Below, in pieces: positions 1 through 64,000 of a stretch of DNA of 64,000 nt. Origin of the DNA: Candidatus Marinacidobacterium sp. (GTDB lineage: Bacteria; Acidobacteriota; Vicinamibacteria; Marinacidobacterales; Marinacidobacteraceae); NCBI GenBank assembly GCA_965204755.1, contig OZ242011.1, positions 608,001 through 672,000 on the forward strand, given 5' to 3'. The notes beneath the pieces are model-generated. The model was not told the origin of the DNA. It made no database searches and was given only the letters and a program-made list of their open reading frames with translations. Every line of letters starts with the position of its first letter. The stretch's first letter is position 1. Made by a program: the position numbers and the translations under genes.

Positions 1-796
1 CGGCGCCGTTCACCATGCAGCCCACCGCGCCGTCCAACTTGATGTAGTTCAGCCCGTAACGCCCGGCTTCCACTTCGAGCGGCGACTCCTCGTGGAAGTC
101 GCGGAGTTCGGCCGCCTCCTGCTGGCGGAAGAGCGCGCTGTCGTCCACCGAGACCTTCGCGTCGAGCGCGACCACTTCCCCGCTCCCGGTGACCAGCATC
201 GGGTTGATCTCCACCTGGCTCGCGTCGAGTCCGTCGAAGGCGCGGTAGAGGTCGAGCAGGAACGACGCGCCGCGCCGGAAGACGCCGCCTTCGAGGCCGA
301 GGCCGAGAGCGAGGCGCCGCGCCTGGAACGGCTGCAACCCCATCGCCGGGTCCACGGTCTCGGTGAGGATCTTCTCCGGCGAGCGCTCGGCCACTTCCTC
401 GATGTCCATGCCGCCGGAGGCGCTGGCGATCACGATCGGCCGGCCGCTCGACCGGTCCACCACGATGCTCGCGTACAACTCGCGCGCGATGTCCACGCCT
501 TCCTCGACGAGGAGCGTCCGGACCACGCGGCCGTCCGGGCCGGTCTGCTTCGTGACGAGCGTGGCGCCGAGAAGCGCGTCGGCGGCTTCCCGGACTTCCG
601 CCTCCGTCCGGCAGAGGCGGACGCCGCCGGCCTTCCCCCGGCCCCCGGCGTGGATCTGCGCCTTCACGACCGCGGGCAGGCCGAGTTCGCCGGCGGCGGC
701 AACGGCTTCGTCCGCGCTCTCGGCCTTCCGCCCCTTCGGCGACGGGACGCCGAAGCCGCCGAGGAGCGACTTCGCCTGGTATTCGTGGAGATTCAA
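1..796 (-). CDS. sucC: Succinyl-CoA synthetase beta subunit (runs off the left edge of the window)
   Basis: The minus strand reads TTG AAT CTC CAC GAA TAC CAG GCG AAG (MNLHEYQAK), followed by VVKAQIHAGGRGKAGGV, EINPM and GCMVNGA motifs. It lies downstream of mdh. Confidence 0.93.
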   Translation of the reverse strand, partial: MNLHEYQAKSLLGGFGVPSPKGRKAESADEAVAAAGELGLPAVVKAQIHAGGRGKAGGVRLCRTEAEVREAADALLGATLVTKQTGPDGRVVRTLLVEEGVDIARELYASIVVDRSSGRPIVIASASGGMDIEEVAERSPEKILTETVDPAMGLQPFQARRLALGLGLEGGVFRRGASFLLDLYRAFDGLDASQVEINPMLVTGSGEVVALDAKVSVDDSALFRQQEAAELRDFHEESPLEVEAGRYGLNYIKLDGAVGCMVNGA

Positions 797-832
797 GTCG
801 GGAGATTCAAGTCGGAAGTTTCAAGTCGGAAG
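788..832. repeat. ~3x 14-bp tandem repeat (gagattcaagtcgg) spanning the sucC start codon
   Basis: gagattcaagtcgg-gagattcaagtcgg-aagtttcaagtcgg read directly from the sequence. Confidence 0.85.
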
Positions 833-854
833 AGTCCGGCGGTCCGCGGCGAAC

Positions 855-4777
<3,923 letters not shown>

Positions 4778-4900
4778 CCCGGGCCGCCGCCCCGCTCGGC
4801 CGCGCGTCCCTCCTGACTACACTCTTTCCCGGCGCCTCCGCCGGGGGGAACGGGATCGGGCTGCCCCGGCGGGCGCGGAAATTCGACGCGCGACCCTTCG

Positions 4901-6061
4901 ATGACCGACCCTTCGATGACCGGACCGGCCGGCTCCCCCCCGCGACGAACGCTGTGCGCCGCGCCGGTTCTGGGCGCCGCGCTCGCCGCCGCCGGCTGCG
5001 GAGGGACGGGCGCGAGTCCGGTCGCGGCTGACCGGGCCGGCGAAGTTCCGGCGAAGGCCGCCGCGCCGGTCCCCCACCCCGCCGACTGCGCGCAGGAGAC
5101 CGAAGCCCCCCAAGCCCCCGAAACCGCCGCGCGGCGGTTCCTCGAAGCGCTGACCCCGGCGCTGCGGGAGGCGGCGGTCTTCCCCTCCGGGGAACCCGCG
5201 CGCTCCCGGTGGTCCAACCTGCCGATCGGGATACTCGACTACAGCCCGAACGGCGCGCGGCTGGGCGACCTCGACGGGCCGCAGCGCGGCGCGCTCTTCC
5301 GGCTGCTGGCCTCGATGCTCAGCCCCCGGGGCTGCGCGGTCGCGCTCGGGGTGGTGAGCGCCGAGGGGACGCTCGCCGAGTCCCCCCGGGCGGCCCGCCT
5401 CGGATGGGGCGCCGACAACTACTACCTGGCGGTCTTCGGGCAACCGTCGGACGAAGCGCCGTGGGGCCTCCAGTTCGGGGGCCACCACCTCGCGGTCAAC
5501 CTCACCCGCGTCGCCGGGGAGACCTTCCTCTCCCCCACCTTCGTCGGCATCGAGCCGGCGGAGCACGAGCGGGAGGGACTGACGCTCGCCCCGCTGCGGC
5601 CCTTCGCGGAGGCCGGACTCGCGGTGGTCGCTTCGCTCGACGAGGCGGAGCGGGGAACGGCCCGCCTCCCCTCCCGTCCGGACGACATCCTGGCCGGCGC
5701 CGGACAGGACGGCGTCGCGCCGCCGTTCGCCGGCGCCTCCGCCCGGACCTGGAGCGACGACCGGCGGCAACGGCTGCTCGACGCCGCCCACCTGTGGGTC
5801 GGGATGCTGCCGGCGGCGGACGCCGAGGCGCGAATGGCGGAAATCCACGCCGACCTCGACGAGACCCGGTTCGCGTGGCAGGGCGACCCCGAAGGCGACG
5901 GCCCGATCTACTACCGCATCCACGGCCCGCGCCTGCTCGTCGAGTTCTCCACCCAGGGCGACCTCGGCGCCGACCGGGGCCACTACCACACGATCTACCG
6001 CGACCCGACGAACGAGTACGGCGCCTCCGCGGGCGGCCCGGCCGACGACGAAACCCGATGA
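4901..6061 (+). CDS. DUF3500-like exported/lipoprotein
   Basis: Signal or lipobox-like N-terminus (AAAGC), WSNLP, YYLAVFGQP, WGLQFGGHHLAVN, YYRIHGP and HYHTIYRDPTNEYG. Confidence 0.8.
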   Translation: MTDPSMTGPAGSPPRRTLCAAPVLGAALAAAGCGGTGASPVAADRAGEVPAKAAAPVPHPADCAQETEAPQAPETAARRFLEALTPALREAAVFPSGEPARSRWSNLPIGILDYSPNGARLGDLDGPQRGALFRLLASMLSPRGCAVALGVVSAEGTLAESPRAARLGWGADNYYLAVFGQPSDEAPWGLQFGGHHLAVNLTRVAGETFLSPTFVGIEPAEHEREGLTLAPLRPFAEAGLAVVASLDEAERGTARLPSRPDDILAGAGQDGVAPPFAGASARTWSDDRRQRLLDAAHLWVGMLPAADAEARMAEIHADLDETRFAWQGDPEGDGPIYYRIHGPRLLVEFSTQGDLGADRGHYHTIYRDPTNEYGASAGGPADDETR

Positions 6062-6192
6062 GCGAACCCCGCCGCTACCTCTTCCAGGGCTGCTTCATGG
6101 AAGCCGCCGACAGCGTCGTCGGCTGCTTCGGCACCATCGTCTTCCTCATCTTCGCCATCTTCGCCTTCCAGTTCTGCTTCGGCAGTTGCTGA
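6058..6192 (+). CDS. Small (44 aa) Cys-rich single-TM hypothetical protein
   Basis: ATGA overlap with the upstream stop; GC3-rich codons; MSEPRRYLFQGCFMEAADSVVGCFGTIVFLIFAIFAFQFCFGSC. Confidence 0.5.
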   Translation: MSEPRRYLFQGCFMEAADSVVGCFGTIVFLIFAIFAFQFCFGSC

Positions 6193-6208
6193 CCCCGGAG
6201 GCCGCGCG

Positions 6209-7406
6209 GTGATCAAGCGGCTCCTCCTCCGCGACTATCGCAGCATCGCCGCTTGCGATGTCGCCCTCGGCCCGCTCACCTTCCTCGTGGGCCCGAACGG
6301 CGCGGGCAAGAGCAACTTCCTCGACGCGCTGCGATTCGTCGCGGAATCGCTCCGCTGCTCGATGGACGACGCGCTGCGCGACCGAGGGGGAATCCGCGAA
6401 GTCGGGCGGAAGTCGAGCAGCGGCCCGACGGGTTTCGGCATCCGCATCGAATTCGAACTCGCGCGATGTCGTGGACACTTCGCCGTCGCGGTCGCCGCGA
6501 AGACGGACGGCAGATACGAAATCGAGCGGGAGGAGTGCGCGGTGGTCGGGGCCGAGGGCCCGGAGCACAACTACCGGGTGGAGAACGGAATCGCCCGCTC
6601 GACCATGCTCTGCCCCCCGGCGGTCGCCGCCGGTCGGTTCTACCTTCTTCGGGCCGCCGGAGATGCGATCTTTCGCCCGGTGCACGAAGCCTTGTCGCGA
6701 ATGGGTTTCTACGATCCGGTCCCGGCGGCGATGCGACGAAGTCAGCCGCCGGCGCCGGAACGACTGCTGCGGCGAGACGGAAGCAACATTGCCGGCGTCC
6801 TGTTCCGAATCGAGGAACGGTCACCGGAGGACAAGCGGCGAATCGAGGAATACCTCGGTTTGGTCGTGGACGGCATCGTCGGCGTGGACCCGAAGCGGTT
6901 CGGCCCGCAAGAAGGGCTCGAGTTCCGCAAGCAGACCGACCGCGCCCGTCCTCCCCGACGATTCCACTCCGCGGGAATGTCCGACGGCACACTGCGAGCC
7001 TTGGGGGTATTCACGGCGCTCTTCCAAGGCGCCGGGGAGCCCGGGCGCCGGCCCCTCGTCGGGATCGAGGGACCGGAGACCACCCTCCACCCGTCGGCGG
7101 CGGGCGCACTTCTGGACGCCCTGCGTGAGGCCTCCGAGAGCGGCCAAGTCCTGGTCGCGACCCACGGCGTCGATCTCCTCGACGACAAGGACATCACCCC
7201 GGACGAACTCCTGGCCGTCGAGGCGCGGGCGGAGCGCTGTCGGGCCGATCGACGCAGCCGGCCGGGCGATGCTCCGGGACCGACTCGGCACGCCCGGGGA
7301 GTTGCTGCGAGTCGGACAAATCCGACCGGACCCCAAGATCTTCGGCCGGGCGTTTCGGCGGGCGGGACTCTTCGGCCGAACTCCCCCGTCCCGCGGAATC
7401 GCGTAG
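6209..7406 (+). pseudogene. ABC/AAA_21-type ATPase, frameshifted near 7225
   Basis: Walker A GPNGAGKSN and signature MSDGTLR are present, but Walker B is degenerate (IEGPET). The family-like C-terminus (AVGPIDAAGRAMLRDRLGTPGELLR) continues in a different frame that ends at 7406. Confidence 0.7.
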
Positions 7407-7440
7407 CGTCCCCCGTCGCCGGGCCGCGCCGGCGGCGGTC

Positions 7441-7968
7441 TTACAGGCCGGTGGCCGGCGGGGGGCCGTCGGAGGCGGCGCCTCGGGCGGCCATCCTCCG
7501 GTCGAGGAGGAGCAGGTCGCTGGCGCTGTCGCCGATCATGCGGAGTTGCGCCACGATTTCGGCGGCGGTCTTTTCTTCCTCGACCTGTTCGGTGATGAAC
7601 GCCTGGAGGTGCACCTGGGTCGGGTAGTCGCCTTCCTCCACCGCGAGGGCGTAGAGGGCGTGGATCAGGCGGCTCACCTGCCGCTCGTGGTCGAGGGTGC
7701 TCTGCATCACGCCGAGCGCGGAGTCGTAGTCGCTCTCCGGCTGTTTCACCGGAAGGAGCAGCGCCCGCCCTTCGCGTTCGAGGACGAAGTCGAACAGGTT
7801 CATGGCGTGCGCGTATTCCTCCTGGCTCTGGACGCGCAGCCAGTGGGCGAACCCGGGCAGGTCCACCGACTCGCACCAGGAGGACATGGCCAAGTAGAGG
7901 TACGAGGAATAGAACTCCTCGTTGATGTGCCGGTTCAGGGCGTCCTGGATGGTGGGGCTCAGGGTCAT
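7441..7968 (-). CDS. ftnA: Ferritin (non-heme)
   Basis: LNRHINEEFYSSYLYLAMS, QSQEEYAHA, HERQVS and FITEQVEEE ferroxidase motifs. Confidence 0.9.
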   Translation of the reverse strand: MTLSPTIQDALNRHINEEFYSSYLYLAMSSWCESVDLPGFAHWLRVQSQEEYAHAMNLFDFVLEREGRALLLPVKQPESDYDSALGVMQSTLDHERQVSRLIHALYALAVEEGDYPTQVHLQAFITEQVEEEKTAAEIVAQLRMIGDSASDLLLLDRRMAARGAASDGPPPATGL

Positions 7969-8025
7969 GGAGCGCGCCTCCTCGGTCGAAGCCGGAGCAG
8001 GGGTGGGGGACGGATCGCGCGAACG

Positions 8026-8254
8026 CTAACAGCCCGTGGAAAAAGCGCCCCGCCGTCCACTCCTCGACGCGAGGGCGCCAAGTCGGCAGTCGGTTTCGTG
8101 GCGGGGCGCTCTTCCCACGGGCCGGCGGCGCGAATCGCTGCGCGATTCCCCCCGCCATCTATCGCGGGGAGGGGGCCACCCCCTCCCCGCACCCCTCCCC
8201 GGTCGGCGCTTCGCGCCGACAGGCGCTCCCCGGACTTTTTCCTCGGTCTGCTAA
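8026..8254. mobile_element. MITE-like element copy 1 (221 bp, ~16-bp TIRs, CTAA direct repeats)
   Basis: CTAA-cagcccgtggaaaaag...ctttttcctcggtctg-CTAA. Near-identical to 59188-59416, with multiple internal hairpins. Confidence 0.85.
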
Positions 8255-8514
8255 TTCATCCGCCGCCGGGGAGGCCGGCGCCGGGTCGGGCCGGAGGCGA
8301 TCGGGGGCCTTCGGTCCGCCGTCGGGTGACCGCCGGACTCCGCCGTCCCCGGTTCCATTCGTCTCCGTTTTCGGTCGCTTCCTCCGGGAACGCCCGCTCA
8401 CGCGGTGCGTAACGACCCTCTCCCGCCCTGACGCCGGGGGCGCCGGCGCGAAGCGGCGCCCCGCCTCCGTCGGTCGCTCCGCGGCTCCGGAGTAGCCTTC
8501 CGCCCGCCGCGCCC

Positions 8515-9285
8515 ATGCCCCGGATCACCGTCATCGCCGGACCGAACGGCGCCGGGAAGACCACCTTCGCCCGCGAATACCTTCCGCAGGAGGCGTCGTG
8601 GCCGACCTTCCTGAACGCGGATGTGATCGCCGCCGACCTGTGCCCGGAGGCGCCGGAACGCGCCGCGTTCGCCGCCGGTCGGCTCATGGTGCGGCGCCTC
8701 CGGGAATGCGCCCGGCGGGGCGGGGACTTCGCCCTCGAGACGACTCTCGCCGGCCGAACCTACGCCCGGCTGATTCCGGCGTGGCGGCGGCGGGGGTATC
8801 GAGTCGAACTCTGTTACCTCCGCCTCCCCCACGCCGATTTCGCCGTCGCCCGCGTGCGCCGGCGGGTCGCGCAGGGCGGTCACTCGGTGTCCGAAGCCGA
8901 CATTCGGCGCAGATTCGAACGCAGCGGAGGAAACTTCGACCGCGCGTATCGACCGCTCGTGGACTCTTGGGTCGAATACGACGCCTCGAAGAGCCCCGGG
9001 CGGCGCTTGCGCGCCGGCGGCGCGGGAATGACCGGGACGAAGGACGACGACCGGCGCCTCCGCGAGGAGTTCCCGTCCCTCGCCGGTATGGACGCGGCCA
9101 TGAAGCGGGCCGGGGAACGCGCGCTGCGCCTGGCCGCCGAAACGCCGGGCACGATCGTCGGGTGGAAGAACGGCCGCGTCGAAACCGTGCCGGTTCCCGA
9201 GGACGATCCCCTGTCCGCCGCCACGAATCCGGAGGCGTTCGGCCGGCCGCGGAGAGACGACGGCCCGCGCGCTTCGGAGGAATAG
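8515..9285 (+). CDS. Zeta-toxin-like P-loop ATPase fused in frame to its small partner protein
   Basis: IAGPNGAGKTT, FLNADVIA, FALETTL and RVAQGGH. An in-frame ATG at 9028 begins the AAMKRA...IVGWKNGRV partner-like segment. Confidence 0.75.
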   Translation: MPRITVIAGPNGAGKTTFAREYLPQEASWPTFLNADVIAADLCPEAPERAAFAAGRLMVRRLRECARRGGDFALETTLAGRTYARLIPAWRRRGYRVELCYLRLPHADFAVARVRRRVAQGGHSVSEADIRRRFERSGGNFDRAYRPLVDSWVEYDASKSPGRRLRAGGAGMTGTKDDDRRLREEFPSLAGMDAAMKRAGERALRLAAETPGTIVGWKNGRVETVPVPEDDPLSAATNPEAFGRPRRDDGPRASEE

Positions 9286-9298
9286 GTCGCCCGGCGGG

Positions 9299-10633
9299 TC
9301 AGCCCGGCGCGGCCGAAGCGACTTCGCGTTCGAGGAACGCGGGGAGGCTCTCGAGGCCGTAGAGCGGGACGGAGACGACGCCCCCGTCCCGGCGAAACGG
9401 CCCGGCGTAGACGCGGACCGCGGCCGCCGGGCGGTACCGGGCCACGAACGAGTGGAGGCTGCGCAGGCGGCCGGTCTTGCCGGACTTCACCTCGACCGGA
9501 ACCACGCCGCCTCCGGCCGCCAGGAGGTAATCCACTTCCGCCGCGCTGCCCTTCTCCCGCCGCGCCCAGTAGAAGAGTTCCGGCCGACGGCGGGGCGACG
9601 CCGCGGCGAGGAGTTCCTGCCCGACGAACTGTTCGGCGACGGCGCCTCGGTTCACCTGCATCGGATCGCCCGCGAAGAGGGATTCGGCCGCGCCGAGAGC
9701 GTTCTGCATGAGGCCGACATCGAACAGGAGGAGTTTGAACCAGCGCTCGTCCGCGTTCGCCCCCAGCGGCAGGCCGGCGCCGCCGGTGGCGCGGACCCGG
9801 TGGACGACGCCGGCCTTCTCCAGCAGGCGCGCGGCTTCTCCGAGATCGCGCGCCCTCGCGTCGGGATTCGCCTGCGAGTACACGAACTTGCGCCCCGTCA
9901 TCCCGGGCGCCGCCGCGAACACGCGGTCGAGGTGCGCGTGACGGGACTGCCGGGCGTACTTGCGGAAGTCGTCGCGCATCGTCTCGACCAAACCGGTTTG
10001 GACCCGCATCGCCCGGACGGCGCTTCGAGTCTCGAGGTATTCCGCGACCACCGCCGGCATTCCGCCGAGGAGCAGGTAGGCGTGGAGCCGGGCCAGCAGG
10101 TGTTCATGCACGGCCGCCGCCTGCGCCGGTTCGAGATTCCGCGACGCGTCGAGCGCGGCGGACTCCCCGCCCGCGAGCAGGAACTCCGCGAAGGACAGCG
10201 GATGCAGGTAGAGCGACTCGACCCGTCCGACCGGCATCCGCAGCCCCTCGGCGTCGAGGGCGAACTCGAGGAGCGAGCCGGCCGCGACGACATGGAGGGC
10301 GGGCATCTGCTCGTGGAAGTAGCGGAGCGCCACGATCGCCCGGGGACAGTCCTGGATCTCGTCCAGGAAGAGCAGGGTCCGACCCGGTTCGACCGGGGTC
10401 CCGTGCAGGACGGCGATGCGGTCGAGGATCGCCGGCGGCTCGAGGGTGTCGAAGCAGGCCCGGTAGGCCGGGCGCTGCTCGAAGTCCACCACGACCGCCT
10501 CGGCGAACCGGCGCGCGGCCAGCGCCCGGACCGTCCAGGTCTTCCCCACCTGGCGGGGGCCGCGGACCAGCAGCGGCCGCCGCCGGTCGTCCCCGGCCCA
10601 CTCGTCGAGGGCGGTGTCCAGGAACCGTCGCAA
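9299..10633 (-). CDS. AAA_14 ATPase with C-terminal DUF4143 (PD-(D/E)XK-like) domain
   Basis: GPRQVGKT, LFLDEIQ, AAGSLL, PVGRVE, PLSFAEFL, GGMP and AEVDY...PVEVKSG. Confidence 0.88.
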   Translation of the reverse strand: MRRFLDTALDEWAGDDRRRPLLVRGPRQVGKTWTVRALAARRFAEAVVVDFEQRPAYRACFDTLEPPAILDRIAVLHGTPVEPGRTLLFLDEIQDCPRAIVALRYFHEQMPALHVVAAGSLLEFALDAEGLRMPVGRVESLYLHPLSFAEFLLAGGESAALDASRNLEPAQAAAVHEHLLARLHAYLLLGGMPAVVAEYLETRSAVRAMRVQTGLVETMRDDFRKYARQSRHAHLDRVFAAAPGMTGRKFVYSQANPDARARDLGEAARLLEKAGVVHRVRATGGAGLPLGANADERWFKLLLFDVGLMQNALGAAESLFAGDPMQVNRGAVAEQFVGQELLAAASPRRRPELFYWARREKGSAAEVDYLLAAGGGVVPVEVKSGKTGRLRSLHSFVARYRPAAAVRVYAGPFRRDGGVVSVPLYGLESLPAFLEREVASAAPG

Positions 10634-10694
10634 CGGCGTGCTCTCGGGGGGCGGGACTCTCGGGTCGGAGCGGGAACGCTACCGGCTGGAATGG

Positions 10695-10752
10695 TTGAAA
10701 TCAAGGGCAAAAAACGCCAACTGTTGGCGAAAACAAAGGGCAAAAATAGCCA
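10695..10752. promoter_or_regulatory. Operator-like array: two AAGGGCAAAAA direct repeats flanking a 7-1-7 palindrome
   Basis: Repeats at 10703-10713 and 10736-10746; CGCCAAC-T-GTTGGCG at 10715-10729; located upstream of the AAA_14 gene. Confidence 0.5.
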
Positions 10753-10859
10753 GTCTCGGGCGAAGAGCCCTCGATTCCACCCGAAGGCGCGGAGCGGCCG
10801 ACGGGCGGCCCCCTGCCCCTCCGGAGCGCCGGGCGCCGCCGGCGGAGCGGCGCAGCCGG

Positions 10860-12059
10860 CTACGGGCAGGCTTCGAACAGGGCGGCGACGCCCATCCCGC
10901 CGCTGACGCAGAGGGTGGCGAGGCCGTACCCGGCGTTCCGGCGCCGCATCTCGTGGAGGAGGGTCACCACGATGCGGGCGCCGGTGGCGCCGATGGGGTG
11001 GCCGAGGGCGACGGCGCCGCCGTTCACATTCAGGCGGTCGGGGTCGAGATCGAGGTCGCGGACGCAGGCGAGCACCTGGGGGGCGAAGGCCTCGTTCAAC
11101 TCCACCACGCCGATGTCTTCGAGGGAGCGGCCCGCGCGTTCGAGGAGCCGGCGCACCGCGGGGACCGGGCCGATTCCCATGATCCGGGGGTCCACCCCGA
11201 CGGTCGCCGAAGCCACGAGACGCGCCAACGGCCGGACGCCGAGCCGTTTCGCCGCGGACTCGGACAGCGCGAGGATTGCCGCCGCGCCGTCGGTGATCCC
11301 CGAGGAATTCCCCGCGTGGACGACGCCGTCCTTCCGGAACACCGGGCGCAGCCGGGCGAGGGACCCGGCGGTGACGCCGCGGCGCGGATGTTCGTCGGCG
11401 TCCACCCGCGCCCGTCGCTTCCCCCCGCGCCGGGTCGGCGCCTCCACCGGGACGACCTCCGCGTCGAAGCGCCCTTCCGCCCGCGCCGCTTCGCACCGGC
11501 GTTGGCTCCGGGCCGCGTACTCGTCGCTTTCGGCGCGGGTGATCCGGTACCGCTCGGCCAGGGTTTCGGCGGTCTCGCCCATGAGCCGGTCGGCGAGCGG
11601 GCAGTGGAAGCCGTCGCGGTACATCCCGTCTTCGACGGTCTGGTGGCCGAGCCGCTGCCCGAACCGCGCCCGGCGCAGCAGGTAGGGGGTGTTGCTCATG
11701 CTCTCGACCCCGCCGGCGGCCACGACTTCCGCTTCGCCCAGCCGGACGGCGTTCGCGGCGTCGAGGAGCGCCCGGAGCCCGGAGGCGCAGGCCTGGTTCA
11801 CCGTCCGCGCCGGGACGGAGTCGGCGAGGCCGGCGCGGCGGCCGACCTGGCGCGCCGGGTTCGGGCCGACGCCCGCCTGCCGGGCGTTGCCGAAGATGAC
11901 TTCGCCGACGGCTTCCGCCGGGACGCCGGACGCCTCCAGCGCGCCGACGAGGGCGGCGGCGCCCAACTCCGGGGCGGTGAGCGCGGAGAGCGCCCCGCCG
12001 AACTTGCCGATCGGGGTGCGCCGGGCGCCGGCCAGTACGACGGGTTCGCCGCCGGTCAT
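10860..12059 (-). CDS. Acetyl-CoA C-acyltransferase (thiolase)
   Basis: RTPIGKFGG, VNQACASG, GGVESMS, NSSGITDGA, ELNEAFA, GHPIGATG and LCVSGGMG. Confidence 0.93.
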   Translation of the reverse strand: MTGGEPVVLAGARRTPIGKFGGALSALTAPELGAAALVGALEASGVPAEAVGEVIFGNARQAGVGPNPARQVGRRAGLADSVPARTVNQACASGLRALLDAANAVRLGEAEVVAAGGVESMSNTPYLLRRARFGQRLGHQTVEDGMYRDGFHCPLADRLMGETAETLAERYRITRAESDEYAARSQRRCEAARAEGRFDAEVVPVEAPTRRGGKRRARVDADEHPRRGVTAGSLARLRPVFRKDGVVHAGNSSGITDGAAAILALSESAAKRLGVRPLARLVASATVGVDPRIMGIGPVPAVRRLLERAGRSLEDIGVVELNEAFAPQVLACVRDLDLDPDRLNVNGGAVALGHPIGATGARIVVTLLHEMRRRNAGYGLATLCVSGGMGVAALFEACP

Positions 12060-12083
12060 GAAACGCCGGGAAGCCGCCGCGCG

Positions 12084-13490
12084 TCAGCCCCGGCGCACAT
12101 ACTCGAAGTCGAGCGGGCGGCCGTCCACCGTCGAACGGGGCGGCGCGATCCAGTTCGCCATCTTCCCGGGCTCGGTGACCGGCTGCATCACGCTCGCCAC
12201 GAACTCGCGGTCCGCCGGCGTCGGCAGCCACTCGCCGTTGCGGCGCTCCCACTCGTCGGCTGTCAGCAACGCGCCGGACGGATCGAAACGGTGGTCGGCG
12301 TAGAGACCGATCCGGCGGTGGAACCGGCGGTGGGGAAGCGTCAGGCGGTCGGACAGCCCGGCCTCTTCCAGGATGCGGTTCCAACGGGCGACGCCGCGCT
12401 CGCAGTCCTGGATGTAGTCGTCGCGGAGGACTTCGTTCATCGCGTTCCGGAGGGGCGCTTCGCGCCGCTTCAACTCGCCGGCTTCGGGTTCTTCGAAGAC
12501 ATACACGCCGTCGAGCGCCGCGTGGTCTTCGCGCCTGGATTCCCGGGCGCGGCCTTTCAGCCCGCTCCCGAAGTAGTGCGCGGCGTTGGAAGAGATCTCC
12601 CCGCCGAAGAGGTCGAGCGAAACGCTGAACCAGAAGTTGATGTGGCGTTGGAGCAGGGGCAGGTCGAAAGCGCCGGCGGCGCGCGGGTCCTCCACGCCGC
12701 TCCGAAGAAGTCCCGCCGTGCGTTCCACGATGCGTCCGACGCCGGTTTCGCCCACCGACATGTGGAAGGCCTCTTCGGTGAGCATGAAGCGGGTGGTTCG
12801 GGAGAGCGGATCGAAGGCGCTCTCCGCCAGCGCGAGCAACTGGTACTTCCCGTCCCGGTCGGTGAACATGGTGAACAGGTAGAAGTTCAACCAGTCGTCG
12901 CAGGGTTCGTTGAACGCCTGCAGGATGCGCGGCCGGTCGGCGTCGCCGCTCGAACGCGCGAGCAGCGCGTCCGCTTCTTCCCGGCCGTCCCGTCCGAACC
13001 AGGAATGGAGCAGGTACACCATGGCCCACAGGTGCCGCCCTTCCTCCACATTCACCTGGAAGAGGTTCCGCAGGTCGTAGAGGCTCGGCGCCTTTCGTCC
13101 GAGTTCGCGCTGCTGCTCCACGCTGGCCGGTTCCGTGTCGCCCTGGGTGACGATGAGCCTGCGCAGGTCCGCGCGGAATTCCCCCGGCACTTCCTGCCAG
13201 ACCGGCTGTCCGGCGAAGTCGCCGAACCCGATGCGGCGGTCCGGCTCCGGCGGCGCGAGGAAGATGCCCCAGCGGTATTCCGGCATGCGCACGAAGTCGA
13301 AGTGCGACCAGCCGGAAGGCTCCACCGAAACCGCGGTGCGGAGGAAGACTTCGTCCGCCTGGAAGTCCGCCGGGCCCATTTCCTTCCACCATTCGAGGAA
13401 GGCCGGCCGCCAGCGGAGGAGCGCCCGCTGCAGCCGCGGATCCCCGGAGAGGTCCACATTGTTCGGGATGCGGGAGTCGAGTTCGGACAT
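12084..13490 (-). CDS. boxB: Benzoyl-CoA 2,3-epoxidase diiron subunit
   Basis: IPNNVDL, YRWGIFL, QGDTEPASVEQQ, NVEEGRHLWAMVYLL, TDRDGKYQL and EEAFH diiron motifs. Confidence 0.92.
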   Translation of the reverse strand: MSELDSRIPNNVDLSGDPRLQRALLRWRPAFLEWWKEMGPADFQADEVFLRTAVSVEPSGWSHFDFVRMPEYRWGIFLAPPEPDRRIGFGDFAGQPVWQEVPGEFRADLRRLIVTQGDTEPASVEQQRELGRKAPSLYDLRNLFQVNVEEGRHLWAMVYLLHSWFGRDGREEADALLARSSGDADRPRILQAFNEPCDDWLNFYLFTMFTDRDGKYQLLALAESAFDPLSRTTRFMLTEEAFHMSVGETGVGRIVERTAGLLRSGVEDPRAAGAFDLPLLQRHINFWFSVSLDLFGGEISSNAAHYFGSGLKGRARESRREDHAALDGVYVFEEPEAGELKRREAPLRNAMNEVLRDDYIQDCERGVARWNRILEEAGLSDRLTLPHRRFHRRIGLYADHRFDPSGALLTADEWERRNGEWLPTPADREFVASVMQPVTEPGKMANWIAPPRSTVDGRPLDFEYVRRG

Positions 13491-13513
13491 GTCGAGGGGA
13501 GGAAGGCCGCCGG

Positions 13514-15205
13514 TCAGGTTCGTTCCCGGTCGAAGGCGGCGCGTTCCGGTTTGCCGTAGAGGGTGAGCGCGCCGCGTTCGCCCATCGCGTTCGGGCGCTG
13601 GAAGATCCAGTTCTGCCAGGCGGAGAGGCGGCCGAAGATCTTCGTCTCCAGGGTTTCCGGCCCGGCGAAGCGCAGCGACGCCTCCATGCCGGTGAGGGCG
13701 TCCGGGGAGAACCCGGCGCGCTCCTCGACCGCGAGGCGCAGTTCGTCCTCCCAGTCGAGGTCGTCCGGGGCGAAAGTGGCGAGGCCCGCTTCGAGCGCCT
13801 CCGAAGCGGGGAGCGGGCCCTTCCCCCGCGCCGCCGAAACCCGGTCGGGCGCCCCGAGGAACCGGCTCTCCAGGCGGGAGAGGCCGTTCCCCATCGGGTA
13901 GCCGCCGAAGTTCAACCCGGTGAGTTCCACCGACGCCGGCCGGGCCGGGTCGTCGCAGAGGTAACTCCGGTCGGCGGCGAGCAGCAGTTCCGCGAGGGTG
14001 CCGGTGAAGGACTCGCCGGCTTCGGCCACCGCGAAGAAACTCCGGGCGGTCTGGTCGAGCCGCCGGAAGGCGCGGGCGAGGCGGAGGCGGGCCTCCCCGG
14101 CCAACCAGGCCGGCGAGAGGGCGAGCAGGCGTTCGTCCGCTTCCCGGACGGCGTCCCGGTCGCCGGCGGCGCGCAGCAGTACGACGCCGATCTCCGGCTC
14201 GTTGAAGCGGAGACGGCAGAGCGCGTCATCGAGTTCCCGGGCGAAACGCAGGTGCCAGAGCCCGGAACCGGCGGCCGCGAGTTCCTCCGGGGTCGAGGGG
14301 AACGGGGCGTCCGGGGCGCGGGCGGTCAGCGTGGCGGCGCGGACGGAACGGTCGAGGGCGACTTCCAGGAACCGGTAGCGGAGCGCGTCGCCGCCCGCTT
14401 CCGGTTCGAGCGGTTCGAGTTCGACGCCGACCGCGCCGGGCGGAAGGGCGGGGGCCGCCGCGGCGAGCGCTGCGGCGCGTTCGGCCACGAGTGAGTCGAA
14501 CCGGCTCTTCGGGGCCAGGGCGTCCACGAGGCCCCAGTCGAGGGCGCGGCGACCGCGCACCCCCTCGGCGAGGGTGGAGAACACATCGGCGCGGTCCCGG
14601 CGGACACCGCGTTTGTCCACCACGCGGGTCAGCCCGCCGGTGCCGGGGAGGACGCCGAGCAGCGGCGCCTCCGGCAGCGAGACCGCCGAGGCCCCGTCGT
14701 CCACCAGCAGGATCTCGTCGGCGGCGAGCGCCAGTTCGTAGCCGCCGCCGGCGGTGGTTCCGGAGAGCGCCGCGAGGTAGCGCTGGCCGCTGCGGGCGCT
14801 CGCGTCTTCCATCGCCAGCCGGGTTTCGTTCGTGAACTTGCAGAAGTTCACCTTGAAGCGGTGGGAGGAGCCGGCCAGCATGAAGATGTTGGCGCCGGAG
14901 GAGAACACCCGGTCGAGGGCGCTCTCGATCACGACGCAGCGCGCCTGAGGGTGGGTGAAGCGGAGCCGCTCGACCGCGTCGGCGAGTTCGATGTCCACCC
15001 CCAGGTCGTAACTGTTGAGTTTCAGCCGGTAGCCGGGGTGGAGGCCGGCGGACTCGTCCACGGCCAGGGTCAGGCGGGCGACGGCGCCTTCCGTCGCCAG
15101 GCGCCAGTGGCGGTAGCGCGACGGGTGGGTCTCGAAGCCGATCGGCGCGGACTCCGCGGACGCGGACGCCGGGGAGGCGGGGGCGGCGGGCGCCGGGGCG
15201 GACAT
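13514..15205 (-). CDS. boxC: 2,3-epoxybenzoyl-CoA dihydrolase
   Basis: YRHWRL, LKLNSYDLGVDIEL, KVNFCKFTNETR, GGGYELALA and KIFGRLSAWQNWIFQRPNA. Confidence 0.92.
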   Translation of the reverse strand: MSAPAPAAPASPASASAESAPIGFETHPSRYRHWRLATEGAVARLTLAVDESAGLHPGYRLKLNSYDLGVDIELADAVERLRFTHPQARCVVIESALDRVFSSGANIFMLAGSSHRFKVNFCKFTNETRLAMEDASARSGQRYLAALSGTTAGGGYELALAADEILLVDDGASAVSLPEAPLLGVLPGTGGLTRVVDKRGVRRDRADVFSTLAEGVRGRRALDWGLVDALAPKSRFDSLVAERAAALAAAAPALPPGAVGVELEPLEPEAGGDALRYRFLEVALDRSVRAATLTARAPDAPFPSTPEELAAAGSGLWHLRFARELDDALCRLRFNEPEIGVVLLRAAGDRDAVREADERLLALSPAWLAGEARLRLARAFRRLDQTARSFFAVAEAGESFTGTLAELLLAADRSYLCDDPARPASVELTGLNFGGYPMGNGLSRLESRFLGAPDRVSAARGKGPLPASEALEAGLATFAPDDLDWEDELRLAVEERAGFSPDALTGMEASLRFAGPETLETKIFGRLSAWQNWIFQRPNAMGERGALTLYGKPERAAFDRERT

Positions 15206-15287
15206 GGAGCGCCGGGGATTATCGCCGCCGCCGGAGCGCGTATCCGGCGGGCGGATCGGCGGCGACCGGGCTCTACGCTTCCGGCCG

Positions 15288-17405
15288 ATGACCGCGCGGG
15301 CGCCGGCGGAATGCCGTCCGGCGGCGGGTTTCCTCCTCGTCCTGCTGGCCGGGGCCGCGCAGCCGACGACGGCGGCGACAGCGACGACGACGACGGGCGG
15401 GCAGACGGATCCCCCGGAACTGGTCGAACCGAACCAGCGGCTCGCGCTGGGGACCGCGCTCGGACTTCCCCGGACCCACGGGTTCGACCTCTCGCCGGAC
15501 GGGCGGCGCGCGGTGCTGGCGGTGGCCGTGGGCAACCGGTCGAGCCTCTTCCTGGCCGCCCCGGGGGCGGCGCCCGGCGAACTCACCCGGGGAACCCGGT
15601 GGGACTCCGCGCCGCGCTTCCTGGGCGACGGGGCGGCGGTGGTCTTCGTCTCCGGACGCCGGCCGCGGGGGCTCGAGCGGGAGGCGGGCCGGCTCATGCG
15701 CCTGCGGCTCGGCGGGGAGGCGGAGGCGATTACCGGCGAGGGATTGCTCGTCCGGGCGCCCGCCGTATTCGCGGCGCCGACGGGGGGCGGGACGCGGATC
15801 GCGTTCCTCGGGCGTCCGTCCGCGCCTCCCGCCGACGCCGGGCGCCCCGATGCCGGGTTCGACCTGTTCGTAGTCCCGGCGGAGGGCGGTGAGCCGGAAC
15901 GGCTCACGGGACACCCCGGCGACGAGGGGAGGCCGGTCTGGTCGCCGGACGGACGCCGGATCGCCTTCGCCTTCGACGCCGGGCTCGCCGGGCCGGACGG
16001 GCCGCGCCGGCGGGCCGCGCCCCTCCACTCGGGTCTCGCCGTGGTCCCCGCGGGAGGGGAGGCTCCGGAAGGCCCGCGGACGCTGCTCACCGACGCGTCA
16101 CTGCCGCCGCGGGGGACGGCGGCCACCCCGCCGACCTGGACCCCGGACGGGGCCGCGCTGGTCTGGGCCGCGCCGGCCGGCGAGGGCGGCGGCGCCTTCG
16201 ACGCGCTCCACCTGGTCCCGGCGGACGGAGCGGCCGCGCCCTACCCGCTGGTCACCGCCGAGGCCGATCTCTCCCGGCCGGTCTTCCGCCCGCTTCCTCC
16301 CGGCGAACCGGACGCCGAACGGGAATGGATGCTCGCCTGGATCGCCGACGACGGGGCGAGCCGCCGGCTCCACCGGGCGGCGATCCGGCGGGGGGAGGAC
16401 GGCCGGCTCGGCGTGTCCGGCCGGGTGCGCGTCGTCACCCGGGGGAGCGGCGTCGCCTCGGAACCGGTCTGGAGCGCCGACGGCGAACTGCTGGCGGCGC
16501 TCCACGAGTCCGCGGTCTCCCCCCGCGACCTCTGGACTTTCCCGCTCGGCGGCGGGCGCGAACGGGTCAGCGACACGCTCTTCCCGGAGGCGGATGTGCG
16601 CAGTTTCTCCCGCCCGGAAGTCCTCGAAGCGGGGGCGGAAGACGGGTTCGAGACGAACGCCCTGCTCTACCGCCCCACCGGCCCGGTTCCCGAGGCCGGG
16701 GCGCCGCTCCTCGTCCACCTCGCCGGCCCGGCGGGCGGCGGCCGGCGGAGCGGCTTCGACCCGGTGGTGCAGTTGCTCGCCGAGCGCGGCTACGCCGTGC
16801 TCGCGCCGAATGTGCGGGGCGGACGCGGCCGGGGCGGGGCGTTCGCCGCGGCGAACGACGGCGACTGGGGCGGCGGGGACCTGCTCGACCTGGCGGCGGC
16901 GGTGCGGGCGGCGCGGGAGAGCGGCGGGATCGCCCCCGACCGGGCCTGCGTCTTCGGGACGGGCTACGGCGGGTTCCTCGCGCTCGCCGCCCTGGCGCGG
17001 CTGCCGGACCTCTTCGCCTGCGGGATCGAGGCGATGGGGACCGCGGACCTCGTCCGCCTCCATCGGGAGATCGACCCGGCGGGCCGCCGGGTGATCGAGG
17101 CCGAACTGGGCCCGCTGCGGGGCAACCTGGCCGACTATCGGCGGCTGTCCCTCGTCGGCGAAGGCGGGGCGGTCGCCGCTCCCCTGCTCTCCTTCCACGG
17201 GGAGGAAGTCCCGGAAGCCCCGTTCGCGGCCAAGGAGCCCTTCCTCGAGGAACTCCGGCAGCGGGCCGACTACCCGCTGGTCGAGTTGTACTTCCGGGGC
17301 GACGCCGGGCGGTCGGTGTTCCGCTGGGAGACCGACCGGGGGGCGGCTTACGCGTTCCTGGAGAAGGTCCTGGAGTTCCTCTCGCTCCACCTGCCGACCG
17401 ACTGA
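15288..17405 (+). CDS. S9 peptidase-like protein with PD40/WD40 propeller, apparently non-catalytic
   Basis: Repeated WSPDG motifs, GYAVLAPNVRG and DWGGGDL. The nucleophile elbow reads GTGYGG (no Ser). Confidence 0.75.
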   Translation: MTARAPAECRPAAGFLLVLLAGAAQPTTAATATTTTGGQTDPPELVEPNQRLALGTALGLPRTHGFDLSPDGRRAVLAVAVGNRSSLFLAAPGAAPGELTRGTRWDSAPRFLGDGAAVVFVSGRRPRGLEREAGRLMRLRLGGEAEAITGEGLLVRAPAVFAAPTGGGTRIAFLGRPSAPPADAGRPDAGFDLFVVPAEGGEPERLTGHPGDEGRPVWSPDGRRIAFAFDAGLAGPDGPRRRAAPLHSGLAVVPAGGEAPEGPRTLLTDASLPPRGTAATPPTWTPDGAALVWAAPAGEGGGAFDALHLVPADGAAAPYPLVTAEADLSRPVFRPLPPGEPDAEREWMLAWIADDGASRRLHRAAIRRGEDGRLGVSGRVRVVTRGSGVASEPVWSADGELLAALHESAVSPRDLWTFPLGGGRERVSDTLFPEADVRSFSRPEVLEAGAEDGFETNALLYRPTGPVPEAGAPLLVHLAGPAGGGRRSGFDPVVQLLAERGYAVLAPNVRGGRGRGGAFAAANDGDWGGGDLLDLAAAVRAARESGGIAPDRACVFGTGYGGFLALAALARLPDLFACGIEAMGTADLVRLHREIDPAGRRVIEAELGPLRGNLADYRRLSLVGEGGAVAAPLLSFHGEEVPEAPFAAKEPFLEELRQRADYPLVELYFRGDAGRSVFRWETDRGAAYAFLEKVLEFLSLHLPTD

Positions 17406-18376
17406 ACGACCGGCATCCCGGCGGCGCTCGGGGGCGCCGGGAGCGGCGAGTCCGGCCGGGAGTCCGGCCGGGAGTCCGGCCGGCCGGGGACCTGGTTCGC
17501 CGCGTGGTAGGAACTCCTCACCAGCGGCCCGGCCTCGACATGGCGGAGACCGAGGCGGCGGCCCCGTTCCGCGAGGTCGGCGAACTCCTCCGGGGGGACG
17601 AAGCGGACGACCGGCAGGTGGCGCGGCGTCGGCTGGAGGTACTGCCCGGCGGTGAGGATGTCCACCCGGTGCTCCACCAGGTCGGCCATGAGCGAGTCGA
17701 GTTCGGCGGCGGTCTCGCCGAGGCCCAGCATCACCCCGGTCTTGGTGGTCGTCCCCGCCCGGAGTTCCGCCGCGCGGCGCAGCAGGTCGAGCGACCGCCG
17801 GTACCGGGCGCCGGGGCGGACCTGCCGGTAGAGCCGCGGCACGGTTTCCACATTGTGGTTCAGGATCTCCGGCGCTTCCGCCATCACGGTTTCGAGCGCG
17901 CCCGGCGCCCCCCGGAAGTCCGGGACGAGCACTTCGACGGTGACCCCCGGGTTGCGGCGCCGGACTTCGCGGATGGTGGCGGCGAAGACTTCCGCCCCGC
18001 CGTCGGGCAGGTCGTCCCGGTTCACGGAAGTGACCACCGCGTGGCGGAGCCCCATCGCGGAGACCGCCTCCGCCACCCGGCCCGGCTCCTCCCGGTCGAG
18101 ACCGGTCGGCCGGCCGGTGGTCACCGCGCAGAAGCCGCAGGCGCGGGTGCAGACCTCGCCCAGGATCATGAAGGTCGCGGTTCCCTCGCCCCAGCACTCG
18201 GCGAGGTTCGGGCAGCGCGCCTCCTCGCAGACCGTGTGGAGGTCCTTCTCCCGCATCAGCCGCCGCAGCCGGGCCCAGGTCGGCCCGGACGGGACGCGGA
18301 CCCTCAGCCAGTCCGGCCGGGGCCGGCGGGGCGGCGGGGCGCCGACGACGGGGAGCGGAACCGGGCCGGCGGTCAG
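17348..18376 (-). CDS. lipA: Lipoyl synthase (radical SAM); start probably CTG overlapping the E2 stop
   Basis: PDWLRV, CEEARCPNLAEC, CTRACGFC, HNVETV, GQYLQP and VRSSYHA. The C-terminal tail carries a 12-bp x3 repeat. Confidence 0.9.
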   Translation of the reverse strand: MTAGPVPLPVVGAPPPRRPRPDWLRVRVPSGPTWARLRRLMREKDLHTVCEEARCPNLAECWGEGTATFMILGEVCTRACGFCAVTTGRPTGLDREEPGRVAEAVSAMGLRHAVVTSVNRDDLPDGGAEVFAATIREVRRRNPGVTVEVLVPDFRGAPGALETVMAEAPEILNHNVETVPRLYRQVRPGARYRRSLDLLRRAAELRAGTTTKTGVMLGLGETAAELDSLMADLVEHRVDILTAGQYLQPTPRHLPVVRFVPPEEFADLAERGRRLGLRHVEAGPLVRSSYHAANQVPGRPDSRPDSRPDSPLPAPPSAAGMPVVQSVGRWSERNSRTFSRNA

Positions 18377-19755
18377 ACCGCGTCCTCCCGCCAATCCTCG
18401 AGGCGCCGCTTGACCGCGCCCAGGAAGCGGTCGGCGACCGCGCCGTCGATCAGGCGGTGGTCGAAGGAGAGCGCGAGGAAGACCATGGAACGCACCGCGA
18501 TGGCGTCCCCGGCGACCACCGCCGGGCGCTTGTGGACGCCGCCGATGCCCAGGATCGCCGACTGGGGCTGGGCGATGATCGGCGTGCCGAAGAGCGCCCC
18601 GTAGGGCCCCGGGTTGGTGATCGTGAAGGTGCCCCCGGCGAGTTCCTCGGCGCGCAGCGCGCCGGAGCGGGCGCGGGCGGCCAGGTCGGAGATCCCCCGG
18701 GCGAGCCCCACGAAGTTCCGCTCCTCGGCGCGGTGGAGGACCGGGACGAGGAGCCCGTCGGGAAGCGCCACCGCGATCCCCAGGTCCACCGTCCGGTGGT
18801 AGTGGATGCGGTCGTCCCGGAGCGAGGCGTTCAGCACCGGGAACTCGCCGAGCGCCTCCACCGCCGCCCGCGCGAAGAACGCCGTCAGGGTGAGCCGGAC
18901 GCCGGTGCGCTCCTCGAAGGCGGCGCCCTGCCGCTCGCGGGCGGCGACCACGGCGGACAGGTCCACCTCGAAGACGGTGGTCACATGCGCCGCGGTGCGC
19001 CGGGAGCGCACCATGTGCTCGGCGATGGAGCGCCGCATCCGGGAGAGCGGCTCCGCGCGGCCGGGGGCGCCGGCCGGGGCGGAAACGGGAGGCAGGGGTT
19101 CCGGGGCGGCCGGCGGGAACGCCGCCTCCGCCGGGAGCGGCTGCGGCGCGGGGGAAGCGGGCGCGGCCGCCGGGGCCGGAGGCGGTTCGGGGAGCGCGAC
19201 CTCCGGCGGCTCGAAGGTCGGCTCCGCCGGGCCCGGCGGCGGCGCGGTCGGCAGGCGCTCGATCCAGGCCAGCATGTCCCGCTTGCTCACCCGGCCGCCC
19301 TCGCCGGTTCCGGGCACCTCGGCGAGATCCACGCCGTGCTCCCGGGCCATCCGCCGGACGAGCGGGGAACTCCGGGGGCGCTTCCGCCGGCCGGCGGCGG
19401 CCTCGGTCGCCGGCGCGGCCGGCGGGGGCGCCGGCGGGGCGGCGGTCTCCGCTCCCTCGTCCGGCGCCTCGGGGGTGGCCGGTTCGGGCGCGGCCGGCGG
19501 CGGGGCCGACGATTCGCCCGGCGCCGCGATCCGGGCCACCACGGTGTTCACCGGGACGGTTTCGCCTTCGGGAACCAAGATCTCCGCCAGCCGGCCGGTG
19601 ATCGCCGCCGGCACCTCCGTGTCCACCTTGTCGGTGGCGAGGTCGAAGAGCGGATCGTCCCGCTCCACCTCGTCGCCGACCGAAATCCGCCATTTGGTGA
19701 TCGTTCCTTCCGTGATGCTCTCCCCCATCTGGGGCAGGATCACATCGGTCGGCAC
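18373..19755 (-). CDS. 2-oxoacid dehydrogenase E2 dihydrolipoamide acyltransferase
   Basis: Lipoyl domain (LPQMGESITEG...TDKV), E3-binding SSPLVRRMA...GTGEGGRVSK, and catalytic SFDHRLIDG. Confidence 0.93.
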   Translation of the reverse strand: MPTDVILPQMGESITEGTITKWRISVGDEVERDDPLFDLATDKVDTEVPAAITGRLAEILVPEGETVPVNTVVARIAAPGESSAPPPAAPEPATPEAPDEGAETAAPPAPPPAAPATEAAAGRRKRPRSSPLVRRMAREHGVDLAEVPGTGEGGRVSKRDMLAWIERLPTAPPPGPAEPTFEPPEVALPEPPPAPAAAPASPAPQPLPAEAAFPPAAPEPLPPVSAPAGAPGRAEPLSRMRRSIAEHMVRSRRTAAHVTTVFEVDLSAVVAARERQGAAFEERTGVRLTLTAFFARAAVEALGEFPVLNASLRDDRIHYHRTVDLGIAVALPDGLLVPVLHRAEERNFVGLARGISDLAARARSGALRAEELAGGTFTITNPGPYGALFGTPIIAQPQSAILGIGGVHKRPAVVAGDAIAVRSMVFLALSFDHRLIDGAVADRFLGAVKRRLEDWREDAV

Positions 19756-19965
19756 AACTCGAATTCTACTCGCCGGAACCCCCTCGCCCGGACGGTTCCC
19801 GACCCTTTCCGGTCAGCCGGGAGCGCCCCGGTCGGCGCGAACCGCCGACCGGCGCCCTTTCTCCCGGATTCCCTGCGCGGCCCGCCGAAGGCGGCGATGG
19901 AACCGGGCGAACCCGGAGCGCCGGTACACGGCCGCCCGGCGGGGCGTCCTCGCGGACGCGGCCCC

Positions 19966-20655
19966 TCAGGAGGGCCCGAAGAACCAGCGGGAGAAGACCG
20001 TGAAGGCGGCGCCGAGCAGGGTGACGAGGAGCGTGACGACCAAGACATCGTACCGACGGGCGATCCGGTCCATCCGGGCATCGGTGCGCCCTTCCGAGTC
20101 GCGGATGAGCACTCGCACTTCGGTGAGGAACGCGCCGAGGCGGGCATCCAGGCGTTCGTCCTGCCGTTTCTCCGATTCCCGGATGGAATCGACGATCACC
20201 CGGGTCATCCGCGTTTCGGACTCGCGGACGGTCTCGACCACGAAAGCCCGCGTGCGCTCTTCGGACTCGCGGACCGTCTCGACCACGAAGGCCCGCGTGC
20301 GCTCCTCGGACTCGGCGATGCGGGTGGTGGTGCGCTCCTCCGACTCGGCGATGAGCGCCCGGGTCCGCTCCTCGGACTCGGCCACCAGCGTCCGGACTTC
20401 GGAGACGACCGCCCGCTGCACCGCGCCGGTCTCCTCGGTCAGGGCCCGCCCGAACCAGTCCCGGAGCCGCTCCTCGGACTGCTCCAGGTCGCCGAGCGTC
20501 GCCGGCGTCTCCGGCGGCGGCCGGCGGGAGGGAGGCATGATGCGCAACCGTTCGCTCCTCTCCGGAGGGTAGCCCGGGGGCGGCGAGGGCGCAACGGTTC
20601 CGGGGGCGGCGCGGTCGGTCCGGGAAGGGAGAGAAAGGGCTTCGGGGTTCGGCAT
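19966..20655 (-). CDS. Membrane-anchored coiled-coil protein with ESEERTR repeats (CCDC90/DUF1640-like architecture); alternative start 20538
   Basis: PATLGDL motif, 11- and 15-residue repeats, and a C-terminal TM helix (VLVVTLLVTLLGAAFTVF). Confidence 0.7.
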   Translation of the reverse strand: MPNPEALSLPSRTDRAAPGTVAPSPPPGYPPERSERLRIMPPSRRPPPETPATLGDLEQSEERLRDWFGRALTEETGAVQRAVVSEVRTLVAESEERTRALIAESEERTTTRIAESEERTRAFVVETVRESEERTRAFVVETVRESETRMTRVIVDSIRESEKRQDERLDARLGAFLTEVRVLIRDSEGRTDARMDRIARRYDVLVVTLLVTLLGAAFTVFSRWFFGPS

Positions 20656-20943
20656 GGGCGGGGTCTCGCTTTGGCGTGGGGGAAGTGGGGACGATGCGGA
20701 GCGGGCCGGAAGCCGGCCGCCCCTCTTCCCTATAGAACGGAATCCCGACGATTTCTGCTCACCCGTTGCGCGCTCCCGGGCGGATTCGTCCGGTTTCCTC
20801 CCCGGGTCCGCCGCGGGCGGCCGCCGGATTTCGCCCGGCGGTAGTGCGCCTACGACACCGACTTCCCGACAGTCGACGACTTACGAAGCCGAACCGTCGA
20901 AGCCGCGCCGGCGGCGGAATCGCGCCGCGATGCGCGCCGAGGG

Positions 20944-21921
20944 TCAGTAGCGGGCCAGTCGGCGGGCCGCCTCCACGACTTTCGCGGCGCTCGGCAGCGC
21001 CTCGTCTTCGAGTTCAGCGGCGTAGGGAACCGGCGTGTCGGCGGCGGCCAGGCGGGCGACCGGGGCGTCGAGGTCGGCGAAGAGGTGTTCGGCGGCGAGG
21101 GCGGCGACCTCCCCACCGAAGCCGCCGGTCAGGTTCGCCTCGTGGACCACCAGCAGCCGGCTGGTGCGGCGAACCGACTCGAAGAGGGTCTCCCGGTCGA
21201 GCGGGGCCAGCCAGCGCAGGTCGAGCACCTCGGCCTCGACCCCTTCCCCGGAGAGCATCTCGGCCGCTTCGAGGCAGTACGGCGCGGCGCCGCCGTAGGT
21301 GGCGATCGTCAGGTCGCGGCCCCGGCGCCGCGCCGCCGCCCGGCCGAGCGGCGAGGCTTCCGGAGCGGCGTCGAACTCCTCTCGGGGGACCCGCAGACTG
21401 CGGTAGAGGCGCTTGTGCTCCAGGAAGAGCACCGGGTCGTCGTCCCGGATCGCCGTCCGCAGCATCCCGGCGGCGTCGGCGACGGTGGCCGGGGCCGCCA
21501 CCCGCAGGCCGGGGATATGGGTGAAGAGGCCCTCCGGGTTCTGGGAATGGAACGGCCCGGCGCGGACTCCGGCGCCGCAGGGCCCGCGGAGGACGAGCGG
21601 CGCCGCCTGCCCGGTCCGGTAGCGCAGCGGCGCGGCGAAGTTGCGGATCATGTTGAAGGCGCTCGCGGAGAAGTCGAAGAACTGGTACTCGACGACCGGG
21701 CGGAACCCCCGGAGCGCGAGCCCCACCGCCATCCCGGTGAACCCTTCCTCGGCGATCGGCGCGTCGAACACCCGGTCGGGGCCGAAGGCCTCGAGGAACC
21801 CCTCGGTGAGGCGGAAGGCGCCCCCGTAGAGGCCGATGTCCTCGCCCAGCAGGAGCACCCGCGAGTCGCGCTCCATCTCGGAGCGCAGCGCCTCCCGGAC
21901 GGCGTCGAGGTAGGTGACCAC
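20944..21921 (-). CDS. 2-oxoacid dehydrogenase E1 beta subunit
   Basis: TYLDAVREAL, GEDIG, DAPIAEEGF, PVVEYQF, GPFHSQ, FLEHK and DLRWLAPLD. Confidence 0.92.
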   Translation of the reverse strand: MVTYLDAVREALRSEMERDSRVLLLGEDIGLYGGAFRLTEGFLEAFGPDRVFDAPIAEEGFTGMAVGLALRGFRPVVEYQFFDFSASAFNMIRNFAAPLRYRTGQAAPLVLRGPCGAGVRAGPFHSQNPEGLFTHIPGLRVAAPATVADAAGMLRTAIRDDDPVLFLEHKRLYRSLRVPREEFDAAPEASPLGRAAARRRGRDLTIATYGGAAPYCLEAAEMLSGEGVEAEVLDLRWLAPLDRETLFESVRRTSRLLVVHEANLTGGFGGEVAALAAEHLFADLDAPVARLAAADTPVPYAAELEDEALPSAAKVVEAARRLARY

Positions 21922-21938
21922 GGGGGCTCGGCTGCCGA

Positions 21939-22736
21939 CTACGCCGCCTCCGGCGGGGTGAGTCCGATCGGGGTGAGTCCGATCGGGGTGAGTCCGATCG
22001 GGGCGAGTTCGATCGGGGCCGGCGAGAGGTCGCGGCCCAGTTCGTCGGCGAAGGCGGCGGCGAAGGCGTCCGCGACGGCGTCCAGGGACACCGGGCGGCC
22101 GAGTTCCGCCGCAAGCGAGGTGGCCTCCGCCCCGCGGATGCCGCAGGGCACGATCCGGTCGAACCAGCGGAGGTCGGTGTTCCCGTTCAGCGCGGCGCCG
22201 TGGGAAGTGACCCAGCGCGAGACCCGCACGCCGATGGAAGCCAGTTTCCGGGGCGGCCCGTCCGGGAGACCCGCCCGCCAGACCCCGGTGAGGCCCGACC
22301 GGCGCTCCGCCGGGACGCCGAAGGCGGAGGCGGCGCGGATCACCGCGGCTTCCAGCAGCCGCAGGTAGGCGTGGACATCCTTCCGCCAAGCGGAGAGGGC
22401 GACGATCGGGTAGGCCACCAGTTGGCCCGGCCCGTGGAAGGTGACATCGCCCCCGCGGTCGGTCTCGACCACTTCGGCGCCCTCGCGGGCGAGCCGGACC
22501 GGGTCGGAGAGCAGGTGCTCGCGCCGGGCGGTCCGGCCGAGCGTGAACACCGGCGGGTGTTCCGTCAGGAGGAGGACATCGGGGATCCGGTCGGCCCGCC
22601 GCCGGAGGTGGAGTTCCCGCTGCAGCGCCCAAGCCTCGCGGTACCCGAGGGGCCGGCGGTCGAGCCGCCAGAGCGGCGGGCGGAGGGCGCCCGGGACGCG
22701 CCCGGCGGCGGCCCGCGACGAGCCGGGGCCGGTCAG
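21939..22736 (-). CDS. lipB: Lipoyl(octanoyl) transferase; no canonical start, probable CTG at 22736
   Basis: LGYREAWALQ, LLLTEHPPVFTLGR, TDRGGDVTFHGPGQLVAYP, KLASIG, HGAALN and IVPCGI. Confidence 0.88.
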   Translation of the reverse strand: MTGPGSSRAAAGRVPGALRPPLWRLDRRPLGYREAWALQRELHLRRRADRIPDVLLLTEHPPVFTLGRTARREHLLSDPVRLAREGAEVVETDRGGDVTFHGPGQLVAYPIVALSAWRKDVHAYLRLLEAAVIRAASAFGVPAERRSGLTGVWRAGLPDGPPRKLASIGVRVSRWVTSHGAALNGNTDLRWFDRIVPCGIRGAEATSLAAELGRPVSLDAVADAFAAAFADELGRDLSPAPIELAPIGLTPIGLTPIGLTPPEAA

Positions 22737-22767
22737 GTCAGCCGCGGTCGGGTCAGGCGTGGTCGGG

Positions 22768-24228
22768 TCACCCGTGGAGCGGCGTCCCCAGCGCGGCGAG
22801 GGCCGCTTCGGACACCGCTTCGGAGAGCGTGGGGTGCGGATGGATGCTCCCGGCCAGCGACTCGAGGGTCGCCTCGTGCTCGAGCGCGACCACCGCCTCG
22901 GTGATCAGGTCGGTGGCGTGGGGGCCGACGATGTGGACGCCGAGCACCTCCCCGTACTCGGCCTCCGCGACCACTTTCACGAAACCGGTGAGATCGCCGA
23001 GGATGTTGGCCTTGCTGTTCGCGGCGAAGCGGGAGCGCCCCACCCGGAGCGAGTGGCCGGCGGCGGCCGCGGCCTCCTCGGTGAGCCCCACCGAGCCCAC
23101 TTCGGGCGCCGAATAGGTCGCCGCGGGGATGCGGTCGGCGCGGACGGCGCGGCGGGGACGGCCGGCGATGGCGGCCACCGCCGCCTCCGCCTCCGCCGAG
23201 GCGGCGTGGGCGAGTTGGGCGCTCCGCACCACATCGCCGACGGCGAAGACCCCGGCCGCCGCCGTCCGTCCGGTCCCGTCCACTTCCAGGAAGCCGCCCG
23301 GCCCCGGCGCGAGGCCGACCGTATCCAGCCCCAGGTCCTCCGTCCGGGGCGTGCGCCCCACCGCGACCAGCAGCCGGTCGTAAGCCGCTTCCTCCTCGCT
23401 CCCGCCGACGCGGTAGCGGAGGCGGACGCCGTCCGGCCCGGTCTCGGCGGCCTCGACCCGCGCCCCGGTGAGCACCCGGATGCCGCGCTTCCGGAAGGCC
23501 GCCTCCACCGCCGCGGAGACCTCGGCGTCCTCGAGCGGCAGCGCCCGCGGCAGGGCCTCGAAGAGGTCCACCTCGGACCCGAAACTCCGGAACATGGAGG
23601 CGAACTCCGCCCCGACCGCTCCGGCGCCGATGACGCCGAGCCGCGCCGGACACTCCGGCAGGCGGAACATCTCGGCGTTGGTGAGCGCGCGCTCCCCGTC
23701 GAGCGGGAGGAACGGCAGCGACCGCGCGGCGGAGCCGGTGGCGATGACGATGTTCTTCGCCCGGAGGACGAACCGATCCCCTTCCGGCGGGGTGACTTCG
23801 ATCCGGCCCGGGCCGGCGAGCCGCCCGTAGCCGCGGACCGCGGCGACGCCCGCCCGCTTCAGCAGGAAGGCGACGCCCCCGGCCAACTTGGAGATGACCC
23901 GCCGATTCCGGCGGAGGAGACCGTCCCAGTCGAGTTCCGGAGGCGCGGCCCGGACGCCGTGGGTCCCGGCGGCGCGGATCGAGTCCAGCAGTTCCGCGGC
24001 GTGGAGGAACACCTTGCTGGGGATGCAGCCGACATGGAGGCAGGTCCCGCCGAACCGCTCGTCCTTTTCCACGACCGCGGCGCGGAGCCCGGCCGCCGCC
24101 GCGCGGAGCGCCGCGACATACCCGCCGGGCCCGCTGCCGATGACCGCGACATCGAATTCGGCGGGGACTTCGGCCGGCGAATCGCCGGGCGCGCCCGGGG
24201 AGCGAGGAGCGGCGGCGGTTTCGGTCAT
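22768..24228 (-). CDS. lpdA: Dihydrolipoyl dehydrogenase (E3)
   Basis: GSGPGGYVAA, GGTCLHVGCIPSK, ATGS, GAGAVG and HPHPTLSE. Confidence 0.94.
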   Translation of the reverse strand: MTETAAAPRSPGAPGDSPAEVPAEFDVAVIGSGPGGYVAALRAAAAGLRAAVVEKDERFGGTCLHVGCIPSKVFLHAAELLDSIRAAGTHGVRAAPPELDWDGLLRRNRRVISKLAGGVAFLLKRAGVAAVRGYGRLAGPGRIEVTPPEGDRFVLRAKNIVIATGSAARSLPFLPLDGERALTNAEMFRLPECPARLGVIGAGAVGAEFASMFRSFGSEVDLFEALPRALPLEDAEVSAAVEAAFRKRGIRVLTGARVEAAETGPDGVRLRYRVGGSEEEAAYDRLLVAVGRTPRTEDLGLDTVGLAPGPGGFLEVDGTGRTAAAGVFAVGDVVRSAQLAHAASAEAEAAVAAIAGRPRRAVRADRIPAATYSAPEVGSVGLTEEAAAAAGHSLRVGRSRFAANSKANILGDLTGFVKVVAEAEYGEVLGVHIVGPHATDLITEAVVALEHEATLESLAGSIHPHPTLSEAVSEAALAALGTPLHG

Positions 24229-24491
24229 GGCGGAGAGCGGGCGCCGGGAGGGGCGGCCGAAGGCGCTCCGCCGGGGGGCGGAATGGTAGGCGCGGCGGGG
24301 GAGGGCGGCCGGGCGCTTTCTCCGCCGGCCGCTTTCTCCGCCGGCCGCCGGCGCGGCGCGCCCGGGGAAGCGGAGGGGCGCGGAATTCAGCCCGGCGACT
24401 GGTAACATGGCCTTTGCGCGCCGGTTCGGCGCCGCGCCGATCCGCCTGCTCCGGCGGGAAGGCCGTCGCCGGAATCGGGAGCGCCGAGCCC

Positions 24492-25175
24492 ATGACCCGA
24501 CGAGAATCCGCCGGGACGCCGGAAGAGTCGAACGACTCGGGCGGCGCCGCGGCGGCGACCTCCAAGCCGACCGCCCGGAAGGGCGGAGACGGCGGGGAGG
24601 CGGCGCGCGCCCCGCAGCGGCGCCGCCCGGAGTCCTTCCTCGCGCACCGGCGGGGCGCCGCCGCGGCGCCGCCGGCCCCCGCCGAGACGCCGGAGGAACC
24701 GGCGCCGGAGTTCGAGCCGGTCACCCTCGGGGACGACGACGAGCCCGGGGAGCCGGGCAAGGACCGGAGCCCGGAGCGGGCGGCGCAGCGGGCGCGGCTG
24801 CAGAAGGAACTCGACGCCGCCCCGCTCACCCGCCACCTGGGCCTCCGGCTGGACTACGCGGACAACGGCGTCTCCCGGGTCCGCCTTCCCGCCGGCGAGG
24901 GCGACACCGACCCCGGCCCGCTGGAGGGCGGGGTGGTGGGAACCGCCTGCGCCGCCGCCGGCCACTTCGCCGCCGCTTCGCTGGCGCCGGGCGTGGGCAT
25001 CCGCCTGGTGGAGTTCAAGATCAGCCTGCTCGGGCCGATCCAGGGGGACATGCTGGCGATCGGCGAGGTCGTGCGGAAGGGCCGCACCCTGATCGCCGCC
25101 CGGATGGAGGTCGTGGAGGACAACGACCGCGTGGTGGCCGTCGCCCTGGCCACCTACTTCCTGCAGCACCCGTAG
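24492..25175 (+). CDS. PaaI-family hotdog thioesterase-like protein with a long disordered N-terminus
   Basis: PLTRHLG, GPLEGGVVGT, VEFKISLLGP and GEVVRKGRT hotdog-fold pattern. Confidence 0.7.
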   Translation: MTRRESAGTPEESNDSGGAAAATSKPTARKGGDGGEAARAPQRRRPESFLAHRRGAAAAPPAPAETPEEPAPEFEPVTLGDDDEPGEPGKDRSPERAAQRARLQKELDAAPLTRHLGLRLDYADNGVSRVRLPAGEGDTDPGPLEGGVVGTACAAAGHFAAASLAPGVGIRLVEFKISLLGPIQGDMLAIGEVVRKGRTLIAARMEVVEDNDRVVAVALATYFLQHP

Positions 25176-25240
25176 CGGCCCGGGCCGGCGCGGGCGCGGC
25201 GGACCGGCGATGACGCCGGCGATGACGCCGGGCCGTCAGG

Positions 25241-26125
25241 TCAGCGCCACCAGTCGTCGTAGGGCGTCACGGGGCCGCGGCGCTTGTGTTCGGTGGCCGC
25301 GTGGATCCGTTCGATCCGCTCGGCGGCCCCGGCCGGGACCGGGCGGCCCTCCAGCCAGTCGTCCATCTCCCGGTAGGTCAGACCCAGCGCGTCCTCGTCG
25401 GGGACGCCGGGCCGAAGGTCCTCCAGGTCCGCGGTCGGCGTCTTCTCCACGAGGGCGGCGGGGGCGCCCAGGTGGCGGGCGAGGAGCCGCACCTGGCGCT
25501 TGGAGAGTCCGAACAGGGGCGCCACATCGGCGGCCCCGTCCCCGAACTTGGTGAAAAAGCCCACCAGCGCCTCGGCCGAGTGGTCCGTCCCCACCACCAG
25601 CCCGCCGCCCAGGTTCGCCAGGTGGTACTGCGCCGCCATCCGCATCCGCGCCTTGGTGTTGCCCCGCGCGAAGTCCCGGTCGGCCTCCGGCCGGCCGGCG
25701 GTTTCCCGGCCCGGCAGGGACGCCTCGAGCGCCCGGACGGCGGCGGCGATGTCCACGGTCGCGACCTCGGTCGGCCGCATCCATTCGAGCGCCCGCTCGG
25801 CGTCGGCGGCGTCGCGCTGCCTCCCGTAGGGCAGCCGGAGCGCGAGGAAGGAGTAGTCCGGAGCGGCCCCGCTCCCGCCCCGGTCGCCGCCGGCGGCCTC
25901 GTCCTCCCCGGCGGCGCGGAGTTCCGCGACGGCCAGCGAGCAGAGCCGGCCGGCCACGGCGGAGTCCACGCCGCCGGACACCGCGAGGAGCAGCCGGCGC
26001 TGCCCGGACGCCCGCAGGTAGTCGGCGAGGAACCGCGCGCGGCGGCGCGCTTCCCGCTCCGGCTCGATCTCGGGGAGCGCCCGGAACCGTTCCCGGACCG
26101 CCGCCGGGCAAATCCGCTCCTCCAT
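25241..26125 (-). CDS. nadE: NH3-dependent NAD+ synthetase
   Basis: SGGVDS, LRLPYG, GNTKARMRM, VVGTDHSAE, GFFTKFGDG and KTPTADLE. Confidence 0.93.
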   Translation of the reverse strand: MEERICPAAVRERFRALPEIEPEREARRRARFLADYLRASGQRRLLLAVSGGVDSAVAGRLCSLAVAELRAAGEDEAAGGDRGGSGAAPDYSFLALRLPYGRQRDAADAERALEWMRPTEVATVDIAAAVRALEASLPGRETAGRPEADRDFARGNTKARMRMAAQYHLANLGGGLVVGTDHSAEALVGFFTKFGDGAADVAPLFGLSKRQVRLLARHLGAPAALVEKTPTADLEDLRPGVPDEDALGLTYREMDDWLEGRPVPAGAAERIERIHAATEHKRRGPVTPYDDWWR

Positions 26126-26411
26126 GGCGCCGGTCTCGATTCTACGGGCCGGAGCGCGGGGCGCCCCGGGAACCGGCTGCATCCACGAAACCGGAGACCG
26201 TCCTTGACGGAATACCGAATCCGTATCCGTTTTTCCGTATCTCCGGTCAGAAGTCCGACGCACGATCGCCTAACTCCATGATTCATAGGAGATAACCGAT
26301 CCGCTCCGCGACAGTGTTCGTCGGTTCGCCCCTTGCTATCCTCCCGACGCGAACTTTCCGGGGGCATTTCCCCATTCCGCGTCGCGCCTCTATCAGGAGG
26401 GCATCGAACCC

Positions 26412-29252
26412 ATGAAGCGACCCATCCAGCGGCTGCTGGCGGCAGCCGCTCTCATTTTCCTTCCGGCGGCGCTCCACGCGCAGACCACCGCCGGCCGCCT
26501 CGACGGCGCCGTCCAGGACCCGCAGGGCCTCGCCCTTCCGGGGGTCTCGGTGACCCTCGAATCGCCGGCGCTCCTCGGCAGCCGGGTGGCCACCACCGAT
26601 GTGGACGGCTCCTACCGGTTCCTCGGGCTCCCGGCGGGCGACTACACGATGACCTTCGAACTCTCCGGCTTCGGCACGCTGGTGCGCGAAGGCGTCACCG
26701 TGGTGACCGGCCAGACCTTCAGCGTGAATGTCGAACTCGGCGTCGCCGCCGTGGCAGAGACGGTGACGGTGACCGGCGAGTCTCCCGTCGTCGATGTGAA
26801 GTCCACCCGACTCGGCGGGACTTTCGACGACACCGCGATCCTCGAGGTCCCGAACTCCACCGACCCGCACGCCATGCTCGCGCTCACGCCGGGCATCCGG
26901 ATGCGCGGTTTCGATATCGCGGGCTCCCACAAGGCCCAGCAGTCCGGCTTCGACGCCTTCGGCCTCCGCAGCCAGAACCGCATCGTCATCGACGGCGTGG
27001 ACTCCAACTTCTCGACGGGCGGCTTCGGCTTCTACATGGACAGCCTCACGGTCAACCAGTTCAACATCTCGAACGCCGGGGCCGATGTGGAGAACGCCTG
27101 GGCCGGCAACACCATCGTGATGGACATCAAGACCGGCGGGAACGACCTTTCGACCCTGCTGTACGCCGATTACCTCACGGAAGGGTTCGTGGGGGACAAC
27201 CTCACTTCCGACCTCGAAGCGCGAGGGGCGTCCACGAACAAGATGCTCACTTACTGGGAGGGCCATGTCGACATCGGAGGACCGATCTGGCGCGACAGGG
27301 CCTGGTTCTTCCTCGCCTACAACAACAATGTGACCGAGCGCGCCATCAGTGGCGTGACCGGACTCAACGAAGAGGCGATCCTCCGCAACTACTACACCAA
27401 GGTCAACATCGCGCTCACCGAGAAGGACGAATTGATCGGGTACAGCCAGTGGGGCCTCAAGAACCGGCCCAACCGCGGCGTCAACTCGCTGAACTCGATC
27501 GATGTGCGCCTCGCCCAGGATTCATGGACCTGGGTGCATAAGGCCGAATGGCAGCGGGTTTGGTCGGACCGGGCGTTCTCGAATGTCAAGGCGATGTACT
27601 ACGGCGTGACCTGGCCGATGGTGCCGGCGGTGGATCCGGGCACCAATCCGCCGCGCGTGGACCTCGACACCTCCCGCCGAATCGGCGCCGGCGTGTGGCC
27701 CTTCACCTACGACAAGACCCGGCCGCAGGCCGTCGCGATCCTCAACTACTACCTGCCGACCACGAGCGCCGGCAGCCACGACCTGAAGTTCGGCGTGGAC
27801 TACATGGAAGACTCGCGATTGTTCTTCTCGAACGACGCCTCCGGAAACATCCAGTACCGCGATCGAGGCGACCAAGTGGAGGAAATCCTGTTCGTGAACA
27901 CACCGACGCCGGTTTCCGACACGCGCGACCGGAACCTCCACTTCTTCGCCCAGGATGTGTGGCAGGTCAACCCCCGGCTGACGATCACGGCGGGAATCCG
28001 CATCGCCAACCAGCACGGCTACTACAACCCGGCCAGCCTCGACCCGGCGCATCCGGAGTTCTTCCTCACCGGCGAGATCCCGGGCAAGGACATCTTCACC
28101 TGGAACGACTTCTACCCGCGGTTCGCCGCGACCTTCGACCCCACGGGGAGCGGACGGACGGTGATCAAGGCGTCCGCGAGCCGCTATACGCACAATGTCG
28201 GCCCCGACGGCTTCGTAAGCGCGAATCCCGCGGCGCGGCACCAGGTCGTCTTCCAATTCCTCGATCCCAACGGGAACAGGATCTACGACGGCCAGAACGA
28301 ACTCGGGGAGATCGTCAGCCAGTCCACCGGGTCGGGACTTCCGGTCGGCCGCATCGAAGGCGGCACTCCGGTGGACCTGAACACGAAGAGGTACTACGAC
28401 GAAATCACCGCCTCCATCGAGAGCGAGATCGTCCCGGAGACGAACCTGCGCCTCTCCTATGTGCGGAAGATGGACCGGAATGTGTTCGACACCTACCAGG
28501 TGGGCTGGTTGAACGCGATCCGCACGAGCCCGGTCGCCTGCGGTGACGAAGTATTCCCCTGCCCGACCAACGCGAACACCGGCGCGGAGATCACATCCAT
28601 CGTTCGCCCGCCGGAGGGAACGGCGTCGGCGAACGAAGTCACTACCGGGCCGGACGGACTCGACGGCAACGAGTGGGACAACTTCGAAGTCGGACTCGCC
28701 CGCCGGTTCCGGAGCGGCCTCTTCCTGCAGGGGAGTTTCCACTACCAGTGGCGGAATGAACTCGTCTGCTGCGGCGCCACTTCGAGCGCCGACACCCAAG
28801 CCGACCCGTGGTCGCTCGGCATCCAGGGCGGCGGTCTGAACTACAACTCGGCCGTCGACACGAAGCAGCAGCACACGAATTGGAACGCCAAGGCGATCGG
28901 CCGCTACGAGTTGCCCCGGGTTCCGGCGGCGCTGTCCTTCCAGTACCGCGCGCAGAGCGGCTGGGCCTACGCCCCGTATCAGTCGGTTGTCGTTCCGGGC
29001 GGGGGAAGGAACAGCATCCCCCTCTCGGACATGGACCTGCGCTCGGACAATGTGTTCATCCTCGACCTGCGCGCCGAAGTCAACCTTTCCTTCTGGGAAC
29101 GGGACCGCCTGTCCCTGTTCTTCGACGCCTTCAATGTGACGAACTCCAACCCGGTGCTGAACTTCAACACGCAGGCCGGGCCGGCGTACGAGAACATCTT
29201 CGGTTTCCTCGAGCCCCGCACCTTCAAGATCGGCGCCCGCTACCAGTTCTAG
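26412..29252 (+). CDS. TonB-dependent receptor with N-terminal carboxypeptidase-regulatory-like domain
   Basis: AGGAGG RBS, signal peptide, DPQGLALPGVSVT, ETVTVTGESPVVD, FAQDVWQV and C-terminal PRTFKIGARYQF. Confidence 0.88.
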   Translation: MKRPIQRLLAAAALIFLPAALHAQTTAGRLDGAVQDPQGLALPGVSVTLESPALLGSRVATTDVDGSYRFLGLPAGDYTMTFELSGFGTLVREGVTVVTGQTFSVNVELGVAAVAETVTVTGESPVVDVKSTRLGGTFDDTAILEVPNSTDPHAMLALTPGIRMRGFDIAGSHKAQQSGFDAFGLRSQNRIVIDGVDSNFSTGGFGFYMDSLTVNQFNISNAGADVENAWAGNTIVMDIKTGGNDLSTLLYADYLTEGFVGDNLTSDLEARGASTNKMLTYWEGHVDIGGPIWRDRAWFFLAYNNNVTERAISGVTGLNEEAILRNYYTKVNIALTEKDELIGYSQWGLKNRPNRGVNSLNSIDVRLAQDSWTWVHKAEWQRVWSDRAFSNVKAMYYGVTWPMVPAVDPGTNPPRVDLDTSRRIGAGVWPFTYDKTRPQAVAILNYYLPTTSAGSHDLKFGVDYMEDSRLFFSNDASGNIQYRDRGDQVEEILFVNTPTPVSDTRDRNLHFFAQDVWQVNPRLTITAGIRIANQHGYYNPASLDPAHPEFFLTGEIPGKDIFTWNDFYPRFAATFDPTGSGRTVIKASASRYTHNVGPDGFVSANPAARHQVVFQFLDPNGNRIYDGQNELGEIVSQSTGSGLPVGRIEGGTPVDLNTKRYYDEITASIESEIVPETNLRLSYVRKMDRNVFDTYQVGWLNAIRTSPVACGDEVFPCPTNANTGAEITSIVRPPEGTASANEVTTGPDGLDGNEWDNFEVGLARRFRSGLFLQGSFHYQWRNELVCCGATSSADTQADPWSLGIQGGGLNYNSAVDTKQQHTNWNAKAIGRYELPRVPAALSFQYRAQSGWAYAPYQSVVVPGGGRNSIPLSDMDLRSDNVFILDLRAEVNLSFWERDRLSLFFDAFNVTNSNPVLNFNTQAGPAYENIFGFLEPRTFKIGARYQF

Positions 29253-29274
29253 ACCGGCGCCGGCAACCACCTCA

Positions 29275-29304
29275 CGGGCGGCGGGCCTCCGGGCCCGCCG
29301 CCCG
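29275..29304 (+). terminator. Perfect 13-bp GC hairpin after the TonB receptor gene
   Basis: cgggcggcgggcc-tccg-ggcccgccgcccg; no clear U-tract. Confidence 0.5.
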
Positions 29305-29442
29305 ATCTACATCAGGCGCCCGCCGGCGGACGCCGAATCGTGACAGCGGGGGAATCCGAGACTTCGACGGACCCCCGGCGAATCCCGCCGGCCGCCTCCG
29401 ACGAGCGGCGCATCGAGCCGGTGCGGAATCGGGCCCGCGCAC

Positions 29443-29619
29443 ATGTCCGGCGAGTCGGAGGAGCGCATCAACACGCGTAATCGCGAAGTTTCGGACTCCG
29501 CCACCACCCGGATGGAGCGAATGGCCCGTCGGTACGACCTCATGGTCGGTGCGCTCTTCGCCGCCGCGCTCGGTGCCACTGTCACTGTCCCTCGCCGTGG
29601 GTTCGTCGGGCGCTTCTGA
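29443..29619 (+). pseudogene. Truncated paralog of the coiled-coil membrane protein at 19966-20655
   Basis: MSGESEERINTR...RMERMARRYDLMVGALFAAALGATVTV aligns by eye with ...RMDRIARRYDVLVVTLLVTLLGAAFTV. Confidence 0.6.
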
Positions 29620-29837
29620 CAGCCCGCGGAGAAAGCCCCGTGCCCTCCCCTTCTCGAACGGAGGACCCGAGAGTGCCCCGTAGGGTCTCTCAGCGGGCGC
29701 GTTCTCCACGGGCAGGCGGCGCGAATCGCTGCGCGGTCCCCCCACCGTCCTTGGCGGGGGAGGGAACCCCCTCCCCATGCACCTCGGCGGCGCTTCGCGC
29801 CGACCGGAGCTCTCGATCGGACCTTTTCCGCGGGCCG
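29620..29837. mobile_element. MITE-like element copy 3 (diverged, 218 bp)
   Basis: cagcccgcggagaaag...ccttttccgcgggccg termini; shares gcgcgaatcgctgcgcg and ggcgcttcgcgccgac with the other copies; sits exactly between two convergent TGA stops. Confidence 0.7.
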
Positions 29838-32003
29838 TCAGCGGCGGCGCAGGGCGAGGACGGCTTCGTTCTCCGGGTCGAGGGCGTAGGCGCGGTCGAG
29901 GAGGCGCGCCGCTTCCTCTTCGTCGCCCTCGACCAGCCGCACGGTGGCGAGCAGGACGAGGAGGGAGGCGTCCGGCGGGCGCAGCGACAGCGCGCGGGTG
30001 AGCGGCGCCGCCGCGGTCTCGAAGGCGCCGGAGCGCACCAGCGCCTCGCCCAGCCGGCGGGCGGTGAGGTAGCGGTCGGGGTCCGCCTCGAAGAGCGGCC
30101 GGAGGAGGTCGGCCGCCGCGCCCGGTTCGTCGTCCTCCAGCAGTCGGGCGGCGAGGAAGTCGCGCGCCTCGGCCAGGTTCGGGCCGTTCGCGAGCGCCGC
30201 CTCGGCGTAGCCGCGGGCGTAGGCCGCGTTCCCCAGCGCGAGCCACTGGCGCGCGCGGGCCAGTTCGGCGACGCCGCCCAACTCGACACGGAGTTCCCCG
30301 AGGCCGCCGTCCACCGCCGGCCGGGGGACGGCGGCCCGCGGGGTGATCGAGAAGGGAACCTCCCGCCGCGCCAACTCGGCGCCCGCGCGGGCGACCAGCC
30401 GGACCGCCGCGCGGTACCTCCCGGCGGGCAGGTCCCCGAGCGGCTGCCGGATCACCAGCGGCCCTTCCCGGCCGGCCTCGGCGGGGGTCTCGCCGGCGGC
30501 GCGGGCCTCCCGGCGGCCCGCTCCGGAGTCCGCGCCGCCCGGCGTTGGCTCGTCCGCGGGGTCGTCCGCGGGGTCGTCCGCAGGGGCGATCTCCCAGACC
30601 ACGCGGGCGCCCTCCGGGGCGTTCAGCGGCTCCGAGAGGAGCACCAGATCCCCGGCGGCCGGATAGACCGCCTGGGGATTCGGCTGCAGGCGCAGGCGGC
30701 CGAAGCGGTAGCCCCGATACCGGGGTTCGCCGCCGAGGAGTTCGCTCCCGGAAGCGAGCACCGGCTCGGTGAGCGACGGCCGGTCGAATTGCAGTTCCGG
30801 GACGGAGAGCGGGCCTTCGTGGAGGGTGTAGGCGCGGCGGCAGTCCGCTTCCTCCCGGCTCGCGCAGGCGCGGTTCCGGACGATGACGCGCAGCCGGTAG
30901 TCGCCGGGAATCACCGGCGCCGCGCCCCGGAAGCGGAACGGACGGGTCAGCGCCGCCGACTCGTCTTCGCCGATGGAGAAGTACGACTCCGCCCGTTCCG
31001 AGTAGAGGATCGTCTCTCCTTCGTCGACAGAGTCGTCGGGGGGAGTCCGCGTGACTTCGATCGAGGCGATGAAGACGGCGCCGTAACGCCCGAGGTCCGG
31101 GTCGCGGACGACGATGACGGAAGCGGGCGGCAGTTCGACCGCCCAGTGGACGAAGTAACCGCCGGGCCCGGGCAGGACCTGGTGGAAACCGACGCTCGGC
31201 ACATAGTGGAAGAGGTAGTCGCTCTCGATGGTTTCGAGGTCGAACCGTTCCGCGTAACTCGTGTCCAGCCGGTAGGTGGGCGCGCCGCGGATCTCGTCGA
31301 GCAGCGAGATCGTCCCGAAACCGCGCAGGTCGCTGAAGTTCGTTCCTTCGTCGGTGCGGAAAGAGAGCGCCGCGGAGGCGAGTTCGGGACTGACCTCCGC
31401 GAGGTCGTTGTAGGCGTCCTCCAAGTTGTAGCGGAAGTCACCGGGACGGAACGCGCGGTATCCCGACAGCAGGGCTTCCGGGCCGTCCTCGATCGGGCTG
31501 TAGAGACGCATCTCCCCGGCGCCGAACCGGCGGAAGAACAGGAGGTGGAAGAACGCGGGGAGCCCGTAGTCGCGCAGCGCGGAGTCGTTGTAGAACCACA
31601 GTTCGATCGGGTAGAGCGCGTCGGAGTGGGAATAGTCCTCCTTGGTCCGGGGCGGGCCGAGCACGATGTGGAACCGGCCGCGGTCCGTCCGCCGGCCGGC
31701 GCGGCCGGTGTCCCGTCCGTAGAACTCGTCGGCGTATTCGATCCGGGCGTAGTGTTCGTCGCGGAACTCGTTCTCCGGCGTGGTCGGGTTCGGATCGCGG
31801 CGCTGCCAGAAGGCTTCGATGAACGCGTCGCGGGTTTCCTCGCCGGAGAGCGACCGGAAGGCTTCGCGCTCGGTTTCCGAGGCGATGTATGCGACCTCCT
31901 CTTCGAGCCAGCGCCGGTGGCGCTCGGTCATCCCGGCGGATTGGGCTCCGGCGGACGCCGGCGCCAGCGCGAGCGCGGCGCAGACGGCGGCGGGGAGCCT
32001 CAT
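29838..32003 (-). CDS. GWxTD-domain protein with C-terminal TPRs
   Basis: Signal peptide, WLEEEVAYI, FIEAFWQRRDPNP, NEFRDEHYARIEYA and GRRTDRGRFHIVLGPP. Confidence 0.85.
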   Translation of the reverse strand: MRLPAAVCAALALAPASAGAQSAGMTERHRRWLEEEVAYIASETEREAFRSLSGEETRDAFIEAFWQRRDPNPTTPENEFRDEHYARIEYADEFYGRDTGRAGRRTDRGRFHIVLGPPRTKEDYSHSDALYPIELWFYNDSALRDYGLPAFFHLLFFRRFGAGEMRLYSPIEDGPEALLSGYRAFRPGDFRYNLEDAYNDLAEVSPELASAALSFRTDEGTNFSDLRGFGTISLLDEIRGAPTYRLDTSYAERFDLETIESDYLFHYVPSVGFHQVLPGPGGYFVHWAVELPPASVIVVRDPDLGRYGAVFIASIEVTRTPPDDSVDEGETILYSERAESYFSIGEDESAALTRPFRFRGAAPVIPGDYRLRVIVRNRACASREEADCRRAYTLHEGPLSVPELQFDRPSLTEPVLASGSELLGGEPRYRGYRFGRLRLQPNPQAVYPAAGDLVLLSEPLNAPEGARVVWEIAPADDPADDPADEPTPGGADSGAGRREARAAGETPAEAGREGPLVIRQPLGDLPAGRYRAAVRLVARAGAELARREVPFSITPRAAVPRPAVDGGLGELRVELGGVAELARARQWLALGNAAYARGYAEAALANGPNLAEARDFLAARLLEDDEPGAAADLLRPLFEADPDRYLTARRLGEALVRSGAFETAAAPLTRALSLRPPDASLLVLLATVRLVEGDEEEAARLLDRAYALDPENEAVLALRRR

Positions 32004-34078
32004 CGCTCTCCGGCCTCCGGCGGCCCGCCGGCCCGGAACGGGCGGCCGGACTCGTAGAGGGCGATCCGGACGGCGATCGCCGAAGCCATCGCGTCCTGCC
32101 CGGAATCGATCGCCAGCGCCTCGGCGGTGCGCGCCGCGGTCAGGGCGCCGGCGAAGTCGCCGGCGGCAGCCAGTGCCGCGCCCAGGGTATCCGCCGCCGA
32201 AGGGTCGAGATGCCGCGCCAGTTCCGAGGCGCGGCGGGCCAGGAGAACGGCCCGCTCGGGGTCGAGATGCTCCGCGGAAGTCGCAAGCAACCAGGCGGCG
32301 CTTTCGAGCGCCGGGCCGTCGTCCGGTTCGGCGGCGAGCGCGGTCTCCAGGTGGAGCAGGGCGAGTCCCGTTTCGCCGCGCCGGGCGAGCAGCAGTCCCA
32401 GGTTGCGGTGCGCTTCGGGGGTTTCCGGCGCAACCTCCACCGCGGCGTGGAGGACTTCCTCGGCGTCGGTCGCGTTGTCCGCGGCGAGCAGCATCCGCGC
32501 CAGGCCGAGCCGGGGTTCGACCAGGGCCGGGTCGAGTTCGATCGCGCGCCGGTAGTGGCGCTCGGCGGCGATCCGGGCGCCGACGCGTTCCTCGATGAAT
32601 CCCAGGTTGTGGTAAGCGGCGGCGTAGCCGTCGTCGAGCCGGACCGCCGTCTCCAGTTGCCGGGCGGCTTCTTCCCAATGCCCCTGCGAGAGGAGCGCGA
32701 TACCGAGGTTGGCGTAGGCGCGCGGGTACTCGGGGTCGAGGCGGATGGCTTCGCGGTACCGCGCCTCGGCGGCTTCGAGGTCGCCGGACTCACGCAGGAC
32801 GAACCCCAGGTTGTGCTGGAACTCCGCGCTCTCCGGAACGATCGCGGCGAGGTTCTCGTACCGCGCGCGCATCGGCTCGGCGGCGGCGCGGCTCTCCAGG
32901 GCGAACAGAACGGCCAGCGGCGCGAAGAACAGCACTGCCCAGCGAACGGCGTGCGCCGTCAGCAGTCCGCCCGGCGCCGGGACGACCGGCGCGGGCGCCT
33001 CGCCGGGAGGACGGCGAATCCCCAGGGCGCGTCCGGTCTCCGGTTCCCGGATCTTCCAGATGAACCCGTCGAAATAGAAGTGCAGCATGGTCGAGGCGGC
33101 GACCAGCGAGAGCACCAGCCGCTGCGCCGACTCGGAAATGCCCGCTTCGGGAAGGAACCGGAAGAGCCCGTACCCGAGCACCAGGCCGACATAGACGAAG
33201 ATCATGGCGCGGCCGCCGCCGAACAGGACCCGCGTGAACGCGCCGGCGTCCGGCGCGGCGGCGCGGCGGCGGTTGAAGGCCCACACGATGGACAGGTACT
33301 GCACATCGTGGAACACCTCGAAGAGCGCCACGCCGAGGACCGCGTAGGGCACTTGGACCGAACACCACCACCAGAAGCCGAAGGAGAGGAAGGCGGCCAG
33401 CAGTTTCACCGGGTGGGGCCCGCTCCCGGCCGCGAGCCCCCGGAGCGAGCGGTAGAGGAACGCGGCGGTGAGGGCGTAGAGGGCGAAGTCCCAGGCGGTC
33501 CGGAAACCGAAGAACCACGCCGGGTCGAGCAGCGGGGCGCCGAGCGCGTACCAGAGTTCCAGCAACTCGCCGAGCCGCCCCGGGGAATGGAGGACGCCGA
33601 ACCCGAACCAGCCGAGACACATCAGCAGGTCCATCCGGGCGGCGAGCCGGCTGCGGTCGCCGGCGCGGGCGTCGTAGATGCGGAGGAACCCGTACACCTG
33701 GAGGGCGCCGTGCCAGATGCCCCAGACGAGCACCACCAGCGAAACGCCGTTCAGGCCGCCCAGGCCGAAACCGAGCGCCGCGGCGAGGAAGACCGCCGGG
33801 CCGAACAGGAACCGCGAGCGGTATCTGCGGAAGAGCGCGCGGTCGCCGTAAGCGCGCAACATCCCCGGGAGGTGGTGGCCGAGCGCGCCGAACCCGGCCA
33901 CCAGCAGACCGACGGCGTACGCGGTTTCCCTGCCGGAGGCGAGGAGGCCCGCCGGCAGGATGAGCACCGGCGTCGCGACGAGCAGGAGCAGGTCGGCCGC
34001 CGGGCCGAAGATCCAGACCCGGGACCGCGCCGGCGCGGCGGAATCGGCGGTCGTCACGCCGGTCTTCGAAGGGGACAC
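32000..34078 (-). CDS. Multi-TM membrane protein with His motifs fused to TPR repeats
   Basis: About 8-10 hydrophobic segments, followed by repeated NLG/A..EA...Y..A...P TPR units. Confidence 0.8.
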   Translation of the reverse strand: MSPSKTGVTTADSAAPARSRVWIFGPAADLLLLVATPVLILPAGLLASGRETAYAVGLLVAGFGALGHHLPGMLRAYGDRALFRRYRSRFLFGPAVFLAAALGFGLGGLNGVSLVVLVWGIWHGALQVYGFLRIYDARAGDRSRLAARMDLLMCLGWFGFGVLHSPGRLGELLELWYALGAPLLDPAWFFGFRTAWDFALYALTAAFLYRSLRGLAAGSGPHPVKLLAAFLSFGFWWWCSVQVPYAVLGVALFEVFHDVQYLSIVWAFNRRRAAAPDAGAFTRVLFGGGRAMIFVYVGLVLGYGLFRFLPEAGISESAQRLVLSLVAASTMLHFYFDGFIWKIREPETGRALGIRRPPGEAPAPVVPAPGGLLTAHAVRWAVLFFAPLAVLFALESRAAAEPMRARYENLAAIVPESAEFQHNLGFVLRESGDLEAAEARYREAIRLDPEYPRAYANLGIALLSQGHWEEAARQLETAVRLDDGYAAAYHNLGFIEERVGARIAAERHYRRAIELDPALVEPRLGLARMLLAADNATDAEEVLHAAVEVAPETPEAHRNLGLLLARRGETGLALLHLETALAAEPDDGPALESAAWLLATSAEHLDPERAVLLARRASELARHLDPSAADTLGAALAAAGDFAGALTAARTAEALAIDSGQDAMASAIAVRIALYESGRPFRAGGPPEAGER

Positions 34079-34342
34079 GGAAGTTGCCGCGAATCTACCG
34101 TGAACCGGGGTGGGAGCGTTTGCGGGACCACCGCCCGGCCTCTTCGGCCGGGGGGTGACGGCGCGCCGCCGTCGCCGCCGGAACGGGAATCCTTCCCGGA
34201 GGCCTCGGAGGGGCGCGACGCTCGGCGAATCGGCGCGAACGCGGGCGGGAGCCGCGCTCCCCGCGCCGTCAGCCGCCGGACCGCCCGGTCTCGCCGGTCT
34301 CGCGCGCGGGGGCGCCCGGTTCCGGCGCTCCCGCGGTCGGGC

Positions 34343-34636
34343 TCAGGGCCAGCGGCCCCGCTTGGAGCGCTTGACGATCCGGCCCGCGCTGTTCATGACG
34401 CCGACGGTCTTCCCCTGCGTGACCTCCTTCGCGGCGTCGAGGTCGCGCTCGTTGGTCATCGCGATGTACACCGGCCCGCGATACCCGCGCAGCCGGAGGC
34501 ACGCCGTGTCGAGCGTGCGGCCCGACTCCACATTGATGGTGATCTTCTCGTTCTGGATGTCCGGGCCGTGTCCCCGGTTGTAGGTGGTTCCGTGCTTCTC
34601 GGCGAGCGCGCGAGCGACAGCGACTTTGCTGGCCAT
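34343..34636 (-). CDS. Small hypothetical protein, possible minimal PD-(D/E)XK-like fold
   Basis: 97 aa with coding-like codon usage; GPDIQ...INVES...PVYIA...TVGVM pattern. Confidence 0.6.
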   Translation of the reverse strand: MASKVAVARALAEKHGTTYNRGHGPDIQNEKITINVESGRTLDTACLRLRGYRGPVYIAMTNERDLDAAKEVTQGKTVGVMNSAGRIVKRSKRGRWP

Positions 34637-34740
34637 GTTTCGTTCCGAAGGTGCCCCGCGAGGGGGAAAGGGCGGTTCCCGACGCGGGAGCGCGCGGGAA
34701 ACGCGGTTTGTTGCGAGAGTGGTAACACGGTATCACACTT

Positions 34741-34899
34741 CGGACCCGTGACGGCTCCCGGCGCGCCCGCCGCGCCGGCCTCCGGCCGGCGGAGCGAATC
34801 GATGCGCGATTCCGCCCGCCGTCTATCGCGGGGAGGGGGGCGCCCCGTTCCCGGTCGGCGCCTCGCGCCGACGAGCGCGTCCCGGACTCACACGGGCTG
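34741..34899. mobile_element. MITE-like element copy 4 (3' half recognisable)
   Basis: gcgaatcgatgcgcgattcc...tctatcgcggggagggggg...ccggtcggcgcctcgcgccgac...cccggact...cacgggctg. Confidence 0.65.
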
Positions 34900-36183
34900 C
34901 CGATCCGCGCCGGCCGGCCCCGCGATTCCTCCGTCCAGCAGTCGGAGCGCCGAAAGGAGCAGGGCGTTCGCTCCGGCGACCACGCTCGCGTCGTCCGTGA
35001 ACTCGTAGGGGGAATGGCTGATTCCCTTCACGGAAGGAGTGAAGATCATTCCCGCCGGACAGATGCGGGACATCATCTGCGCGTCGTGCCCGGCGCCGGA
35101 GGGAAGCCGGCGGCAGGACTTTCCCAGCGCGGCGGCGGCGTCCTCGACCAGCGACACGATCCGTTCGTCGAACGCCGCCGGCCCGAAGCGGGCGAGTTCA
35201 CGGCGCTCGAACTCGACCCGCTCGCGCTCCGCCGCGGTTTCGAGCGCCGAGAAGAACTCGCGTTCCGCCCGCTCGAGACGGTCCGGGGACGGGTTTCGCA
35301 GATCCACCGTGAACACCGCTTCGCCCGGGACGACATTCGTGAGTCCGGGTCGGAACGACGCGCGACCTACCGTCGCCACCTGGCCGGGGATTTCCCCGGT
35401 CAGCCGGCGCGCGGCGAGGACCGCCTCCGCCGCGACGACGCCGGAGTCCCGGCGAAACGGCATCGGCGTGGTTCCGGCGTGGTTCGAGGCGCCTCGAATC
35501 GTGATCTCCTCCCAGAGGATTCCCTGGACTCCGGTCACCGCGCCGAGTTCGATTCCCTCCGCCTCGAGGATCGGCCCCTGCTCGATGTGGAGTTCGAGAT
35601 ACGCCGCCGGCGCCGGCCCCGGCAGGGGCGCCTCGCCGCGGTACCCGATGGCGGCGAGTTCCTCCCCGAGAACGAACTCCTCCCCGTCGTCCGCCCGGCG
35701 GCGGAGCGAGCAGGCGTCTTCGACGGACAACCCGCCGGCATAGACCAGACTGCCCATCATGTCCGGGTGGTAGCGCGAGCCCTCCTCGTTCGAGAAGAAA
35801 CCGATCTCCAGCGGGCGCTTCGTACGCGCGCCGGCGTCGTCCAGCGTCCGGACGACTTCGAGGGCGGCGAGCACCCCCAGGTTCCCGTCGTACCGGCCGC
35901 CGTTCCCGACGGTGTCTATGTGCGAGCCGAGCAGGATCGGGTCGAGCCCGGGCGACTCCCCCGGACGGCGGCCGATCACATTCCCGATCCCGTCCACCCG
36001 GATCTCCAGTCCGGCCTCTTCCATCCACGACCGGACCAGGTCGCGCCCGCGCCCGTCCTCCGGGGAGAACGCCAGCCGCTCCGCTCCGCCCTGCTCGGTC
36101 TTCCCGACCTCCGCGAGCGCGGCGAGGGAAGCGAGCAGCCGCTCCCCCCGGACGCGGAGACCGGGATCGGGCCCGGCGTTCAT
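34888..36183 (-). CDS. M20 Zn-dependent amidohydrolase (N-carbamoyl-amino-acid/allantoate amidohydrolase family)
   Basis: GSHIDTV, GRYDGNLGV, NEEGSR, LELHIEQGP, NHAGTTPM, SGAGHDAQ and GISH. Confidence 0.9.
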   Translation of the reverse strand: MNAGPDPGLRVRGERLLASLAALAEVGKTEQGGAERLAFSPEDGRGRDLVRSWMEEAGLEIRVDGIGNVIGRRPGESPGLDPILLGSHIDTVGNGGRYDGNLGVLAALEVVRTLDDAGARTKRPLEIGFFSNEEGSRYHPDMMGSLVYAGGLSVEDACSLRRRADDGEEFVLGEELAAIGYRGEAPLPGPAPAAYLELHIEQGPILEAEGIELGAVTGVQGILWEEITIRGASNHAGTTPMPFRRDSGVVAAEAVLAARRLTGEIPGQVATVGRASFRPGLTNVVPGEAVFTVDLRNPSPDRLERAEREFFSALETAAERERVEFERRELARFGPAAFDERIVSLVEDAAAALGKSCRRLPSGAGHDAQMMSRICPAGMIFTPSVKGISHSPYEFTDDASVVAGANALLLSALRLLDGGIAGPAGADRQPV

Positions 36184-36202
36184 CGGCCCGCCCGAAACCG
36201 CC

Positions 36203-39200
36203 CTACTCGGAGGCGACTCCGGCGGAGGCGAGGCGGGCGAGCACTTCGTCCAACTGCGCGCGCAGTTCCGCGTAACGCTCGCGGGAGTCGGCGCCCGGCG
36301 GCTGGTCGGCGGTGTCGAGGTTGCCGTAGAGGTACCGGAGTTGGTCGATGAGCATCGGCTGCGAGTAGCGCACCGGCCGGGTCACCAGTTCCTCGTGGAC
36401 CGCCTGCAGTTCCGCGGAGTCGGCGTCTTCCATCGCGGCCTCGAGCCGCGCCGCGGCGCGGTTCGCTTCGCCGAGCGCCTCCCGGGCGGCGAGCGCCAGG
36501 GCGACCTGCTCGCGGACATCCTCCGCGGTCACCCAACCCTCCTTCTCCACGCGCGGGTCCATCACCAGCCGGAAGTCGCGCGAAGCGGAGAAGCCGCCGG
36601 CGGTCAGGGTCGCGGTGTACCGCCCCGGAGCGGCGAGCGGGCCGCGGCCGCCGACATTCCCGTCGCCGTCCGTCGGCCCGTCGTACCGCATGTCCCAGGT
36701 GAGGCGATGCACGCCGGCGGACACCGGAACGGTCGGCGAGCCGCGCCGCGTCATACCCGGCGAGCGCATCCCCTGCGTCCGCTCGGCGCTCGCCCCGTCG
36801 CCGCCGCTCTCGAACCGCCGCACGAACTCGCCGTCCGCGTCGCGGATCTCGATCGTCGCCGCCGAGACCGCCTCCGGCAGGCGGTAAGTGATGCGAGGAC
36901 CCGGAGTCGGATACACCGGGTCGGCCGGCGCGCCGGCCGCGAACGGGCGTCCGGCGAAACGGAACCGGACTTCGTCGCGCGGAGTGAACAGGTACGGGCC
37001 GTCACCGGAAGCGGCGTCCCGGAGCGGCGTCACATCGTCGAGAATCCAGAAGCCCCGCCCCATGGTCGAGAGCGCCAGGTCCCCGTTCACCACCTTGATG
37101 TCCGTGATCGGGGTGACCGGCAGGTTCTGCTGGAAGGAAGTCCAGGTCGCGCCGTCGTCGAAGGAGACGAACATCCCCCACTCCGTACCGAGGTAGAGGA
37201 GCCCCTTCCGGACCGGGTCTTCGCGCACCACGCGCACCGGGTGGTCGTTCGGCACGCCGTTCGCTCCGTCGGTGAGGCGCGTCCAGGTATCGCCGTAGTC
37301 CGCGGTGCGGTAGGCGTGCGGCGTGAAGTCGCCGAGTTGGTACCGGAGGACGGCGGCGTACGCTGTCGCCGGGTCGTGCGGGGAAACCTCGATGTTCTGC
37401 ACCCGGCCGTAGGGCCCGAGCGCCGGGGGCGTGACTTCCCGCCAGGTCTTGCCGCCGTCCCGGGTCACATGGATCGGGCCGTCGTTCGCGCCCGCCCAGA
37501 TCACGCCCTCTTCGTGCGGCGACTCCTGGACATCGTAGAGGACGGCGAAGTGTTCTTCGCCGGTGACATCGAGCGTGATCGGATCGCCGGAGACGACCTG
37601 GGTCTCCGGGGTGAACGCCGTGAGGTCGGGCGAGATCGTGCGCCAGGTGCGGCCGCCGTCTTCGGTGACATGCACATGCTGCGAGGCGTGGTATACGCGG
37701 TTGGGGCTGTGCGGGGACACATGGATCGGCACGGTCCGCTGGAACCGGTACCGGAGGTCCTTCGGGTTATGCCCGTAGATGTTCCAAAAGCCCACATAGT
37801 ATTGCTCTTCCTGTCCGGTGCGGGCGTTGAAGAGGCCGAACCTCCCCTTGCAGTTCGCATACACCAGGTCGGGATCGCCCGGTTTCGGCACGACCGGCCC
37901 GGTTTCGCAGCCGCCGATCGCTTCCCAGTGCGCGGTATGGCCTCCGGGGCGGAAGTGCGGCGGGTAGGAAGGCACCGAAATCGTCGAGTTGTCCTGCTGT
38001 CCGGCGTAGAGGCGGTACGGGAAGGCGTCGCTCACATCCACCTGGTACAACTCGGCGGTGGGCTGGTTCTCCTGGGTGGACCAGGTCTCGCCGCCGTCGA
38101 GGGTCACATTCGCGCCGCCGTCGTTCGCCTGGACCTGGATGTCCGGATGGTCAGGGTTGATCCAGAGGTCGTGGTTGTCGCCGTGCGGGGTGAACTTCCG
38201 CTCCCAGGTGACGCCGCCGTCGCTGGACTTGAAGTACCCCTCGGCCATACCCCAGAGCGTGTCCGCGTCGGTCGGATGCGCGTGCAGGTTCGTGTAGTAG
38301 AAGGGCCGGTTGCGGATCGGCTGGAAGTCGCTCACCTGCCGCCAGGCATCGCCCCGGTCGTCGGAGCGGTACACGCCGCCCTCCTCGCCGGGGGCTTCGA
38401 TGAGGACATAGACCCGGTCGGGGTCGGCGTCCGAAACGGCGAGGTCGGACTTGCCGCGCAGCCCGCCGGGAAGCCCGTTCTCCAGCCGCTGCCAGGTATC
38501 GCCGCCGTCGGTGGAGCGGACGACGCCGCCCTCCGTCCCGCCGGAGCGGATCGTCCACGGCTTGCGCTCCGCTTCCCACATCGAGCCGTAGATCGTGTCC
38601 GGATCCCCGGGGCGGAATTCCAGGTCGGTGGCGCCGGTGCGCTCCGAGAGGTGGAAGACCAGGTCCCAGGATGCGCCGCCGTCCGTCGTCCGGTAGATGC
38701 CGCGTTCCGGGTTCGGGGCGAAGGGGTTGCCGATCGCCGCCACGAAGGCGCGGTCCGGATCCTCCGGATGGATGAGCACCGCGCCGGTGTTGCCGGTGTT
38801 CTCGAGGCCGATGCTCCGCCAAGTCTTCCCGGCGTCGTCCGAACGGTAGGCGCCCTTGCCGATGATCACATTGCTGCGCAGGCCGTCCGAACCGGTGGTC
38901 ACATAGACGATGTCCGGGTCGCTCTCGGCGACGGCGACGGCGCCGATGGAGGGGCTCGCGAAGTAGCCGTCGGAGATCGGATGCCAGTTGTGGCCGTAGT
39001 CGGTGGTCTTCCAGACGCCGCCGCCGGTGGCGCCCATGTAGAAAACGCCCGGTTGGGAGCGGTGGCCGGCGACCGCGGTGACGCGCCCCCCGCGCGAAGG
39101 CCCCACCGGGCGGTACTGCATCGCTTCGAGCAGGTCGGCGTCCGGTTGAGCCGCCAGCGGCGCCGCGGCGAGCGCGAGCGCCGGCAGCAGGAGGCCGGCC

Positions 39201-39277
39201 GGGTTCGGCCGGCGGATCGTCGCGAAGAGTGGCGTGGACCGGGGCGTGGACAGCGGCGTGGACAGGGGCCGGGGCAT
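36203..39277 (-). CDS. Exported BNR/Asp-box (VPS10-like) beta-propeller glycosyl-hydrolase-like protein
   Basis: GPSRGGRV, GGVWKTTDYG, repeated S.D.G.TW Asp-boxes, HGDNHDLWI and GQQDNS. Confidence 0.88.
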   Translation of the reverse strand: MPRPLSTPLSTPRSTPLFATIRRPNPAGLLLPALALAAAPLAAQPDADLLEAMQYRPVGPSRGGRVTAVAGHRSQPGVFYMGATGGGVWKTTDYGHNWHPISDGYFASPSIGAVAVAESDPDIVYVTTGSDGLRSNVIIGKGAYRSDDAGKTWRSIGLENTGNTGAVLIHPEDPDRAFVAAIGNPFAPNPERGIYRTTDGGASWDLVFHLSERTGATDLEFRPGDPDTIYGSMWEAERKPWTIRSGGTEGGVVRSTDGGDTWQRLENGLPGGLRGKSDLAVSDADPDRVYVLIEAPGEEGGVYRSDDRGDAWRQVSDFQPIRNRPFYYTNLHAHPTDADTLWGMAEGYFKSSDGGVTWERKFTPHGDNHDLWINPDHPDIQVQANDGGANVTLDGGETWSTQENQPTAELYQVDVSDAFPYRLYAGQQDNSTISVPSYPPHFRPGGHTAHWEAIGGCETGPVVPKPGDPDLVYANCKGRFGLFNARTGQEEQYYVGFWNIYGHNPKDLRYRFQRTVPIHVSPHSPNRVYHASQHVHVTEDGGRTWRTISPDLTAFTPETQVVSGDPITLDVTGEEHFAVLYDVQESPHEEGVIWAGANDGPIHVTRDGGKTWREVTPPALGPYGRVQNIEVSPHDPATAYAAVLRYQLGDFTPHAYRTADYGDTWTRLTDGANGVPNDHPVRVVREDPVRKGLLYLGTEWGMFVSFDDGATWTSFQQNLPVTPITDIKVVNGDLALSTMGRGFWILDDVTPLRDAASGDGPYLFTPRDEVRFRFAGRPFAAGAPADPVYPTPGPRITYRLPEAVSAATIEIRDADGEFVRRFESGGDGASAERTQGMRSPGMTRRGSPTVPVSAGVHRLTWDMRYDGPTDGDGNVGGRGPLAAPGRYTATLTAGGFSASRDFRLVMDPRVEKEGWVTAEDVREQVALALAAREALGEANRAAARLEAAMEDADSAELQAVHEELVTRPVRYSQPMLIDQLRYLYGNLDTADQPPGADSRERYAELRAQLDEVLARLASAGVASE

Positions 39278-39386
39278 GGTTCGTCTCCGTTTCGCAGATA
39301 CGGCAGCACGCCGCCGGCGCTCCGAAGACGGCCGGCGGCGGCCCGCCCGCGAGGCGCGGGCGAACCGGCGAGTGTACCGGGAGGAC

Positions 39387-40073
39387 TCAGCGGCGCCGGC
39401 GCGCCGGGGATACCCCGGCCGGGCGGGAGACGCCGGCGCCGCGCGCGCGGGTTCGCTTCCCGGAGGCGGAGGGCCGGGCGCCGGCCGGACGCGGACGCCC
39501 GCGTCCGGAGGCCGACTTCGGCGGCGGCGCCCAGCGACCTGTCCCCGCGGCGGTGACCGACGGAACCGGCAGGAAACGAGGCCGGCGCGGCCCGGCGCCG
39601 GGCGCGGCCGGCCGGGCGAGCGCGCCGGGCCCGACTCGCGGCGGCGTCCGCTCCCGGGCCGGTCTCGCGGACTCCCGGCCCCGGCGGCCGGAGAGTCTTC
39701 GCGTTCCCGCAACCGGCCGGACGGCCGCCGAAACGGGCCGGGCGTCGGGCGCCGCCGCGCCCTCGAGCCAGAGCCAGTCGGAAGCGGCCAGCCCGGGAAG
39801 GATCGGCGCGAAACCGGGCGCAATACCGGGCCCGGCGCGGAACCGCGCCGTTCCCCGGGCGAATCCTTCGAGGAGGTCGCCGCCGCGCCGATCCCACCCG
39901 GTCAGGAAGTCGAGGTGGTCTTCGTCGAGATCGGAGATCGTGAACTCGAGCACCCGTCGCTCCGGCGGTTGGAGCCCCGCCCCGCCGACCGCGGACGAAG
40001 CGGCGAACGCGAAGAACCCGGCGAAGAGGCCGAGCGCCGGGAAGCGGCGGCGGCGGAAGGACGGCGCGGCCAT
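39387..40073 (-). CDS. Hypothetical exported protein (3' end uncertain)
   Basis: Signal-like MAAPSFRRRRFPALGLFAGFFAFAA then VLEFTISDLDEDHLDFLTGWD; the C-terminal part is low complexity. Confidence 0.35.
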   Translation of the reverse strand: MAAPSFRRRRFPALGLFAGFFAFAASSAVGGAGLQPPERRVLEFTISDLDEDHLDFLTGWDRRGGDLLEGFARGTARFRAGPGIAPGFAPILPGLAASDWLWLEGAAAPDARPVSAAVRPVAGTRRLSGRRGRESARPARERTPPRVGPGALARPAAPGAGPRRPRFLPVPSVTAAGTGRWAPPPKSASGRGRPRPAGARPSASGKRTRARGAGVSRPAGVSPARRRR

Positions 40074-40198
40074 CGAGACCGAAATGCAAGCAGAAAACAG
40101 GCCGCCGCCGGCGCCCGTTACGCTTTTCGCCGCCGCCCGCCGGCGGCGCGTTCCCCCTCCGAAAGGTCCTCGCCATGCTCCCACCCCCCAGCGGCCCG

Positions 40199-41200
40199 AT
40201 GGCCCGACTCCTTCGTCCGGCGCTGCCGGCGGCCGCCGCGGCGCTCCTGTTCGCGCCGGGCGCCGCTCTCTCCCAAACCGGCGGCGAACGCCTCCTCGAA
40301 GAGGAATGGGCGCGCATCGAGCCGCTCTCGGGCGGGAGGCTGGGACTCGCCGCGGTCCACCTGGAGACCGGCCGCGCGGCCTACCTCCACGCCGACGAAC
40401 CCTTCCCGATGGCGAGCACCTACAAGGTGCCGATCGCGGTGGAACTGCTGCGGCGGGTGGACGAGGGGGAGATCTCGCTCGCCGACCTGGTCCCGATCGA
40501 CCCGGCCGACCTCTCGCCGGGCAGCGGGATGATCAGCCGTCTGCTCGACGACCCGGGCGTCTCGCTCTCCCTCCACAACCTGCTCGAACTCATGCTGCTC
40601 ATCAGCGACAACTCGGCCACCGACCTCTGCCTCACCGCGGCGGGAGGCGGGCAGCGGGTCAACGCCCGGATGCGGGAACTCGGCGTGGAAGGGATCTCGG
40701 TGGACCGCTCGACCGCCGACCTGATCACGAACTATGTCGGCGCCGACCTCCCGCCGCGCGAGGAGCGGACGCGCGCCACCTACACCGAGGAATACGAACG
40801 GGTCGCGGAAGAAGACCGGCAGCGCGCCCGGGACCGCTTCGAGGCCGACCCCCGGGACACCGCCACGCCGCGCGGAATGGCGGACCTCCTGACCAAGATC
40901 TGGAACGGCGAAGGGCTGTCGGAGTCCAGCCGCGACCTGCTGGTGGACATCATGGAGCGCTGCGAGACCGGCGCGGGACGGCTCAAGGGCCGGCTTCCCG
41001 AAGGGACGGTGGTCGCGCACAAGACCGGCACCATCGGGCGGACGACGAACGATGCGGGCGTCATCACGCTTCCGGGGGACGCCGGCCGGGTGGTGATGGT
41101 CGCGTTCGTCAAGGAGTCGGATCTCCCGATCCCGGATCGCGAGCGGGCCATCGCCGACGCCGCCCGCGCCGCCTACGACTACTTCCAGTTCGTCCGTTAG
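40199..41200 (+). CDS. Class A beta-lactamase-like serine hydrolase
   Basis: Signal peptide, FPMASTYK (SxxK), SDN, DPRDTATP and AHKTG. Confidence 0.85.
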   Translation: MARLLRPALPAAAAALLFAPGAALSQTGGERLLEEEWARIEPLSGGRLGLAAVHLETGRAAYLHADEPFPMASTYKVPIAVELLRRVDEGEISLADLVPIDPADLSPGSGMISRLLDDPGVSLSLHNLLELMLLISDNSATDLCLTAAGGGQRVNARMRELGVEGISVDRSTADLITNYVGADLPPREERTRATYTEEYERVAEEDRQRARDRFEADPRDTATPRGMADLLTKIWNGEGLSESSRDLLVDIMERCETGAGRLKGRLPEGTVVAHKTGTIGRTTNDAGVITLPGDAGRVVMVAFVKESDLPIPDRERAIADAARAAYDYFQFVR

Positions 41201-41233
41201 GGCCGCGTTCCCGGCCGGACGACCGGGCGCGGG

Positions 41234-42496
41234 CTACGCCGCGAGGACTTCCGCGGCCGCAGCCAGGAAGGCGTCGTTCTCGGAGGGGAGTCCCACGGAA
41301 ACCCGCAGGAAGGTGGGGAGCCCCCAGTTTCCGCCGTCCTGGACATGGATATTCCGCCGGTGGAAGTCCCAGGCGGCCGGCAGCGCCTCGCGTCCCAGGT
41401 CGGTCATCAGGAACGGCGCCCGGTGGGGCCAGGAGGGGCAGCCCAAGGCGGCCAGCCCGGCGCGGAGTTGGACGAGCCCCTCGTCCACCGTCCGGCGGTA
41501 AGCGGCCACATGCTCGCGGTCGGCGAGCGCCGGGCCGCAGGCGGCGGCCGCCGCCGTGTTCAGCCCGAAGTCCCCCCACCAGATCCCTTCCGCCCGTTCG
41601 AACGCCGGCCCGGCGCCGACCAGGTAACCCAACCGGAGCCCGGCCATCCCGTAGGCCTTCGAGAAAGTGCGCGCCACGAGGACGGGCCCGCCGGAGAGCG
41701 CCAGGGCCACGGAGTCCTCGCCGTCCGGCAGGAACTCGGCGTAGGCCTCGTCCACGACCAGGCAACCCCCTTCGGGGACGGCTTCGGCGAGGTCGGCGAT
41801 CTCCGCGCGGGAGACGGCCGCGCCGGTGGGATTGTTCGGGTTCGCCAGATAGACCATCCCGGTGTCCGGGCGGATGGCGGAGCGCATCGCCGGGACATCG
41901 GTGGCGCCTTCCGCTCCCATGGGCGTCCGGATCACCTCGGCGCCGATCCGCTCGGCCACCCCGGCGCACCAGCCGTAGGTCCGCTCCGGCAACACGATGC
42001 TGGAGGCGCCCGGCCGCAGGAACTCCCAGGGCAGGAACTGCAGGAACTCGGTGCTGCCGCACCCGGGAAGGATGTGCGCGGCGGTCGTCCCGTGGTGGGC
42101 GCCAATGCGCTCGCGCACCGGGGCCGGATCGTTGTACCGGTGGCCCGCGGCGAGGCCGCTCTCCGCGACGGCGGCGAGCGCCCGGGGAGAGGGGCCGAGC
42201 GGGTTCTCGTTGAAGCCGATGCGGACGGCGCCCTCCGGGAAGCCCCCGTCGGGAAATACCGGCAGCGGCGGAAGCGCATCCTCCGGCGGCGGCGGGGCCG
42301 CCGGTTCCGGGTCGGCGGCCGGTTCGGGCCCCGACGAGCCGCAGGCCGCGGCGGCGCCGAGCCCGCCGGCCGCCGCGGCCAGGTTGCGGAGGAAGGCCCG
42401 GCGGCTCGGCGCGAGACCGAACGGGTAGCACTCGAAGCCGAGCCGGCGGGGCCCGGGCGAAGGAGAAGACGGGGAGGACGGCGCCGACGGGGTCAT
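41234..42496 (-). CDS. HisC-like class I/II PLP aminotransferase with Tat-lipoprotein signal
   Basis: SRRAFL...AAAC, FNENPLGPSP, NPNNPTG, VDEAY, RTFSKAYGMAGLRLGY and LRVSVG. Confidence 0.85.
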   Translation of the reverse strand: MTPSAPSSPSSPSPGPRRLGFECYPFGLAPSRRAFLRNLAAAAGGLGAAAACGSSGPEPAADPEPAAPPPPEDALPPLPVFPDGGFPEGAVRIGFNENPLGPSPRALAAVAESGLAAGHRYNDPAPVRERIGAHHGTTAAHILPGCGSTEFLQFLPWEFLRPGASSIVLPERTYGWCAGVAERIGAEVIRTPMGAEGATDVPAMRSAIRPDTGMVYLANPNNPTGAAVSRAEIADLAEAVPEGGCLVVDEAYAEFLPDGEDSVALALSGGPVLVARTFSKAYGMAGLRLGYLVGAGPAFERAEGIWWGDFGLNTAAAAACGPALADREHVAAYRRTVDEGLVQLRAGLAALGCPSWPHRAPFLMTDLGREALPAAWDFHRRNIHVQDGGNWGLPTFLRVSVGLPSENDAFLAAAAEVLAA

Positions 42497-42636
42497 GGCC
42501 CCGCGAGCGTACCGCCGGTTCCCGCCGCGTGCCGGCCCGCCCGCCCGGTCGGACCCGCGCGCGCCGGGCTTCCCTCCGGGGAACGGCCCGGTCACCCCGT
42601 GGGCGAGACCGCCCGCCCGCCCGGGCGGATCGGGAA

Positions 42637-43347
42637 CTATTCCGGGCGGCCCTGCTCGGCCAGTTTGCGCTCCAACTCGCGCAGCCGCTCCTCGGCCTCG
42701 GCCAGCCGCTCCGCCATCTCGCCGAAGTCCAGCGTCTCCATCTGCTCGCGGGCCTGCTCGAACGCGTCGCGCATGGCTTCCCGGGCCTCTTCGCTGTCGA
42801 GCACCACCCGGGGCAACTCCTCGCGGAGCACCGCCAACTCCTCGAGATCGGGCAGCGCGTGGCCGCCCGAAAACCAGACCGCGCCCTCGCGCTCCCCGAC
42901 CGCGGCGTGGAGGGTGACCGGCGCCCGGTCGCGGACGACGGTGATCTCCACCTGCTCCTCGGGTTCGAGCCGGCCCACGGCGCGCACCACCTCCCGCGGC
43001 GCCGCCGTCGGCTCGCCGTCCACCGCGGTGATCAGGTCGCCGACCCGGAATCCGGCCGCGGCGGCCGGGCTGTCCTCCTCCACCGAGGAGACGAGCACCC
43101 CGGCGCCGTCGGGAGCGCCGAAGAACTCCTTGAGGTCGTCGGTGACGCCGAGCAGCCGGACGCCCAGGTAGCCGCGGCCGAGGCTGCCGACCACCACGCG
43201 GGTCCTGCCCGGCGCGCTGACCCGCTGCGGATCCTCCGGCCCGCGGGAGAACCACCAGGTCTGGGCGGCGGCGAGCGCCGGGGCGAAGAGGGCGAAGGCC
43301 AGGCCGAGCGCGGCGGCGGCGGCCGGACGGCGGGAACGGTGGGTCAT
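42637..43347 (-). CDS. Exported PDZ-domain protein
   Basis: Signal peptide, GYLGV, GVLVSSVEEDSPAAAAGFRVGDLI and a helical C-terminus. Confidence 0.82.
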   Translation of the reverse strand: MTHRSRRPAAAAALGLAFALFAPALAAAQTWWFSRGPEDPQRVSAPGRTRVVVGSLGRGYLGVRLLGVTDDLKEFFGAPDGAGVLVSSVEEDSPAAAAGFRVGDLITAVDGEPTAAPREVVRAVGRLEPEEQVEITVVRDRAPVTLHAAVGEREGAVWFSGGHALPDLEELAVLREELPRVVLDSEEAREAMRDAFEQAREQMETLDFGEMAERLAEAEERLRELERKLAEQGRPE

Positions 43348-43409
43348 GGTTTCGTCTCCGGTGGGTGGTCGTTCGGCGGGGTGTCGCGGAGGACGCGGCG
43401 CGGCGGCGG

Positions 43410-43946
43410 TCATCGCCGCCGGTCGGAGGCGCGCTGCAGGGTCGCGGCGCCGCTTGCGGGCGGGGCCGCCGGCCAGAGCGACTCGAGGTCGAGGAACAGG
43501 TCGAGTTCGTCACTCCCGCCGATGTGGATCACCGGCTCGCCGGCGAAACGGCGGGCGCGCTCCATCTCATCCGCCAGGCGGCGCATCTCGGCGCGGATCG
43601 CTTCCAGTTCGTCCCGAGCCGGGTCCGGCGAAGCCGCCGGGAGGCGCCCGGGTGTTCCCGCGGGCCCGACCTCGACCGGCGGCCCGGCGGCGGTGAGCGG
43701 CGCGGCGGGCGGCCGCTCGGCGCCGAACCGGGAGAGGACGGCGGGGAGCGACAGGGCGAGGGCGGCGGCGGCCGCGGCGGCGAGGAGCCAAGGTCGGCGG
43801 CGGCGAGCCCGCTCTTCGGCCCGGACCCGGGCCATGACGGCGCCGGTGAAGCCGGGCGGCGGTTCGGGCCGGGGCCGGGCGCCGAGGTCGGCCAGCAACG
43901 CGCGGACCTCCTCGTCGGTCGGTCGGGAGTCGTCGGGAGAGGTCAT
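43410..43946 (-). CDS. Putative anti-sigma factor (single TM)
   Basis: PPPGFTGAVMARV, one TM helix, and a start overlapping the ECF sigma stop. Confidence 0.7.
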   Translation of the reverse strand: MTSPDDSRPTDEEVRALLADLGARPRPEPPPGFTGAVMARVRAEERARRRRPWLLAAAAAAALALSLPAVLSRFGAERPPAAPLTAAGPPVEVGPAGTPGRLPAASPDPARDELEAIRAEMRRLADEMERARRFAGEPVIHIGGSDELDLFLDLESLWPAAPPASGAATLQRASDRRR

Positions 43947-44572
43947 GGGAACGCGCTCCGGAAGCGGGGGGACAGCAGGTCGCGCAGGCGTTTCCGGCCG
44001 CGGTGCGCGCGGGACTTCACCGTCCCCTCCTCGACGCCCAGCATCTCCGCGATCTCGCGGTAGGACCAGCCTTCGACATCGCGGAGGAGCACCGCCTCCC
44101 GGAAGACCGAGGGCACCCGGGGGAGCGCCCGGCGGAGCGCTTCCCGCGCTTCGGCGGCCTCGGCCGCCCGCTCCGGGTCCTGCCGCGCGGAGGGCGCGGC
44201 CGGCGGCTCGATCCCCTCCTCTTCGAGCGAGAGGGTCGGCCCCCGGACGGCGCGGCGGCGGGCGTCGCTCCGGGCGAGATTGGCCGCGATCCGGAACAGC
44301 CAGGCCTCGAACCGGCCGCTCTCCCGGTAGCGGGGCGCGGCGCGGAACGCGCGGACGAAGGTGTCCTGGGCGAGGTCGGCCGCGGTCGCCGCGTCCGCGG
44401 TCGCGTTCAGGAAGTAGCCGTAGAGGCGCTGCTGGTAGCGGCGGACGATCGGCTCGAAGGCGTCCGTCTCGCCGGCGCGGACCCGCTCCATCAGCGCCGC
44501 GTCCGTGGCCGGGGCGGCCCCGGCCGGGGCCGGCGCGAACGGGAGCGGCTCGCTCAGGACGGCGCCTTCCAT
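43943..44572 (-). CDS. ECF (sigma-70 group 4) RNA polymerase sigma factor
   Basis: AADLAQDTFVRAF, AWLFRIAAN and SYREIAEMLGVEEGTVKSRAHRGR. Confidence 0.92.
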   Translation of the reverse strand: MEGAVLSEPLPFAPAPAGAAPATDAALMERVRAGETDAFEPIVRRYQQRLYGYFLNATADAATAADLAQDTFVRAFRAAPRYRESGRFEAWLFRIAANLARSDARRRAVRGPTLSLEEEGIEPPAAPSARQDPERAAEAAEAREALRRALPRVPSVFREAVLLRDVEGWSYREIAEMLGVEEGTVKSRAHRGRKRLRDLLSPRFRSAFP

Positions 44573-44588
44573 CGGACTCGGTTCAGGA

Positions 44589-44614
44589 AAACGCCCCGCG
44601 GCGCGATCCGTTCC
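44589..44614 (-). promoter_or_regulatory. ECF-type promoter GGAAC-N16-CGTT upstream of the ECF sigma gene
   Basis: The minus strand reads GGAAC ggatcgcgccgcgggg CGTTTT, ~17 nt before ATG 44572. Confidence 0.6.
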
Positions 44615-44694
44615 CGCGGCGCGATCCCCCGTGGCGAGGGGATATCCGGGGCGGGGCCGCGTCACGGCCCCGCCGCGGACTCAGGATCGTCCCG

Positions 44695-45270
44695 TCAGGG
44701 GCTGCCGATCGTGGTCTCGTGGGCCACGCCGCCCCAGGAGAAGCGCAGCATCCCGTCCTCGATGGCGATGTGGAACCGGTCGCCGTCCCCCTCGGCCGGC
44801 GCCTCGGCGAGGGGGATCCGCGCCGCTTCCTCGTCCGCGATCGTCCCGTAGCGGCCCACCGCCGGCCACATCTCTTCGTGCATGTCCGCCGGGGCCTGCG
44901 AGGAGAGGTCCCCCAGCCGGATCCCCTGGTTGCGGTTCACCAGCAGCGACCAGCCGCCGGAGGTCGGGATGTGGAGGTAGAGGCTGTAGCGCCCGGCGGG
45001 GAGGGTCTCGCCGCCGACGGCGATGTCGCCGGAGGTCTCGAGGATGGTGACCTGGTTCTCCCCGGCCCGCCAGACCCGCTCTTCGGGCAGCATGGCGAGG
45101 AGTTCGTCCACGGAGCGGCCGTCGAGCGTGGGCTGGCCGTAGTCGATGGAGACGGTCGCGCCGCCGAAGGAGCCGGCGGCGGCGCCGCGCGGATCGTCGA
45201 GTTGCGCCGCGGATGCGGATGCCGGGAGGGCGGCGGCGAACAGCGCCGCCGCGAGGGGAAGTCGGTTCAT
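44695..45270 (-). CDS. DUF2911-like exported protein
   Basis: SIDYGQP, VWRAGEN, LPAGRYSLY and WSLLVN. Confidence 0.8.
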   Translation of the reverse strand: MNRLPLAAALFAAALPASASAAQLDDPRGAAAGSFGGATVSIDYGQPTLDGRSVDELLAMLPEERVWRAGENQVTILETSGDIAVGGETLPAGRYSLYLHIPTSGGWSLLVNRNQGIRLGDLSSQAPADMHEEMWPAVGRYGTIADEEAARIPLAEAPAEGDGDRFHIAIEDGMLRFSWGGVAHETTIGSP

Positions 45271-45312
45271 GAAGGGGCGCCTCCGTTCGGGGCAGGAAGT
45301 TTCGACGGGCGC

Positions 45313-45864
45313 TCACCCGTAGAGGAAGGCGTACACGATAAGGCCGGTGACCGAGGTGTAGAGCCACACCGGAACGGTGACGCGCGCCCACCGCCGATGG
45401 TGCGCGAATCGCCGCGAGGCCGCCAGCAGCACCGTGGTGAGGAGGAGCGGCAGCGCCGCCGCCGACGCCAGGATGTGGGTCGCGAGCACCGGGAAGTAGA
45501 TCGGCCCGAAGGCGCCGGCGTAGGGCGTGTCGCCCTCGTAGTGGTGGTAGGTGAGGTAGCCGGCGAGGAAGAAGCCGGTGCTGACCAGCGCGAGGATCAT
45601 CAGGCCGACATGGACCCGGCGGCGGCCGGCGCGGATGGCGAGCAAGCCGAGGCAGACCAGCGCGGTGGTCAGGGCGTTGAACGCGGCGTTCACCCCCGGG
45701 ATCCGCGCCGTCCAGGCGGGCGCGCCCGCCGCCGGCTCCCGCAGGTAGAGCAGGTACATCAGGAGGCCGAACAAGGCGCCGGAAGCGGCGAAGGCGACGC
45801 GGACCAGGCGCCGGACGCCGGGATCGGCCCCGGTTTCCGGCGAGACTCCGGCGCGGTCGGTCAC
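45313..45864 (-). CDS. DUF420 membrane protein
   Basis: NAAFN, FFLAGYLTYH, YFPVLATHI, HRRWARVTVPVWLYTSVTG. Confidence 0.85.
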   Translation of the reverse strand: MTDRAGVSPETGADPGVRRLVRVAFAASGALFGLLMYLLYLREPAAGAPAWTARIPGVNAAFNALTTALVCLGLLAIRAGRRRVHVGLMILALVSTGFFLAGYLTYHHYEGDTPYAGAFGPIYFPVLATHILASAAALPLLLTTVLLAASRRFAHHRRWARVTVPVWLYTSVTGLIVYAFLYG

Positions 45865-45963
45865 GAGACGCCGGGAGGATAGAGGCCGTTCCGGCGAGGC
45901 GCGGCGGGGCGAGCCGCCCGGGGGACGGCGGCGGCTTCGGACCGGGGAGCCGAACCGGCGGGC

Positions 45964-45988
45964 CTCATAGTTATAATGATATTTATGG
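45964..45988 (+). promoter_or_regulatory. Perfect -10 (TATAAT) within an ARG-box-like AT-rich operator
   Basis: CATAGTTATAATGATATTTATG; TATAAT at 45972-45977, 7 nt before the argR ATG. Confidence 0.65.
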
Positions 45989-46482
45989 ACTCTCCGAACG
46001 GGGCCGACGGGCTCTCGGACGAACGCCGGGCCGCGGTGCGCGCGATCGTCGTCCGGGAGCGGGTGGCGACGCAGGCGGAGATCGCCCGGCGGCTCGGCGC
46101 CCGGGGGTTCCCGGTGAGCCAGCCGGCGGTGAGCCAGGACCTCCGGGCGCTCGGCGCGGTGAAGCAGTCCGGGAGGTGGCGGCTCCCCCCCTCCCCGTTC
46201 GCCGGGATCGGCCGGCTGGTGGACTCCGTCGAGCCGGCCGGGCCGCACCTGCTGGTGGTCCGCACGCTGCCCGGGGGCGCGCAGCGGGTCGGCCACGCCA
46301 TCGACACCGCGGACTGGCCGGAGTGCGCCGGGTCGGTGGCCGGCGACGACACCGTGTTCGTGGCCAGCCGCAACGGCGCCCAGCAGGCCCGGCTGGTCGA
46401 GCGGTTCCACGCGGCGTTCGGCCCCGGCGCGGAAGGCGCCCGCGAGACGGGCCCCGAGACGGCCTCGGACGGGGCGCCGTGA
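45985..46482 (+). CDS. argR: Arginine repressor
   Basis: TQAEI, VSQPAVSQDLRALGAVK, VVRTLPGGAQ and GSVAGDDTVFV. Confidence 0.9.
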   Translation: MDSPNGADGLSDERRAAVRAIVVRERVATQAEIARRLGARGFPVSQPAVSQDLRALGAVKQSGRWRLPPSPFAGIGRLVDSVEPAGPHLLVVRTLPGGAQRVGHAIDTADWPECAGSVAGDDTVFVASRNGAQQARLVERFHAAFGPGAEGARETGPETASDGAP

Positions 46483-47603
46483 CCGAACCGGCGAAACCGG
46501 TCGGGGCGTTCGTCCTCGGCGCCTCCGGCTATGTCGGCGGGGAGTTGCTGCGCTGGGTCGCGGTCCATCCGGAGATGGAACTCGCCGCGGCGTTCTCGGC
46601 CAGCCGGGCCGGGACCCCGATCGCCGACCGCTTCCCGAACCTGGCCGGGCCGTTCGCCGAGCGGGTGTTCGCCTCCGCCGAAGAGTGGCCGGAGTGGTTC
46701 TGGCGGGCGCCCGGGCAGTGGTCGCGGGTGGTCGCCTTCTCCGCCGCCCCGCACACCGAGTCCGCGCCGCGGATCGCCGGGATGCTGGCCGCCGCCGAAG
46801 GCGCCGGAGTCGCCGTTCCCGTGGTGGACCTCTCCGCCGACTTCCGCCATCCCGAGGCCGAGCGGTACCGCGAGATCTACGGCGTACCCCACCCGGCGGC
46901 CCGCTTGCTGCCCGACTTCCGCTGCGGGATCCCGGAACTCCACGGCGAGCGGCACGGGTTCGCCGACCTCGGGGACCGGGACGCGGAACGGCCCGGGAAG
47001 ATCGCGCACCCGGGCTGCTTCGCCACGGCGGTGGCCCTCGCGGCCGCGCCGTTCCTGCGCGCCGGGATCGCCGGCGCGGAGGTCCACGCCTCCGCCGTCA
47101 CCGGAAGCACCGGCGCCGGCGGGACCCCGAAAGAGACGACCCACCATCCGGTGCGGCACGCCAACCTGTTCGCCTACAAGCCCCTCACCCACCGGCACGC
47201 CCCGGAGATGGAGTCCCTCCTGAGCGAACCGGGCGGCGCCGAGGTCCGGGTGCGGTTCGTCCCCCACTCCGGGCCGTTCGCGCGGGGCATCCACGCCACC
47301 GTCTTCCTGACGGCCGAGGCGGCGGTGGACGACGACGCCGCGGCCGCCTGCCTCCGGGACTTCTACCGCGATTTCCCGCTGGTCCGGGTCGCCGCGCCGG
47401 GCGCGACGCCTCGACTCAAGGACATCGCCGGCTCCGCCTTCGCCGAAGTGGGCGCCGCCGCGGCCGGGGAGACGATCGCCGCCTTCTGCGCCCTCGACAA
47501 CTTGGGCAAGGGGGCGGCGACCGGGGGCATGCAGTGGATGAACCGCATCCTGGGCCTGCCGGAACAGACCGGCCTCGACCTGCCGGGGGCGCTCTGGACC
47601 TGA
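46479..47603 (+). CDS. argC: N-acetyl-gamma-glutamyl-phosphate reductase
   Basis: GASGYVGGEL, DLSADFR, HPGCFATA, HRHAPE, RGIHAT and DNLGKGAA. Confidence 0.92.
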   Translation: MTEPAKPVGAFVLGASGYVGGELLRWVAVHPEMELAAAFSASRAGTPIADRFPNLAGPFAERVFASAEEWPEWFWRAPGQWSRVVAFSAAPHTESAPRIAGMLAAAEGAGVAVPVVDLSADFRHPEAERYREIYGVPHPAARLLPDFRCGIPELHGERHGFADLGDRDAERPGKIAHPGCFATAVALAAAPFLRAGIAGAEVHASAVTGSTGAGGTPKETTHHPVRHANLFAYKPLTHRHAPEMESLLSEPGGAEVRVRFVPHSGPFARGIHATVFLTAEAAVDDDAAAACLRDFYRDFPLVRVAAPGATPRLKDIAGSAFAEVGAAAAGETIAAFCALDNLGKGAATGGMQWMNRILGLPEQTGLDLPGALWT

Positions 47604-47681
47604 CCTCGGCCCGCCGCTCCACCGATTCCCCTCCACCGAACTCCCCTCCCCCGGCTCCCCTCCCCCGCCCCCCCTTCACCG

Positions 47682-48851
47682 ATGCCCGCCGAATCCCCCC
47701 ACCTGTTCCCGGTCACCCCGCAACTCCCCTTCGAACCGGTGTCCGGGAAGGGGGCGCGCCTCCGCACCCGGGACGGGCGGGAGTTCGACGACTTCTACGG
47801 CGGCCACGCGGTCTGCGGACTGGGCTACGACCACCCGGCCATCCGGGAGTGCCTGGCGCGCGCCGAAGGCGGCCTGTTCTTCCAGACCACCGCGGTTCCC
47901 CACGCCGACCGGGCGCGCGCCGCCGAGGCGCTGGTGGGCTTCGCGCCGGAGGGGCTCGACCGCGCCTTCTTCGTGAACAGCGGGGCGGAAGCGAACGAAA
48001 ACGCGCTGCGGCTGGCGTTCGCGACCGCCCGCCGGCGGGACGGGGACCGCCACCCCCCGCGGGACGCGGTGGTGGCCCTCTCCGGCGGGTTCCACGGGCG
48101 GATGTCGGCGGCGGCGGCGGTCACCGACGGTTCGGCGAAGTGGTACGGCTTTCCCCGGACGCCGTTCGAGGTGCGGACCGCGCCTCGGGACGATCCGGCG
48201 GCGCTCGCCGCGGCGGTGGACGAACGGGTGGCGGCGGTGATCCTGGAGCCGGTACAGGGGATGGCCGGGGCAGTCCCGCTCGACGGCGCGGTTCTCGCCG
48301 CCGCCCGGGAGGCCGCCGACGCCGCCGGGGCGCTCCTCGTCTTCGACGAGGTGCAGTGCGGGATGGGGCGCACCGGCCGGCCGTTCGCCGGCGAGTGGAG
48401 CGGCATCCGCCCGGACCTGCTCACCGCGGCGAAGTCCCTCGCCGCCGGCTTCCCCGCCGGGGCGGTGCTGGCGAGCGAAGCGGTCGCCGGCGGCCTTCCG
48501 TTCGGCGCCGTCGGCACGACCTTCGGCGGCGGGCCGGTAGCGGGGGCGCTCATCGCCGCGGTGGTGGGCGTCCTGCGGGAGGAAGGGTTCCTCGAAGAGG
48601 TCCTCCGGGTGTCCGAGCGGATCCGGACGGAGGCGGCGGTCGGGCCGGTCACCGCCGCGCAGGGCCGCGGGCTGCTGCTGGGGCTGGTCTGCTCCCGCCC
48701 GGCGCGCGAAGTGCGGGACGCCCTCCTCGGCGAGGGCGTGCTCGTCGGCCTCTCCGCCGATCCCGCGGTCGTCCGGCTCATGCCGCCGCTGGTGGTGGGG
48801 GACGACTCGGTGGATCGCCTCGTGGCGGCGCTCGCCCGGATTCCCGCGTGA
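47682..48851 (+). CDS. argD: Acetylornithine aminotransferase
   Basis: NSGAEANENA, FHGR, LEPVQG, FDEVQCGMGRTG, AKSLAAGFP and TTFGG. Confidence 0.88.
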   Translation: MPAESPHLFPVTPQLPFEPVSGKGARLRTRDGREFDDFYGGHAVCGLGYDHPAIRECLARAEGGLFFQTTAVPHADRARAAEALVGFAPEGLDRAFFVNSGAEANENALRLAFATARRRDGDRHPPRDAVVALSGGFHGRMSAAAAVTDGSAKWYGFPRTPFEVRTAPRDDPAALAAAVDERVAAVILEPVQGMAGAVPLDGAVLAAAREAADAAGALLVFDEVQCGMGRTGRPFAGEWSGIRPDLLTAAKSLAAGFPAGAVLASEAVAGGLPFGAVGTTFGGGPVAGALIAAVVGVLREEGFLEEVLRVSERIRTEAAVGPVTAAQGRGLLLGLVCSRPAREVRDALLGEGVLVGLSADPAVVRLMPPLVVGDDSVDRLVAALARIPA

Positions 48852-49894
48852 CCGGCGAAGCGGCGGCCGAGCCTCCCGCCGGCCCGGGGGGGCGGCTGGC
48901 GGAAGTCCACGACCTCGCCGCGCTCGGCCGGGAGACCGCCGCCGACCTGGTCGCCTTCGCCGGCCGGCTGCGGGAGCGCCCGGAGCCGCGGGCGCTCGAA
49001 GGGAAGGTGCTCGCGCTCCTGTTCCTGAGCCCCTCGCTGCGCACGCAGGCCTCCTTCCAGGCGGCGATGGCCCGGCTGGGAGGCGCGGCGTTCGTGATCG
49101 CCCCGGACCGCTTCATCCACCGGCTGGAGTTCGACCCGGACGCGGTGATGGACGGCGAGGCGGCGGAGAACATCGCCGAAGCGGTCCCCGTGCTCGCGTC
49201 CTACGGCGACGCGCTGGGCGTGCGGGCGTTCGCCGCGCAGCGGGACCTCGCCGAAGACCTCGCCGACGAGCGGTTCGAGAACCTGCGGCGGCGATGTCCG
49301 GGGCCGTTCCTGAACCTGGAATCGGCGGCGCGCCACCCCTTCCAGGCGCTCGCGGACTGGCGCGCGCTGGACGACCTGCGGATCCCGGCGGAAGGAGGGC
49401 GCCTCACCCTCACCTGGGCGCCGCATCCGAAGCCGCTGCCGCTCGCGGTTCCCCGGGACACGCTGCGGATGGCCGCGCTCCGCGGAATGGAAGTGACGGT
49501 GCTCCGGCCCGAAGGCTACGAGTTGCCGCCGACGGTGATGGACGAGGCGCGGCGGCTGGCGGCCGTGAGCGGCGGCTCCGTCCGGGAGACCGCGGACCGC
49601 GCGGACGGCATGGCCGGCGCCGAGGCGCTCTACGCGAAGTCGTGGGCGTCCACGCGGCGCTACGGCGACCCGGAGGGCGACCGCGCGCTCCGGGCGGCGC
49701 TCCCCGACTGGACGGTGCGTGAAGGGTGGTTCGGCGGCGCGGCGCCGGACTGCCGGTTCCTCCACTGCCTGCCGGTGCGGCGGGGCGTCGTGGTGGAGGC
49801 CGCCGTGCTCGACGGGCCGAGGAGCGCGGTCGTCCGGCAGGCGGAGAACCGGATGTGGACGCAGATGGCGGCCCTCCACCGGATGCTCTCGTGA
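48848..49894 (+). CDS. argF: N-acetylornithine carbamoyltransferase (ArgF'-type)
   Basis: PSLRT, NLESA.HP.Q, TWAPHPKPLP and HCLPVRR, the AOTCase-type motifs. Confidence 0.85.
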   Translation: MTGEAAAEPPAGPGGRLAEVHDLAALGRETAADLVAFAGRLRERPEPRALEGKVLALLFLSPSLRTQASFQAAMARLGGAAFVIAPDRFIHRLEFDPDAVMDGEAAENIAEAVPVLASYGDALGVRAFAAQRDLAEDLADERFENLRRRCPGPFLNLESAARHPFQALADWRALDDLRIPAEGGRLTLTWAPHPKPLPLAVPRDTLRMAALRGMEVTVLRPEGYELPPTVMDEARRLAAVSGGSVRETADRADGMAGAEALYAKSWASTRRYGDPEGDRALRAALPDWTVREGWFGGAAPDCRFLHCLPVRRGVVVEAAVLDGPRSAVVRQAENRMWTQMAALHRMLS

Positions 49895-50877
49895 GCGGCG
49901 GGGACGGCGCGGCGCGGGGCGGCGAGCCGGGGGCGGGCGCCCGGGAGGAGCGCCGGATCCGGGTGCGGGCGCTGAAGAACGCCGCCCCCTACCTGAAGCG
50001 GTTTCGGGGGAAGGTCTTCGTCATCAAGGCCGGCGGCGCGGTGCTGGCCGAGGACTCGGGAATCCGCGACCTGGTGGAGCAGGTGGCGCTGCTCTTCCAT
50101 GTCGGGATCCGGGTGGTGCTGGTGCACGGCGGCGGGCCGCAGGCCACCCGGCTCGCGGAGGCCCTGGGCGTGGGGACGCGGTTCGTCGGCGGGCGGCGCG
50201 TGACCGACGAGGGCGCGCTGCGGGTCGCCACCATGGTGCTGAACGGCGAAGTCAACACCCGCATCCTCGCCGCCTGCCGCGACTCGGACCTGCCCGCCAT
50301 CGGGCTTTCGGGAGTGGACGCCGGCCTGATCCGCGCCCACCGCCGGCCGCCGGTGCGGGTCGAAAACGGCGGCCGCCCGGAAACCGTGGACTACGGGTAT
50401 GTGGGGGACATAGACGCCGTCGACGCCGAGTGGCTGGAGAAGCAGTTGGAGATCGGGGCGCTGCCGGTGGTGAGCCCCATCTCCGCCGACGCCTCCGGCA
50501 CGCTGCTGAACATCAACGCGGACACCGTCGCTTCGGCGCTGTCGGTGGCGCTCGGGGCGGAGAAGTTGATCCTGCTGGGCGAAGCGGCGGGTCTGCTGGA
50601 AGACCCGGACGATCCGGCCAGCGCGGTCTCGTTCCTCGACCTGGCGCGGCTCTCCGAACTCGAGTCGTCCGGCGCCCTCCGCGCCGGGATGCTGCCGAAG
50701 GCGGACTGCGTGCGCCGCGCCCTCGAAGGCGGCGTCGCGCGGGCGCACCTGCTCCCGGCCGGCGTCCCGGACAGCCTGCTGCTCGAAGTCTTCACGCCCG
50801 AGGGCTCGGGAACCCTCGTCGTCCCGGACCTCGCCGTCCTCTCCCGGGAGGAACGCGCGCTCCGCGCGATCGGCTGA
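49891..50877 (+). CDS. argB: Acetylglutamate kinase
   Basis: VIKAGG, VHGGGPQ, GRRVTD, YGYVG, NINADTVA and GMLPK. Confidence 0.92.
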   Translation: MSGGDGAARGGEPGAGAREERRIRVRALKNAAPYLKRFRGKVFVIKAGGAVLAEDSGIRDLVEQVALLFHVGIRVVLVHGGGPQATRLAEALGVGTRFVGGRRVTDEGALRVATMVLNGEVNTRILAACRDSDLPAIGLSGVDAGLIRAHRRPPVRVENGGRPETVDYGYVGDIDAVDAEWLEKQLEIGALPVVSPISADASGTLLNINADTVASALSVALGAEKLILLGEAAGLLEDPDDPASAVSFLDLARLSELESSGALRAGMLPKADCVRRALEGGVARAHLLPAGVPDSLLLEVFTPEGSGTLVVPDLAVLSREERALRAIG

Positions 50878-50961
50878 CCGCGGCGGCGTCCGCAATAGAG
50901 TCCGCGGGAAGAGTCTTCGAATCGGGGCGTCCCCGACCCTGCTCCAAATCCAGGTCGAACG

Positions 50962-52275
50962 ATGCTGAAACGGATACGCGTCCGGAACTACAAGTCGCTG
51001 CGCGACATCGAGGCGTCGTTCCCGAACTTGGTCGCGCTCTTCGGCGCGAACGCCGCCGGCAAGAGCAACCTGTTGGACGCAATGCAGTTGCTGTCGCGCC
51101 TCGGGACGAGTCGCACCGTCAAGGAGGCGTTCGAGCCGCCCTACCGAGGCAGCCCCATCGAGTCGTTTTCCTTCGAAGAGGGGGGCATCCCGGCTCTCGT
51201 GAAGCGGGAGCGGCTGGCGTTCTCGATCGAGGCGGATCTGTCGCTCTCCGACGCCGTGGTCGAGTCGGTCCATCGAGAGATCGAGGCCATGCGGCAACCC
51301 GGACGCAAGGACCGGGTGGCCGGCAAGGGGATCACTCCGGGGCGCGTTCGCGAGCGAAGTCTCCGTTACCGGGTGGAAGTGGAAATGAGGCCGGACTCCG
51401 GCGTCCTGCGCGTCGCGGACGAGTACCTCGCGGCGCTGAACTCCAAAGGCCAGCCGACCGGAAGCCGGAATCCGTTTCTGGAGCGGCGAGGCGAGCGCAT
51501 CCACCTGCGTCTCGAGGGACAGGCGCATCCTACCTACTACGAGCGGTACCTGGACCGGACGATCCTCTCCATGCCGCACTATCCGCCGCACCATCCGCAC
51601 CTGACTGCGGCGCGGCGCGAACTGGAGAACTGGCTCTTCTACTACTTCGAACCGCGGGAGCGGATGCGCGCCCCGAACCCGATGCGGGAAGTGCGGCGGC
51701 TGGGCGTGATGGGCGAGGACCTCGCTGCATTCCTGCGAACGCTCCAGGCGCTCGAACCCGACCAATTCCGGGCCGTCGAGCGAGCGCTCTCCCTGGTCGT
51801 GCCGAATGTCGGCGGAGTCGAATTGGGGGTGGACGCTCTGGGGGAGGTCGAACTCTGCCTCAAGGAGAACGGCGCAGCGGTCCCTGCCGGCGTGCTGTCC
51901 GAGGGCACGCTGCGGGTGCTCGGGCTCCTCGCGCTCACCGGCACCTCCGAGCCCCCGGCGATCGTGGGCCTCGAAGAACCGGAGAACGGGGTGCACCCCG
52001 GCCGCGTGCAGTTGATCGCCGAGTTCCTGAAGACGAGGGCGGAGACCGGACAGACCCAGTACTTCGTCACCACGCACTCGCCGCTGTTGGTGGACCTCCT
52101 TCCGCAGGAATCCCTGTTCGCGGTGCGGCGCAGCGAACGGCAGACGCACATCGCGCCGCTTTCCGCTTGGGGGCCGCTCTTCTACCGCGGCGAGGCGGCC
52201 GAGGCGTTTCACGGCGAGCAGCCGGGGGACCGCCCCGTGTCGTCCCGCATCCTCCGCGGCGACTTCGATGCGTGA
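50962..52275 (+). CDS. ABC/AAA_21-type ATPase
   Basis: GANAAGKSN, LSEGTLR, LEEPENGVHP and TTHSP. Confidence 0.88.
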   Translation: MLKRIRVRNYKSLRDIEASFPNLVALFGANAAGKSNLLDAMQLLSRLGTSRTVKEAFEPPYRGSPIESFSFEEGGIPALVKRERLAFSIEADLSLSDAVVESVHREIEAMRQPGRKDRVAGKGITPGRVRERSLRYRVEVEMRPDSGVLRVADEYLAALNSKGQPTGSRNPFLERRGERIHLRLEGQAHPTYYERYLDRTILSMPHYPPHHPHLTAARRELENWLFYYFEPRERMRAPNPMREVRRLGVMGEDLAAFLRTLQALEPDQFRAVERALSLVVPNVGGVELGVDALGEVELCLKENGAAVPAGVLSEGTLRVLGLLALTGTSEPPAIVGLEEPENGVHPGRVQLIAEFLKTRAETGQTQYFVTTHSPLLVDLLPQESLFAVRRSERQTHIAPLSAWGPLFYRGEAAEAFHGEQPGDRPVSSRILRGDFDA

Positions 52276-52882
52276 AACCGCGCTGTTCGTCGAGGACTAC
52301 GCCCACCGGGCGGTCGTCGGGGCGTTGGTCCGGCGGGTGGTTCGGGAGGCCGGGATCGAAGCGCGCTTCGAGTGGCGGAACGCTTCGGGAGGCGCCGGCC
52401 GAGTCGCCCGGGAACTCCGGGACTTCCTGAGCGACCTGGACCGCGAGGCGCCCCAGGCGCCCGGAGCGCGCCGGCCCGATCTCGTCATCGTCGCCACGGA
52501 CGCCAACTGCCGGGGCGTGAGAGAGCGGGTGCAGGAGATTCTCCCGAAGAATCCCGGCCGCCCGTTCCCGATCGTCCTCGCCATTCCCGACCCCCATATC
52601 GAGCGCTGGCTGCTTCTCGACGGCGCGGCGTTCCGAAAGATCTTCGGGCGGGGTTGCGACGCCCCGGACTCCAAGTGCGCCCGAAACCGCTACAAGCAGA
52701 TGTTGACCCGGCAGATCGCGAAGGCCGGCCTGCGGCCGCCGGTCGGAGGAATCGAGTTCGCCGAGGACCTCGTGGAGGCGATGGACCTCGATCGGGCGGC
52801 ACGCGCCGATCGGTCATTCGCCCGCTTCCTCTCGGAGTTGACGCGCGCCCTCCGAACCCCCGGCGCCGGAGCGCGGGACTGA
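52268..52882 (+). CDS. DUF4276/TOPRIM-like partner protein
   Basis: 8-nt overlap with the ATPase gene; LFVED, VATDAN and IPDPHIERWLL. Confidence 0.65.
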   Translation: MRETALFVEDYAHRAVVGALVRRVVREAGIEARFEWRNASGGAGRVARELRDFLSDLDREAPQAPGARRPDLVIVATDANCRGVRERVQEILPKNPGRPFPIVLAIPDPHIERWLLLDGAAFRKIFGRGCDAPDSKCARNRYKQMLTRQIAKAGLRPPVGGIEFAEDLVEAMDLDRAARADRSFARFLSELTRALRTPGAGARD

Positions 52883-52987
52883 CGAGACCCTCCGCGATCT
52901 CGTCGCGGAGGCGCCGGGCGCGGGCGTTTACTCGCCGAGAGGGTCGGAGGCGCGTGGAGTCCGATCTCCACGAGGTCCGGGCGGCGC

Positions 52988-53542
52988 TCAGTTCCCATCC
53001 ACTCGAGTCGCCGCCAGTACGGCGGCGAGCGATATCCGATCCCGCGCGAAGATCGCGAACCTTTCCCCCTTCCAGCATCGGCGCCACGCGGACTCCTTCG
53101 GGTTCACTCGAACCGCATCCTTCATCAAGTTCGCCCCGAACCGACCGGCGAACACGACATACCGAAATTCGAGAGGACCTCGCGGCCCGTCCTCGAGCCT
53201 TCCCAGCGCCCCGAGATACTCCACGATCGGCCTCGTCCGAACGAGTTGGTCGAGTGGCTTGGTGTCATACCCGATCGTCTTTTTGAGTTCCACCAATATC
53301 GCATAATCGACTTGGCCCAACGCCGCGAGAACGATGTAGTCACACTTCCGGCGCCGCTCGCCGCGTTTGACAGCCGAAAGATGGTCCAGACTCCGAAGTG
53401 AGATCGTAGCCGCCCCGGCGGCGACGCCGAACAAAGTCACCGCCATCTCGCCCCTCTCTTCCAAGCGCACCTCGCCCCCGGCGTCGGCATCAACGAAGAC
53501 TTTCTCTTCGAGGACGCGTCGCAGCGCCCCGTCCCAATTCAC
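52988..53542 (-). CDS. Putative PD-(D/E)XK nuclease-fold protein
   Basis: GTGA overlap with the upstream ATPase stop; KCDYIVL...ILVELKK...DQL; lower GC. Confidence 0.6.
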   Translation of the reverse strand: MNWDGALRRVLEEKVFVDADAGGEVRLEERGEMAVTLFGVAAGAATISLRSLDHLSAVKRGERRRKCDYIVLAALGQVDYAILVELKKTIGYDTKPLDQLVRTRPIVEYLGALGRLEDGPRGPLEFRYVVFAGRFGANLMKDAVRVNPKESAWRRCWKGERFAIFARDRISLAAVLAATRVDGN

Positions 53543-54969
53543 TCGACGCCCTCCTCCTGTTCCATAACCCATCCTGCTATCCGCTGCGATCGCTCGTTGA
53601 TGGAGTCTATGGTCGCTTCGAACACCGGATAGTCGAGGCCGTAATCGTTGGCGTCGCACCTGTCGAGTCCGCCGTCGCGCGCGACATAGGCGCAGACATC
53701 CTCCGTCCGCAGCGCCGAGTCGCGCCGATAGCCGTAACGCTCGACAGCCGCGTCCCTGTTCGTCAGTCGGCCGAGCATCAGGAGATTGTTGATCTCCTTG
53801 ACGATGTAGTCACTGTGCGTCGTAATCAGTACTCGAATCCCGAGGTTCGAGATCTTCGCCAGAAGACGGGCGAGTTGCACTTGGTTCTCGGTATCCAGGT
53901 GACTCTCCGGTTCGTCGATGATCAACAGTTGCTGATGCTGTGCAACATGTCGGAGGTAGAAGTAGAAGTCCGAGAGTCCGCGCGCCGAAGACGACGCCCG
54001 ATAGAGCGGAACATTGAAGTGCTTGTCCTTGCGCCGCCTCGAGATGAAATGGACATCTCCACCGGCGAGGCGGTAGTAGCCGTCCATCATGGCCTTGATC
54101 TCGTCGTGGAGTTTGGATTCCCGCACCTCGCTGGCCTCTTTCCGCACATCGGGGAGACTTCTGGTGTAGTCGATGTTGTCCTTGATCGGGCTCGCGTAAC
54201 GACTCATGGTCCGGTCGATGATCCAGAACGGGCTTCGCCGATCGGCTCGATTCCCCTCGCGCAACTGCTGCAGCAACTCGACGAGTTGATTCTTGGTGAA
54301 ATCCAATTCGCGGTGAAAGAGGGAGATCCCGAACCGCTCGGCGGTCAGGATGAAGGGATCGGGGAAATCCGACAGCAACAACTGCAGATAAGCGCCCGCT
54401 ACGACCGGCTCGAATGTTGGGCCCGGATTCGGCGACTTGCGGCCGCGGCCGGTGACTCTGGCCCAGATATGACCGTCGTCGTATCCGACGGACAGCGTCC
54501 GTTTGTCTGACAGATCCGTGTTCTGCGACGGAATGCTCTCCGGAAGCGGCGCCGGCCACTCGACACTCAAACGCGCGCCTTGAAAGTCGGTGGAGGAGGC
54601 GCTCAACACGCGGGAGAGTTGGGTCTCCGAGAAGTCTGCGGTGAGTCGTCCGGCGATGGCGGCCCGCTCCCGAGAGAGGGTTATCGGATCGACGCGCCGC
54701 GTGGCGTAACCGTCGCGGGAAAGAGTCCCGGTCAGGGCCGCCAGATCGAGGGGCTCCGGAGCGTCATGCCCGTCTGCCGGAGCCGGCCCGGGAGGAGCGG
54801 CCAACGCCGCGGGGATTTCGGGCCAGCCCATCCACTGCTTCAAGAACCCGTACAGCGTGTAAGCGAGATAGGTCTTGCCGGTATTGTTCCGGCCGGCGAT
54901 GATCGTGATTCGCCCGAGTTCGAGGTCGGCAGCCTTGATCGGCCCGATGTTGCGGAAACGAAAAATCAT
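53539..54969 (-). CDS. ABC/AAA_15-type ATPase
   Basis: NIGPI, GRNNTGKT, ASSSARGL, IIDEPESHL and TTHSDY; lower GC than the flanks. Confidence 0.85.
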   Translation of the reverse strand: MIFRFRNIGPIKAADLELGRITIIAGRNNTGKTYLAYTLYGFLKQWMGWPEIPAALAAPPGPAPADGHDAPEPLDLAALTGTLSRDGYATRRVDPITLSRERAAIAGRLTADFSETQLSRVLSASSTDFQGARLSVEWPAPLPESIPSQNTDLSDKRTLSVGYDDGHIWARVTGRGRKSPNPGPTFEPVVAGAYLQLLLSDFPDPFILTAERFGISLFHRELDFTKNQLVELLQQLREGNRADRRSPFWIIDRTMSRYASPIKDNIDYTRSLPDVRKEASEVRESKLHDEIKAMMDGYYRLAGGDVHFISRRRKDKHFNVPLYRASSSARGLSDFYFYLRHVAQHQQLLIIDEPESHLDTENQVQLARLLAKISNLGIRVLITTHSDYIVKEINNLLMLGRLTNRDAAVERYGYRRDSALRTEDVCAYVARDGGLDRCDANDYGLDYPVFEATIDSINERSQRIAGWVMEQEEGVE

Positions 54970-55062
54970 CGTGAGATTCGAGGACGAAGAGTTTCCAAGG
55001 GGGGTGGGTTCCCCGCCCGTATCCCGCGGAGCGGGGCCGGGAGTCCGACCACTCCAGGGAGT

Positions 55063-56286
55063 TTACTCGCCGAGGGCGCCGGAGGCGCGGAGGGTTCGGA
55101 TCTCGGCGGGCGTGTAGCCGGCGACGCGGGAGAGGACGGCTTCGGTGTGCTGTCCCTTGAGGGGGGGCGGCTCCTTCGCCGATTCGCTCGTTCCGTCGAA
55201 CTGCACCGGGTTTCCGACCAGGCGCAGCCGGTCGAGGGCCGGGTCGCCGTCCGCGGCGCCGCCGGAGAACGACGGGTGTTCCCGTTCGATCACCATGCCG
55301 CGAGATTGGAGTTGGGGGCTCGCCAGGACTTCGGCCACCCGGCGTACGCGGCCCACCGGGACTCCGGCTTCGCCGAGGCCGTGCTCCCAGTGGCGGACCG
55401 ACTCCTTCCGGAAGATCGGCTCCAGGAGGGAGCGCAACTCGCGGCGGCGGCGCACGCGGTCGGGGTTTCGGGCGAACTCCGGACGGTCGAGATCCGGCGA
55501 AACCACGGAACAGAAGCGCTCCCAAGCCGGATCGTTGCCCACCGCGACGATCACATGGCCGTCCTCGGCCTCGAAACTCTCGTAAGGAGTCAACGACGGG
55601 TGGGTGTTTCCGGCGCGTTCGGGTTCCTGCCCGGTCAACAGGTATCCCTGCGCCTGGTAGCAGAGCGTCGCCACGACGGAGTCGAAGAGCGCCACATCCA
55701 CCCGGCGCCCCCGGCCGTCGCGCTCCCGGGCGAACAGCGCCGCCAGGATCCCGCTCGCCGCCAGCATCCCCGCGCAGATGTCCGCGAGGGAAGCGCCCAC
55801 CTTCGTCGGTTCGCCGTCCGCCGACCCGGTGAGACTCATCCAGCCGGCTTCCCCCTGCATGATCGCGTCGTAACCGGGCCGGTCGGAGAGCGGCCCGTAC
55901 TGTCCGTAGGCGGACACGGAGCACCGGACGAGGCGCGGGTTCCCCGCGAGCACCTCTTCCGGGGGAAACCCGAGCCGGGCGAGCGTGCCCGGTCGGAAGT
56001 TCTCGAGCAGCACATCGCTCTTGGCGATGAGGCGGGAGAGCGCCTCCCGGCCGCCCTCCGTCTTGAGATCGAGCGTGACGCCCTGCTTGCCTCGATTCAC
56101 CGCGAGGAAGTACGCGCTCTCGCCGAACGCGAACGGAGGGCCCCAACCCCTCGTATCGTCGCCGGCCGGAGATTCGACCTTGAGGACTTCCGCGCCGAAG
56201 TCCGCGAGCAGCATGGTGGCGTACGGTCCGGCGAGCACCCGGGAGAGATCGGTGACCCGCACCCCGGCGAGCGGGGCGCCGGTCAT
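55063..56286 (-). CDS. Family III CoA-transferase (CaiB/BaiF)
   Basis: LAGVRVTDLSRVLAGP, GDDTR, NRGK, ENFRPG and PGYDAIMQ. Confidence 0.9.
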   Translation of the reverse strand: MTGAPLAGVRVTDLSRVLAGPYATMLLADFGAEVLKVESPAGDDTRGWGPPFAFGESAYFLAVNRGKQGVTLDLKTEGGREALSRLIAKSDVLLENFRPGTLARLGFPPEEVLAGNPRLVRCSVSAYGQYGPLSDRPGYDAIMQGEAGWMSLTGSADGEPTKVGASLADICAGMLAASGILAALFARERDGRGRRVDVALFDSVVATLCYQAQGYLLTGQEPERAGNTHPSLTPYESFEAEDGHVIVAVGNDPAWERFCSVVSPDLDRPEFARNPDRVRRRRELRSLLEPIFRKESVRHWEHGLGEAGVPVGRVRRVAEVLASPQLQSRGMVIEREHPSFSGGAADGDPALDRLRLVGNPVQFDGTSESAKEPPPLKGQHTEAVLSRVAGYTPAEIRTLRASGALGE

Positions 56287-57647
56287 CGGGCCGGGGCCGC
56301 CGCGGCGGCGAGCGCGCGGTCGAGAAGCGTCAGCGCCTCCTCGGCGTCGGAGCGGGCGATGTTGAGCGGCGGGGAGATGCGAACGCAGTTCCCGTAGAGA
56401 CCGCCCTTTCCGATGAGGAGTCCCTCGTCCCGCGCGCACTGGAGCAGGCGCTCGGTGAACGCGGCGTCCGGCTCCTTGGTTTCGCGGTCCGCGACGAACT
56501 CGAGCGCGAGCATGAGTCCCTTGCCCCGGACATCGCCGATCTTCGGGTGTTCGTCCATCAGCGCGCGGAGCCCTTCTTCGAGGAAAGCGCCGACGCGCTC
56601 GGCGTTCTCCTCCAGGCGGTCGCGCTCCACGATGTCGATCACGGCGCGCGCCGCCGCCATGCTCACCGGGTTCCCGCCGAAAGTCGAAAGCGTGTTCCCG
56701 GCGACGGAGTCCGCGATCTCCGCGGTGGCGACCGTGGCCGCGACCGGGACGCCGTTGCCCATGGCCTTGGCATAGGTCACGATGTCCGGGACGACCTCCC
56801 AGTGTTCGATCCCGTTCAGGAAACCGCCGGTCCGGCCCCAGCCGGTCTGCACCTCGTCGCAGATGAAGACCCCGCCGTAGCGGCGCACGATCTCCACCGC
56901 GACCTCGAAGTATCCCGGCGGAGGCGTGATGAAGCCGCCCACGCCCTGGATCGGTTCCGCGATGAAACCGGCGACCCTTCCGGAGGTCGTCGTGCGGATC
57001 ACATCTTCGATGTCGCGGGCGCAGCGCAACTCGCAGTCCGGGTAGGTCAAACCGAACGGACAGCGGTAGCAGTAGGCATTGGCCACATGCTTGATCCCGG
57101 GCACATGGCTGCCGCCGAGCCGCCAGGAATGCTGGCCGGTGGCGGTCATGGTGAGCAGGCTGCGGCCGCTGTAGCCGTGGCGCAGCGCGATGAGTTCCGA
57201 GTTTCCGGTGTGGAGTTCGGCGAGCAGCACGGCGAATTCGTTGGCTTCGGTGCCGGAGTTCGTGAAGAAACTCTTCTCGCAGTCTCCGGGAGCGACGCGG
57301 GCCAGCCGCTCGGCCACTTCCACCATCGGCCGGTTCGGGAAGAGCGTCGAAACATGCTGCAGGGTGTCCACCTGCTCCCGGATCTGGTGGTTCACCTCGG
57401 GGTGGCAGTGGCCGAGCCCGACGGTGACGATGCCGCCGAAGAAGTCGAGATACCGGTTGCCGTCGGCGTCCCACACCTGCTTGCCCTCCCCCCGGACGAT
57501 GGGCATCGGCTCGTCGTAGAAGGTCTGGACCGCCGGGAACACATAGCGGCGGTGGGCGTCGCGGATCGCGTCCGCGTCCTTCGGGGAGCGACAGCCGGGG
57601 GGCGTGTCCTCCGGCGGCGGGGCGTCTCGGCCGGCGGGCTGGTTCAT
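56283..57647 (-). CDS. Class III aminotransferase (AGXT2/omega-amino-acid-type)
   Basis: YLDFFGGI, NSGTEANE, AEPIQGVGG, DEVQTGWGRTG, AKAMGNG and TFGGNP. Confidence 0.9.
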   Translation of the reverse strand: MNQPAGRDAPPPEDTPPGCRSPKDADAIRDAHRRYVFPAVQTFYDEPMPIVRGEGKQVWDADGNRYLDFFGGIVTVGLGHCHPEVNHQIREQVDTLQHVSTLFPNRPMVEVAERLARVAPGDCEKSFFTNSGTEANEFAVLLAELHTGNSELIALRHGYSGRSLLTMTATGQHSWRLGGSHVPGIKHVANAYCYRCPFGLTYPDCELRCARDIEDVIRTTTSGRVAGFIAEPIQGVGGFITPPPGYFEVAVEIVRRYGGVFICDEVQTGWGRTGGFLNGIEHWEVVPDIVTYAKAMGNGVPVAATVATAEIADSVAGNTLSTFGGNPVSMAAARAVIDIVERDRLEENAERVGAFLEEGLRALMDEHPKIGDVRGKGLMLALEFVADRETKEPDAAFTERLLQCARDEGLLIGKGGLYGNCVRISPPLNIARSDAEEALTLLDRALAAAAAPAR

Positions 57648-57666
57648 GGCCGGGATTGTCGCACGG

Positions 57667-58395
57667 TCAGCCCCGGTCGGCGGCCTCGGCGCCGGTCTCG
57701 ATCCAGTTCGAGATCAGGCCGGCGAGCGAGCCGACCAGGCCGAGCGCCAAGGTCTTGAGCCACACCGCGATCAGGCTTCCGCCGGCGGTGACCGCGTGGT
57801 GGTCGCCGAAGTCCGTCGGCTCGGCGCCGAAGAAGGTCGCCACCGACCAGAGCAGCGCGTCTTCGGCGGTCAGGATGTTCGCTTCCGGGTGACGGCTCTC
57901 CAGCCCCAGGATCAGGAAACTGGCGAGGATCAACGAGATCACGATGAGCGAAGACACGGTGGCGGCGACCGTCTTGGCGCGGCCCACCCGGAACAGCGCG
58001 GCGAACCCGTGGACGGCGCGGGTCGCGGAGCGGAGCACGCGGAGGATCAGGACCAGCCGGATCGCGCGAAATCCCCGGAGCGGCTCCACGATCGGAACAG
58101 ACGCGAGGAAGTCCGACCAACCCCAGTGCCACCAGCGCTTCCGGTTCGGCGACTTCCAGAGGTCCCAGGCCGCCTTGCTGAAGAAGAGGACGCAGATCAC
58201 CCAGTCGATGTACTCGGCGAGTTCCCGGAACTCCGTGCTCGCCGAAGGCCGCAGCGTCAGGGCGTAGAGGGCCACCGAGCCGAGCGCGAGGACCGCGTAC
58301 AGCGACTCGACGACGACCTGCGAGCCGGTCGGCGCCGGCTCCCCGGAGATCGAACCGTCGTTCGGGCGGGGACCGGAGCCCGGAGGCCGGCTCAC
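57667..58395 (-). CDS. Voltage-gated ion-channel-like protein with an atypical pore loop
   Basis: S4-like LRGFRAIRLVLILRVLR, ANI.TAEDALLWSVAT pore helix, FGDHHAVT; GTGA overlap with the upstream gene. Confidence 0.75.
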   Translation of the reverse strand: MSRPPGSGPRPNDGSISGEPAPTGSQVVVESLYAVLALGSVALYALTLRPSASTEFRELAEYIDWVICVLFFSKAAWDLWKSPNRKRWWHWGWSDFLASVPIVEPLRGFRAIRLVLILRVLRSATRAVHGFAALFRVGRAKTVAATVSSLIVISLILASFLILGLESRHPEANILTAEDALLWSVATFFGAEPTDFGDHHAVTAGGSLIAVWLKTLALGLVGSLAGLISNWIETGAEAADRG

Positions 58396-59774
58396 CGGCT
58401 GCGCTCCCGGAACTCGGCCGCCGACCAGATCGGGATACCCAGCCGACGGGCGGCGCGGGCCTTCCCGGAGACGGACGCCGCATCGGCCGCCACCAGCAGG
58501 TCGCATCCCCGACGCGTCACGCCGGCGGTCACCCGGAATCCCCGCCCCACCGCCAACGCCTCGAGTCGGTCGCGCTCCCAAGGTATCCCGCCGAGGACGA
58601 CCCGTCCGGTGAAACACACCCGACTCCCCGCCCGGAGCACGGTGATTTCCGGCAGCCGGGTGATGCTCGGCCTCTCGGCGTCCGGGATCCCCAGTTGCCG
58701 GGCCAGGTTCTCGATCACTTCCCGTTCGCGCGGGGTGATGACCCCGTCGCGTTTCGCGGCGTCGACGACGGCGTCGAAGTACTCCCGATGCGCCCGCTGC
58801 CGCACTTCTTCCGGAATACCGCATTCTTCGGCGAGCCGCCGCATCTCGTCCCGCTCTTCGTCGTCCAGGACGCCGTCGTCGAGCACATGGTCGAGGGCGT
58901 CCAGGTACAGGCTCACCGCCTCGTCGCAGTGGGGATAGTGGGCGCGGGACACGACGCGCGGCATCGCCGGCGCCTCGGGGTCGGCCAGGTCGCGGCGCAG
59001 CGTGCGCTTCGTCGGGCGTCGGTCGATGTAACCGATACGGACCGGCTCGCATCGGTCGTCCGGCCGGTCGAGGCCCAGGCGCGCCAGCAGCCCGGCGGTC
59101 GCCCGGGCGTCCGCGAGCGCGCGATGGGCGCAGTCGAGCGGGACGCCGTGGTCGTCGCAGGCCGCCGTCAGCCGCTGTCCGGTCGCGCTAACAGCCCGTG
59201 GAAAGAGCGCCCCGCCGTCCACTCCTCGACGCGAGGGCGCCAAGTCCGCGTTCCGCTTCGCGGCGGGGCGCTCTTCCCACGGGCCGGCGGCGCGAATCGC
59301 TGCGCGATTCCCCCCGCCATCTATCGCGGGGAGGGGGCCACCCCCTCCCCGCACCCCTCCCCGGTCGGCGCTTCGCGCCGACGGGGGCTCCCCGGACTTT
59401 CTCCACGGGCCGCTAAGGGTGCAGATCCCCGCCCCGGGATCCAGCCGAACGCCGCAGCGGTCGAATTCCCGTTGCAGGAAGCGCCGGTCGAACGGCAGGT
59501 TGTGCGCCACGAGGACTCGACCGTGCAGCCTCCGGGCGAAGTCTCCGACGATCTCCTCGAAGGCGGGAGCGAGTTCCAGCATGGACGGGGTGATGCCGTG
59601 GATGGAGGAATGGCCGACATCCCGACCCGGCTGCACCAGGGTGTCGTATTCGTCCACGATCTCCCCGGTTTCCGGATGGAGGCGCACGGCGGCGACATCC
59701 ACCACGCGATCGCTCCGGCGGAACCCGGTGGTCTCCACATCCACGACGACGAGCGGGGGCTGCTCCCGCGGCAT
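58392..59774 (-). CDS. DEDDh (DnaQ-like) exonuclease + helical domain + BRCT, carrying a 75-aa MITE-derived insert
   Basis: VDVETTG, AHNLPFD, HRALADA; BRCT RVCFTG...SGKARAARRLGIPI. Confidence 0.85.
   Translation of the reverse strand: MPREQPPLVVVDVETTGFRRSDRVVDVAAVRLHPETGEIVDEYDTLVQPGRDVGHSSIHGITPSMLELAPAFEEIVGDFARRLHGRVLVAHNLPFDRRFLQREFDRCGVRLDPGAGICTLSGPWRKSGEPPSARSADRGGVRGGGGPLPAIDGGGNRAAIRAAGPWEERPAAKRNADLAPSRRGVDGGALFPRAVSATGQRLTAACDDHGVPLDCAHRALADARATAGLLARLGLDRPDDRCEPVRIGYIDRRPTKRTLRRDLADPEAPAMPRVVSRAHYPHCDEAVSLYLDALDHVLDDGVLDDEERDEMRRLAEECGIPEEVRQRAHREYFDAVVDAAKRDGVITPREREVIENLARQLGIPDAERPSITRLPEITVLRAGSRVCFTGRVVLGGIPWERDRLEALAVGRGFRVTAGVTRRGCDLLVAADAASVSGKARAARRLGIPIWSAAEFRERSR
59188..59416. 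mobile_element. MITE-like element copy 2, in-frame intragenic insertion
   Basis: CTAA-cagcccgtggaaag...tttctccacgggccg-CTAA; the direct repeats are 225 bp apart. Confidence 0.88.
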
Positions 59775-59814
59775 CCCGGCCCCCTTCCGGATGACTTTCG
59801 AGCCGTCCCCCGGC

Positions 59815-61914
<2,100 letters not shown>

Positions 61915-61941
61915 GCGGGCTCCGCGCCGAGTGGCCGGCGG

Positions 61942-63285
61942 TTACCCCGGCCGGCAGTCTTCGGCGCTCAGCCCGCGGAAGCCGAGCACCCGGACCATGG
62001 ACTCATGCACCTTGACATCCGGCGTCGAGGCGCCGGAGGTGAGGCCGATGCGCACCGGGCCTTCCGGGAGCCAGCCCCGGGCGACCGCTTCGGGCACGGG
62101 CTGGCCGGGGGCGCCGTTCGTCCGGGCGCCGGCCGGACGGAACCGGATCTCTTCGGCGGAAACCAGGCAGGACGGCTCGGCGATGTGGTAGGTCGGGAAC
62201 TTCTCCGCGCACAGGTGCGCGAGGTGCGCGGTGTTCGAGGAGTTGTAACCCCCGACCACCAGCATCAGGTCGAGATCCTCGCGCAGCAACTCGACGACCG
62301 CGTCCTGGCGGTCCTGGGTGGCGCTGCAGATCGTGTCGAACGAACGGAACCGCTCCGCGCATTCCTCTTCGCCGTACCGGCGCAGCATGGACTTCCCCAA
62401 CTCCGCGGCGATCGCCAGGGACTCGCTGCCGAGCATGGTGGTCTGGTTGGCGAGTCCGATCCGACCGAGGTCCCGATCGGGGTCGAACCCTTCGGACACC
62501 GCCGGCCCGAACCGGTCGAGGAAGGCCGCGCGGTCGGGAGGCGGGTTTCCCGGAGCGCCGGCCTCGATGTACCGACAGACCGCGCGCGTCTCCTCCATGT
62601 CGCGGACGACCAGGTAAGCGCCGGCGCGAGAAACGGTGGCGCGGGTCTCTTCGTGGGCGTACTTCCCGTGGACCACGGAAGTGCGCCCGTCGCGCCGGTA
62701 CCGCTCCACATTCTTCCAGACATTCAGCACGGAACCGCAGGTCGTATCCACCAGGATCGAGCCCCGGCGGCGCAGGGTTTCGAGTTCCTCGACCGCGACG
62801 CCGAAAGCCGGAAGCAGCACCACATCCACCGGGCCGAGCGAGGCGAACCGCTCCTCCGGCGAACCCTCACCATCGAGGAAGCGGACCCCCATCTCGGTGA
62901 GGCGGCGGTTCACATACGGATTGTGGATGATCTCGCCGGTGATGAACAGCAGCCGTCCGGGAAACCGGAGGCGCGCTTCGTAGGCGTACTCGACCGCCCG
63001 GTCCACGCCGTAACAGAAGCCGAACTCCGTCGCGAGTCGGAACAAGACCTCCCCGGCGCGGAGGCGGTGCCCGCACTCCCGCGCGAACCGGACGAGGTGG
63101 CCGGTGTAGTCGTGTTCGAGCGGCGCGGCGACTTCCTTCTTCAGCCCCAGCCCGCGCCGGTAGTGGACGCCCGGCGCCGGGGCGTCGGAGACGCCGCCCG
63201 CCGGGCCCGGAAGCGGGGGAGGCGCGCCGGCGCGGCCGCGCCGGGCGCCGGATTCGGCGGGCGCTGCGGCGGGCGGAACGGTCAT
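61942..63285 (-). CDS. ispH: 4-hydroxy-3-methylbut-2-enyl diphosphate reductase
   Basis: FGFCYGVDRA, EIIHN, DTTC, HEET, NQTTM, DTICSATQDRQ, SSNT and SGASTP. Confidence 0.92.
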   Translation of the reverse strand: MTVPPAAAPAESGARRGRAGAPPPLPGPAGGVSDAPAPGVHYRRGLGLKKEVAAPLEHDYTGHLVRFARECGHRLRAGEVLFRLATEFGFCYGVDRAVEYAYEARLRFPGRLLFITGEIIHNPYVNRRLTEMGVRFLDGEGSPEERFASLGPVDVVLLPAFGVAVEELETLRRRGSILVDTTCGSVLNVWKNVERYRRDGRTSVVHGKYAHEETRATVSRAGAYLVVRDMEETRAVCRYIEAGAPGNPPPDRAAFLDRFGPAVSEGFDPDRDLGRIGLANQTTMLGSESLAIAAELGKSMLRRYGEEECAERFRSFDTICSATQDRQDAVVELLREDLDLMLVVGGYNSSNTAHLAHLCAEKFPTYHIAEPSCLVSAEEIRFRPAGARTNGAPGQPVPEAVARGWLPEGPVRIGLTSGASTPDVKVHESMVRVLGFRGLSAEDCRPG

Positions 63286-63333
63286 CGGGCAGTCATCCGG
63301 ACAGTCGTCCGGGCAGTCATCCGGGCAGTCATT
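63281..63333. repeat. 4x ~12-bp tandem repeat (atgactgcccgg on the minus strand) directly upstream of the ispH ATG
   Basis: gggcagtcatcc / ggacagtcgtcc / gggcagtcatcc / gggcagtcat read directly from the sequence. Confidence 0.85.
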
Positions 63334-63402
63334 TCGGGCGGCCCCGGATGATACTCCGCCGGCGGGCTTCCCCGGCCCGCTCCTGCTACAATCGGGGCGC
63401 TC

Positions 63403-63753
63403 ATGCAGGATGTCCTGATCACCGGGCCGCGCAAGCGGCAGCCGAAGATCCTGGCCTATGTGGACTCGGGCAAGTGCTTCGGGCGCGGCTGCGAGATGTG
63501 CATCGCAGTGTGCCCGGTGCAGGACTGCATCACGCTGGTTCCCGACCCGGAACCGCGCTCCGCGGGGCAGGTCTGCGAAGTGAATGTGGAAACCTGCATC
63601 GGCTGCCAACTGTGCGCCAAGTTCTGTCCGCCGGACTACGACGCGGTGCACATGTTCCCCCACGACGAGGGGATCCGGCTGGCCGAAGAGCGCGAGCGCT
63701 CCTACGAGTACCGGCAGTACAAGAAAAAGCCGGGCGAAGCGCTCGCGCGTTAG
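63403..63753 (+). CDS. 2x[4Fe-4S] ferredoxin
   Basis: CFGRGCEMCIAVCP and CIGCQLCAKFCP; TGcTACAAT extended -10 at 63384-63392. Confidence 0.85.
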   Translation: MQDVLITGPRKRQPKILAYVDSGKCFGRGCEMCIAVCPVQDCITLVPDPEPRSAGQVCEVNVETCIGCQLCAKFCPPDYDAVHMFPHDEGIRLAEERERSYEYRQYKKKPGEALAR

Positions 63754-63861
63754 CAGGCGGCGGGAAGGGCGCCCCGCCCTCCGCTCCTCGACCACCGGGT
63801 ACCAAGTCGCCGGTCGGCGCTTCGCGCCGGCGAGCGCTCCCCGGATCTTCCCTGCGGGCTG
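63754..63861. mobile_element. MITE-like element copy 5 (internally deleted, ~108 bp)
   Basis: Starts right after the ferredoxin TAG: gcgccccgccctccgctcctcgac...caagtc joined to ccggtcggcgcttcgcgccg...ctccccgga...cgggctg. Confidence 0.65.
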
Positions 63862-64000
63862 CCGACGGTAGGCGTTCCGGCTCGAGGCGTTCCGGCTCGC
63901 CCCGGGCGCCGGGAGCGGCGGGAACTCGATCCCAGCCGCGAGGCCGGCGCCCTACCTTCCGTCGGCCGGTTCCGGGAAGCGGACGAAAGCGCCGCGTTCC

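Follow-up and report, generated by a model that had tools for sequence, protein, structure and literature searches.

An in-frame MITE insertion between the catalytic motifs of a DnaQ-family exonuclease gene, with filled and empty alleles in natural populations

Introduction

Small non-autonomous repeats with terminal inverted repeats (TIRs), a target duplication and a folding RNA occur in several bacteria, and ERIC, the Anabaena MITEs, QMITE1 and QMITE2 of Coxiella and the pneumococcal BOX elements are the known families closest to the repeat described below. Most of their copies lie between genes, and now and then one is inserted in frame or extends a protein at its C-terminus. A passage of a 2024 review calls intragenic MITEs that make in-frame fusions 'not unusual' (PMC10969869), and extracts of a paper on the Coxiella QMITE (PMC5896051) and of Delihas 2011 (PMC3184786) give further in-frame examples. 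The RPEs form a separate case, since nearly half of the 44 copies in R. conorii are located in ORFs, as stated in a passage of that review (PMC10969869).

The locus that we describe here shares small size, lack of autonomy, TIRs, target duplication and folding RNA with ERIC, the Anabaena MITEs, QMITE and BOX. It differs from them in its sequence family and lineage (sponge-associated Acidimicrobiia, 72% GC), and also because here a catalytic domain is split and because filled and empty alleles are found in natural populations. With RPEs it has in common that a palindromic repeat is inserted in frame, without a stop and at a position that may be compatible with the host fold. The host domain, for its part, resembles DnaQ/epsilon-type DEDDh exonucleases in sequence, fold and catalytic residues (D, E, D, H, D), whereas the host protein differs from PolC, DinG and epsilon in its weak TerB-like middle region and weak BRCT-like C-terminus, and the filled allele adds an insert of 75 residues.

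Results

The window analysed is a stretch of 64,000 nucleotides that corresponds to positions 608001-672000 of a single-contig genome (3.98 Mb, 71.7% GC), and coordinates refer to the window unless genome positions are indicated. The MITE copy lies at 59192..59412 on the plus strand and consists of 221 bp with 77% GC, imperfect TIRs and four GC-rich hairpins. It is preceded by the target-site duplication CTAA at 59188..59191 (plus strand; TTAG on the gene strand), which is present as a single CTAA in the empty allele, and followed by CTAA at 59413..59416 (plus strand), placed from the sequence, the flanks of other copies and the empty-site contigs. Both the sequence and the list of open reading frames bear out the original prediction that the 221-bp MITE and the 4-bp CTAA duplication add 225 bp, equivalent to 75 codons without a stop, and the frame is preserved because 221 and 4 sum to 225. 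Read along the gene strand, the junctions are ACC CTT AGC, then the MITE, then GTT AGC GCG, and the inserted residues, which correspond to one target duplication plus the MITE in a gene on the minus strand, are S121-S195. The TIR of this copy pairs 59189-59207 with 59397-59415 (19 nt, 79% complementary), and there is an inner inverted copy at 59183-59217 versus 59261-59295. The RNA of the MITE folds into four hairpins (-165.3 kcal/mol, z -8.75). The 221 bp contain no transposase gene, their translated frames being low-complexity peptides only, and a search within the MITE for a terminator or a promoter, as possible effects of the insert, found none.

A search of the whole genome with nhmmer, using a profile of the full-length copies, recovered 92 non-overlapping loci in 3.98 Mb, 42 of them full length, and 29 of these 42 measure exactly 221 bp. 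The copy inside the exonuclease gene is 98.6% identical to its nearest copy in the genome. The ends, CAGCCCGTGGA...TCCACGGGCTG, are conserved across copies, and the copies are flanked by CTAA, TTAG, CTGA or decayed forms of them, that is, YTAR-like sites. A perfect direct repeat of 4 bp flanks 5 of the 29 canonical copies, against 0-1 copies for repeat lengths of 2, 3, 5, 6 and 7, and 4 bp is the best-supported length of the target duplication. All the other copies in the window are on the plus strand: a second full-length copy, intergenic and with CTAA on both sides, at 8030..8250; a diverged full-length copy of 218 bp at 29620..29837 (genome 637620-637837); a partial copy covering model positions 92-226 at 34780..34899 (genome 642780-642899); and an internally deleted copy, in which model positions 2-62 are joined to 175-226, at 63750..63861 (genome 671750-671861). 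Among 24 other genomes of the same family, 18 contain related DNA, often only the inner module (positions 76-193); none was detected in the 16 genomes that represent two other families in the order. Small size, absence of a transposase gene, TIRs, target duplication, dispersed copies and the existence of filled and empty sites identify the repeat as a MITE. No Rfam family reached its gathering score (the best matches were 26.1 bits versus 70 and 19.6 versus 43), and nothing on this repeat was found in the titles and abstract openings of 10 out of 206 papers on repeats of sponge Acidimicrobiia; the MITE family is apparently undescribed so far.

A search of 5.8 billion proteins retrieved homologues of 385 aa, that is, 460 minus 75, with 99, 98, 88 and 85% identity (P0002-P0005). 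All of the 10 aligned homologues in our alignment of the host protein (A1) are devoid of exactly residues 121-195, in line with the orthologue comparison proposed by the original prediction, and the genome of a member of the same genus (G001) matches residues 4-121 and 197-456 contiguously. By comparison with these relatives, the ancestral length of the host protein is 385 aa. We also aligned Logan contigs of four runs from four studies, out of 20 runs that contain the stretch, to positions 58400-59780; the runs that contain the stretch are sponge and marine metagenomes. In X3, X6 and X11, which come from three different studies, a contig joins 59185 to 59411 (225 bases skipped, 3 ambiguous letters), leaving one CTAA and reading TLSATG, so that the join expected after removal of the MITE (GICTLS-ATGQ) is seen directly in contigs of three of the four runs as GICTL-S-ATGQ. 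Another empty allele, which differs by six letters at the site and reads TLRATG like P0002, is also present in X3. The TTAG target is thus already present in the empty allele.

The filled allele was recovered from X1, in which contigs cover 58400-59235 and 59381-59780 with 0 mismatches and enter the MITE 44 and 32 bases from the unique flanks, and no empty-site joint was seen among the X1 contigs. The assembly check that had been proposed therefore came out in favour of the insertion, both junctions being crossed without a mismatch, with the qualification that X1 is the best-matching run and likely the source, so its support is not independent of the assembly. Short-read contigs break inside this multi-copy MITE. 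The 98.6% identity to the nearest copy, the empty proteins at 99% and 98% identity and the exact skips of 225 bases together suggest that the insertion is recent and strain-specific.

The host gene (58392..59774, minus strand) is a single ORF that passes through the MITE without a stop or a frameshift and encodes a protein of 460 aa, whose DnaQ-family DEDDh 3'-5' exonuclease domain is split by the MITE. The N-terminal part of this domain, residues 1-120, is encoded at 59415..59774 (minus strand) and includes ExoI (D12, E14) and ExoII (H91-D96), and the ExoIII motif HRALADA (H217-A223, with H217 and D222 invariant) is encoded downstream of the insert at 59106..59126 (minus strand). Alignment places the insert between ExoII (D96) and ExoIII (H217, D222), as had been claimed, and likewise upholds the claim of intact catalytic motifs, for all five DEDDh residues (D12, E14, D96, H217, D222) are present in the 460-aa protein; across the 11- and 52-sequence alignments E14, D96, H217 and D222 are invariant and D12 nearly so. 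Pfam RNase_T matches the filled allele with an E-value of 2.2e-20 (74.3 bits versus a cut-off of 24) but over residues 9-109 only, because the domain is split by the insert; P0002, an empty-site allele, passes the TIGR00573 dnaq model with 81.5 bits (cut-off 71.5). The best solved relatives are the PolC exonuclease domain of T. maritima (2p1j), DinG of S. aureus (8zef) and epsilon of E. coli. The TerB-like middle region and the C-terminal BRCT are weak matches below their cut-offs.

Directly upstream, across a gap of 40 bp, lies uvrB (59815..61914, minus strand; NF003673 UvrB, 1025 bits versus a cut-off of 743), and both genes are likely co-transcribed. Those relatives of the host protein that carry a name belong to Acidimicrobiia MAGs. 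Of 24 other genomes of the same family only G001 yielded a full-length orthologue, as did 3 of 16 genomes from other families, and on account of this distribution the exonuclease gene is probably accessory and dispensable.

We modelled the consequence for the protein with AlphaFold2 on a 52-sequence alignment of insert-free homologues (mean pLDDT 73.7). Residues 81-120 and 201-250, on both sides of the insert, are predicted with a pLDDT of about 90, while residues 123-192 are below 50 (about 29) and have no predicted secondary structure. In Foldseek the alignments to epsilon, RNase T and DnaQ domains continue past the insert, and in the HMMER alignment to DinG the insertion point immediately follows the ICTL strand (IDTL in DinG), a place at which DinG has 8 additional residues. 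According to the model it is feasible for the two halves to close into one DnaQ fold, a statement about topology that does not imply tolerance, because the alignment was made of insert-free sequences. As to the question whether the insert would fall in a surface loop, it is looped out as a low-confidence coil, in a model that leans on insert-free homologues. Furthermore, the filled allele has three private substitutions with respect to P0002-P0005 (E26D, T56S and Q102R), which all affect the exonuclease domain, two of them at positions that are almost invariant across the 11 A1 sequences. None falls in the other 265-283 residues, and the chance of such clustering is 0.03-0.07, which gives a weak hint that the exonuclease domain may already be under relaxed constraint.

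We then asked how often the MITE lies inside genes, using a codon-usage score trained on 673 long ORFs of high GC3 (mean 0.61 for coding windows and -0.83 for other frames) and scoring a locus as intragenic if a stop-free frame spanned the MITE with coding signal on both sides. Of the 42 full-length copies just one was scored as intragenic, whether the MITE was left in place or excised in silico, and no coding frame spans any of the 50 partial loci; the genome-wide count suggested by the original prediction, run over the 92 loci, accordingly left the exonuclease gene as the site of the only intragenic copy. The genome has only 865-899 YTAR sites, 35% of them in called genes, and the binomial probability of at most one genic copy among 42 is 2.4e-7, or 1.3e-6 if tandem arrays are counted once, on a gene map that is home-made from codon usage and not a curated annotation. 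Genic copies are strongly depleted with respect to the 35% of YTAR sites that are genic, so genic insertions must mostly be purged although they preserve the frame. Four further overlaps of copies with genes that a crude gene map had flagged, at genome positions 2027153, 2959627, 3747533-3747857 and 3761770, were rejected as internal insertions, their score profiles being those of start miscalls, a C-terminal run-on into MITEs, or non-coding sequence.

The openness of the frames can be accounted for in similar terms. In the MITE alone 5 of the 6 frames are open, with one stop in total; when the duplications are included, 3 of 6 are open in the copy in the exonuclease gene, and a further two owe their closure solely to the TAA/TAG in the duplication. 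In dinucleotide shuffles 3.67 frames are open on average, with a probability of 0.20 of five or more (0.17 for random genomic 221-mers), and the open frames of the MITE are therefore within the expectation from composition and not above chance. The same frame is indeed open in the intergenic copy at 8030-8250, as had been pointed out, yet this is no more than chance gives and is expected because the copies are near-identical and GC-rich.

To look for an autonomous partner, TIR pairs 300-5000 bp apart were searched in this genome, and only chance-like pairs without shared ends and with no transposase enclosed were found. The DDE_Tnp_4 profile had no match in this genome, and DDE_Tnp_1 detected two families of insertion sequences whose ends differ from those of the MITE and which were rejected as partners for this reason. 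One of them (genome 475207 and 705031) likewise duplicates TTAG/CTAA and ends in CCGGAAGTTCCA, as compared to CAGCCCGTGGA in the MITE. A 4-bp duplication at YTAR is typical of the IS5 group. The MITE resembles IS5-family insertion sequences and their MITEs in its 4-bp duplication at CTAA/TTAG/CTGA-like sites, and differs in that its ends are unlike those of the insertion sequences present here. Within this genome we found no insertion sequence that carries the ends of the MITE, and it is for this reason that mobilisation in trans is something we infer.

Lastly, the 75 residues, which represent one of the three open frames, were searched alone in the 5.8 billion proteins and found in 9 proteins of 253-805 aa, the exonuclease included. 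Three of the nine, the exonuclease, P0124 and P0128, look like internal insertions in real proteins. P0124 (359 aa) carries 73 of the 75 residues, ungapped and with 78% identity, between two conserved domains; in its relatives P0130 and P0129 shorter stretches of the peptide remain in frame, and these remnants are ordinary in-frame deletions at the DNA level, and the more distant orthologues P0131-P0137 have a different linker. P0128 contains about 33 residues of half an element, in frame between conserved blocks, and these are missing from its 60%-identical homologue P0140. The remaining proteins were discarded: P0121, P0123, P0125 and P0126 are junk frames, P0127 is thioredoxin-reductase-like with a probably miscalled start, and in P0122 the peptide is near a scrambled C-terminus. 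Long open frames with the peptide also exist in relatives (549 aa in G016, G017 and G019; 1167 aa in G007), and inspection of two of these loci, L036 (G019) and L039 (G007), showed non-coding frames rich in Arg, Gly and Pro that lie next to real genes. The P0124 and P0128 cases indicate that in-frame insertions of this MITE family recur in metagenome relatives but are rare, and that one of them has lasted; since one of the two is old, some insertions are retained for long, and this leaves room for a use.

Discussion

We consider it likely that a MITE transposed into a TTAG site of the exonuclease gene, that the frame was kept by arithmetic and left open by composition, and that the insertion survives because it is young, lies at a length-variable junction where the fold tolerates changes in length, and affects an accessory gene that most relatives lack. 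A non-autonomous MITE, belonging to a repeat family common across this bacterial family, would have inserted recently in one strain, and a DDE-type transposase acting in trans would have made the staggered 4-bp cut. Any insertion of a canonical 221-bp element with its 4-bp duplication would add 225 bp and keep the downstream frame, and a GC content of 77% would leave most frames of the MITE without a stop, which together explain why the gene stays a single ORF of 460 aa. If translated, the added segment would be a Gly/Arg/Pro/Ala-rich loop of 75 residues, probably disordered, directly after the ICTL strand. The in-frame insert would be a by-product of transposition and not the purpose of the MITE.

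A possible but less probable alternative is that the insertion killed the exonuclease domain, so that the gene is a young pseudogene, or retains only its TerB-like and BRCT parts, and is dispensable; the ORF would then owe its integrity solely to the recent date of the event and to the lack of a stop in the insert. This would agree with a catalytic domain split between ExoII and ExoIII, with an RNase_T match reduced to residues 9-109, with three private substitutions that all affect the exonuclease domain, two of them at near-invariant A1 sites, with a search of 24 other genomes of the family that did not find the gene in 23, and with the purging of genic copies elsewhere. However, the five DEDDh residues are all intact, the frame is neither shifted nor interrupted by a stop, the MITE entered at a junction of variable length around which the halves model as one DnaQ fold, and three substitutions are few and, in this case, conservative.

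The original prediction had likened the repeat to the Rickettsia palindromic elements and proposed a protein-modifying family of that kind in an unrelated lineage. Part of this holds, namely the MITE, the in-frame stop-free insertion, the empty site and the same-frame peptide in two other real proteins of relatives, and what fails is the link to genes, with 1 of 42 copies genic, genic depletion and open frames at chance level (P of 0.20 and 0.17). We therefore regard as unlikely a selected repeat whose 225-bp unit and open frames were shaped for harmless insertion into genes and whose peptide confers a new property. It is true that the unit is a multiple of three, that, of the four frames which an insertion into a genic YTAR site could use, three are open, and that the peptide occurs in frame in P0124, with remnants in P0129 and P0130, and as half an element in P0128 that is absent from P0140. 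On the other hand, a length divisible by three arises by chance in one case out of three, the open frames are those expected from composition, the other long ORFs with the peptide are junk frames or miscalled starts, and just three of the nine peptide-bearing proteins among 5.8 billion look like internal insertions in real proteins. The review passage cited above, for which in-frame MITE fusions are 'not unusual', treats RPEs as exceptional by their frequency (PMC10969869), and with 1 of 42 copies genic, compared to nearly half of 44 in R. conorii as given there, the MITE family fails the defining RPE feature because its genic share is low; clear TIRs and a target duplication, and open frames not above chance, separate it further from RPEs. 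We are equally sceptical that the family acts as a recurrent source of in-frame, disordered Gly/Arg/Pro-rich segments, some of them kept over long periods as in the P0124 group, in a process like that of RPEs but in an unrelated phylum, and that the 75-aa loop of the exonuclease is functional and selected. Much less probable is a removal of the insert after transcription or translation, whether intron-like, by bypass or intein-like, which would yield a mature protein of 385 aa. Its sole support is the very stable RNA structure, and the suggestion that this RNA is excised or bypassed found no backing in Rfam, where no family reached its gathering score (best matches of 26 bits versus 70 and 20 bits versus 43); moreover, the 41 other full-length copies are not in genes, the peptide is low-complexity and predicted to have no fold, and the remnants in P0129 and P0130 are ordinary in-frame deletions in DNA. 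The least credible reading is an assembly artefact in which a repeat copy was misplaced into the gene. The MITE is multi-copy and short-read contigs break inside it, but X1 contigs extend 44 and 32 bases into the MITE with 0 mismatches and no empty joint, even if X1 is perhaps the source, and the target duplication is perfect at a TTAG that the empty allele possesses.

The exonuclease insertion hence fits a known kind, the in-frame fusion by a MITE, and calls for no new mechanism or system. It provides a well-documented natural case of how a selfish repeat can make a protein longer while the ORF stays intact, with filled and empty alleles that coexist in wild populations of one species-level lineage. 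The same family fragments the short-read assemblies of these sponge symbionts, and the pair of alleles of 385 and 460 aa is suited to testing how far the DnaQ fold tolerates an insertion.

Structure and target sites of the MITE

The MITE is modular. In the genome carrying the window (G000), some copies consist of the left hairpin alone (model positions 3-100), others of the right half (about 100/128-227), and still others have internal deletions. In the relatives from other genera (G002-G024), the inner module (positions 76-193) is the most frequent unit. The element is also found in head-to-tail tandem arrays, at G000:C1:316624-317510 (loci L027-L029), G000:C1:2849296-2849754 and G000:C1:3747533-3747857, with a 222-bp period across four copies and 1 base separating the abutted ends. 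This spacing is not the outcome expected of independent insertions with a 4-bp duplication.

At 72% GC, this genome offers the MITE few target sites: its 3.98 Mb contain only 899 YTAR tetramers, 35% of them inside called genes. A 1.96-kb insertion sequence encoding a 592-aa DDE_Tnp_1 transposase (G000:C1:475207-476082 and 705031-705906; loci L047 and L048) also duplicates TTAG/CTAA. It shares its target type with the MITE, whereas its ends, CCGGAAGTTCCA, are unlike those of the MITE.

MITE sequences within genes

Compared with the four closest empty-site alleles, the MITE-bearing allele of the DnaQ-type exonuclease gene carries three private amino-acid changes, Q102R, T56S and E26D (window 59470, 59609 and 59697, at residues 102, 56 and 26), all of which are housed in the exonuclease domain. 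Separately, the metagenome run X3 contained two empty-site alleles at similar depths (176 and 226) over window 59183-59415; one reads TLSATG and has the TTAG target, and the other reads TLRATG, differs at six letters and is without the target.

A gene elsewhere in G000 (G000:C1:3746588-3747877) shows a coding signal that ends about 110 codons ahead of its stop codon. Because its open frame continues through one partial and one full MITE copy, the MITE may have supplied the C-terminus of this gene, or the gene call itself may be wrong.

In-frame MITE peptides were also found in proteins of metagenome relatives. In P0128, about 33 residues from a half element lie in frame near the N-terminus with conserved blocks on either side, and these residues are absent from its 842-aa homologue P0140. 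P0124, P0129 and P0130 belong to a conserved family of about 290 aa for which Pfam gave no match; in one member the linker is occupied by the MITE peptide in the same frame, and two other members hold shorter in-frame remnants. The MITE peptide in this family is an older insertion that is undergoing in-frame trimming.
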